A stretch of 64,000 nt of DNA, taken from the NCBI GenBank assembly GCA_021613535.1, contig CP075497.1:9734001-9798000 (forward strand), in the 5' to 3' direction. The position numbers and the translations under genes are program-made. The stretch comes from Adineta vaga (lineage: Eukaryota > Animalia > Rotifera). The notes beneath the pieces are model-generated. The model saw only the letters and a list, made by a program, of their open reading frames with translations. It did no database searches and was not told the DNA's origin. Shown here in pieces: positions 1 to 64,000 of the stretch. How positions within the stretch are numbered: the first letter of the stretch is position 1; every line of letters starts with the position of its first letter.

Positions 1-782
1 TTTATTGTTACTAATATGGTAGTTATGCATATAGTATAGTATAATTCGTTTTATTGTATCGAAGTTAAAGGGCGTGTGATATTCATCAACATAAACAGTT
101 ATTCTCCTGTAAATAACAATAAAAAATATCAGGTAATTCATTGATACATTATGATGTGAGAACTTCATAATATATATAGTTAAGAATAAATTCTTTGGAT
201 TTGACTGCTAAAAATGGTACACATTTATAGCTTAACAGGACTAATTGAAAGTCAAAAAAATACGAACATATTCTTCTAACTTCTAGTGCAAATGATTCAT
301 AACATGTTTCGAAATAAAAATTAGAATTAACAGTAAGATTTAAATAGGCAAAATCATCTATCTAACTTCCCGTTCTACAAAAATACGTTTTGAAAATATG
401 AAATCAATATATCGATACAAAAAAAAATTATTACTCACTTTGAAATCTCCCTAATTATTTTACAACAATGATACTAGTTATTTATCTACAAGAATATTAA
501 TTAATAATTATTTCTCTATTCAAATTGTTTTTCTGATGTTTTTTTTCTAGCACTAGAAACTAGCGTCCTCTAGTTATTGTCAGAAAAACGATTGGCTTTG
601 TAACTATGTTTGATGCATCCAATCGGTGAATGACTTGCGTATTACAGAATTATAGAAAGAGGAAACAATGAAATTTAGTCATTTTCTACGAAATTTCCTT
701 GGAAAAATAGACCTTGCTCAACTATATTGCATCTTGTTTTAACTACTGACAGTTTTCTTTCGTATAGAGCCTTCAACACAAT

Positions 783-2088
783 ATGTCGATGAATAATTTC
801 GATGCAGAGATGTCTCGGTAAGTGTTTATCATTGAAATTGTTAAACTTTTCCATTTGACGTTTTCGTTTCATTTTAGTTTCGAGAATGAAATCTCGAACG
901 CGAATCCAATTAATGGTCCACCTCGTATGCCTATGATGCCATCTGGTCCACCACCACCTGGCATGTTTCCACCCATAATGCCAGGTTTACCTCCGCTTCC
1001 ACCACCACCACCAAGTGTCATGGCTCAATTAATGAACAATAATGTTCCACTACCTCCTTCAGCACGTTTACCTCCTCGGCCTGCTTTTGTCCCTCATCAA
1101 CTTCGTCATCGTGTTCCACAACAATCTGTGCCCTTCCATTCTTCATCATCAAGAACACCACAAATACCTCAACGCGTTCCATCATCACCACCCTTAGCAC
1201 CTGCGCAAAATTCCAATCCTCCTCAACAACAGCAATCAATACTTTCAGCTCAGCCATTATTGTATAAAAATCAAACTCCAAATGAAAAACCAGCTCCATC
1301 TGTGGAACCAACAAATCCTACTCTTCAACGTCCGCCTGTACAAACACCAATCATAGATAATAAACCTTCTACATCACAAAAATTAGATAAACCCATTGTT
1401 ACTAAACTTGAACAAAATCCTCATCCAGTTAGTAAAGCATACGATTCATCGGCACATGCAATGGAAACTCGTGGTAAGAAAAAAAATAATCACTACTCTT
1501 TACTCAAACGAATTATCTATATTTCATTATTTTAGATCATGAAGGTGAAAGTAGTTCTACAACAAAGAAAAAAAATAAGAATAAAGCACAGAAAAAACCA
1601 CGTCATGTTCGTATGGCTGGTGGAACAACTTGGGAAGATGAGACACTTGGAGAATGGGATCCAGGTAAGATTGATTTAAATTAGAAAAAAAAGTAATCTT
1701 CATAGATTTTATTTAGATGATTTTCGTCTGTTTTGTGGTGATCTTGGCAATGAAGTTAATGACGATGCTTTAACACGAGCATTTAATAAGTATCCATCAT
1801 TTCAAAAAGCTAAAGTTGTTCGTGATAAACGATCAGGAAAAACTCGTGGTTACGGTTTTGTATCATTCAAAGATTCTCAGGATTATATACGTGCTATGCG
1901 CGAAATGAATGGTAAAATTAACGATAATTCTTTTCTTATTCAATGGTTTAATTCTATTTTTTGTTTCTTTTTTAGGTAAATATGTTGGTAATCGACCAAT
2001 TAAATTACGAAAAAGTACATGGCAAGAACGAAATATTGATGTTGTTCGAAAGAAGATAAAAGATAAAGTGAAAATGGGTCTTAGATAG
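783..2088 (+). CDS. RBM42: RNA-binding protein 42 (Pro-rich N-terminus, C-terminal RRM), 5 exons
   Basis: Spliced translation gives MSMNNFDAEMSRFENEI, a Pro-rich region, then VRMAGGTTWEDETLGEWDPDDFRLFCGDLGNEVNDDAL...KTRGYGFVSF...REMNGKYVGNRPIKLRKS. Introns are short GT-AG; stop TAG at 2086-2088. Confidence 0.93.
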
Positions 2089-4192
2089 ATGAATGTTCTT
2101 TTTTTCTAATTGTAAACAATAAAAAAAGAAGATTGTTTGTGCTTTAACAACGAATTAGATATTCAATTTCTGTAAAAAATTAGTACCGTGAAAAATGCAT
2201 ATGAATATCAGAAGAAACTCGTAGTTTCATCTTCGAAAACAAAAAATTTCTTCATCTCGTTTTTTTCTTGAGAATTATTCGAATGTAAAAGTGACATTGT
2301 GCCAGTACATAGTATGTCTCAAATTCAAGTTCAAAAAATAAGAAATGAATGTATTTCAGTGGAGAAAATATCATCACAATAATCGCATTGATTCAATTGC
2401 AATAGCTTATAACTAGGTATCTTGACAGAAACTCACATTTTGGATGCTGCGTTACTTAACATTCTGAAATGTATTTTCTTGTAAAGCTAAAATTTTCATC
2501 AAATTCTATACGAAATGAGTACGCACGAAGCAAAAGTAAGATTCCATATGCCTCGAATACTTTGACTATGAAGAATTTCTGCTATTTATCTCTGAATAGT
2601 TCTTCGCGTTACAATTAGAGCAAAGCAAATCGTGCCATTGCTTTTCAGTGGAAGAAGATAGTCAATCATTGACTTCGTACAAAGAAGAATATATACATGT
2701 AAAAATCTCTATTTGTGATCGATTATTGTCAATTTCTCTGGAAAAGTAAAGACATCCTAGATACAAAACTAAAATTGAGGGTGAAAATCGTATATTCGAA
2801 AATAACTACATAATGATTACTAAGTTTTCATTTTTTAGTTTCGTCATAATTGATCTTTATCATTTTCTTCTTGAATAATATTAAATAGCATTTCGCTTTC
2901 TATTTTATCTCAAATAAGTTTCATAAAAAAACGTAAGACTGATTCAAACAACTAATATTTACATGTCACTTCCGTGAAATAGAAAATCTACCAATGACTC
3001 ATCAACTTTATATTTAGTTCTTTTTCTTGTTAAAATATACACAATTATTTCATAATGCACAATCAACGACATTTGATCAAAAGAACAAAAGAAAGTTTCT
3101 AAGTCATAATGATAATCGAAGGTCGATGAATTCGCTTTCTTTGAACAATCAATAGATGTTGATAAACATGATTTCCGTTTACTAATCAAACAAACGACAT
3201 ATAGACTAGCCAATAGTATTCATAATTCATATGAATATTTATAAGTCCAATACTATTACTCCTACAGTCAAATGAAATAGAATAAAATCTATTATAAATT
3301 TCATTCTGATTGGATATAAACAACTTTAATTGTAAGTTTTCAATTCTAAAATTAGAGAAAATAAATGACACTTTGTCACATTATAAATCGCCTGATAGAG
3401 TCGGTAAATGGCCGAATAATAGAGGTTCTTTTTCCCCCGCACTAAAATGTACTTATATTCCCATTTGAAATGTCATCGATTAAAATATTAATTATTTCAA
3501 ACCGTAGGGATATATGTTCATCCCAGGTGAAATAATATTCAGGTCAAGAAGAAAACCGAAGAATATTATTTTTAGTTAGAATCACCAAGGAGAATAAATT
3601 AAATCGTAAGTATACATGTATATGAATAAAGAATCAAGGTAGAACAAAGAACAATTATGAATCAAAAATAGGGGGAAAAAACCTACTAATCTATTTTGTT
3701 TAAAATTGATTTAAATAGAATTGATAACAAAGATTATAGTTCTTCACTATTTTTAGTCATCTCTTACTGACATTTTTATACTTGAAAACACCTTTCACGC
3801 TCGAAAATGGACTTTTTTTCAAAAGTGTATGTAAATTTTTTTGTTTTCGTTTCTTGTTTTCTACATGAGACATACGATGCCGACAACACATGAATAAACA
3901 AAAGAACGAAGATTTGAAAAAAAGAAGAAAATGAACAAACAGCTAATGAGAAATAGTGATTACAACCAACACACACACACACACAGAGAAAGAGAAAGAA
4001 AATGATAAAGAAAAAGAAAAGTTGACATCGACAAACGAATAAAAATATAAAGAAGAGAAGAAAATGAAGAGTGTAAGTTGATAGTGATGTTGAAAGAAAA
4101 ATGTTTCTTTTATTTTTTTGTATTTTGTCAAAGTGGTTGCTGACCGGTTGTGTGTATATGTGTTGTACACAGAGAAAATGTATAATAAACAA

Positions 4193-5238
4193 TTACTGAT
4201 GTTCTTCTGCTGGATTAGCTTCATCTGGATCAGGTGCATCACTTGTCCATAACTAATTAATAGAATGGAAAAATTTATAAATCATATTTGTAAAGTCATT
4301 TTCATCTTACCGTAAGATTATCTCGGAGTAATTGCATAATTAATGTGCTATCTAGAAAAAAAGGTCAAATATATGAATAATTTTTTGTCTTCGATTATTC
4401 ATCTGTGAATGACTAACCCTTGTATGAATCTTCATTAAGTGTATCAAGTTCAGCAATAGCATCATCAAAAGCTTGTTTAGCTAAATGACAAGCTCGATCT
4501 GGTGCATTGAGAATTTCATAATAGAAAACGGAAAAGTTCAAAGCAAGACCAAGACGAATTGGATGAGTTGGTTGCATTTGATTTTTAGCAATATCAAATG
4601 CGTCATTATATGCACGTTGGGATTCTTCAATGACTTCTACAAAACAATACAAATCCAAAATAAGTTTTCTATTATATAAATATACATGTGTTCAATAACA
4701 TACTTTGTCGTTCATCACCTGTGGCAACTTCAGCCAAATATCGGTAATAATCACCTTTCATTTTCAAATAGAATACTTTCGATTCAGCTGTTGTAGCTTT
4801 TGGAACGAGAAATTTATCAAGTAAGGTCTAAAGTACATGAATAAAGATTAAAAAGATTCGAAAAATCGTTTTCTTAAATTGTTTTTACCAAAACTTCTTG
4901 ACAAATATCTTTCAATTCCTTTTCGATTTTTTCTCGATATTCTTTGGCCATTTGTTGTTTACGTTCTGAACCTTCAGTTTTTTGTTCAATACTTGAAATG
5001 ACACGCCATGATGAACGACGGGCACCAACAACATTTTTATATGCAACCGAAAGTAAATTGCGTTCTTCATTCGTCAATTCACTATTAGCCTCAGTGACCT
5101 TCTTCATTGCATTTGCCATATCATCATATCTAAATTGGATAATAGAAAAATAAATAATCAGATTTGAAATCGATTTACATACCGTTCCGCTTGTTCGGCT
5201 AATTTGGCACGTTGTACTTCTTCTTCCTTGTTCGACAT
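4193..5238 (-). CDS. 14-3-3 protein (zeta-like), multi-exon
   Basis: [79 protein letters not shown]; stop at 4193-4195. Confidence 0.97.
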
Positions 5239-7214
5239 GATTGTTGGTTATTTGACTTGTTGAAAGTAAAATTTTGCAAGTAAGCAGAGTCAATTGGATC
5301 TATAAAAGTAATAGAAATGAGAAACATCGAGTTTATATAGACGAAATTTTAGTGCGATGAAAAAGAGAACTGGAGAGGGAGAGAGAAGAAAGGGAAGAGA
5401 GTAAAAGACGACAAAAAATACATTGTACAATTGAGAAAGTTCGATGTTTGCTCGTTCCCAGAATGCGTCAGGGAGAGAAGGCGTAGGCATACATGAGAAG
5501 GATGCGTGTATGTGAGCAAAAGATAGACTAAATGTATTTATTTGCTTCTTATTCTCTCTTGTTCTTCTTCATCTCTCTCTCGCGAGCGCACACATCAGGC
5601 AGGAACAGCGAGCAAGTAGCGCTCAGCATACACAGGCTAGGACGTCTACTACGATTAGTCACCCGGACAAACAGAACGAACATCGGACGGAGAATAAACT
5701 ATATTATACAACGCAGCGTCATTGCTCAGCAACTGACTAAGACAGAAACGAACGAGAATTTAGTTCTATAATATAATAGATGTCGTTAACGAAAAAAAAC
5801 CCAATGAGTCATGAGAATAATTGTATTCAGGCGTAAACTAAACTAAACTAAACTACTGAGTGAACGTTCTTTTCTCCTCTCATTCATCATCGCCAGCGGT
5901 CGGATATGTGTACTTGAGTTCGAAGAAGGCTCACCATTGAGATGTGTACAATAAGTATCGATTTGATATACGTAGAAATAAATACAAACCTTATCAAAAT
6001 TTGATTTCATCATTTTTCTCTTCGTTCAATAAATTTCATGAATATAATCATATGGATCAATCAATGTCAAGATGAATTTGGATTCAAATATATTTCTATT
6101 TCGTTCATTCAAAAGTTCTTCTTCTATTATTTAAGATGAACTCAATTTTGATGTAATTTACGTTTGAATATATTCTTTCTAATAGATTACATCAAGCATG
6201 AAATAATTTGCTGTTTTTCTGTAAAGAAAAATATACTTTCTAGTTGTCCTTCATACATTAATTAACAGTACAACTCATCAGTTTTTCAGATTAAATCAAT
6301 AGTCAATTTCTTCTGACAATAAAGACGAATGATGACTTAGAGATCATCATACTATAAATAGTCAAGGATTAGAAAAGAATATTCAAAAGATCATTGTATC
6401 TCAACGTGATACCTTAAAAGTAAGCTAAGGTATCGTATATTTCTTCTTGAATGATTATACTTCTCTTCCTCACTTACTAAACATGCAAAGAAAGGAAATG
6501 AAATGCAATAGCATGAAATATTCTTTTGCTTCTATTAGTAAAATGTTTTATTCTCATTGATTAATATTCATATGAACATTTAATAGTCTCTTCTCTTGAT
6601 AAATCATTCGATAACTTATTTCAATCTCTTTCTTGTTCATACAAGCAGAAAATTGTTTGAAGAAAGAAGAAAAGAAAACTAACTGCATCTTAATTATGCA
6701 TAAAGGTCTTGTTTTTCAGCAAGAAATAACTCTGGTGAATAGAACTAGAATCAGAGAATGTTACTAAATATAGCATAGTAAATCATATCATTAGACAAAA
6801 AAAGAAAATGAAACATCACGTTGTGTTCTCGTGCTTAAAAATAGTAACTGTGCATGCTTCTCTTTTATTTCATGTTAGATTTTAATTACTAATAAATTAG
6901 TTGCGAATTAATTCTTATCTCTCGACAAATCTATATGTAAATCAAATATTCGCGAAATGAGAATCTTGGTTTTAGGTGTGTGTGTTTTTTTTATTGAGAA
7001 AAATCACTAAACCATCCGCACCACTAAACAGTTAAAAAACTGTGAACTTTAGCTTTTTTTTTCTGTAAAACAACAAAGATTTCTTGTGTTGAAGAAAATC
7101 TGAACGAAAACAAATAAAAAATGTTAGGAATAATGAACTTATAATAATCTTGGCCCTAAAGGAAGTTCAATGTTTATAACAGCAGCAGCAGCAGCAGCAT
7201 ATAAAAATCTCAGA

Positions 7215-10200
7215 TTAATCTGATGATGATGAAGGTTGTGTTTCATCTTTAGTTATTGATTGATTATTTTCAGTTGATTCTTCAATTGCTTGATTATTCG
7301 ATGTTGACACTGAAGAATTCTCTTCAATTGTACTTTCAATTTGAGGAACTTTTTCATCCAATGTTGATTGTTCATGTGTATTATCAGATTGAACATCTGC
7401 TACTGGAACTGTATCAGATGATGTTGGTAATACTTGTTCATCTTTTTCAATATTATCTGACTCTTGCTACAAAGAAAAATAAAATCCAATAATAATGAAG
7501 ATAATCCTTAAGAAAATTAGAAGTTTTCATATAGAATAAAGATAATTTAGAAATGTGTGCGTGTTACACTGGTTCGGAAAGGGATTTTCGAATTTTAATG
7601 AATCAAAAATTAGTCTCCAATTATATCTCGATTGAGGGCTTGATTGTCATTAGAATTTAATGCAATCTTACCTTAGTTTCATTTTCTTCATTAGTAAGAT
7701 ATTGATTGTTAATAGTTTCTCGATTTTCTCTAACAAGTGTTACCAATAAACATTGATCATCACTTTTATTTTCTACAATAATTGTTACATGTTCTGTTTC
7801 TGGAATATGTTTAATCGTATCTTCAATTGCTTTGATTTGATTGACACCATCAATTTCATACAATCGACATTGATGTGCTAGTGGAAATTGTTGATAAATA
7901 TCTTCATCAGGTAGAACAAATAATTGCTCGTCATTTATATTCGATAGAATATGTCCGTAATCAATACATTTTACATTATATTTCTCATCGTTCGTTGATA
8001 AAATTTGTCCACGATAAAGTTTATTGTCCTCATTTGAAACAATACATAAATCATTAATAGACCATTGTTCTTTATGCAGTTTTTCACATGAAAGTAAATG
8101 TTCTTCCATTTCACAAACATGTAAATTTCCACTTGGTAATACATGTATATAAAAACAATCTCTATCTGTTGCAGATATATTTGCCGTAACTGTTGTTCCG
8201 ATTTCTACTGTTAATAAATCAGTTTGTTCAGTTGATTCCTGATTGTTGTAAACATCATTTTCATTATCAAGTTTCATATGTACAATCGACGCTTTTTCAT
8301 CAACTATATAAAATTCAACTACTTCATTTTCTTTATCTTTAACTAATGATCGAACAGTATTATGCCATGAATCTAATGTAACACCTTCTAAGATATAGCC
8401 ATGTGCTTGAGGTTCGATTTGTTCTAATTCATCAGAATATGCATATAAATGTTTTGTTACAACATTATCGTCAATATTTCCATAATCAAGAAAATAAACA
8501 GTATACAAATCGGTTGATGATGAATGAGATTCAATTCTAGCACGATAAAAATTGTCATCAACACTAAATTGAGCAATGACATGATCACCAATTTCATAAG
8601 ATGATTTATGTTGATCTTCTGAAGTAATTTTTTCAATTAATGTAGCGATTTGTTCCATGATGTCATCAGATTCAGGTATTAATTGAAGGTAAACATAGGG
8701 TTTACTTTGTTCAATATGTGTTAAAACACCTCGACGATATTTTGATGGAATTTCTAAAAGAAATGAGGATTGTGATGAGTATGTTATCAATATGATCTAT
8801 TTTGAATATACCTTCTATCTCCGGTTCAATTTCAGTTTTTTCAGAAGTCGTCGCTTCGAATAGATCCACAGCTGTTTCATTTGTTGGTATAATATCATCA
8901 GTCGTTTGTTTTTCAACTATAGGTGGTGTTTGTTCTTCGACATTTGTTGTACTTGGTCGTTCATTAATTTCTGCATTTGGATCATATCCAAATTTTTCAT
9001 TAAAACATTTATTATTATCATAAACAACAACGTTGTATAATTGATCTTGTTGATTAACAATAGCAATTTCAACTGTTTCAGAATCTGAAATATTTTCCAG
9101 TTGTTGAAATGCTTCCGTAATTTTATCTGATGATACACCATATAATTGACATTCTTTATTTTGATGTTTATATGAACTTAATTTTTCACTACATCGTTTC
9201 AATAACGTTTTTGGACATGAACTCACGTTACCAAAATCAATAAAACAAACATTAACATCATCTTCTGATGCATCTGATTGAATAATAGCCCGAAATGGTT
9301 CATCTGAATATTCTGCTATAACGATTGCATCCGGTTTTAATTCTTTGACTTCTTCAAGTGAAAGTATGGGAGCACTTTCATCTTCTTGTTGTACAAGTTG
9401 ACTAATTTCTTCTACAGTTTTCTCATCATCTTGAATATAAAATCGTTGTTTTTCATTTTCAATATGAACAATAGAACATTTGATACGTTTCAATATTACT
9501 TGAGATTTTAATCTAAAACAACAAAATATATTTTCATACTAACTTACTATTTACTATCTTACTTAATGGCATTTATATCCAGTAACATTTTACGGAAATC
9601 GTCCGATTCAAGAAGATATATTCCATCGGCATTTTTACCTTCGATCTTTCCATTATATTGTTTTCCACCACAATTCTCAACAATAACTTCTGTTTTAGTA
9701 TTTTTATTAGCTAAACAATCGATATGTTAATTATGAATGTAATTTGTATTTGAAAATATACCTTCTGCATTTTTAAATGTACATTGATAAGCAAATGGAG
9801 CATCTACACAATTGTTTTTTGCTATTTGTCGAATAGTTTTTGAGTCAACATCAGTCGTATCACCGAAATCAATAAAACGAACTTTTATTTGACTTAAACT
9901 AGTTGAAAGAACAACAGCTAAGAAAAAAAGAAAGGAAGTTATATTTCTAAATCAAATGACACTATTTTGACATTACCTCGATACCAACATTGATCTGAAC
10001 TTCTTGCTAAACATGCTTGACCTACTTTAAATGAACTTAGACTTGTTTCAGGTGATTGTTTAAAATCAATTTGTAAGGTTTCAGTAAGTTGTGATATCTT
10101 ATCAGCTTTTGAGACTAATTGAATAAAGAAGTTATTTGGTGCTTCAATATGACTTATAACAAATTCAAATGTTTCTCGTGGTATTTCAGTAGTAATAAAA

Positions 10201-12868
10201 CGATCACCAGCCTCAAAATTTATATTATTTGATCGCATAGTTGACCAACTACTGTTTGTATTAGTTGATAAATTATTATCTGAACTTAATTGTACTCCAT
10301 TATTATCACGATCACGAAAACCACCACGACCACCACGTCCACCACCGGAATTACCTTAATAGAGAAGAATGAAAATCTATAAATTTCTTTTACTTATGTA
10401 ATTACCTCCCCGTTGGCCACGACCGCCACGATCATTAAAACCACCACGTCGTTCAAAATCTCCACTTCCTGTATTACTTCCTTGAAATCGTCGATTTTGA
10501 AACTCATTATCATTACGTTCGCCACGATTACTATTGAAATTTTGTGATCGCGATGAACTATTATCGGTGAAACCATCTCGACCTTAAAAAAAAGATTTAA
10601 GATTATTTACTTTAGTAGAAAACAATAGGATTTGAATGAAATACTTACTGCCTCGACTAGCAAAACCTCTTCCTCCTGTAAGAATAATAAGAATGTAATA
10701 AATAAATCATTTTCTTAATAACTACTCACGATTAAAGCCGCCAGGTGGATGTAAACTATTTTCATTATTATTATTTTCATTACTTCGATCTAAATTACGA
10801 TTGTTAAAACCACTATGACCTATTGAAAATAAATTTCAAGTTTTTCAATATTAATCGTCTATTCCACATCTGACTTTTACTGATCAATTACCTCCTCGAT
10901 CAGCAAAACCACTTCCACCCCGATTGCTAAAACCACCTCGTTGACTATTATTTTCATTTCTCTGATGGAAACTATTACCACTCGTTTGTTTTCCATTATT
11001 GTCATCGTACATCTGAGTGTTACCTAAAACAAAATAGTGATTTTCAATCGAAATTGACCTTTTGTTCGCTTTTTCTACCTGTTGAACGTTTTTGTTCGAA
11101 TGATGAAGATTGATATTCATGAGTTGACGATGGAAAACGACTTTGATTATTACTTGGAAATGTTTTATTATCATCTGGTCTTTGATTGTTACCAAATTGT
11201 GATGAACCTGATTGTTGCCGATTAAATGGTTGTTGATTTGTCATATTATTGTTATTATTGTTATTATTATGACCAAAGTTTGATCTAGCATTTTGATCAT
11301 TATTCCACGTTTGTTTCGATGCACTCGACTCGATCGTATATGATTGTTGTAGATTTCTTGTACTAGCATTGGAAAATCGTAGTGTTTGTTCCATAGATGA
11401 AGAAGGTGCTGATGTTCCTTGATTGTCTCCACCACCGAATCGACCAAGTGTTGGACGTGTAGAAGCCGTTAATAGCTTTTGTGGTGGAAGTAAAACGTTG
11501 TCTGTTCGCTGACCCATATTTAATCGTCCTCCACTCGTATTTGATCCTGTGGTTGATGGATATTTATGAGAATTATTGAATACTAGCGATCTAAATTAGA
11601 TATTGTTGGTAAGCAATGCAAATATGATTTCCCTACTCAATTGGTGTATATTGTGTTGGATTAGGATTAGGTTTAGTATGTGCAGTAGGCGATGTAATCT
11701 AAAACAGTCGTTAAGATTTTTTTGGATGTTGTAAAACAAAATTTTAGTCAATACATTTTTATCACCGGAAAGAAGCATCTGATTGACACATTGATTATCA
11801 TGTAAGAAAACCTGGACATGATAAAATCCAGCGGTATTGCGTCCTGTCGGTTGAATATGAACAGATTGATTAAGTATCATTCGTTTTAAATTACGCGTAA
11901 TATTAGTTGAACTTTGCTGAAAAAGAAAGTTTTATTTATAAAAAAATTGCAAAAAAATAATGTCTAACATACTATTTCATTATAACCTTCCAAACGAAAT
12001 GGTTGAGCGAATGCTGGTACTGATAAATAACCTTTGTCAGGTTTCAATAATTCTGATTTATCAACGATAATCTCATCACCACGATCGATTAATTTAACTG
12101 ATATTCGTGTTCCATTTTCAAGACGTCTATACAAAACAAAATATCAGAATGAAATAGTTTCACACATCTTTTCTTTCAAATTTACTTGATTGTTACACGA
12201 TGATATTTATTATCCTGTTGTATAATATACATTTCACCTTCTGAAGTTGGATTAACATTGAACGATTGATCGTTTGTAGAACTGTTATAAAATTGTTCCA
12301 TATGTTCTGAAAACGCTGTGAATTCTTTTTCACGACCTTGAGAAAGACCATAGAATTCAACGGCACTGTGAACTTGAATTATTAAATAGTTTCCATCTAC
12401 TAATTATTTAACGAATTAGTTTCGAGAAAAAATGAAGAATTTTATAAACTTACGCGGTTGTATCATAGGAATGTTTGTTGACGAACTGGTATTTGCCCTG
12501 AAATGGTATAAAACAATCCATAGAAGATGTCAAATGATTGTATTTAAAGTTTAAAACGTTTGATAATGACAGTTGTTGACTTTTGACTCGAGTTTTTGTG
12601 AATTACAAAGTTAGTATTCAACTTACGATCTAATCGGACTATTTTGAACGGTAACAGTTTGTGACACAGGATTGAATGAACGTGGTTCTGGTCGTTGAAT
12701 ATTATTATTTGAATTATTGGTAGAGGTAAATTGTTGAATTGATCTTTGCTGCTGCTGTTGTAATGATGGTCTTGTTAAAGACATACCTGCTGAAGCAAGT
12801 TGATTTCGAACAAATGATGGTTGTGTAGGTTGACCAGGAGTAAAAGATGGCCGTTGTGATGAATTCAT
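7215..12868 (-). CDS. Large multi-Tudor protein (about 5 extended Tudor domains, Q/N- and RG-rich disordered regions; TDRD1/6/15-like)
   Basis: Five Tudor cores: KYHRV..LIDRGD (~12000-12400), CWYRA..FIDFGD (~9800-10200), EPFRA..FIDFGN (~9100-9490), NFYRAR..FLDYGN (~8400-8750), KLYRG..CIDYGH (~7750-8200). RGG tract at ~10320-11020; acidic tail exon 7215-7467. Orthology not resolved. Confidence 0.85.
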
Positions 12869-13819
12869 TTTCGTACGAATTACTAGATTCTTTTGGCAAA
12901 GAAATGTGCCAAGATCTCCTACTTCTAAAATAGGAGAACAACGTAAATATCGATATAGTTTTATTCATTTAGTCGTTTTTATTTCCGTCACAGAAATTTC
13001 CCAACAAACATATTTTAAAATAGAATATGTAAATATTGAATATAAAATAATCTTTCACTCTTCTTATCTAAGGACAAACTATACATTCAGGAATGGATAA
13101 AAACTAGATACAGGAGAGTGAGCAAAAGAAAAATGTAATGTTTCGTGTATACATTTTATAAAAATTATTTTTACCCAGTCCTTTTAACGTATCTGTTAGA
13201 TAAACACAGAAACCAATACAACACGTCTGCTCATGCGACAGATAGCGCTACTAATCGAAAACAAAAATTCTCATTATTTTCATACAAATCAATAGTAATG
13301 TTCCTTAGAGAACTGATAATAGCAATTCACAATCATCTTTATCGGTTCCTCTAGATCATCTATCAAAATTCTATCGATTATATATGTTCTATAGATTAAT
13401 TAGAACAGCATAATGGGAAAAAAAAGATTATTATTGCAAATTTTAAGTATTCAAGAATATGTAGGGTTTTTCTGATGATCATGAGCAATGGAATATGTTA
13501 ACCTAATTCGATTCCGATCGTATAAATCTCTCGATTTGTGCTATAAAGATACTTTATAGAAAGGATTGTATAATAGGAAAGTAGAGTTCATTATACTGAT
13601 TACAAAGTTTGTACAGGTTTTCATACTTGGTGAATGTAAGAGAATTAAAACATAGCGACATATTTTCATTCGACAAATACTACATCAAATCATGTTTTTG
13701 ATAGACTAATCCAGATCCAGAAATACAGAGATACCTTGATCATTTATCATAATGATCTTTCATCCAATATTCTGATACATCCTCAAGATTCCATTCAACT
13801 TAACTCACTAACTGTCTTT

Positions 13820-15448
13820 ATTTCCATTTCAAACTTAATAAAGATTTGGATACTAGAATTCATTGATTAAAATGTCAAATTACTTACTAGGAATGTCAAT
13901 TTCTATATCATAACATATCTGATCATGTTTTTCACATATTTTACACATCTCACTATTTGTCATAAGTCTATTTATTTCATCGTGTACTGGATCATCTGAT
14001 GCCCATATTGCTTGTTCATTGAAATTCAATGGACTGATATTAAACAATCGACATGGAATAGCAAAAGCTGGTTTTCGTTGAAATTCTTCTGGTAATGAAC
14101 GAAGATTATGTATTGAAGTATATTCATGATAGCCAATATCAATAAAAAATACACAAATTCGTGACCTTGTCGGATCTAAATCTTTAAAAAAACGAAAACA
14201 AGATGGTTTAAAAGAAGAAAAATTGAATGATTATTTTTCCCCGAACAAACCAGTGATGATAGCACGATGCCATATAGCATGATTATCCTGTGTAGCAACC
14301 ATGTGATATTTCACCGGTGATGACAGTATGCGAAGATTTCGCATAGCTTGTTGCAAATCAACTTGAAACTAATTGAATAGAGAAACAATCGAAGAAATAT
14401 TTTTTACATTGTATTATTATTATTTTCTATTTACAGTTGTATGTGCAATGAATTTTTCTTTTAAATAAACATAGAAATGACTTGGACTAATATAATAAAG
14501 TATTCGAATTTGATACAATTGATTTAAATCTAATTTTTCCATTGAAATAGCTAGAGAGAGAAAATGATAGGAAATAAAACATTGAATATTCTTCAACATA
14601 CATTTGTAAATAAGTTTATCATGGACTTGTATTGCTGATCGTTGAAGTTGGTAATGTTCTATTAAAGAAGTAAAATGTTTCTTATAACTCTGTATGTAAT
14701 TCAATTTAAACTTACCAAAATCTTTATTCAAAGATATTTTCGAATTCTTTTCAGTAATTTCCACTTCTAATATATCTCTTATTTCATTATAATTAACAAG
14801 TTTTGCAAAAAGAAATGTAGTAGTTAATCGTGAACGAAATTCATCGATGATATCTATTGGCCAACCATCCATTGGTTTTATTAAATTTACTAATGAACAA
14901 TGAAATGCCAAACGATGTAAGGCAAAAAATCGTTTCTAATAAAATACACCTATTCAAGAATAATCTATCTTCGATGGTTTATATTTACTTGTAATGGTCG
15001 AAGGAATTGAAGTGGAATACATTGAACATCACCATAATCTAATTTAAATACGCTAGCATGACCATTTGAATCGATTTGACGTATTAAACCACGATACCAA
15101 TCTTCACTTTCAGATGGACATGCACAATAATCACCGACATTTACTATTTCATTTTGTTGGAAAGGTTTTCTGAAAAAGAATAGATTGTTTCATGATTTCA
15201 ACAACAACAACAACGAAAAATATGAGAATGTACGTTAGTGAATCGGAATATTCGTTGTATAACTCTTGACCAAGTTTACCAAGTGGTTCTCGAAACGATT
15301 CGGAATGTAAATAAAAATCTAAGAAGAGATATTCAATAAAAATAAAATAAAATTTACACAAACCATTAAGATCATTAACATGTGCGACAAAAACTCGTTC
15401 AGTCGAACCAATATGATGATTCAATGTTGGAATTTCTAATTTTTCCAT
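13820..15448 (-). CDS. Two-Tudor-domain protein (3' end approximate)
   Basis: MEKLEIPTLNHHIGSTERVFVAHVND..., CACPSESEDWYRGLI..FKLDYGD, YYISPSHFYVYL, AIWHRAII..FFIDIGY..PAFAIPCRL. The last exon and stop are uncertain between 13820 and 13885. Confidence 0.8.
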
Positions 15449-16170
15449 GATTCTAAAAAATAGTTCAATATAATCAGTTATACGTATATATGATATAAGC
15501 AAACCAAACTGACCACGTGTGTGTGTGTGTTAGTTCGTAAAGTAGAACAGAAAAAAACAGTCAATAGATTAGGAGCGCCACAATCGAATTTTACATTCAC
15601 AGATCGATATCGACATCGACATAGTTTAAATTTGAAGATTGAAAAGTCTATTCATCGACACTTTCTGTATTGTAATATTGGTAAATATCATCATTGCAAC
15701 TGCAATTCCTTATTATATGTGTGTATGAGAATGTATATATGATTATGAATTTCTTGAAATCAAAAGAAGAACTTGTGCAACCGATTATCCTTTAGTTAAG
15801 TTGTAAACTCAATCACTGCTAGACGTGTGTTTTATAACGCATATTCAAAAAATACGGAGACAATCACGAATCATATCGTTTTAAATCTTCATTCACTTGC
15901 TTGTTTTATATTTCCTAAAGAAGACAAGTTTTATGCAAAAGAAAAGAACTAATAGAGATTCGCATAACGTGCGCAAAAATATCAAACTGAGCACAACATT
16001 TTTTGAACGAAACATGTTTAGAAGAGAACGAATGTCAAAAGAACAAAAAAAAGCGAAGGAAATCAATGAAATTCTAAAATGAGTAACTTGAAAATAAAAC
16101 AAAAGAAAAATCACCGGAATGAATGAATATTCGTAGTTGAAACTTCATGGTTTTTGTTCTTAACAATGGT

Positions 16171-18316
16171 TTACATTAAGCCAAACATCGATAATTGATT
16201 TGCATACATCATTGGACGAACAGCTGGATGAGGTACAGCTGTATAGGATGTAAATTTTGGTGTAACGTCATCACCAGTTATGGTTATATAAGCGCCTTTA
16301 TTTCCCATTGAATCACAATAATTTGGTGCTGAAAAAACAGTTATACATTTACCTAAAAGAAAGCGATATTAATGAATTGAATAAAATTTTAATATATCTT
16401 TACCATTGTGAGCTAATTCATACCCTTCTTGTTTAACTTCATGACTACGAACAACATATTCTAAATTGTTTACTTTCAAAAAATTTTCAGTAACATCAGG
16501 TCCAAATTGCAGACCTAATTTGTATATATATATATAGAGAGAGAGAGATAGATCATTCATATCATCAACGAATACAATGAGAAAACTTACCAACACCACG
16601 TTTACTTTCTGATCGACCGTTTTGTGGTTGTGGATCACTCCATAATAATTCTGACATTAAACCTTCTTCTGGTGGTTGTTTAACACGATTAATACCTCGT
16701 ATATCTTTTAATGTGACATCATCTTTACTAAATAGTCCTCCATGCATAACCTAAATTAAAAATGAATACTGAAAAAGTGACAGAAAGAAAGAAAGAAACG
16801 AACGAACGTACTAGAACTTTATTATTAATACAATGTGATAATGGTAAATAGTTAAAAACTTCAGTAAATAGTTGAAACATTTGAGCGGTATATTTAGCTT
16901 TGACTTCGCCTTCGAATCCATACATTTGATTCATTGTTAATGATTCATGATTACCTAAGAAAGAATAAAGTAACAAATCAATATGAATAGGAAACTATTC
17001 TTTACCTCGAGCCAGAAAGAAATGATTAGGATAAAGTAATTTAAAGCCAAATAAAGCAAGAATACATTCCATACTAAATGAACCACGATCAACAAAATCA
17101 CCATTAAATAACTAAATGTAGAGAGAAAAATAAATTACAAGTTTAATAGTAATATCACTTACGTATGGATTTTCTTCGGATGGTGGTCCATTTAATTTAA
17201 AAATATTCAATAAATCATAAAACTGACCATGAACATCTCCACAAATTGTAAATTTATGTTTCTAAACAAAGATATTCATTTTTTAAAATTAAATTCTCGT
17301 CTAACAAACATACCGACGGTACAGTAATATCAATTAATGCTGGTAATGTTTTGAGTAATGTTAAAACTTGTAGAATAATCTAAATATCATCGATAAAAAT
17401 CTTCTTTTTCAAAAGTAAATCATAGTTTTTCTCTTTACTTGATAGGCATATTTCTTATGAAGTTTCTTCTGATCTTCAAAGTATGGTAAAAGTTGAAACA
17501 TGAATTCTTTGGTAACACGACCATCAGTTTCTAAATGTGGACCATCATATTCTTTTTCTATAGCTAAAATATGTAATGATATTTAGTTTATCGATGTGAT
17601 TCGCCGAAGAAAAACACGTAACTTACTCATCGAATCGAGATCAATTTGATTGACAACTGATTTAGCTGATTCATCAACAGCAATCGCTTTTTCAAAACGA
17701 ATACGTGTTACAATTTTTTTACATTCTTCATATTTTAATGCTGCATCTTTATCATTTGGACATGCTTTTTTCACCTAAATTTATTATAATCCTATATTAA
17801 GAAGCGAAAGTTTCTCTTTACGATGAAATACTTACATATTCATAATCATTTAATGCTAAAGAATATTTTCCTAATGCCATATAAGCCGATGCACGTCGAT
17901 AGAATGCCTAAAAACATTTTAAAACATAGTCATTTGTTTCTACAATGAAGAATAAATTTACTTTGATATATTTAGAATCATATTCTAATGCTTTTTTTGC
18001 ATCAATCAACGCATAACCATACCATTCTCGACGTAGATAAGCAAAACTTCGATTGGAATATAAAATAGCATCAGGATGAAATTCAATTGCTTTGGAATAA
18101 AGTTCCGTCGCTTTTTCATAATCACCATCTATGAAAATTAGATATTATTCCGAAATAACAAAAAAAAATAGAAAGACTTTTACTTTTAAATGCTTCATTT
18201 GCTTGTCCTTTAACTAAATCAGCTGCATCCTTACCAACTGGTATCTCATGTTTAGCTGCTTCTAAACTACTTGTTTCTAGTTTTTTTGTTAAATCTGCTT
18301 CGATGTTTGTTGTCAT
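16171..18316 (-). CDS. PPP5C: Serine/threonine protein phosphatase 5 (TPR + PPP catalytic domain)
   Basis: TPR motifs ([19 protein letters not shown]), [44 protein letters not shown]-terminal [14 protein letters not shown]. Confidence 0.96.
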
Positions 18317-21037
18317 CTGAAAAACTTATCTTATCTATAACAACAAAACTTTCTCTATTATCCTAACTTTAGAAGAAAAAAACACTGAGAAGTATTGACT
18401 ATAGCCGAATCGTTATGAATGCATAGACCATATTCTTTAGAATTAATAAGATCAATAAAAAATGTAGTTTATCGTTATATTCATGATAAATATTTAAAGA
18501 AGAATATGTTCTTTCTTTGTGTGATCGATTTTGAAGGACAGAAATAATTTAATTTGATTATAAACACATTCTAACTTACGAGTTGCATGTTTAGATAACA
18601 CTAGACAGCAATGGGAGTATTGAGTTGAAAGAAAAGAAAATTACAATTTACTGATGGAATTTACTGAATAGATAGAAGAAAGGATAAATATTATAATAAT
18701 TAATAATTGCTATGCACAACATCTTATAAGATGAATCATATGCATAACTAGTTTTCTTACTTAATCATCACATAATCTTCACAATGTCATAATGTTTCAT
18801 TTCTATGAAAAAGTAAATAGTTCATTTCATTTATTTGTCTTTCATATTGAAACTTACTTACCTTGGAAAAATCAATGTCGACAATTGTTTTCTCTGTAGA
18901 AAACATTCATAGTCATTCGAATGGTAAAAAGAACAAATTCTCTATTTTATGACCGGACGAAGTACAAGGCATTTTTTTGTTTATTCTCTTTACATTTCGA
19001 TTGATCTATCATTGTAACTGAAAAGTACATCGATCGAATCGAAGATGAAAAAGAATCAATAGAAGAAGATTCTAACAAATAAGAAATTAATTTGATTATT
19101 AATTTTATTTGCTGAAAACAACAATCGAGATTTAGTCTGTAGACTAGCGACATCATTCCGACGTTATCTTTATGAGATTTCAATGGGAACGATCTCTAGA
19201 TCTTTTGGTTCCTTACAAAGATGAATTCTTAGAAAACAGTCAATATCTTTGATGTTAATATCAATCAGATTTCGTTCTCATATTTCTCTTTCTATAAAAT
19301 TCATTGCTGTTCATTTGTACATTATATCATCGATTCTATCGTAACATGTATATCTAATACCTAAAGTCAACTTCTCTTTTACAATAGAATTTCGTGAATA
19401 TCCGACATAGGTATATGAATGTTCATCAACATTGACTTGACACAAACAAAATCAGGCGTCATTATTTTCTAGTTTTAATCATTATTTCATCTCTCGTTTC
19501 AAATTACATGTTATATCAAATAAAAAAAGAAAGACTGCGGATCGATTTTCCAGAAAAGTAAATGCACATGTTAAATTTATTGGTCGATAACAAAAAAAAG
19601 AGAAAGAAATCATAGAGACAGATTTCTGTTGTTCACATGATCCAGCTAATCCTTTATTCTCGATTGATTGGTAAATGACAGCAGATCGAAGTAGAACAAT
19701 AGACTAGCTAACAGACTATAATGTGTCTCTTATTACCATAATGAAAGCACGAATCAATCAAATAGCAACACGTTCCCCGCCGTCATCATCATGATTGTTT
19801 ACTTCTAAATATACATATATACATATAGAATCGCCTGTCATCTGACTAATAGTTCATAGTGATTGTGCTCGTGGTGATGTTTGCTTACCGTTAATCGATA
19901 CCCCACCTTCTTACTAGTCTGTCTATCAATGGAGAGATTGATGATCATCAAAAATTTGAAAACACGTGTGTTCGATGAATATGTTATCAATAAAATTTCA
20001 ATCAAGATAGACATACTCTTCAAATGTTTCGATATACATAAGATGATTTTCTTTACTGATGATAATTTACCGCTCTTTACCTACTGTATATGTACTCACA
20101 CCCTTTTGAAAAGTATATCAAGAGAGAATGAGAACGAGAGAGAGAGAGAGAAAGAAGAAACAAACTTATGAATTGCAAGTTAAACGAGTAGTTTTCAAAC
20201 GAATGCGATATAAATACAATCTAAAGATACGATATAAAATTGATTAGAATTGTTCAAGATCACAAACTCTCACTTGAATTTTCAAGATTTCTTTCTTTTC
20301 TTTTTCCTAAAATATCTTTATATTATATATTAAGATCAATTTACGTATCTATTGATTCAAAGTCTAATAGAAAAATGAAAAAAGATCTTAATAAAAAATA
20401 TTTATTTTTATTTCAATAGACACGAAAATCTATCGAAAGCATTTTTTTCAATTAGAAGAAAAAATTGACATATTCTCTCGAAATTTGTTTTAATAACAAC
20501 ATATCCTCTATAGATCTCTTGTCATTTCGCACATACTTCGCTCGTTCGTTCGTCCTTCTCTGTCATATAAATGATGATGACATCCAATCAAAAAATTTTC
20601 TCTTCTCTCCCTCTCTCTTTTCTATTCATTCAATCAAATTCAAGCTTGAACTCATAAGTATCAATGTCCTCTCACAAATATATGTATATACGTTTCTCTT
20701 CTTCTCATCATCACCTTTCTCTATTACGAAGCAAATAAAATATTTTATTCTCCCTGTCTCTCTCCCTCTCTCTCTTTCCCTTCACGTTGCAAATACGACG
20801 ACATTAGTGTGAGTAAATCGAGAACAAACATCTCTCTATTATATATCGATACACACAAGCGCTTTCTCGTACTCGTATTGGCCTATTCATTTGTTGCACA
20901 CATACACCTTTCCGACAACAACGACGATAACTCTCCTACGACATATTATCTTAACTCAACTTTTTTTCTGTTACTGTCTATTTTCATTATTATATATTAT
21001 ATATCTTAGAAGTACGTGAATAAGATAAGACAGGACA

Positions 21038-22544
21038 ATGAATTGCTCTGTGTATACACCATCTTTTTTACCCTATCGAAATTCTCATCCTCATCCATTA
21101 TCATCATTTCGTATTGATGATATTTTAAAAACACCAACATCAATGTCACCAACATTGCTTGATCCAACAACACTTTGGTCATCATTCGCTGCTCAACTTT
21201 TGGCTTATTCACCTGAACTTTTATCAGTTGCGACAACAACAACAACAAATTCATCATCATCGTCATCAAATGATGTTTCACCACCCATGCCTAATTTAAT
21301 TTCACCACAAAAACATCTTCATCATCGACATCAATATCATCCATATCTTTCAGTATCTCGACATTCTCCAACGACAAAACTTCAACATGATCCTACTTCA
21401 ATTTTAACAACATCAACAAATAAAAATAATTATCAACATACACTTTCACCATTATCAATTAAAGACAAAATACAACATCAACAGATCGACCGGAAAGGTA
21501 TGTTCAAATAGAGATAACTAAACGGAAATGAACACATATGTTCAGGTAGAACTTTAATCTGTTTCATCAACAAAATTCTCAAGGTTATTCGAAGAGAATT
21601 ATTTCACTATCTTTTTTCGACATATATATCATTGATAAAAATACAATTATGATGCTCTTGAACTTGCCATTCAACTCTTCATTTCGTTGTATGTTATTGT
21701 TCTATGAGAGTGATAAAAAGTAATATAACAACTAATGATCTATCAACAACTTTACTGATATATGTACATCTTTCCAAAAATCAAACACTTTTTGACGAGA
21801 AAAATCAATAATATATATATATGTATATGAGCTGATCATCATAGTCATGTGAAGGAAAACGATAATCCATTGAAGAAGTGATAGTAGTGTTAAGTGCTCA
21901 TCGACTTAATTCGTGTTAAAAGATAAATAAGAAAGTTGATTTTATATTTCTCCTTTTTTTTCTGTCAATAAAGATTGTCTATCATCACATCATTCAGTAC
22001 CACCACCGACAAGTGCTGCTGCCGCTGCAGCAGCAGCAGCTGCATATTGGCCATATTTATATACACGTTGTAATCCAACAGCAACAGCAAATGTTTCACG
22101 TCGTAAAGGTGGTCAGATAAGATTTTCAGCCGAACAAAGTTTACAATTGGAAAAGAAATTTGAAATAAGTCAATATTTATCACCTGTTGAACGTAAACAA
22201 ATTGCAAAAACACTTCAATTAAGTGAAAGACAAGTAAGATTTTCTTCTTTATTAATATATTTATTTGCAAATTTTGCATTTATTCCTTAGATTAAAACAT
22301 GGTTTCAAAATCGACGTGCAAAACATCGTCGATCTGCTGCGACTGTTAACAAAAAGGTAAGAAAAATTTGATAAAAAAAAAGAGACAAACAACATGACAT
22401 AACACTTCCTATCTGGGTTTGTTTCTTAAGGATATGGATAAATCATGTTCGTCACCACAACAAAGCGATGATGAAGATGATGATGATATTGATGTTGAAG
22501 ATACTGTCGATGAAGAACATGCAACATCATCGAATTCAAACTAA
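21038..22544 (+). CDS. HHEX: Hhex/PRH homeobox transcription factor, 4 exons
   Basis: eh1 motif SFRIDDIL, a 10-Ala run, homeodomain [56 protein letters not shown] (KGGQxRF is Hex-typical), acidic tail. Confidence 0.9.
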
Positions 22545-23779
22545 TCTTTTGTTCTCTATTTTTGCTTTCCGACCTACATGGGACTTCAATGTTTTCTTTA
22601 CTTTTGTTCGTTTTTTTTCTTCTTTGAAATACATATATATATATAAACAGATAAAAATGCATTTTTCTTCAAAAAATCTCATCAAGAGAAAGTCAATTCT
22701 TTTCAACCAATCATTGAATATATATATGATCGTCGAATAATTCTATGTCAATAACTTAATGTGATAAATTAACATCATCTCTCTTTTTTTACACATAGAT
22801 TCTTCAATCGACACTTACATTTATTTTATGTAATCTTTTGTTATGAGTAGCGCGAATGTTAGATAGGGTGTAAAGCGTGAGTACGCATTTCATTCTTAAA
22901 TAAACATGCAAGATAGAAGGTTACTATTTACAAACGTATTTTTTACGTATTTGAGACTGTAACAAAACAGAAAGAATGCAAAGAAAAAACCAAGTATTTG
23001 CTCTATGAAATGACATAGTTTTGGTCAAATTTTAATTATATGATAATATTGTTCTGTATGATTCTGGTTGAAGGAGGTAACTAACTAATTTTGAAATGAG
23101 GATGAACTATACTCAAAGGTTATGTGAAATAAGTAGGAGGCGCTTAAGATAATATCTTCTTACTCGATATTAAAGATTATTTAATTCATTTGTTAAACAC
23201 ATGATAACATGTCAGTTATTCTATTGGTTAAAGAGATTCATGTTTAACTAAGAAACAAAGAAGTATGATAGTATTGAATGTTAGAAAGAGCCTTCAAAAA
23301 ATGAAATGATTAGAAAGTCAATAGCGACTCAAGGTATGTCTCATCTTCATCCAATTCGAAAATTTGTTTTTATTATCACTTCATGTATTGCTTACAATTA
23401 ATAATGTCTGTAATTCAGATGATTTATTGAATGCAGTAAGTGTTTTTATGGTTCTCATGTTTTTGTGAACTATTAAAGAAGATCACGTGTCGATTATCAT
23501 TTATTTAGATTGGAGTAGAAATCAAAAACTTGACTCATTTGGAAAATAGTTCGAGTACGAAATTATTTTTAGAAAGAATTTTATCAAATCGAGAAGAAAG
23601 AAATCAAGTTATTTTAATCAAATAACAAAAGTAGATATTTTACAAAATTTAAAAAATTCGTTCACTGCCAAGCTGTGAAAATGTAAACATAGAAGAATAG
23701 TATTAATGATATAAAAGTAAAATAAAAAAAAAAGTATTTCATTTGTTGAAGAACGGTATACACAGAATAAAATAAGATT

Positions 23780-26752
23780 TTATGCGACAGTCAATGTTCC
23801 TTTTTGAGCACGATTACTAAAATTATTATTTCTTGTACACATCATATGATAAGTGCCAGGATTAACTTGAAGAAGTGCACCTTAAATAAAATGAGCATGT
23901 TACGCAAAAACAAATATTTCGATAAAAAGATATTACCATCAAATGATGCTGGAGCATTATCAAGTTGATTATTCAATAGAGTAGTTTGTGTTTGTAATGA
24001 ATATGGACTATTAACTCCTGTACAATCAGCAGCACGTTGACAACTAAATTAATCATATAGGATTAGTTTGAAAGTTTGAAGAACATTGAATAAACAAACC
24101 GATAGTAACCAGATGATGCAAAATACAGAGCAAGATCATCTTTTGGAATATTTTCATTGGATTTTTCCATTGGACTCCATCGAACTTTAACATTTCGCCA
24201 AAATGTTGTTTGTTCATAGGGATATGGATAATTTTCATCTCGATCTCGAATTTGAACGAGATTTGATCGATCGGTACCTATATAAAACAAAAGAGACATA
24301 TATTAGTTTTGTGTTTTATTCCATATTACATACCCGTAGCTCCTTTTCCATCATCACCTGTTTGTCCATCTGAATTACCTTCATTCTTATGTGTATTTGA
24401 ACCTAGATGAAATACGTTTGAATTTAATACAGAGAAATGAATTCTTTTTATTTTGTTTAGTTTTACCTGTCCATTGAATATGAACAAGATCATTGCTTTT
24501 TATTTGAAGATTTCTTGGTGTAAAATCATATTCAACAGCTGGATAAGTTTGAACAATATTTCCACGTTTCCCTAACATATTCCAATTATAAATATTTTCA
24601 TTATCATTAACACCATCTAGAAGAAAAAACAGAATACATTTATTTCGCAAAAACGCATTAACTCAATTAAAAATTTTACTTGGTCTTGGTAGGATTTCAA
24701 AAAGATGTGTTCGATCTTGAAATGTTCTACCAGCTTGATTAGTGTTTAAATTAATCTGTAAAGTAATATTTTCATCAACAGTTACTTTAGGATTGTCTGC
24801 TATTGGTGATTTTGCTCTAAATACGTTAAAAAAATCACTCTTAAATCAATTAAATAGGACATAGTAAGAATTATAATTTACCCATTACTAGCTGCATCAG
24901 TATTGTACAGATCATAATCAAATGTTGATATATTATATCGAATTCGTGCAACACATCGTTTGACTTTCTTCGATGGAAAATTTGGAAGAATCCAATCATA
25001 TGAAAGTGGTTCAGCATTAGAATTTAATCCAAGATAATTTGATCGTGACCATGCTGCTTGAAGACATGCTGGTCCTTGTTGTGGATGAAGAACAAGACAT
25101 TCTTCTTCGACATTTATTGTATCATGTGGAACTATAAAAGTAAACTAATGATCTCTTTTTCTTTCTAATCAAAACATAAACGATACGTACGTGCCCATTT
25201 ATATCGATATTGTGAAGATGAAGCACTTTCACATTCTGTTTTTGTTTTATAATCTAAGAAAAACAAAACAAATCATTGAAGTTTTCTTTCTCAATGAGTA
25301 TGGTATTTTTACTTGTTGCTTTTTCTAAATAGGAATAGACTAATAACCATTTACCGCCATTAGCAGTACAATTTGCTTCATTGTTATATTTGGTCGATGT
25401 TCGAACAGCATTCTTTGTTTCAATACATTCATAACGTGGTTTAACATTGAAACTTTCTGTTTGATAATAACTAGAGAACAAAAAATAAATACATTTTATC
25501 TTCCATAGAAAACATCATTTTTAATCATCTCACTTGCACATGCTCACATTACTGGTAAGAATAGCTATATCATTCCAAGGACTGATATATGGCCAATAAT
25601 CACGTTCTTCTGGACATTCATATCCATATTTAGTACCAGCATTATTTTGTCGTGTATAAATGGCTGAATTTCCATTTAGCTTTCGATTTGCAATGAAAAG
25701 ACCTAAGAAAAAAAGATGATCAATTTTGAAAAGGAAATTGACTAAGAATACCTTTATTTCGTTCACGATTATAACATCGATCATAATAATTCCAAGATTC
25801 ATGAAGTCGTCGATCAGTATTAACATCAGCTAATTTACCCGCTTGATCAGAAGTTGGTTTTGGTGTATATGTCTGAGGTGTTGTTACTACTCCATTACGA
25901 AATTTATCTAGAAGAAAAAATGGGTGTTTTTTAAAAAGATTATCTTGTTCTTTTTCCTAAAAAAAATCCTTACCAAGATTAGTATCGTCCATATCACCTT
26001 CTTGACACATATATTGAAGAAGTATATCGCATGTTTGTTTGGTTGGATTAGTTTCTTCATTACCACCACAACCATGTTGATTTGTCCAAATAAAACGTAA
26101 ATAAGTTTTACCAGTTTGTCCACTTTGAAAGAATTTCTATATTAAAAGAAAACTTTCAATGATACTGGTCTATCTATGTACTTATTGAATTAGTAAATTT
26201 TCAATGGACAAACAAAACCTGATTTCTAGTTTCTTATCTAGAGTCATGATCTATGATATTTTAAATTCTTCGACACATGCGTAGACGTTATCTTTCGCTC
26301 CTTGTGTATCTTCATTGATGAATCATCACATTTATTGAAAATGTTTCTTTTTACTTGTTTATATCAGAGGTACTTTGATGGCTTTTAGCAAAAGATGAGT
26401 CAATCAAGATACGATGATTATTCATGAAGTTAATATTAGTACAGATAACTGATATTATAACGTACATTGAATAGTCATACATATGAACAATGTTCAGTTT
26501 TACTTCACTTTGTATTTATCTTACCAGATAGTATTGTAATAAAGCATTGGTGCCATATGGATTTTTAGTCGCATCAGGAACATTGTAACCACCTTTTTCA
26601 TTATTTTGAGAATTAAATGCATTTATTTCACTGGTACGATCTGCCGTATTTTCATTGACACGGTTGTTTGAACCCGGTGGAAAGTGTAAATAAACATCGG
26701 CATTTATTAATGTAAAAATTGTTATTAATCCAAAATAGAAACAAGTCTTCAT
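23780..26752 (-). CDS. DD3-3-like secreted protein, multi-exon
   Basis: Signal peptide then [74 protein letters not shown], recognised as DD3-3 family motifs. Confidence 0.85.
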
Positions 26753-27095
26753 TATTGTTTTTCACGAGAAAGTTGTTAGATGGTCATCGAATCGAATAAC
26801 TGTTTGCTTCGTTTATATCATTCTCTCGTTCTTATATTTGACAAATTGATGATTCATCAACGAAAATTTTATTGGTTAAAAAAAATTCCATTGTTGTCAA
26901 TATAACTGATGTCGCTTTAATCAACATTGCTTATGAAAAGGCCATGTGATAAGCCAATATTTTCAAGGAAGCTATAGTGCAGTAGTTGTAGGCGTGTTAC
27001 ATTACGTGTTCTCTGTGTGGTGCTTATTTCGATCGGGAAAAAGAGAAAGAATAATTACTACGAGAATTTTTTGATTATTCTTCTTGATAAATTCA

Positions 27096-30000
27096 ATGTC
27101 TCGAGCAGCGAAAAGAGCTAAACTCGAATCTAATGTACGTTCTACAAATCAGAAAAATGAAGATAATCAAGCTCTTCTTTCTGGCCAGTTTATGACCTCG
27201 AGAATCGATCATGAAGTAAAGTTTGAATTATTAATCATTTTTATTCATTTATTTTCCTTATTCTTCAAAATTATTTTAGCCAATAGATGTTCCATGTCCA
27301 TCACCAATACCGAATCCAAGTGATCCATTGACGTCTCAAAGTTTACCTATTGTTAGCGATACAGCACAAGGTGAAACAGAACGTCACACTGAATTTAATG
27401 GTCGATTTGTTAGTCTTGTTTCTCTTTTACGTGTGATCAATACAGTCTACCGGTTTGATTATCATATCGTAACTATTCATAATGTTTATTTAAATAATTT
27501 AGATCAAATTTAACTTCACCGAAATGGAAGAATTTTCGTGGTTCACGTATTGAATGTCGAGATAAAATACGTTTAAATAATGTAATTTGGAGAACATGGC
27601 ATCAACAATGTATGAAAACAATATTTATGAAAATATGTTTTTTGATAAATTCTTTTTGAATTATTAGATATTCGAAGAATCAAATCACTTGTGTGTCAAT
27701 TCGTCTCTCCACTTGATAGTCAAACATTACCAGTAGCAAAAGAATATTGTGTGTTTAATCTTTTACTTTTATTTATCGATTTTCTAGACTCAAATCAATC
27801 AACAAGCCAAACAACAAGTTATTAATAATTTAAAAGGCGAATATATCAAATGGCGACAAAGTTCGAAAGCGACTTTACGTCGATTAGAAATTGATATACC
27901 AGTATGAACATAGACATTATTAGATTTTCTCGGAAGAAATTCTTGCTTTTTCAGAATGCTGAAATCAAACATCTTTTGGATAATGTGAGTGAAACATATA
28001 CGCCGAAAGTAACTTCAAATTTTCGTCGTATTGCAACTCCACCACCTGATCCATTTTGTCTTTTCGATGATTTTGATTTAATTGAAGATCAATTATTATT
28101 TTCTACAACGAATGCATTTAATGATAAAGATGTCGGTAAGTTAAAGTTTGAAAAACTCTTTAAAATATATCTCATGGTGTTGGATACAATCGATTGAATA
28201 ATATCATTTCTCTTTTTCTCCTGCTTATTCGATTTTAGACAATGCACTATCAGGTAAACGGTTATTATTCTACCGATGTTTGGCTATTTAAACTGTCTTT
28301 TACCTTTGTGAACGCTCGCGTTTTTTTCCCCGCTAGTCGATTTAACCAATCATTTACGTCTCTATACACCCAAATATTAAAAAAAACACAATCTAATCGC
28401 TTTGATATTTTCTTATGTGGTTATGTGATATAAAGCTTCATCTCTTTTTTCTTTTCATTGGAAATGTATATTAATATGAAAATATTCATCGACCTTTTGT
28501 CTATTTCGTAGCATTGGGTGGAAATCCTGATTTACATCAACCAACAATGGGACAATACTATTTCGATATCAATACATTTCTCGATGGGTTTGATACATCA
28601 TTAACAAGTAAATACATATTCTTAAGAAAGATTTTGTTTATAAACAATGAATTGTTTTTGTATTATTCAGACGATGAGTTTAATCTACGATGCAATAGTG
28701 ATTCGGTAAGATTTATTGGAAACCATAACGTTCCAGTGTGAGAATAAAATCACTTTTTTTTAATAGTTATCAACATTGTCTACGTATCAAAATCAACCAG
28801 ATTTTACATTGGATATGCCTTCACAAACACAACAAGATTTAAGTAGTTTTCAAACATTAGTGTCGGTAGCAACAGAACGACCACGTTTAACTATTCAACA
28901 ACAAAAGAATATCTTAAATCAAAATAACACTACGAATGTAAATCAATTCATTTTTATTTCTGCTATGAAAAAAAAACATTTTGTTTTCGTTATCTAGAAT
29001 CATCATCAAATAAATAGTATGAATTCTATGAATATGTACAATAATTTACAATATTCATCGGTACCATCTCAACGATTATACAGTCCATATAGTCCAAATA
29101 ATACGACCACTACTACTAATCGAAACAGTCCATCGACTTCAAATGTAACTGCTTGCAGTTTAACTTGTATGATCAATATTTCACACGGTTTTTCTTTCTT
29201 CATCACTAGGGTCTTGGACAAATGACGTCTATTACAAATATATCGAAAATGCCAACAACAAATGTGATAATGACAACTCCACAACTCTCTCTAATGGGTA
29301 CAAGTAATAGTACACGACAAACACAACAAATTGAGCAACAAGTCAGTAAACCGCCATCAGCAACTTTGGTTGATCTTCTTAAGCAAAGACGAAGTCCACC
29401 TCCACCAGTACCATTAACAGTAACAAATACTTTGTCAACAGTATCAACACGGCAACGAAAACAGAATTCAGTTGTGAAACAACCAAAAAAACCGTCGAAA
29501 AAGGTACAAATGTCAATGAAACAATTACCTGTGAATAATCCTCCATTAAATAATATTCCGGTAAATATAAATATTCGAGATTTTATCTTATCGTAACAGT
29601 ATATCTTTCAATTTAATTTTCTATTAGAATCTTATCGAATCAAATGAAACACTTTTGAATTCTTCTTTACCTCGACGAAATAAAATACAACGTACTGTAT
29701 CTCGATCAACGTCGGAAGAGATACCATTACCTCTACAGCATCAACAATATCATATATCAACGCCACCAATATCGATTAAACATAGCGCATCTGTATCCAA
29801 TGAATTGGGATTCTTAAATGGCAATGGAGTAAGTTCATAATCAAGGATAATATTAGTATGAGATCACCGCATATACTATAGTTCTTCATAAAAACTTCTA
29901 TAATCAGTCAATTAATATAACAGAATATTTCTCTTTATCCTATTGAAAACATGATTAATTTATTGTAATTCTTGTTTTACTGATAATTTCTAGCAACTCG

Positions 30001-30814
30001 ATTCGTCACCATCATCTACATCAAGTTCAGGACAAAATGCTGAAAGTAAACGTCGTCGAAACATTAAAGTAATTCTCTAGAAATCTATCCTTTACATATA
30101 TGTAGATATATATATATATATAACGCCATTATGTTTCATCTCTGTTATTAGAATGGTTTCGAAAACCTTCGTTTACTCATTCCTGAATTAAGTGATCCAG
30201 CAAATGCAAAAATAAGTAAAGCTCAAATGCTTGAATGCAGTAAGTAATCATTTCGTTTTTTCTTATTTTGTATCAATTCACTATGAATATTCATAGCTGC
30301 CGCACATATTCAAGCAGCCACTAAAATTCGTGATAAAATGCAAAATGAAGCGGATTCATTACAGCAAGAAAAAGAACAATTACAACAAAAAATCTCTCAA
30401 TATCAAGCAAGTTTACCTGTCGATGGTATCCCTATTGTACCAGCGCGACGTTCTCGTGAAGCTTCGTATGCATTATTTCATTCATATGTTGCTGATCGAA
30501 CACGAAAGAATTGGCGATTCTATCCTTATTCATTGATATTAAAACAAATCTTTGATGCATTTCAAAATACAGTTACATGCGATTCATCAGATGAGTTTAT
30601 GCGTTCCTTAAATGATTGGAAAACTAGTTCACTTAGTCTTATACAATTACGACAAGCTGCTTCACAAGCTGTTCTGGATATGGGACGAGAGACATCATTG
30701 ATATCAGGTAAGTCTTTGTTGAATATTTTCGAAATAGTTCCTAAGTTGTCTATTTTAGCACCTGAACGCGTGCCTGAAGAATGCATTCTTTTAGCATCTA
30801 AAGAACTTCACTAA
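27096..30814 (+). CDS. Mondo/ChREBP-family bHLH-Zip transcription factor (MLX-interacting protein)
   Basis: Mondo conserved regions LLSGQFMTS and [29 protein letters not shown]; b[28 protein letters not shown]; zipper and C-terminal [12 protein letters not shown] domain. Confidence 0.92.
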
Positions 30815-31337
30815 CAATATTAGTAGTGTTCTTTTCTTCTGTAGTCTTCCTATTGGTTATTATTTATGATTACCTTAGTTGGTTTTGTTTTGCGTGTCCG
30901 GTTCTACTTTTGTCTCGATTTTCTCTCAGTGTATGTATAGGTTAACTATCGGATAGCTTTTTTTTTGTCCTCAGTTTGCCGTGGATATTTGATACGCATT
31001 GTTTTTTGGAAGAAATATAAAAAATTTGTATGGTCACTGTGATTTTTTTTCTCTTTCGTGTATATTGTTAAGTGAAATAAAATCATGTAAGATAAATGAG
31101 TGAAAAATACATACACAGGGATCAATGTGGAAAAATAAAGTGAAATTTTAAATATATAGTACTAAGATTATACTTTAAAATGAGAAGAAAACGATTGTAT
31201 ATAGCTTCTGTTTAAACAATTGGAATATATCTTTGATCAATTGTTAAAACGCGTCTGAATCTTATTTATTGTTCTTATTCATGTACATCGAATCTAATTA
31301 ACTTATTGCATCTAGTCACATCTTTCGATCAGAAAAC

Positions 31338-31832
31338 ATGATGCCTGACTATTTCACTCATCTCTTAGGTATAATTCATATTATACGGTTTACATGTTTA
31401 ATTATCTTATTAATATTTACTGAAATAAAAATCTCTTCCTGTGGAACTTATCTCAATGAATTTCTTGGTTTTAATCATCAATCAATACTCTTCTATTACA
31501 TATTAATTTGGATATCATTTTCATTTGAAATTTACTTTTTTCTCAATCGTTTATTTGCTTCTATGTCTATTAAAGCTAGAACTTCTGTTCAAATCTTATT
31601 CTTTCTTCTATTTATCGGTTATCTTCTCGCATCTTCATTCACATTATATGCATTGATTAATTCATCCGATGGTCATGTTATTACTCAAATGGATTTTCTA
31701 GATCCACCACGAACAATTATCACTATACCATCTGATTGTAATCCATATCGTTTGATCGGAATTGTTTTTGGTTATATGATCGGTCTTCTTTATCTTTTTG
31801 CCTTTGTTCTAATTCATCGTTCAGTAGACTGA
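31338..31832 (+). CDS. Four-TM MARVEL-like membrane protein, single exon
   Basis: 164-aa ORF with four hydrophobic segments; YFTHLLGII at the start and IVFGYMIGLLY in TM4 resemble the MARVEL pattern. Confidence 0.65.
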   Translation: MMPDYFTHLLGIIHIIRFTCLIILLIFTEIKISSCGTYLNEFLGFNHQSILFYYILIWISFSFEIYFFLNRLFASMSIKARTSVQILFFLLFIGYLLASSFTLYALINSSDGHVITQMDFLDPPRTIITIPSDCNPYRLIGIVFGYMIGLLYLFAFVLIHRSVD

Positions 31833-32121
31833 AGATGTTTGTTTTAGAGTTTTTTTTTTCTTTCGATCATATCCAAAAAAAAATATATACACACTCACAC
31901 ATACAGATGATGTTTAATGAGAAAAAAGAGAGATTACTCATATTTTTGTAGCAAAAGAAAAAAAAACAAGCAAACAGACAAACAAAAAAATGGGAGCGAA
32001 GAAAAAAAAAGAAGAAGTTGATATGTATACAAAGTTTGAGATTTTTGCCTGCTTTGTTCATTCTCTATTTTTTTTTATTCTAACGAACTCAAAAGAAAAA
32101 GAGATGAAAAATGAAAATCAT

Positions 32122-34589
32122 TTACATATTTTTCATACTGTTGAGTTCGTTGATTAATTCAAGTACTTGTGGTGAACGTGTAGATGAATGAACATTATCA
32201 CGAAGTAAGCAATCAATAAATGATAATGTCATCTCAAGTTTACCATAGGTTATTTCAAAAACTGTATATGTGGCAAATAATGTACATATTGATGTTAAAA
32301 AATCAGTTAATGGACGATGAAATAATTGGACATAATCTAATTCAATATTATATGCAGCTGAAGATGATTTGCCATCATAAAATAGTGTTGCTGGATGTTC
32401 TCCACGAATGATTGGCCATGGAGATTGAGCATCCTTATCTGGTGCAACAAGTAAAAATTGATATTCACCAAAGTAACATGCAACAATCAATATAGCGAAT
32501 GTATCAGCTAAGACTAAAGATAAGATAAGAATAGAAATGATTATAATGAGAAGTATTTATGAATAGAAAAATTACTTTGTTCTAGTTGTGGTCGTTTCGA
32601 AAGAATGGTGTGATAAGTAAGAAGAATTTCTGGTGCACAGCCTGTTTCTTTTGCAAGACGTATGATTGGTTTCGAGATTGAACGAAGTTTATGTATCAAA
32701 ACAGTTTGTATAGGAATGTTTGTTTGCATATGAAAATCAGCAAGTAACTAGACAGAAAACAAACAAAAACAAATTGATTTTTGTTTTATTTTAGTCTGAA
32801 TACATACACATGAATGTAGTTGTAAAGCAGGATATTCGGTGAGAATTTCTGTAGTATTGTGTGTTTTAACGAAATTTCGTCGTATTTCAAAAGTTTCTTT
32901 AAAATAATCTGAGATTAATGAAATATCTGGATCATCTGTAGCTGCTAATGTTTCTTGCATAGCAGTGATACAACCACGTAAACGACTGTTTTCTTCTTCA
33001 TCCATATCATCATTATTATCACTTGTTTGATCCTGGAAAAAGAACAAATCATCCATAATGAACTTGTTATAATTCAATTCACATTCTTACAAGATCTTTT
33101 CCATTGCTTGGCATTTCACCTGATTCATATTGTCCGTCATCTGAATCAACTTCAAATTCATGTCGTGAACGTTTTTGTCCATTCGACGTTTGAGCTAATC
33201 TTTCTTCACCTAATTCTTCATCACCGGACATACGATCATAACCATTTTCACCAGACAAGGCATTCTGTGCGTCAACATAAGATGTAACTGTACGACGTCC
33301 CCGTTTAAATTTACCTTTGATACCATCAATCCATGCACCCTAACATGATTCATTCATTTTCTTTTATTGACAGATTAGATCTCTTTAACTTACTTCACCA
33401 CCATCGGTGGATGATTCAAGAAATGGATAAGCTTTAACGAGCGCGGAAGCAACAGTTTTGTATTGTCTAGCATTTGGATACCTAAAATAAGAAAAGACAA
33501 TTAGAAATCTTGTTTAACTTCCGTCAATAAATGCTGTTCTATACCAAAGATTATATGAACGAGTAAGATCATCGTAGATAGATGAGATTAATAGATTACG
33601 ATAATAAGTACGAAGTTTAAAAGCACTTGCATCCTGAGAGTTAAGTGCTAAGCGGAGTGTATCAGGAAATTGTGGTAATTTATATACATGAGGAAATGTA
33701 TGTTTTGTATCGTTTTCATTTGTTTCACCATTTAATGAATTGCTAGAAAGTAGGACAAATAATTATTCAACGATTCGTTTCAAATGAAATAAGTTATTTT
33801 ATTTTACTTGAGAATTGGATTTGGAAAGTGTTTAGATTCACGTTTAAGTGTTTTCATCGGTGGACCTTTTGGTGTAAGACGTTGTGGAATTTGTGAACGT
33901 TCTGAATAAGAATTACGAGGATTGTGATGACCATTCGTAGCTGATGGTACAGGTGAATTTGAATTTGATGAATGATCAAAACCATTATCGAATGAAGTCG
34001 AAGCAATAACATGTGCAGCAATTTGATGTGCAGTTGTATGTCGAGTACCATTATGACCATTGGTTGTAGACGATGACGCAAGTGTCTTTTTCGGATTTGA
34101 TTCAAGAGTTTGTCGTTGTTTGAGAGATTGTAATAAATCAAGAAATTGTACTTCAAGTTTTATTGTTGGGAAAAGACGAACAACCATAGATTCGCTAAGT
34201 TTAAGAAGAGTTGGACCATCAATTTCATTATCTAAATAAATGCAGTTGAAGGATATTATTAACGATACCTACAAGTATGATTTTAAAAGAATTGAATATT
34301 TCTTTTGTTCTCATAGCCTATCAATATGTGACGAGTAAGAAGAAAACGTTCGCGTCTTTGATAGGTTTGAGAAGTGCAAGAATAATAATGGTGTTTGCTT
34401 TTTACCTCGAAAAACTTTTTCAAATGCACCAAAATTTGATTCATGAAGCCAAGCGACAACAGCATCGGCATCCCATTGTAAAACAGGCGATTTCTACAGA
34501 TCGATTTCAAATAAAATTAAAAAAATGAAACTATCAACGATAAAATATAAAATAATGATATTTACCATAGAGGCTACTACCGAATCCAT
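32122..34589 (-). CDS. N-terminal SAM-domain protein, SAMD3-like
   Basis: Spliced MDSVVASM|KSPVLQWDADAVVAWLHESNFGAFEKVFR|DNEIDGPTLLKL (SAM); central YPNARQYKTVASALVKAYPFL..WIDGIKGKFK; C-terminal LFATYTVFEITY..TLSFI. Confidence 0.75.
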
Positions 34590-37500
34590 TGTACGTGCTT
34601 CTGTTTATACTTGTATGTATGCGGTCAGTAGCAGTTCAGCATAAGAATGTGAACTAATATATGGAGTTTGCCGGTTCTTCGTCGTCGTTCGATGAGAAGG
34701 AAAAGAGAGAAGAAGAATAAGAAAGAGAGAAATAGGCGAACGTTGCCTACAAAATACACGATTCGACGTTCTGGTGTCAATGGATCTATGTACAGAGAAA
34801 AGAGGTTTATGTGTGTCCGTCTAAATTTTGAAGGAAAGGAAGGAAGGAAGACGTATGAAAGAGAGAAAAACGGAGAAAACGTTGCTGGACGGCTGCTGAA
34901 CGGACGATTTATGTGTTTTTGTGCATATACTAAGCATATACGTGTGTGCATGTATGTATTTGTACATACAATCTTTCTTCCTGTCGGACTACTATACCTA
35001 TGAGTGATGGTGGCGAGCGACGACTTTTCTTCTCTTTTTCCTTTCGTCCGCCCGCTCGTCACTGACTCAAATCTCTTTTTCGACGCCAACAACATCTGCC
35101 CTATTTGCAGTTGTTTGAGATGAAGAGAAAAAGTATAGAAGAAGCATTTCAGAGTGAAGAAAAGGGCAAAAAACGAAGGATATTAAAAAAAAGAAGAAAA
35201 ACGATGGACATCGTCCATAAAATACATGTACATATATCTATTGGTTATGTCTAAGAATACTTTTCATTTCCTAATGTATGAAAACGAAGAAAAGAAAAGA
35301 AAATTAATGTCACTGTCATGTACAAAAATAGTACATATTACATTAGCAAAAATCTTTTTTCGTCATTCGTACACCCTGTTTCTAAAAAATGCATTGCACT
35401 CAAAACAGTTCTGTCGATTTATTTTTCTTGCGCGACTGTATTATACCAAGACAGTTATGAAGAACGACATTGGAGATACGTTACTTTTTCTTATTCGTTC
35501 TAACTTATCCACCCAGTCAACTGTTTTTATAGATAAATAAAATAAATATAATCACGTAATGATACATTACAATAGAATGTAGAAAAAAAATGCTTTTTCG
35601 ATGTAAAGAACAAAAATATTTTCATTATACCATGGATTAAACGGTTTTGGTTTTATTAAAATATTGATAAAATGACAATAGTTCTACTCAATAAACCTCG
35701 ATCTGAAGATTAACACATACGGAGATGTAAATATGTAAAACTCAAAGAAAAAGAGGATTTCATCTATTGATGCCATCTAACTACTGTAATAAGAAATGAT
35801 GACGCATGAAAAAAAAATGAAGAACCTTCACGCATACGTACGTCTCGAACGAAAGCTAGTGAGCTAACGCCCTATTTCTGTCCTTGCCGTTCTTTTTCTT
35901 CTGGCTTTCTACGCCTTACTTGCTAAACCCGGTACGCGTACTATAGATAAAAGAAAAAAAAAAGAAGGACACCCCCTAAAATCGTTTTCTTTCTCGTTTT
36001 TTGCGCTCTTTTTTTTACCAACGTTGTCATCCCAAAAACCTACTCTATATCTCGTCCTTCCCTCCTTCCCTCTCTTCTTTCCAGATCATGTAACATAAGC
36101 GCATGCACGCACACGTTCTACATGTAAAGTTCATCTCTCAGATTCTTTTCGACATAACGTCTGTTAGAGTGAGTGTCGAAAAATCCGAAGCACGCAGGGT
36201 CTCTTTCGTGTTCTTCTATACCTCTATGATTGTTGTGTATGAAAATGTATGTAAGACTTGATGATGTTGAGGATGGTAAAAAGAAAAAAAAAGGAGAACT
36301 CTCAACGCCGGCGTCGACAACGAACGGAATCTTCTGGACGCCTTTCTCGAGCATCAAGCAAGAAAAAATGAAGAGAAAGATTTTGTGTTACAACAATGTG
36401 CTGAGTGCTGCTATAAAGAGATTTTGCGTCAATCACTTTCTCTTTAAACGACTTTTTCGATCTCTCTCTCTCTCTCACCTTCATGCTATCAGAGTATCAA
36501 TGCATGTAAAGCATACATCACAAGAACAGAGAGAAAGTCCGTAGTCGAGCCATTTGTTCGTCCGTTCATTCATCGATGTATTCTCTGTTCCCTGCAGTTC
36601 TCCTGCTGCGTATGTACATGTATGTGTATTGTATACATGTACGTATAGACTTTCTTCTCATCTTCTTTCACTCACTCTCTCTCTCATTCTCTTTATGATT
36701 ATGTGCATGTACTATACTCGACCTAGTGGTTGAAAGGTTGTAAAGAGGTCAATTTCGTTCTCACGCGTTCTCTCCACATCCATTGTCCATTCTCTGCCAC
36801 TATGTAAAGATCAGGTCTCTTATACTTAGGATTAGACAAATGAACAAACGGACAAGCGAACTATTATTATTCATGATCTATGTTTTTGCAGATCAACATG
36901 TATATAAATGAAAAAAAGAGCAATTGTTTACTACAAACACAACTAGTGAATTGATGAATAGAACCTGAGCTAATTGTATCGAAACTAATAATTTACTTCA
37001 TTATCTGAGATTTTGGGTACATTTTATGTGATTCAAATATTAGAACCATCTCTTTCAGAGATATGTATTCAAGATTAAAGATACAACATACAATGTATCG
37101 AAAATGAAATATCAAAAACAATTATGACGAATTACGAATTGTGTATTTTTTGTTGTTCTTTTCTGTTGCAATCAAAATGACTCAACACTACTAAGTCAAC
37201 AGTGCGTTGACAGCTGACTTTTCAAATGTCGATACGAAAAAAAAAATTGTTTAGGAATATAAATCGGTTGTTATTTATTCTTGAAAAAACTAAATGGCAA
37301 ATGCTTTTTTCTCTACACATCGCAAAGAATTTTTAAAGACAAAGAAATTACTCTGACATGGAAAAAATGATCAAAAAAATAAGAAAGATAAAGGTAAAAT
37401 ATGGAAACATTTCGTCATTGATGGTTGAGGATGGAAAAAAACTGAATCAGGATGGAAGCAAACCATCACTGGGGAGAAACCGTCTTTCTCTGTTCTTATT

Positions 37501-37610
37501 TTTGGATATAAATGTCAGTGTATTTTCATTTCCAAATAGAATTAAACATTAATTATTTACAAAACTCTTATTTTATCGATTCGCAACGAAACTTCACGGA
37601 ATTCTTGAAT

Positions 37611-38928
37611 ATGGACGGTAGCATAGGTATAGATACCACAGAGTAAAATAGTTTTTTTTCTGTTAATAACCTTAACGAATTATTTCTTCGCATTTTAATT
37701 TCAGAGTTGATTTTAAATCTGACACGAATTACAATATTCTGACTAACCTAGTCGCTGAGACAACTAATAGCAACGGCTATAAACAGCCAACAAACACGAA
37801 TCATGGAGGCACTATTGCACTACCAAGAGATCAAAGTAAAATAGGATAATTTAACAAATCATTCATATTGACTTCATTGTTCAGATGAAAATTTCCATGA
37901 TGTTGGAACTCTTTTTAAACAACCGTTAATTATATCTGAGAAGCTGGAGTCACCATATTATGCTCGATATAAAACGGATTATTTTCCGCGTGGTGGAAAG
38001 AATGTTGGTCAACCTCAATCACCACGTTATGTTCGCACGGTAGATGGTGACCAAGAAGTTACTATCGAAGTAAATCTATAAAAATACGGAAAAAATTTGA
38101 CGTTCTTTTTCGTTCTAAATTTTAGTTTCCAGCTGGTTACAAAGTCCCAGAACATCTAGGAAATTATTACCTTGAAATAGCTCTACTGACCGTTCCTCGA
38201 GAAACACAGCATTACTGGCATGTCCATAAATTACAGTCACATCATACTGATATTAGTGTACCGGATGAAAATCCTCTCATGGTACCTTTAACTAAAGAAC
38301 ATTTTGAAAGCGGTAAAGTCAGGTAAGTTTTGCTCATCGAAAAATAACAAATTTTTCATATTCAATCTTGAATTGTAGGTTAAACTAGTTGTTATTAAAG
38401 CTAAACAAGATGAGTTGAAAGAATTTTCATCACTGACATTATTCAACGCTGAAACTACTTCAAGTATTTACTATTTTGTAATTGAATATTGTAAACAATA
38501 GAATATTTAGATTGGACAGCAGAATGCAAAACAATTGAAGAGCTAGGACATATATATGAACTTTCTCGTGCAAAAATTGCATTTTCACTCGTATTTCAAA
38601 ATTCAAATGGTCAATATATTCGATGTACAGATACAACAGTAATGTCAAATGAAATTATTGAAAAAGAAAAGGCAAAGCCATCTGGTGCGTATTTGTAAAT
38701 CGACCATACTCAGCATCATAGATTTTTACTTTAGATGATATTACATGTCCTGGTTGCTCACGTTCGTTCAGTATCAAAGAACAAAGAAAGGCAGAGAAAA
38801 AGCGATCTGCTTCTGCCTCTACTATGTCGAAACAGGTAAAAAATAGCAATGATTTTGATATACTATATTTAGTTTTTTTTCTTTGTTAGAAAAAACGTCG
38901 ATCACAATTTAATCAAGAAATAATTTAA
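37611..38928 (+). CDS. Divergent Rel-homology (NF-kB/NFAT-like) DNA-binding-domain protein, 8 exons; one junction out of frame (possible pseudogene)
   Basis: Short exons join into YYARYKTDYFPRGG..PRYVR, LEIALLT..HYWHVHKL, KLVVIK, YELSRAKIAFSL, TVMSNEIIE, CPGC and a basic tail. Absent from the ORF track because every exon is short. Confidence 0.6.
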
Positions 38929-41228
38929 TCTGTTGAACAAGATTTATTTTCTTTAATTATAATATATATTTTTAATAAAGACGTGAAAAGAAAATTTCTC
39001 TTTTATTTTGTATAAAGTATCCATTATGACATTCTGTATTCTCATTTATTTTTATGCAATTGACGACTACTACTTCCATAGAGTATGTCAACGAATAATC
39101 GTAGTTGAATAAAGTATTTGTGTATGGAACACAATCGAAACAAAGATATGCAAATGTCATACAGAATTTACTAATGTAAGTTTAACGAATGAAATAGTAA
39201 ACAGTAATTTACCTAAGTTGAAAACGTTAAGAGATACCGACAGTTTGCTTTCTTGAAATATAGGTTAATTTCATAGAAACAAATCTCAAACATTCTTTTC
39301 ATTTTTCTCGATCTTCTTTTTCTGTTGTGAACTGTTAGGCAATTAGTCTTGTGTATTCTAATGAAAACTATTTTATCAATTGTTTGCTGAGTATGTAGTG
39401 ATAAAGAAGTCAAATTATAAACTGATTATTTGATTTCACTACATCAGTCTTTTCTTGAATAGTTCATTGAACAGTACTAGCTTTCATAATCAAGGTTATT
39501 TTATCAATCACTCAATTCAATCATTATTTGTCATAAATACTGAACAAAAGATTTATCTTATTATATTCCATCTAAATCTGTCGAGATTGATTTGCCTTCA
39601 TATAATCTGTCACTTTTTATATTCATTTCGTGATAAAACCTTGAAAAGATGTTTCCATGATAGATGAGAACTAGTAGTCGAAGAGCACGAGAAAATGTTC
39701 TTCATCAATCTATTTCAAGAAGAACAACTTATAGATAATAAATGACGAAAAATTCATCTAAGCACGCAACTATTCTATTTATTTATTAATAAATAAATAT
39801 CTATGCTGAATATACACATTTTAAAATAGATATCAAATAATTGCTGATGAAGTCAAGAAAGTTTATTCATCGTCTCTTATGGGATTATGAAAGACTCAAA
39901 TGACAAACAATTCCTGCTGCTCATCTATTTTCTTCATATTCGTCAATTTATTCTTTGACCGATCACAAATGGTCATTGTCACTTGTGGGTATTACGCGAT
40001 TGTGTGTATTGTAGAGAAGGAGAAAAGAAAAGTAATAATCGTCTGTTTTCCTAGTTGCATACAATAAGATACAACACATATTTAAGATTCAATCAATCAT
40101 TTACAAAAGAATTTCTCCAGAACATTTTATTTATTGAATGAAAATGTCTATGTCGTAGACTATTAATTAGAATGGTCAATCGACAGCAGATGCATTAGAT
40201 GAAATTCACATGTACTATATAATTATATGGTAGTAAACAATTTCTGGATTATATTCGCCTATTTAGAAAGTAATAATGTTCGATGATGAGCTTTCTCTCA
40301 CATTATATGAAGGCAAAAGGACAGCTTGACTCTTGCCATTGAAGAAGGTCAATCTCTTCTTTTTTTTTCTTCTCTCCTCTTCTCAAGCATCATCATCATC
40401 ATCTCTCGATAGTCAATATTGAAATTGGACTGTATGAAACGAGAGAAAGTGAATGCTGCCAGTCCGTATGGTATTCTTTGATTGAAACAAAGACAAGTTC
40501 ATGTACAAACACATATTTAGAATATAGATTAGATGCAAATAATCAATATGAACAAAGACATATACATATACAATTTTCTACCAAGCTGTTTTTCAATGTT
40601 AGAAGAAAATGACAATGCAAAAAAAGTTCAGAAGGCAAAAAAATTCCATTTTTATCAACATGATCATAATCACAAATTCTTATTAATGTATTGTTGTTTA
40701 TCAAGTCTAATCATCACGACTTAAACACGTCTATCTATCTATCCATCTATCTATCAAATACATTGAATCAATAAAGGTGTGCGTGTGAATTGAAGAATTT
40801 TCAATTTACCGTCTTAATAGATACATATATGTGTGTATATTTAGTTGTGTTTATTGAAAAAAGAACCTATTCATCTAATTTTGAAATTGAATCTTTTGAA
40901 GACAAGCGGATATATAGTAATGAAGGCGAGATCAAACACTTTATATATATGTAGGTCTCAAGTCATTTTCATTGTCGACATACTCGATCAGTCACAGTTG
41001 CCTGCACATTAGAGAAATAACAAGACCTTGTTAAATTCTCATCAATGTCCTTTCTCTGTATATGTGAGTGAGTAATTACTTGTCTATCTCTGTCATTTTC
41101 AATGAATAAGTATGCTTAGTCAAGCTATAGGGTGGGTGCATCAAAATGTTTTTTAAATTATAAAAGCACGACAATAAATCGGTTTTCAATAACATGCCAA
41201 TGAAGCCTTAGAAGTGTAACAATGCATA

Positions 41229-41251
41229 TATACATACATACATACATACAT
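41229..41251. repeat. (TACA)n microsatellite
   Basis: tatacatacatacatacatacat read directly. Confidence 0.7.
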
Positions 41252-41832
41252 GCATGCATTTTTCTTCTGATGCCTTCTATTTATAAATAATCGGACATCT
41301 GCTATTCTGTCTTCTTTTCTCCCTCACTCTCTCTCTCTCTCGAGCGTTCAACATATAATAAATATACTCCAAACATAATCTAGTTCTTCTTTTGTAGTCC
41401 AATTAATAATAGCAGTAACAGCTTTGTCATTTCGAGTTACTAATTGGATGGTTCGAAGAAAAGGCAAAAGAAATGGTCAACTTGTTTTTCTGATCGTCTC
41501 GCGTCTGTAACAATAATAAAGTAACACACACGCAATATGGATTATGATCATTGCGGCGCACAAGAGAGATAATCGGATCGTGAGTGGCGAGCACGTATAT
41601 ACATATATGCATGCATGCTCAATGTCGTAGACTGACCTTTTAAAGACTCACAAGCCTAATTCGATATCGGAAAAAATATTGACATCCCACAGTCAGTCGC
41701 CGTCGGATGCTCTTATATATAAATATTGGCTACCTGAGAAGAAAAAATTGATGATCCGCATCGACCGACTGTTCTTTTCAAGATACATATACACACGCAC
41801 ACATATAAGAACAAAAAACGAAGATTGACAGA

Positions 41833-43322
41833 TCAAACATAAGAAGCGCAATGGTCCGATGTAGTCTGTGGTCCGTAAAGATTTTCGAAACGTTGTAAAG
41901 CGCCATCGATATGATTTCGTTGTTCTGTAAATCGAACATGTTTCGATGATAATCTTGAATTTGCTGTTGAGAGTGATGATGGATTCAGTAGAAGAAGATT
42001 ATTCGATTGTTCTGATGACATATCACTTGAACAATAGCAACCATCATCTGAACAAGCTTTCGTACCAGTACCTGTTGCTGAAACTGGACTACTTGTTGTT
42101 GTTGATGAGGATGATTGTGATATTTGCGTTGACAGATCATTATTATTGGAATTATTAATATTTTCAGTTAGTTCGGATTGTTGTTTCAATGGTAGATAAT
42201 AGGTATTCGGAAAGACATTGATTGCATCGTAAAGAATCTAAAAACATTATAACAAGATGTTGCATCAGCTACTGACAAAGGCATGATAAAGAAAAGAAAC
42301 TGTTCACTTACTGCTGTTCGTTCAAAATGTAAATCATCTGAAATACGAGTAAACTGACCATTTGCTGTATGCTGTTGTAGTTCATTCAATGAAGTTGTTG
42401 ATGATGTCGAAGGAAATTTCCTTTCATTTAACATTGTATGAATATTATTAGATTTGGTTGAAGATGTTGTTAAACTATTTTCTTCTTTTCGTCGTTTCAT
42501 TTTATATTTTATACAACATATTAAACATATAAATAATGATATAAAGACAAAACATGCTGCTAGGATACCAGCAAGTATGAGAATATTTCGAGGATTTTGT
42601 TCAACATGTAACCATGATGATGTAAAAGCAGACGATTTTTTGTTCTGATCTGATGAAATCAATTGAATTTGTACTAATGTCGTCGATGATAGTGATGGTT
42701 TGCCATGATCACGTGCAACAACAATAATTTCATAACGTTCATATGTATTAGTATTTTTAATACATTCAATTACTCCAGTTGTTTCATTAATACGAAACAA
42801 ATCTTGATAATTCGATAAAGAATATGTTATTCGACTATTTTCTGTATGTGGTTGATCACAATCGGATGCTATAATTGTAAAAGTTGACTCATTTGGTACC
42901 ATTGTTGTTTGATATATTGACTGATTAAATTTTGGTGGACAATCGTTTGTATCAAGTATACGAATACGAATTGATTTCGAAAGTTTTTCATAGAGTGGAA
43001 CAAGACGTTGAGCATTGATTGAAAATTCATAGAAATCTTTTCGTTCACGATCAAGAGTTTTAGTTGTTATTAATGAATATGATAGTCCATTGGATTGTAT
43101 TTTAAAATCAGTATCAGTTAAATTAAGTATCCATTCATTTGGAACGATATTAGTATCATTAATAAGGTTAATAAATGCAATAAAACTTCCAGCACTTTTA
43201 CCTTCAGTTATTTCGACTGATGAATCATTTAATGATTGATGAAAAAATTGTGGATAACGAATATCAAGTGCAATAGAAGTAACAGAAGAAATAAAGATAA
43301 AAAAGAATATAATTGACATCAT
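41833..43322 (-). CDS. Short protocadherin-like type I membrane protein (signal peptide, 2 cadherin repeats, TM, cytoplasmic tail)
   Basis: LDRE, DTNDCPPKF, ASDCD, ARDHGKPSLSS; TM ILILAGILAACFVFISLFICLICCI; one intron near 42238-42311 joins the 41833-42237 tail exon. Confidence 0.85.
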
Positions 43323-46300
43323 GATCTAGAAGAATATCGGAAGAAATACGATAATGTTCTCATGCATAAGCTTTTGTTTCTTCTTTTCAATATGTATAAA
43401 TATGAGAGCAAGAGAATTCTTTATTCTTTCTTTCTTTTTCTCTCTCTCTTGCTTTTTTTTCTTTAACGAGAATTTCTCTCTTTCCCTCTCTCTCTCTCCT
43501 TCTCCTGTGATAGACGATGATGATGATCATCGATCAATCTTTTCTGTTGAAAAAAAAAGAGGCAAATGAGAGAGGAAGAAATTTGTTCCCGATCTAAGCA
43601 ATATTTATCTTACTCATATAAAATGTCAAATATTGAAACATAAAAAACAAAAATTCACATCTGAGAAAAAAGAGAAAACTTCACAAATGATTTTCTTCTT
43701 CTTTTTTTCGCCGTCATCGTTTTCTTCTTATCAACACTTGGCTAATTCGCACGATAGGAAAGATTGATGTAAAGAAACATCTTGAGACGCGACACATTCA
43801 GACATCATGCAGATGTGTGTGCATGCGTGTGTGTCTAAAGATATCATGATCTTTTAATTCATTGAAGACCTTGCTTGACTAATCTAACGAATCGAAAGAT
43901 CGATGAATATGGGTGGAGAATAAGTAAGATCCTATTGTTAACGTGTCTAACTATCATCACTCGTAATGAACGAATGTCTTTCTACAGGAGACTCTTGTTA
44001 ATCATTTAATTGCTTTTCTCTCATCTAACAAAGCTTTGGGAAAAGAAGAAAAAAAATGGGAAGACAACGGTGGCAGCTGGAATAATGCACAAGCTCGTAT
44101 TATATACGTATACGAGAGGCTTCTGAGAATGTATAAGCATTTTATTGGGTACTCACTCCTATTCGTCTCATGCATATGTATAGTATATATTGTTGAACTG
44201 ATGACAACTTGAAATGATCGACATTCGATCCATCTTTCCTCTTATCGTATGAATGTAATGAGCTCTTCGATTGTATGTATGAGTACGAAAAAAGGTCTCA
44301 CACCAGGTTATCATTCTCGAATAATACACTTGGCAATGTGTGTAAGTGGATCGATATCATCCTGTGTGTCAACCTCATTAGATATTAACGAGTAAGACAG
44401 AGAAAACAAACTTAACAACGAAGAACATTCGCTCGAATGATAATTCCATTTACACTCTCAAATAAGATAAAACACATATAGACATTTTTTAGCAGCTTTC
44501 TTTTTCTAACTGGCATATGAAGAAATTGATAGAGAGAATTATGCAATTTAATTTTTTTTTCATAATATTTCTTTTTCTTCGTGCATGGAATAAACTCATT
44601 GCGTTATGTTTTCACTTGAGAATTTTTTCTCGCTTTCTTTCTTTATATATGTTACAAATAAGATTAGATTATTCATTGTGGACAATCTCTTTAAAAAGAA
44701 GAAGAAAATGATTGACTTAAGGCGTTGTCTCCGCCCAAAGGATCTGTTTCACTTTCTTACTTTATTTGCTTCATAATTTCGGGAGATTGATAGAAGATGA
44801 CGATGGATAGAAAAGAGTTTGAATAGCGATTAACATTGATAATAATAAACTCTCTGCCTATTTTATTGATCCTATATACACATATATACTAGAATGCAAT
44901 GCACTTGTCAAATGCTTTGCAATACTGTTAAAGATATAGAAGAGAGAGAGAGAGAAGAAAATGAATTGTTTATATTCGATCTCGATCTACTCGAATATGC
45001 TGTCGGCGCCTCAAGGTCATTGAATAGATAAACTATTCTCAATTCTTTGTGTTGAATGACAAACATCATCTTATGTTTTGAATGATCATATTTGCCCATC
45101 CCATTTTTTTTTCTTTTATTCTTTGTCTCATACTCAATCATTCACATATATACTCCTTTCAAGTGAGTGTGAAAATGAATCAGAAAAGGAAATCCTGGAT
45201 CGATCGATCGATCGTTTCGTTCTATTGTCATCATTTCTTACTTTATGTATATGCTTGCGGCGATAAAATAAATTAACAGAGCACAGTTTGGTTACAAGGC
45301 GGCAAACATCAACAAAAGAACAAGTTGTGAAATCGATGAATTCTTTAGACACGCGTCAACAGACTTACGTTGAATTGAGAAAAGAAAAGACGAATGAATG
45401 ACCAGACGGTTCTTCTGAGCGTTGGTCATTTCTCATGGGGACATTCTCTTTATATGTTTCACACACGCCAGATTGACAGACTGCCTCATACAGTCTTATT
45501 AAATTCTCTTTTTCTTTTGATTCTATTCAGGAGTTAATTGTTCTTTGAAAAGTCGAGTTACCGTCACGAGTATAATTGTATACATACGATAGTGTCTACC
45601 TGTTACTACTATTCGATCTACCACCGTTCATTAAATGTATCGGAAGTGTGAACGGCACGTTTTCACGTAATTTAACTAGTCTTGTACATACTAAAATTTC
45701 TTTTTCATTGTCTAACTGTCATCATGGACATTCGAATCGCTGCCCGAAGGTGTGATGTAATGACGGACGGCCGCCCGCTAAGATAATGTTGCTCAATTAG
45801 TCGACCTCTATATGTTTCTATCTGAAAGGGCAAATGACATTCGAATCGTCACTTTTTCTTATTTCCTTTTGTTTCTTACGTCGTCTGGTTCTCGTTTTCC
45901 TTCTACTTCTTTTTTCCTATACTTCAGACATTGATTACGTTTCAAATTCATGTGCAGGAAGAGCATTGACCCGAATATGACAAGACGGTGCTAGTTCCTT
46001 TGTCTTTTCCTTCAACTTTTTTTCTAGTCATACATAAAGTAACAACATAAGCTTATTCACGTCATTATGAATAACTCTTACAATTAATTAATCATTTTCT
46101 CTATGTCATCGATAATATTGTATATGTGCGTGCTTATCCCTTTTTGGATAGAGAATGTCATCAAGTCAAAAGAGAATGGATATGATCTCACAATATGATA
46201 TATATATACGTGTGTGTTCATATCGTTGAAAATTAGTTATCAGTAAACAACATACAAGCAACCATGCCTCACGAACATATCTCATTAGTACAACACACAC

Positions 46301-47748
46301 ACACACGATATATTCGACAGGTGAAAGTTTGAAGGTTCTATCGCCATTATAATCAACTAATATTAACTAAATTACTTCGCGAAATTTGACTTAACAATCA
46401 TAAGCATCTTAGAAATATATAATACGGAACTGAAAAGAACAGTACCTTTTTTTTTTGTTGTTTGAATACATGGAGAACGTAAAAGAGAAAGAAATGATCA
46501 GACAGATAAAATAAAAAGCAATTAAGTAAAAAGGAATTTTGTATGTATGACGTAAATTGAATGCATAAGAAGTGAGAATACTCGAATGTTGAAGAATGGA
46601 TTAAAATCTTGCACAAGACAGATCATTGTTTCATCTTTCTTAATCTTTAACGAATTTAACTAAAGAAAAAGAAATCATATGTTTTTATTGAGAATGAAAA
46701 CGAATTTCTAATCTGCATCTCGAAAGATGAATTAAATCTTTTCACACATATTCAAAGTGCATGTATGTCATAAAACTTCTCTAGTAATCAAAATATTGTT
46801 TTATTTAGCATGTCTATGTGAACATCATTTGTGACCGAGCTAATCGATTCATTTGTATATAGATGTTGACTCTCATTTCTTTTTATTATATCGGTTCCAC
46901 GTGCCGATGACCTTCGTCGAATCGATATCAAAGTATGGACAAATTACAGCTATTGACATTTTTTCTGCTCATTTGTGCCAGTCCAAATGTCAAAAAGGGT
47001 CCATTGCTTACGCGAAGTGCTAATCGATGATAAGTTTCTTTTTCTTTATGTTCATGATTCTTCCGATTTTCTACATATTTATATATGAATCTAATTGAAT
47101 TATGTAGATTTTCGTCCCGCCTGAACTTCTAACTTGAAATATGTTCATTATCTTCAAACGGACAATTCTCATCGAGACAAGAGAGGTGCAATAAGCTTAT
47201 ACACACTCACAGGAAATTGCCGAAACATGTTTCCGTACATAGTAGAATTGTATCAAACGATAACGGCGGCGATGACGACAACTAATAGCTGAGAGAGTAA
47301 TTTCCATATGTAGATTAACTGTACTATACGAATGTCTCTTTCAAGCTGGTGGTGTGTGTGTGGAACTGTTATGAGTGATTACGACATTAACACGATGAAC
47401 ATATTGTGTTGTTCTTTTATTAATATATTATTTATATATATATCATCTAGTCTCATAATTCACATTACTAATTATATCTCAATAGCTATAACAACAATAA
47501 AGTATGGAAAAAGAAAGAAATGCATTTGTCATTCATTATAGTAGAAAGGGAGAGAAAGTGAGTGGTCAAATATTTCTTTTTTTTCTTTTGTATTGCATAA
47601 CATAAATTGTATATATATATACATACATACAAAATAGAAGAAAATAATCTGACCTCGTATACACGACAGGTGGTTAGCTTTTTTTTGATGAAATCATTTA
47701 CATTTGAAATGGATTCTTTCAAATAATCGAAACAGCTGGATTCAAAGA

Positions 47749-47774
47749 AGATGATGACGATGATGATGATGATG
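47749..47774. repeat. Imperfect (GAT)n microsatellite
   Basis: gatgatgacgatgatgatgatgatg read directly. Confidence 0.7.
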
Positions 47775-48485
47775 TCATTTGTTGTTTTCTCCTTTTAAAG
47801 CTTCTCTAAATCGACTTGTCTATCGGTATTCTTCTAGGTTTTTTTTCAAGCTTAATTTATCAATTAATCAAATCCACGACATAACACATCCCATAGTGTT
47901 ACGATAACAATACAAGCACGTGTGTCTGTCTCTCAATACATGTATCGAGTTCTATATATGTATGTCTATACCGACTATAATTGTCACTTAGGATATGCAT
48001 ATCTCTATGCATGTGATAGAGGTCGATTACGCTTATGAGCTCGTCTCGACATGCTGTGCCTGGGTATATTCAAGCATCAAGTTGATGAACGTAAAACAAC
48101 AATAGGAACATTTGTACCACTTCACTTTTGATAAGAGAAAAGTGCGGTATAGTACCGATCCATTGTCAACAGTGATGAAATGCATCGCTTGAGTATAAGT
48201 AAACTAAAAGTGTGAACACTCAATCGTCAACATCACGAATAGATATTCAATTTCTATTCTCACATTAGACATAGATGACGAATAATAACAACACTTGCAT
48301 GGCTTTCAGACTATTCTTCAGTTTATTCAAATAACATTCGATTGCGATAATCATCAAATAAATTTTAATGATCAGATAGAATGGAAAAATCTTTTACGAT
48401 ATTGTTTCAATTGTTCTTTAGTCATAAACTAAAATACATTAATAACAATAATAAAACGGACAAGAAGAAAATAAGAATAATTTAA

Positions 48486-51400
48486 CTAACGAATATGAAA
48501 TAGCTGAATTACAATCGAACAAATGATGAGAAATATTGAAAGTTCAATTGTCGGACTTGTAGCATAATATGGGCAATATGGACATTGATATGAACCACAA
48601 ACAGAACAGATATCCAGTCCAAAAAGTGTTCGTAATGTATACATAGATCGATTCGCACTCCCTATTGAAATTTTAGAGAAAATAATTATTAAAAATATTA
48701 AAATTTTCAATTTACATGGTTCATGCCATTCATATGTTGTCATTTCATAGTAACGTGTCATATTTGCCACAGGTATATAACGTTTCAATTCAAATTCCCA
48801 ACAAATAGGCGTTGTATCAAACTAAATCATCTCTCAATGTGAATCAATTGAAAAAGTTCGATTTTCAATCAACTTACAAATTCAAAAAGAAAATTAAGGA
48901 AATTCGGATAATTTTCTGCATCACGAAGATTTCGAACGATACCAAAACCAACAAGATCTTTTAGAAAACGTTCTTCTATTCGATAACCAGTTGGAATTTC
49001 AATCATAAATACCGACCAACCTGATCGTTTAGCTCTTGTCAAACCTGGTAGCCATCTATTTTCATCAAAAAAAATAACAAACAAATATTTCTATATCAAA
49101 GAGATACATACGATACACATGGTTGATATAATAAATAACTATGATTATATTTATTAGACAATTGAATATTTAAAGACATTTTAAATGCTTGATAAGGTGG
49201 AGGTCGAATCAATTCTGGATGTTCAACATTCACTTCCATTTCCATCTGCAAACACATCCGTATAAAATATCTGATCATTGTGAAATTTTAACTAACCTGT
49301 ACAAGTGCATATCCTGTTCCATATGCATCAATGAATACTCGTCCATAGACATTATCAATTGAAAGTTCTTGTGCATCAATAATATTCTCATCCGTAATCA
49401 AAATCGTTTCATATTTTCGAAATGGATCGCCTGATGACGAAATATTGATACGTAAATTATATTTTTGAATTGTATCTCCACGTCGAATAGCATATTGAAC
49501 TAGAGCTTTTAAAGCAAAGAATGAATCATAACTTGAACACCAGCCGGCAACAAAATTTCGTCGAGTTTGTAGCCAATGTACAATAGGTTTTCCTAATGAT
49601 GTTTGTGCACGTAAGATGTATGTTAATAAAGCAAATGATGTTGAAGCAACGGCATGTCCTTCGATTTCAGAGTCATGTTTAGGTGCTAAACGTTCATTTA
49701 GCGATAAGAACACGATTCGATTCGATTCTAATTCTACATTTGACCAATAAATTCCTGCAGCATCTGAAAGAAAAGTCAAAAACAAAATAATTGAAAGGAA
49801 AAAGTTCGTTTATTACTTGTTTTCTGTTGACTAAGAAGCATATTAAAAGCATTATCTTTTTCAGGACTATTGACAATATGTAATGCGTATGTCACAATTG
49901 CTAATTCAAATGAATCGACAATTTTCTAAAGAAAATCATTTTTTTTTTAATAGTAAACCCTAAAATCAAATGAATGTTAAATACTTTATAATGCATTTCA
50001 AGCCAATTTCGACCACGATCAATAGCATCACTCATATCTTCTTTAATTAAACCATTAATATCTGTATTCATTTTTAATGCAATAATAGCTTGAGCTGTTA
50101 ATGATAAATTTAATGGTATATTTGTGTCAACAGAATAGAGAAGAGACTAAATTGACAAATGATATCAATATATATACGTGTTAGTTTCAATGAATCCTGT
50201 GAAAATAGTCACTTGAAATTTTTCCCGATCAAGGATATTGCTACGTTCTTTAAATGATCCATCAGGATTCTGATGTGTCATAATCCATTTCGATGATTTT
50301 GCACGTACACGTGTATCTATATATAGATTATATTGTTCCCATTCTGGTTGTGAAGCATCTTTTAATGCAATTAAAACCCATGATGTTAACCTTAAAGAAG
50401 TGTTATTATATAAATATTCATCATTATTTGATTTAATTCTCTTTACCATACACTTGTTTCATTCTTCCAACCGAAATTACTAAATGCACCATCATGAATG
50501 CCCATATCGGATTCATCATCAAAATAAAATGCCATTAGACGATTATATTCTAAAATGAAACGTTTTTCTTTTGTAAAATATAGAGACCATCATAAATCAA
50601 CATTACCAATATTCACTAGATCAAGTAATCGTACAAGTTTAGTTTGATCAAATCCTCTACTACCATGTCCTTGTCTCAAATAAACTAGATTATATAACAT
50701 TGTAGCAAAACCAGTTAGTCCTCCTTCGGCAGGTGCAACTGTTTTATAAATGATATTATCTGATGTTAAGATTTTTTCATGTCCTTCCCATAGGTATGGT
50801 CCAGCAACATCACCTAAGCAAAGATATTATTGTTTAAGATCAGTAGTTGAAATAACGATGCATATACCTGATACATAAATAGCTGCTTTAGCTGAACCAG
50901 GCACATAGAGAAAATAATTGTGTAATGGTAACATAAAATTTTCCGGTACAATTATATCGAATTCATACATTTGTCGAGGTGTATATTCAAGTGAAACTAT
51001 TGTTGATGTTGAGTAATAATTTATAATTCCTTCAGGCTAAAAGTCATTATGGTCATCAAGATGACTGCGTTTCCCTTCCCAAAATCACAAAGTCTTACCA
51101 CAATATAAATTGATTGTGTAACTATATCTCGTTTGACTCCAGTAATACCTTCGACAGTGACGTCAATATAACCAGTTGTTCGAGGTATAATAGGAATGTA
51201 AATACGTCTTGAATGACTTGGATATAGCTAAAAATTTCAAGAAAAACTTTGCTTGAAGATTTTAGAATTCCTGTAAATCAATTTTTACAATGAGAAGAAC
51301 ATGATGATGTCCTTCAGACGTTCGTGGTGCAAAAGAAGATACTACACCATTATCATCCAAATTGATAAAGCGATATTTTGATGAAGCATGTAAAATAATC

Positions 51401-54400
51401 AAAGCCTAAATAAATGTGAATCTTAGTCACTTCAAATTTCGTGTCACGAGTTTATTACTTCAATTCGATGTGTTTGCAAATTAAATACATCAACACGAAC
51501 AGCTATTTGTTCTCCCAAACGTGCTCTTCCAGGAACTTCAACTACAATAAAAAATTGTCTTGTACCTTCGAACTAATTTAAAGATATTCTTATATGAATA
51601 ATTATCACAAGAAAAACGATTATTTTACTGTAAGAACACTTGGTAAAACTGAAAGACCATTCTGTTGACTAATTGAAAAAGCAGATATAATCCAAGTTCC
51701 AATTACATGAGGAACATTAACAGTTATTTGAGCTCGACCATCAGGATATGTTGATGCAGATTGCCAAGCCATTGCAAAAGTAAAAAAACGTTCCCAAAAT
51801 GGCCACAAACGTTTATTAATTGGTGTAAATGATGGAACAGCTTTCTCAGGACCTAAGAACGAAAAAAAAAGCACAGAAGAATCGTTTTACATAGTAATAT
51901 CATTAATACAAACAATCTAATTCATCTGCTCCATCTAAACAATTGAAAACTCCATCACATTTTTCACTAATTGTATAACAAGATCCATCATTGCAAGTAA
52001 ATCGATTTCCTTGTTCCATACAAAATTGTGCTTCTTGTTCTTCGTTAATAACAATATCAATATCAGTCAAAAGAAAAAGGCCGGCCGAACGAAATACTTG
52101 ATAAACATTTGCTGCTATTGATTGACCAACACGATAAACTTTTTCCGATGGTGTTAAAAAGTTTGAATACCATGTCACATTCGGACTCGGATGAGCACCA
52201 ACATCGTATTCGTATAATTCGTTATATATCTACAGAAAATGAAATCTATTTTGAAAAACAAATAATCAGAAATAACCGTACATCCATTTCAAGGAAATCA
52301 TTTCCACCATATAATTGATATTGTGCATATTCGGTTCCGGCAAAGGCAACTCTTGCTTGCGATGGTCCATACGAAAGTAATTCGACTGTGTCACCAGTTA
52401 AATCTTTTCGTTGATTAATTGTTAGATTAAGGCTCACTGTATCGGATGTAATATTTACATGAAAATGGATCACATCAGCTACAAGTTCACCCGTATAATC
52501 AATAAAATAAGCAAGAATATGTGCAGATGGTGCCATACGACGTGTTACAGCTACATGAACGGTTTGCTGAAGTGCATTACGCATTTGAATCGTATCAGCG
52601 TAAACAATTCGACTGGCTGATATGATCTAAAATGAGAACGTTTGGAATTGTGAACATCTTATAAAGAAGACATACATGATAATGAACTTGTGGACTATAA
52701 CGACTAATATTAACGGTAAATATCATAAAATTATCGATCTAGATAGAAAAGCATGATTTAATTTTGTTGAAAAACGCAACGAAATTTACTCGAGGTTCAA
52801 GTGTACTTGTTGTAATTTGTATATATGTTTGACTTGGCGATCGATAACGAACTGAACGTTGTTCAATAAATGCGGTTTGAATAAATTCATTATTCACAAA
52901 TAATTCCGCCTGAAGAGAGATATCTTTGTAAACAAATAAAATCAATCGAAAAGTAGCGATTTTACTCGAATAGACATGTACATTGATTTATTTTGATTTG
53001 CAACAATAATTTCATGTTTAATAATTCCATCGTCAGGTATTGGATAATCAATTGAACCAAGTGATGAATCAACATCAAAACTTGTTTGAACACGAACATA
53101 AGTTGTATTACGATCAAAATCAGCAATACGAAACCGACTTTGATCACCATTCAGCACTGCAATCTAAATAACAATAATATTTTAAAAAATGGATTTCTTT
53201 TTTGATTTTGTATTCATTTACATGAGCAGAATAAGCCATCTGAGGTTTGAAGACACCTGATTGTCTATTGAGAAATTTAATTCGATATTCTGTTTGATAG
53301 AATGATGTAAGAAAAGAAGAATTTGTTGTTTCATTCCATAATGGATCAATAACAGTTGCTGTAAAGATCAATTCACGATTAGTTAAATCACCAAATTGAC
53401 TTTTGGCTTCCGACATTGGAATGACAAAATTTAATCGACCATTAAACTATTAGAAAAAAATTGATTTAAGTTGCATTTAACCAACACTTACAGTTTGATA
53501 ATTATAATCAAGTTTGTTTCCAGGTGCATCAGGAACAGGAATAATATTTACAGCTGGTTCAAAGCTTTCCTCAGGATTTTTCAAACGTACAGTTAATCGC
53601 ATCAAGCCTTCGACGCCTCGGCCACTTGTATAACTAAATTAGATACTCAACGATAGTTTGCTTGTTCATTTTTTGAATGCGAAGAAATGTACTTTGCTGT
53701 AACAATGCCATTGATGGTTGGTGAATTCACATTAATGAAAAATGGTAATGAAACATTGACTTCAATCTTTTTTTGTACTAAATGAAGTTTAAATGAAAAA
53801 CTGTTTGATTTTAAAAGAAATGTATTCTTACGGAAAAAATCAACTAAAAATGATTTTTCCGATATTGATTGCTGAGCTTCACAACGAATTGTATATGTAC
53901 CAAATGCAATAAATGACGCAAATTGATACGATAATTCGACATAACCTGATACAACAAATAAAATCATTTTAAAATGAATTTTTCATTGAGAGAAAAAGAA
54001 ACTAAACCCCAAGTTGTTTGTAAATTATGCCATCGTCTTAAAATATTATGCATTGGTCCCTATTCAAACAGAAAAAATTCTTTTTTACAAAAAAACCATA
54101 TTTATATCTTTGATCATATTGTTTACTATAAAATAAACATTGACCGTACTGAAATATCCTCGTAAATCTGAATAAACCGGAATACAACGAAATCGAACTA
54201 TAAAAACAAATTTTTTATTTCTTTATTTCTAACTTCTAATTAATTCATATCACCATTTTGATCATGTCTATACATTGGCTTTTCTAATTGAATAAAAATT
54301 GAAAGAGATTTCTTATGAAATATAACATTTGTTTCATTATAAAATACAACATGACCATTGAGTAATGTTCCTCGTACATAAATTTTATAAGAACCATTGG

Positions 54401-54831
54401 GTGCATTTTGTGGTACTTGAAATTCAACTGCTGTGGGAATTTCTGGTATTAAACGTTTTTCATTCGCTGCTATTTCTTCATTTTGATTAAATAAGGAAAC
54501 AGCAACAGTAATTGCTGACCATTCTTTATTTAAAATTGTTACCCAAACAGAAACAATATCTAATGGACGAACTATTTTCGGTCCTATAATCATATAATGT
54601 CTAAATAAAGCAAACTAATTATTGAAATAAAGTAAACAATTGTCTAATCAATTCGTACGATTCAGATTTAAGATGAGCAAAAGCTGAAAGTGATCGACGT
54701 GGTTCATATCTATTTAAAGACGGTTGAATACCACCAACAAAAGGTGATTGTCGACGTACACGATTGATTTGATTACAACTTAGTAATATCATAGAAAGAT
54801 ATATACATATAATAAATAGATATTTGAGCAT
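48486..54831 (-). CDS. Mcr: Macroglobulin complement-related (Mcr/TEP6-like, alpha-2-macroglobulin/CD109 superfamily), many exons
   Basis: MG-domain motifs (IFIQLEKPMYR, VPHVIGTWIISAFSIS), internal LDLa repeat FTCNDGSCYTISEKCDGVFNCLDGADELDC, no GCGEQ thioester, C-terminal CSVCGSYQCPYCPYY plus a hydrophobic tail. Confidence 0.88.
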
Positions 54832-55934
54832 CTGAAAAGAAAAATAAACTTTCTATTCAATTCTAATTGTCTTCTCACTTTTTTTCTAATTTTATGTATA
54901 TATTATGACTATTTTTCACGTTGACTCATATAAAGAGATGATTGAGAATAATCAGGATATATACTCAAGATCTCTTATCTCAATAAGTATTATTTACCGT
55001 ATGAGAGCAAGAGAACGAATTTGTATATTAAGACAATTGATTTATGTTCGAGTTGATATCAAACTTTTATTCTTATAGTCGAACATGCATTAGTATAAAG
55101 ACAATTAGAAGATTGATCAATGACCAATTTTTATCATATCAGAATATCTTATGTTTGATTAATTGATCTTGTATGTAAAAGAATAAAGATATAAAAAAGT
55201 ACATTTTGTCTTTTTCAACTTTATGATCGTTATTTTAACTTCAACAAATCTTTATGATTTCTCAGACGTACATTATCAAAACGCTAGAAAAAAAAAGAGA
55301 AAAAAAAGAATCATGTTTACTACGTTTTTTTTCCATCAAAACTAAATACATGCCTAGCGTGAATTTTTTTTATTATAAAGACATTCGATTTGGAAGTCAA
55401 AAATCACGATATTTATTTGTAACATATGTTCGTTCGAATAGAGAAAAGGAGAATATATAGGGATTAGAGAATGGTTCAGAATGATGAACATATCACGCAC
55501 AGCAAATTGTTGGACATTGTTCATCATTTATCAATAAGATTTCTTTTTCTCTTTCGTTAAAAATCAAACTATCCGATTGTCTGTTATTAGAAAACAAAAT
55601 CAATTCAATGCAGATGTTAAGACATTTCATATGTTGTCAATGAATGATCTTAGAATAAGACTTTTGTATTTCGGTACACTGTGAATGCATTGTATAGAGA
55701 TGAGAAATGACAATCATCAAAGAAGGAAAAGAATAGCATATCATAGATACTCTCATATAATATATGCCAATCGGCATGGAACAAAAAAGAGTATTTTTTC
55801 TCTTTCATCCATATTGTCATAGTCTTTCATGGAATACAGTAGAATAAATAAACCAAAAAGAACTATAGAAAATAATTGTTACTGAAGCTTGTAATAGATG
55901 TTGGATATTATCATTTGTCGTCGATTGCTTTGAC

Positions 55935-56447
55935 ATGAAAGCAATAATAATTCTTTTTATCATTATTCCTCGCAGTATATTTGCTGTGGTCAATGTGATT
56001 ATTGATTCACGATCTCCGTGTGAATCAGTCGTTGATTGTTTATCATCGAATCAGTCAACAACAATTTGCTATCATGGTCAATGTGTTCCATGTCGTCAAT
56101 CAAGTGAATCATGTTCAAGTGCAGTTCACTGTTGTAGTGGTTCACGGTGTTATCGTCATCGATGTACACCACTCTATAAAACTGGACAAACATGTCGTAT
56201 ACATCGTGAATGTTTCGATACCGATGATTTTTGTATCGATCGAATTTGTACACGATGTATCTCTTTATATTCGTCGTGTTCAACAAATCCTCTATCAACA
56301 CCTTGTTGTGTAGGAAAAGGAATATGTCGTTTTGGTATTTGTCAACCAGCATATAGACATACACAAACTTGTGTAAATACATTCGATTGTGCCGATGAAC
56401 TCGTATGTTTAGCCGGCGTGTGTCAAGATCCTCTAGGTGGTTGTTGA
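55935..56447 (+). CDS. Secreted cysteine-rich repeat protein (25 Cys), single exon
   Basis: Signal peptide MKAIIILFIIIPRSIFA followed by regularly spaced Cys modules; AATAAA downstream near 56514. Confidence 0.85.
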   Translation: MKAIIILFIIIPRSIFAVVNVIIDSRSPCESVVDCLSSNQSTTICYHGQCVPCRQSSESCSSAVHCCSGSRCYRHRCTPLYKTGQTCRIHRECFDTDDFCIDRICTRCISLYSSCSTNPLSTPCCVGKGICRFGICQPAYRHTQTCVNTFDCADELVCLAGVCQDPLGGC

Positions 56448-56946
56448 AAAACATTCATTAAAAACTTTATATATTTGTTTTTGATTTCGATTCAGTAATG
56501 TAAAGAAAAATTTAATAAATATTATTAGTTTTTTTTTCTTCTCATTTTCAAATCTAACGTTTAGTTAAGCAAGCAAAGGATTAAGAATATTCTCAAGATG
56601 TTCATTACATTTTCAGTTTTAGATAAGAAATACTTTTACTAGTTAGTAGATAATAGTCATTTAATCATTTGTCAGCTGTTTTACGAGTTAACAATGCACA
56701 TCGATAAATAAACGTAAGACAGTAGCGACACTCATTCGTCTATATGAATCGAAGGAAGAATTTGTTCTTTCATAATGTCTGATATCCAAAAAGTCGTTGC
56801 GCGTGCACAAAATGAATCATATTATCGAATATAAATTTAAACAGAAAATTTTTTCTCATTAGTCATTTATTTTCTTATTCAGATAGATTTATAGAAATAT
56901 ATTTGTCTGTTATTTCATTTCGTGAAATTTATTGAGATTTAAAATC

Positions 56947-57809
56947 ATGTTCGCAGTTGTTCAACGTCTTATCGATTGGTTTAGAAGTTTATTTTGGAAA
57001 GAAGAAATGGAATTAACACTTGTTGGATTACAAAATTCTGGTAAAACAACATTTGTTAATCTTATTGCATCAGGTCAATATTCGGAAGATATGATACCAA
57101 CAGTCGGATTTAATATGAGAAAAATTACGAAAGGAAATGTTACAATCAAAGTAAATATTTTAAAATGTTCATAGAATAAAAACAAAGTAATTGTTCTCTT
57201 TATTCAATTTGATTTAGATTTGGGATATCGGTAGGTAATAATGTTTGTTCGATCTTGATGATTGATTATTTTTGATTATAGGTGGTCAACCTCGTTTTCG
57301 TAGTATGTGGGAACGTTATTGTCGTGGTGTAAATGCAATTGTGTATGTATAATGAAAAGGCTTTCTTTTTATTCCATTGATAAATTTTCTGATGGAATTA
57401 GATTTATGGTTGATGCAGCTGATCATGAAAAACTCGATGCAGCTAAACAAGAATTTAGTAGTTTACTTGAAAAACCTCAACTTCAAGGTATACCAGTACT
57501 TGTACTTGGCAATAAACGTGATTTACCCAATGCACTTGAAGTTCAAGAACTTATTCAAAGATTGTAATTCTTTCATTTGTATTTCGTTTAAGAAATGAAT
57601 TCTTTTCTTTTTTCTGAAATTTAGGGATCTTTCACCGATTAAAGATCGTGAAATCTGTTGTTATTCTATATCATGCAAAGAAAAAGAAAATATTGGTAAA
57701 AAATACGATATTCAAAAGTTCATTTCTTTTCTCAATAAATCTCTTTTTTCATCTAGATATAACACTTCAATGGCTTATTCAACATTCAAAAGCAAATAAT
57801 CGTTCATAA
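56947..57809 (+). CDS. ARL8: ARF-like GTPase 8
   Basis: [77 protein letters not shown]; includes a 13-nt exon at 57218-57230. Confidence 0.97.
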
Positions 57810-58147
57810 ATCTTTTCTGGTTTTATTTTTTTAAACTTAACAAAATTTTTCTTTTCGCAACGATATTAGCTTCTATTTATTTCGAATTTGTTCATTCCAA
57901 AACTAATCATTTCTTTCTTCAAAACTTGTATAAAAAAAACAAATTTTGTCGTGCGCTTCGCTGCATTTCTTTTTTAATTGTTGTCCGTATTGGTATTTCT
58001 AACTATTCATTTATTTATTTTCGATTCTATTTAATTAAGTGAGAACAAACCAAGACCAGTGAGGAAAAAAAAGAGAATCATATATATGTATACATATTAT
58101 ACCGTAATTATTCATTTGATGATATGAGTTTCCTTTTCTTTTTCTAG

Positions 58148-58453
58148 ATGAGTACTCAACAAAATTCCAGTGTGAATAAAAAAAATGATGAAAATAAAGA
58201 TAAAACAACGAGTGGAAAAGATGAAACGGCAACAAAAGATAAAAAATTAGATATAACAAGTTTGGAAGAAGATGATGAATTCGAAGAATTTCCGGTCGAA
58301 GAATGGTCACAAGAAGATGTCGATTCGGAAGACAAACGTTTATGGGAAGAACATTGGGATGATGATGTTACAGAAACACCATTAATTGAACAATTAAAAC
58401 AAGAACTTAATAAGCATACTGCAGCTAGAACAGCAGCAACAACAGCCAAATAA
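58148..58453 (+). CDS. SEM1: 26S proteasome complex subunit SEM1/DSS1
   Basis: LEEDDEFEEFPVEEW..WEEHWDDD..QLKQEL. Confidence 0.93.
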   Translation: MSTQQNSSVNKKNDENKDKTTSGKDETATKDKKLDITSLEEDDEFEEFPVEEWSQEDVDSEDKRLWEEHWDDDVTETPLIEQLKQELNKHTAARTAATTAK

Positions 58454-58824
58454 ACTAGGATTTTTTTCTTTTATTTGTTAACTCTCCTCTTTTCTTTCTT
58501 ATGAAGTAAAACAAAAATAAAATCAAGTTCTTTTATTCCAGACTTTGTCAAAACTAGAAAAAAAGTAAGACTTTCTACTCTTCTTTTAGATTTGCACAAG
58601 AAAAATTCGATACAATTGACAGGAGAATAATGTAACTTGCTTAGCTAGAAATAATATGCATGTTTAATAAATAGTTACATGATTATTAATTGCTCTAAAC
58701 GATAATTCTTGTAAATCATACTGATTCGAGAATCTATTTATCAGCAATTATATCTAACATGTTTGATGAGTTGTCATTTCTATTATCAATCGTGGTTTAT
58801 CTTTCTTTCTTCTTTTAGATAACA

Positions 58825-60380
58825 ATGACCATACGTTTTAATCTTCTAGCTGGTTGTGAAAGTGGTATTGTAAAAGGAGTAGATACAACAAATAATGGTA
58901 TCTATGTCGTTCATAAACCAGCCGAAACTTATGCTGATGCTGTTACTCTTTTGGAATGGTCGTTAGCAAATGATGAGATCGATTATATGCAGGTAAATAA
59001 TAACAACAACGATGATTGTTTTCGTTTTATGATAGTGTATATATGCTTTTTAGGCATTTATTGCAACAAAAAAGAATAATATTTTACGTTTTAATTTTGC
59101 CAAAGAATCAATACAACAGATTGGTACCATTAATCGTTCAAGTCCATTGAAAGGTTTAGCTTATCTAGGTGAAGATAGATTTGTAACATGTTCTGAAAAT
59201 GGATCTTTATCAATCGATCGTATCAAGAACGAATCTCTTGTGTCAGAAGTATGATAACTGATTTCCTATTTCTTGAACACTTCATTTTTTTTACTTGTAG
59301 GTTGAAGCGAATGCAGGTCCAGATATCTGTCGATTACGTATTAATCCATTTAATCGAACGTTTTTCGGAACTGGTGGAAAAGAAAATGATTTGAAAATAT
59401 GGTCCATTGAAGAATTAATAAAGAACGAGAAAACAAAAAATAAATCCGTTATTTTCCAAGCAAAAAATGTAAGACAAATAAATACATATATATATACTGT
59501 GAGATATAGAGTTTGGCTTTTAATATTAGATTCGACCAAATACTGTTCGATTACGTATGCCTGTTTGGGTAACAGATTTTCAATTTATTGATGAAAGAAA
59601 TCGATGTCTTGTTGCTACTGGACATCATCAAGTAAGATTTAATCATTGAATTTGTTTTTTAATTGAAACAAATTTTTATTGATACTTAGATTCGCCTCTA
59701 TGATCCACAATCGAGTGCACGTCGACCTGTTCAAGAAATTGAATTTGAACAATGTCCAATAATGTCACTTGCATTGCTTCATTCTTCAAATAACGAGTTT
59801 GTATATTTGATATTCTATTATTATGAACGAAATTTTCCTTTCAATAGACGTTTTCTTATTGGAAATACTCAAGGTGAAATGGCTCAATTTGATCTCAAAC
59901 ATTTATCAACAATTGTTCATAAATATAGAGGTGTTATCGGTAGTATTCGTTCAATAGAAACACATCCAACATTACCATTAATTGCTTCCGCTTCAATTGA
60001 TCAATATGTTCGTATTCATCATGCAGAAACACATCATCAAGTATCAAAAGTAATTCTTATCAATTTGAAATTCTATACTATGTGTAACACTTGTTCTTGT
60101 TCTTAGTTCTTCCTAAAATCTCGTCTTACTTCGATCTTGTTTTCATCACATTCAATAGCAAGTCATGAAGAACAGGAACAACAAGTGAAAGAAGTGGTAA
60201 CGAACACAGAAGAAGTTGAAAATGATGAAGTATGGTCACAATTTAAAAGAAAATCAACAAATCCGTTCGTATATTCGTTTGAAAAAGAAAAAAAATTCAA
60301 CTCATATTTTGATTCATTTTAGATCATCAACAAAATTAAATTTGAAGAAAAAAAGAAAAACGACTGTTTTGAATGAATAA
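58825..60380 (+). CDS. WDR74: WD repeat protein 74 / Nsa1 ribosome biogenesis factor
   Basis: GCESGIVKG, FGTGGKENDLKIW, FQAKNIRP..LRMPVW, ATGHHQIRLYD..RRPV, IGNTQG, GVIGSIRS..ASASIDQYVRIH, FLKSRL. Confidence 0.9.
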
Positions 60381-60468
60381 ATAAAAAAAAATTCAATGAA
60401 TCAAACTAGTTGTTAACCTTTGTTTTGGTTTTTGTTCTTTGCATTCTTTTCTTATTTTCGAGATAAAG

Positions 60469-61124
60469 ATGTTTTCATTATTACTAAGATCTTCTTCTTT
60501 TATTATCCGTCATTTTTATCGTCACCAAATCGCACCATCCTCCACATTTTCACATATAACATCCGATGGAAATATCACGATGGTTGATATAGGTACAAAA
60601 GCCATTACACAGCGACATGCTATTGCTGAAGCTATTGTGAAATTTCCAGATTCACAAACATTTCAATCCTATTTTAATATCACCACGAAAAAAGGTGATG
60701 CACGTTTATGTTCAAAAATCGCTGGTATTCTTGCTGCTAAAGTTTGTTCAAGATTTTTCTCTTGAATCCTCAATAAAAGCTTACATCTTTATAGCGTACA
60801 GCAGATTTAATTCCACTGTGTCATCAACTTCCACTTTCACATATTGATATTGATTATGAACATCGACATGAAGAAAATGAAGTTCTTATACGATGTAGTT
60901 GTTCAACACAATATCAAACAGGTGTAGAAATGGAAGCGATGGTGGGTGTCACTATTGCTGCAGTGACTATTTATGATATGTAAGTCTTTGAAAATGAGAA
61001 TGTACTTGATAATTGTTCATGTTAACTTTTCTTCAGGTGTAAGGCTTTGAGTAAATCAATTGAAATTCGAAATATTCGTCTTGTTGAAAAAACTGGCGGA
61101 AAATCTTCTATGTCTTCGATATAA
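60469..61124 (+). CDS. moaC: Stand-alone cyclic pyranopterin monophosphate synthase (MoaC/MOCS1B-like) with a putative mitochondrial presequence, 3 exons
   Basis: FSHI..G..TMVDIGTK..T.R.A.A, KKGD..AGILAAKRTADLIPLCHQL, TGVEMEA, IYDMCKA, LVEKTGGKS. Confidence 0.92.
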
Positions 61125-61130
61125 ATCTGT

Positions 61131-61163
61131 TCGCTACTGTTTTTTTTTCTAGATAATAAAATT
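61131..61163 (+). promoter_or_regulatory. 3' splice-acceptor-like site (long T tract + CTAG, AG at 61151-61152) directly followed by AATAAA (61155-61160) between moaC and MVD
   Basis: The sequence reads long T tract + ctag|ataataaaattATG, and the 39-nt spacer leaves no room for a cis intron. Confidence 0.6.
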
Positions 61164-62255
61164 ATGTCCACCGATGCTGATTCTCGTTCAATTACATGTC
61201 AAGCTTCTCCAAATATTGCTCTCATCAAATATTGGGGTAAACGTAATGAAGAATTAATCTTACCTGACAATGATTCATTGAGTATTACTCTCGATCTAAC
61301 GGATATGCATTCATATACAACTGTTTCGACATCACCATCCATGACAAATGATACATTCTATTTCGATGGTGTTCTACAAACAAAACTTTCTAGTCGAATG
61401 CAAAAAGTTCTTGCTGAAGTTCGTCGACGTACAAAAGATGATCAAAATAAATTCGTTGAAATTCGTTCACATAATACATTTCCAGCGTCCAGTGGTTTAG
61501 CTTCGAGTGCATCTGCTTATGCAAGTTTAGCAATTGCTCTAACAAAATTATTCAATTTAGATAATCAGGATGCAACTGCTGCTTATTTAGCACGAATTGG
61601 TAGTGGTTCAGCTATACGAAGTATTTATGGAGGTTTTGTTCGTTGGTCAAGTGTAGGTGAATGTCTTTCATCATGTGTCTTTCCAATGGAGCATTGGTCA
61701 GATCTTCGATTAATAATCTTAATCTTCAATTCAAGTAAAAAACCAGTTTCATCAACTGATGCAATGCAACGTACAAGAGAAACGTCGACATTGTTTCCAG
61801 CACGTCTTGCAACTGTCAATGATAAAATTGAAAAATTGATTGAAGCAATCCAAAATAAAGATTTCAATACGTTTGCAAAGATTGTAATGATCGATAGTAG
61901 TCAATTTCATGCCGTTTGTATGGATACTTATCCTCCAGTGATTTATTTAAATGAACAATCAAAACATTTAATTGATCTTGTTCATGCTTATAATAAAACT
62001 GGCGACAATGGTGCAATGAAAGTTGCGTATACTTTCGATGCTGGACCAAATCCATTTTGTTTCATTCGCGAAGAACATGTTCAAGAATTTCTAAAATTAC
62101 TTAAATATATTTATCCAACAACGGATACTAATGTTCATAAACAAGTAGCGGATAGTGATGAAAAATTTCCTTCGATTAATGTATCAATTATGTCGAATGT
62201 TCTCGAACGAATTGTACTGACAAAAATTGGTTCTGGCCCGAAAATAATTTCATAA
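61164..62255 (+). CDS. MVD: Diphosphomevalonate decarboxylase, intronless
   Basis: NIALIKYWGKR, SGLASSAS, RIGSGSAIRS, QFHAVCMDTYPP, KVAYTFDAGPN. Confidence 0.96.
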   Translation: MSTDADSRSITCQASPNIALIKYWGKRNEELILPDNDSLSITLDLTDMHSYTTVSTSPSMTNDTFYFDGVLQTKLSSRMQKVLAEVRRRTKDDQNKFVEIRSHNTFPASSGLASSASAYASLAIALTKLFNLDNQDATAAYLARIGSGSAIRSIYGGFVRWSSVGECLSSCVFPMEHWSDLRLIILIFNSSKKPVSSTDAMQRTRETSTLFPARLATVNDKIEKLIEAIQNKDFNTFAKIVMIDSSQFHAVCMDTYPPVIYLNEQSKHLIDLVHAYNKTGDNGAMKVAYTFDAGPNPFCFIREEHVQEFLKLLKYIYPTTDTNVHKQVADSDEKFPSINVSIMSNVLERIVLTKIGSGPKIIS

Positions 62256-62373
62256 TGACTTTTGTTATTTTCTGTTTTTGATTAGAAAAATAGTCTTTCA
62301 TGATCGTTGATAACAATTAGATGTGATTAGTTCATTTAGGCATTCTTTTTAAAAAATCTTAATCTCTTTTTAG

Positions 62374-63095
62374 ATGATGATATCTAATAATTATCTATTT
62401 TCCAGTTTATTAATATCTGCCTTATTTTATATCAGCCATGCATTTACTTTTCCAGTAAATAGGATGTATTTGTATGAAATGAATTGTACTTTTTCTTTTT
62501 CATTTAAAATAGAAATTTCTGGATTTAAATTTGGCATGGAGAAATTGTGGACCTAGTTCAGATCCAATTCAATTAAAAAGTCTTTCGATTACACCTGATC
62601 CAATTCGTATACCAGGTAACGAGACAGATATTCTTAAAATCAATGGTATAAATTCTGGTTCATATAGGAGGTCTTAATATTACTGGTTCAGCTGATGTTA
62701 CAGTGCAAATTCCAGCAGATGTTTCTGTATTGTTTTATCTTCTCTCGATTCTCGTCTCATAATGATAATGTAACTTTGTTTAGGTATCTGTTACACTCGA
62801 ACGTAAAGTTGGACCATTTTTTGTCAAAGTTCCATGTGTTGATAATTTTGGTTCATGTAAATATGGAAATGCTTGTGAATTATGGGCAGAATTTTGTCCA
62901 AAGTATGCGGCACAATATGGCCTTCCATGTCAATGTCCTATTCCGGCGAATACATATTCCGTACAAAATGCAAATATAGTTGTTGATAAAAATGTTCCAG
63001 CAGAATTACTCGGTGAATATCGCGCTACTGTTGATATTGTCTCAAGTCAAAATCATCTTGGCTGTGTTTTTATTGATTTAACAGTCAAGAAATAA
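62374..63095 (+). CDS. GM2A: GM2 ganglioside activator-like ML-domain lipid-binding protein, 4 exons
   Basis: Signal peptide, WRNCG..DPIQLKSLSITPDPIRIPG, KVPCVDNFGSCKY, GLPCQCP, GEYR, HLGC. Confidence 0.88.
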
Positions 63096-63253
63096 TCAAA
63101 AGAATTCATTGCTCATTTCATCTATTTATTTGACATTCATCACTATTTTTCTCATCATTTTTTTCATCTGATTTTTTATTTTGTTTAATATTTTATTCAG
63201 CATAAGAAGAAAAAGCAATATTTAACTTTCTTTCAAATTTGTAACGAAAAAGA

Positions 63254-64000
63254 TTATTTAATTTCCCGTAGAATGATTTTATCTTCGAATATTGCTAAGA
63301 GAAACATGATGGTGACACCAAATAGAAAACCAATATTGACAACGAGAAATCGTTTGAATCCAACTTCTCCATCAGCTAACAATGTTGGTAGCTGAAAAAA
63401 AAGAAAATAGTACGATACATTTTTTTTGGGAGGGCCGGGGGAGGAACTTACTAAATCAACTAATGCAATGTACAGAAACATTCCAATAGTTGCTGCAAAT
63501 ATCCACTGACTAGTATTTTCATTAACTGATAACCAAGAACTCATAAGAAACCCAAGAATAGCCGTAGTTGCTGAAAGAAAATTCCATAATAATGCTTTAC
63601 AGTGTGAAAAACCAGATTGCAATAAAATAGCATAATCTCCTAAACAAATCAATCATTTTATTTGTCTATTTATGCAAAAATTCGTTCAAAAGAATTATTT
63701 TCTATTATTACTAACCCAGTTCATGTGGTAATTCATGACAAGCAACAGCAATGGCTGTTGTAATACCAAATGTCACACCTTCACTGAACGCTGCACCAAT
63801 TGCTAGGCCATCTGCAAAATTATGAATTGCATCACCAAATAATACCATCCAACCAGTTGATTTAATTGCTAAAAAAAAACGTATTTTTCTCAAGAAAATT
63901 TCTCCCGTATTTTCTACCTGTTAATTGTCTGAGAATAGGATTCATATAATCTGCACTTTCACTACATTGTGAATTACAAACTTTTGGTGTAGTTGAAAAT
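63254..64000 (-). CDS. LIV-1 subfamily ZIP (SLC39A) metal transporter, 3' part (continues past the window end)
   Basis: [47 protein letters not shown]. Confidence 0.93.

What the first reader, a model, noticed from the sequence alone, without database searches (positions are those of the whole stretch)
58825..63095. Candidate eukaryotic operon: WDR74-moaC-MVD-GM2A resolved by SL trans-splicing
Seen: four functionally unrelated genes lie on the + strand with stop-to-start gaps of only 88 nt (60381-60468), 39 nt (61125-61163) and 118 nt (62256-62373). Each ATG is preceded within 0-11 nt by a pyrimidine tract and AG: tcttttag|ataacaATG, ttttcgag|ataaagATG (weak), T tract + ctag|ataataaaattATG, ctcttttttag|ATG. 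The WDR74-moaC spacer has AATAAA at the WDR74 stop followed by a U-rich tract. Known: spliced-leader trans-splicing occurs in bdelloid rotifers, and nematode operons use short U-rich spacers ending in a trans-splice acceptor. Inference: the spacers look too short to hold a 3' UTR, promoter and 5' UTR, so the genes may be co-transcribed and cut apart by trans-splicing.
Basis: partly seen in the sequence, partly recalled or inferred. Interest (0 to 1): 0.8.

Follow-up and report, generated by a model that had tools for sequence, protein, structure and literature searches.

The report
Spliced-leader operon in a bdelloid rotifer
Four unrelated housekeeping genes (probably six) lie head to tail in a bdelloid rotifer and appear to be read as one RNA that the rotifer spliced leader cuts apart, a sea-squirt-like arrangement that the papers I could search do not document for rotifers.

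Summary
Observation confirmed; interpretation mostly supported. The genome looks like Adineta vaga. WDR74, moaC, MVD and GM2A are intact, with gaps of 88, 39 and 118 nt, each start codon behind a pyrimidine tract and AG|AT. RNA contigs show the 3' end of the rotifer spliced leader (SL) joined at the WDR74 acceptor. A poly(A) tail of MVD sits on the GM2A acceptor AG with no AATAAA, and moaC RNA runs into the MVD acceptor tract. Spliced contigs bridge all three gaps. This is the zero-spacer layout of Ciona operons; only the WDR74|moaC junction looks nematode-like. Order and acceptors are kept in three other named bdelloids. Not shown: SL on moaC, MVD or GM2A, single molecules spanning genes, and promoter positions (contigs only, one run per key end). 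A 2021 paper says operons were unreported in rotifers. This scan has noted at least nine similar clusters elsewhere in this genome (unchecked notes), so this is one more case.

The parts
56947..57809 (+). ARL8 (Arf-like GTPase 8), 187 aa, six exons; probable first gene of the array, weak acceptor before its ATG
   Evidence: PDB ARL8A E 4e-34; introns in RNA contigs; frame; 7 of 13 pyrimidines at its best upstream AG
58088..58147 (+). 60-nt cis intron joining the region behind ARL8 to the SEM1 ATG; its AG abuts the ATG
   Evidence: joint 58087 to 58148 in runs X1, X17, X5; acceptor conserved in four species, donor not
58148..58453 (+). SEM1/DSS1, 101 aa, no intron in the coding part
   Evidence: Pfam PF05160 E 5e-15
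58516..58521 (+). conserved AATAAA in the SEM1 3' UTR
   Evidence: alignment of three Adineta, Rotaria; contigs of X1 and X6 both stop at 58553
58570..58589 (+). orphan acceptor (pyrimidine tract, TAG|AT) with no gene behind it; a SEM1 poly(A) tail sits on it
   Evidence: 18 loose A behind 58590 in X5; conserved in A. ricciae, A. steineri and Rotaria
58590..58818 (+). 229-nt stretch without RNA contigs (outron, promoter or relay leader), six upstream ATGs, ending in the WDR74 trans-splice acceptor
   Evidence: depth arithmetic; ATG list; SL joined after 58818 in X5
58825..60380 (+). WDR74/Nsa1-like WD40 protein, 385 aa, eight exons; SL trans-spliced
60381..60468 (+). 88-nt spacer: AATAAA at the stop, conserved TGTTAA and U-rich tract, acceptor AG at 60461-62
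   Evidence: bridged in X17 and X5, uncovered between 60391 and 60463 in X1
60469..61124 (+). stand-alone moaC (MOCS1B-type cPMP synthase), 181 aa, three exons
   Evidence: Pfam PF01967; introns; frame
61125..61163 (+). 39-nt spacer; moaC 3' UTR runs into the T tract of the MVD acceptor (AG at 61151-52)
   Evidence: moaC contigs end at 61147 (X1) and 61160 (X5); spacer 38-52 nt in relatives
61164..62255 (+). MVD, diphosphomevalonate decarboxylase, 363 aa, intronless, animal type, single copy
62256..62373 (+). 118-nt spacer = MVD 3' UTR; poly(A) sits on the GM2A acceptor AG (62372-73); no AATAAA or ATTAAA within 60 nt
   Evidence: 8 loose A behind 62374 in X5; hexamer scan
62374..63095 (+). GM2-activator-like ML-domain protein, 184 aa, four exons (62374-62454, 62513-62615, 62668-62726, 62784-63095); last gene before a convergent ZIP transporter

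Best explanation
WDR74, moaC, MVD and GM2A are transcribed as one precursor from a promoter upstream of WDR74 and separated by trans-splicing of the 23-nt rotifer SL onto the unpaired acceptors in front of each start codon. At MVD|GM2A, and probably moaC|MVD, there is no intercistronic DNA. The same cut that puts the SL on the downstream gene frees the upstream RNA ending in the acceptor's AG, which is then polyadenylated without an AATAAA signal (Ciona type). At WDR74|moaC a conserved AATAAA probably directs an ordinary 3' cut some 50-60 nt before the acceptor. ARL8 and SEM1 are bridged in the same way and may belong to the same unit (about even odds). Shown: SL on WDR74, poly(A) on two acceptor AGs, RNA across the spacers, conservation. 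Inferred: one promoter, SL on the three downstream genes, and the splicing cut as the source of the 3' ends.
For:: nine non-genomic letters plus the AG match the last 11 nt of the published rotifer SL (PMC3795323 Table 1) at 58817-18 in X5; the X17 contig stops at the same base with nine unaligned letters; 54 genomic SL-exon/GT donor copies against 2 in the control; poly(A) directly behind acceptor AGs at 62373 and 58589; such AGs are 5 of 1111 spacer positions, so two of two is about 1e-4 allowing a one-base slip. One 3178-nt spliced contig (X17) spans all four genes, another (X5) spans WDR74-moaC, and a second species has MVD and the spliced ML gene on one contig (L026). No contig lies in 58591-58816 in any run, which argues against genomic DNA as the bridge. 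Order and AG|AT acceptors are kept in A. ricciae, A. steineri and Rotaria magnacalcarata (20 of 20 downstream acceptors with at least 10 of 13 pyrimidines; the first gene has 7-10). Ciona operons show the same poly(A)-on-AG ends without AATAAA (PMC1488885).
Against: The only SL seen is on WDR74, which may be the first gene; none was seen at moaC, MVD or GM2A (assemblers clip short tips where a through path exists, so this is weak). Data are assembled contigs, not reads: a contig across genes is not one molecule, strand is unknown, and the RNA nature of the runs is the tool's guess (they are spliced). Each poly(A) end comes from one run (X5), the MVD one at depth about 6. The SEM1 acceptor is used in cis, so AG|ATG alone does not prove trans-splicing. 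The neighbourhood is compact anyway (158 nt between the GM2A and ZIP stops). No promoter data.
Confidence: 0.72

Rival explanations
1. Independent, tightly packed genes: each has its own promoter hidden inside the upstream gene, its short outron is replaced by the SL, and bridging contigs come from overlapping UTRs and read-through. The poly(A)-on-AG ends would then be released outrons tailed for decay.
For: SL on monocistronic genes is the documented use in rotifers (PMC7986045); WDR74 has a 229-nt RNA-free stretch in front that could hold a promoter; contig depths differ between genes; conserved AATAAA at the WDR74 stop.
Against: The SEM1 tail on the AG belongs to one contig that carries the whole coding region at depth 415 (X5), not a short outron; three nested promoters would have to persist inside coding exons across two families of bdelloids; spacers stay at 38-52 nt for moaC|MVD.
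Confidence: 0.18
2. The genes are co-transcribed but not resolved by SL at the inner junctions: stable spliced multi-gene mRNAs or alternative polyadenylation give the products, and the inner AGs are cis acceptors or relics.
For: Fully spliced contigs span two to four genes (X17, X5, L026); the SEM1 AG is used in cis; no SL seen at the inner acceptors.
Against: In X1 the moaC contig starts at 60464, two bases after the acceptor, and separate gene-sized contigs exist; no cis joint feeds the three inner acceptors; downstream frames could not be translated by cap scanning; poly(A) on the AG points to a cut at the acceptor.
Confidence: 0.07
3. Artefact: the bridges come from genomic DNA in the libraries or graph joins, and the tails on AG are chance or mispriming.
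For: Run types are guessed; contigs are graph products; one run gives both tails.
Against: Introns are absent from the contigs and 58591-58816 is uncovered in all four runs; the DNA behind both AGs has no A run; acceptors are conserved across species independently of any RNA data.
Confidence: 0.03

Closest known systems
Ciona intestinalis SL-resolved operons (Satou et al. 2006, PMC1488885)
   Same: Unrelated genes head to tail; upstream poly(A) directly on the downstream acceptor AG; no AATAAA within 40 nt; one SL serving all genes; unresolved dicistronic RNA detectable.
   Different: Ciona operons are mostly dicistronic and nearly all junctions lack a spacer; here four to six genes, with at least one junction (WDR74|moaC) keeping a conserved AATAAA and U-rich piece, plus an acceptor with no gene behind it. 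Different phylum and SL sequence.
Caenorhabditis elegans SL2 operons and the minor SL1-type operons (as described in PMC1488885)
   Same: WDR74|moaC has a poly(A) signal, a U-rich tract and an acceptor about 80 nt later, like SL2 junctions; zero-spacer junctions resemble SL1-type operons.
   Different: No second, operon-specific SL was seen (only one SL end was searched for); the spacer is shorter than the usual 100 nt; SL1-type operons keep AATAAA upstream, MVD|GM2A does not.
Chaetognath (Paraspadella gotoi) operons (PMC12460157)
   Same: Closest relatives of rotifers with described operons; housekeeping genes under 250 bp apart; no operon-specific leader.
   Different: Different SL sequences; junction structure not compared here. 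That paper lists rotifers in one general sentence on trans-splicing and operonic transcription, without rotifer operon data in the passages read.
Monocistronic SL trans-splicing in bdelloid rotifers (SL in PMC3795323)
   Same: Same 23-nt SL, seen here on WDR74.
   Different: Operons and polycistronic mRNAs were stated to be unreported in rotifers as of 2021 (PMC7986045).

Membership tests
SL-resolved eukaryotic operon | Co-oriented genes with very short gaps | tested here: met
   88, 39, 118 nt; conserved
SL-resolved eukaryotic operon | Genome encodes an SL RNA and uses it at this locus | tested here: met
   54 SL exon/GT copies; SL end joined to WDR74
SL-resolved eukaryotic operon | SL joined to every downstream cistron | tested here: inconclusive
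   Not seen at moaC, MVD, GM2A; contigs clip such tips; X1 moaC contig begins two bases after the acceptor
SL-resolved eukaryotic operon | Unpaired splice acceptor before each downstream start | tested here: met
   Conserved tract and AG|AT; no cis joint into the four acceptors in four runs; the SEM1 acceptor is an exception, used in cis
SL-resolved eukaryotic operon | Polycistronic precursor RNA | tested here: inconclusive
   Spliced contigs bridge all junctions (X17, X5, L026) but are not single molecules
SL-resolved eukaryotic operon | One promoter, none before downstream genes | not testable with these tools
   No CAGE, ATAC or chromatin data; the bacterial promoter scan is irrelevant
Ciona-type (zero-spacer) operon | Upstream poly(A) site coincides with the downstream acceptor AG | tested here: met
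   MVD|GM2A at 62373 in one run; moaC|MVD only consistent (ends 61147, 61160); not shown at WDR74|moaC
Ciona-type (zero-spacer) operon | No AATAAA within 40 nt upstream of that end | tested here: met
   None within 60 nt of 62373, 61152 or 58589; only weak TTTAAA or TATAAA variants
C. elegans SL2-type operon | Dedicated SL2 leader for downstream genes | not tested
   Only one SL ending was searched for; 5' variants exist among the genomic copies
C. elegans SL2-type operon | About 100 nt intercistronic piece between poly(A) site and acceptor | tested here: not met
   Zero at MVD|GM2A and at most a few bases at moaC|MVD; possibly 50-70 nt at WDR74|moaC only

The most novel reading that the evidence does not exclude
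All six genes ARL8 to GM2A form one bdelloid-wide operon in which trans-splicing itself makes mRNA 3' ends. The conserved gene-less acceptor behind SEM1 is a relay: SL joining there ends SEM1 and re-caps the running precursor, and a second trans-splice 229 nt later removes the leader and yields WDR74 mRNA.
Probability: 0.25. Interest if true: 0.78.

Novelty: new member of a known kind. Interest (0 to 1): 0.6.

Why it matters
SL trans-splicing has been known in rotifers since 2005, but operons were stated to be unreported there (PMC7986045), and I found no paper describing one. A conserved operon would add a phylum to the short list of animals with polycistronic transcription and show a zero-spacer design otherwise prominent in sea squirts. 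The Ciona authors left open whether trans-splicing itself makes the upstream 3' end. This locus has a cultured model species, both junction styles side by side and an acceptor with no gene behind it, so that question becomes testable. It also matters for annotation: the Didymodactylos record fuses ARL8 and SEM1 into one gene.

Tried and rejected
Horizontal origin of the intronless MVD: rejected, the nearest non-rotifer hits are animal. Homoeologous copy of the cluster: none found; SEM1, WDR74, moaC and MVD are single-copy in this assembly. Hidden RNA gene in the spacers: no Rfam match beyond one chance hit. Conserved small ORF behind the orphan acceptor: none apparent. A 3' UTR cis intron 58507-58589: conserved GT exists but no joint in four runs. 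SL on MVD in other species' contigs: none in L024-L039. A weight matrix from 17 cis acceptors was noisy, so a pyrimidine count was used instead. The bacterial promoter scan is uninformative. Literature searches and the A. vaga chromosome paper gave no rotifer operon; the library lacks most subscription papers. Spliced models were searched exon by exon by reference; no search with a joined model was run. Exons were joined only inside local scripts to check frames.
Full report
Source. The window lies on contig 6 of a 100.8-Mb, six-contig genome. MVD is 91% identical to the Adineta ricciae protein and 83% to A. steineri. Six chromosomes match the haploid A. vaga assembly (PMC8494291). The species is an inference; no tool named it.

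Genes. Exons were searched one by one. Two WD40 exons hit human WDR74 best. Pfam gives MoaC and the MVD domains, and the last exon of the fourth gene matches GM2 activator at E 2e-19. With RNA-supported introns the frames are open: WDR74 385 aa, moaC 181, MVD 363, GM2A 184. Two more co-oriented genes precede them: ARL8 (56947-57809) and SEM1 (58148-58453), with gaps of 338 and 371 nt. A convergent ZIP transporter ends 158 nt after GM2A.

Observation. Gaps of 88, 39 and 118 nt are exact. AGs end at 58818, 60462, 61152 and 62373, with 11-13 pyrimidines in 13 upstream positions, all followed by AT. Only 1.7% of ATGs in the window have such a site, and spacer shuffles give 1.6-3.4% each. The sites were chosen by eye, so conservation is the stronger test.

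Spliced leader. In run X5 the WDR74 contig begins with nine non-genomic letters, CTTACCAAG, followed by the AG at 58817-18. Together they are the last 11 nt of the published rotifer SL (PMC3795323). The X17 contig stops at the same base with nine unaligned letters that the tool did not print, so that second case is inferred. The genome holds 54 copies of this SL end followed by GT, against 2 in the control. Those read carry the whole leader, and one folds better than its shuffles (z -3.6). No SL was seen at moaC, MVD or GM2A. Assemblers drop short tips where a through path exists, so this is not evidence of absence. In X1 the moaC contig starts at 60464, two bases after its acceptor.

3' ends. 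Two poly(A) tails were caught, both in X5, and both sit directly on an acceptor-like AG: 8 loose A behind 62374 (MVD, on the GM2A acceptor, depth about 6) and 18 behind 58590 (SEM1, depth 415). The first base after each AG is a genomic A, so the site is uncertain by one base. Neither has an A run behind it or AATAAA within 60 nt. Such AGs are 5 of 1111 spacer positions, so two of two is about 1e-4. moaC contigs end at 61147 (X1) and 61160 (X5), so the moaC 3' UTR includes the pyrimidine tract of the MVD acceptor; whether the last eight letters in X5 are a tail cannot be told. At WDR74|moaC, AATAAA at the stop, TGTTAA and the U-rich tract are conserved in six lineages, and X1 leaves 60391-60463 uncovered, which fits an ordinary 3' cut upstream of the acceptor.

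Bridging RNA. One spliced 3178-nt contig in X17 runs from the WDR74 acceptor through moaC and MVD into GM2A; an X5 contig joins WDR74 and moaC. In another bdelloid, one contig carries MVD and the spliced ML gene (L026). These show RNA across the junctions, not single molecules. No contig lies in 58591-58816 in any of four runs, which argues against genomic DNA. ARL8 and SEM1 are bridged in three runs through a 60-nt cis intron ending at the SEM1 ATG. Its donor is not conserved but its acceptor is, a caution that AG|ATG can be used in cis.

Conservation. The order ARL8, SEM1, WD40, moaC, MVD, ML is kept in A. ricciae, A. steineri, Rotaria magnacalcarata and a metagenome lineage. The moaC|MVD gap is 39, 51, 40 and 38 nt, and all 20 downstream acceptors in four species are pyrimidine-rich AG|AT, while the first gene scores 7-10 of 13. 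Didymodactylos keeps ARL8, SEM1, WDR74, the first moaC exon and MVD in order, with a tract and AG|AT before MVD. There the rest of moaC was not found, MVD lies about 1.7 kb further on and no GM2A follows. The acceptor behind SEM1 is conserved in three Adineta and Rotaria with no gene behind it. It lies about 70 nt after the AATAAA, close to the spacing at WDR74|moaC.

Mechanism. Most likely (0.72) one precursor is resolved by the single SL. At zero-spacer junctions the second splicing step frees the upstream RNA ending in AG, which is tailed; Satou et al. proposed this for Ciona and noted that it needs debranching or makes the two products mutually exclusive (PMC1488885). That step is inferred here. 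Whether WDR74 has its own promoter in the 229-nt gap or is reached from ARL8 through the orphan acceptor is open. The main rival (0.18) is nested promoters with outrons and read-through.

Comparison and novelty. It works like a Ciona operon, with one nematode-like junction. Membership is met on spacing, acceptors, SL use at the locus and poly(A) on the AG; it is inconclusive on SL at downstream genes and on a single precursor, and untestable here for promoters. It is not an SL2-type operon. Operons were stated to be unreported in rotifers in 2021 (PMC7986045); a 2025 chaetognath paper names rotifers only in a general sentence; my searches found no description, but the library lacks most subscription papers. 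My reading was fixed before I looked at earlier notes of this scan. These list at least nine similar clusters in this genome; they are unchecked and not counted as support.

Limits. One lay of contigs from four runs, ending at 62800; each key end rests on one run. 

Noticed in passing
L001-L012; G000 contigs 1-6: SL RNA genes mostly occur as divergent head-to-head pairs about 168 bp apart, dispersed and clustered on contig 5; the 5' letters of the leader vary between copies.
   Followed up: partly
window 58570-58589: Conserved splice acceptor with no gene behind it, carrying a SEM1 poly(A) tail; a second SEM1 end near 58550 is suggested by two contigs stopping at 58553.
   Followed up: partly
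window 60469-61124; G000:C2:14409259-14409687: moaC stands alone here while a moaA-type domain (PF06463) lies on another chromosome; from my own knowledge the two share one bicistronic MOCS1 locus in humans.
   Followed up: partly
window 57218-57230: 13-nt micro-exon in ARL8, supported by RNA contigs in all four runs.
   Followed up: yes
window 63185-63200: A pyrimidine-rich CAG about 105 nt after the GM2A stop recurs in A. ricciae and Rotaria, and no AATAAA is seen in this 3' UTR; it may be another AG-type end. It lay outside the stretch laid with RNA.
   Followed up: no
G000:C6:9804038-9804343 (L022): Second GM2A-like gene (55% identical in the last exon) about 7 kb downstream, beyond the ZIP genes; also present in A. 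ricciae and A. steineri.
   Followed up: no
window 55935-56447: Cysteine-rich, apparently secreted 170-aa protein with a DUF7107 match, co-oriented 500 nt before ARL8 and kept in two other Adineta.
   Followed up: no
L107 1-5082: The Didymodactylos annotation fuses ARL8 and SEM1 into one 397-aa gene and omits the WD40 gene, probably a gene-calling error caused by tight packing.
   Followed up: partly
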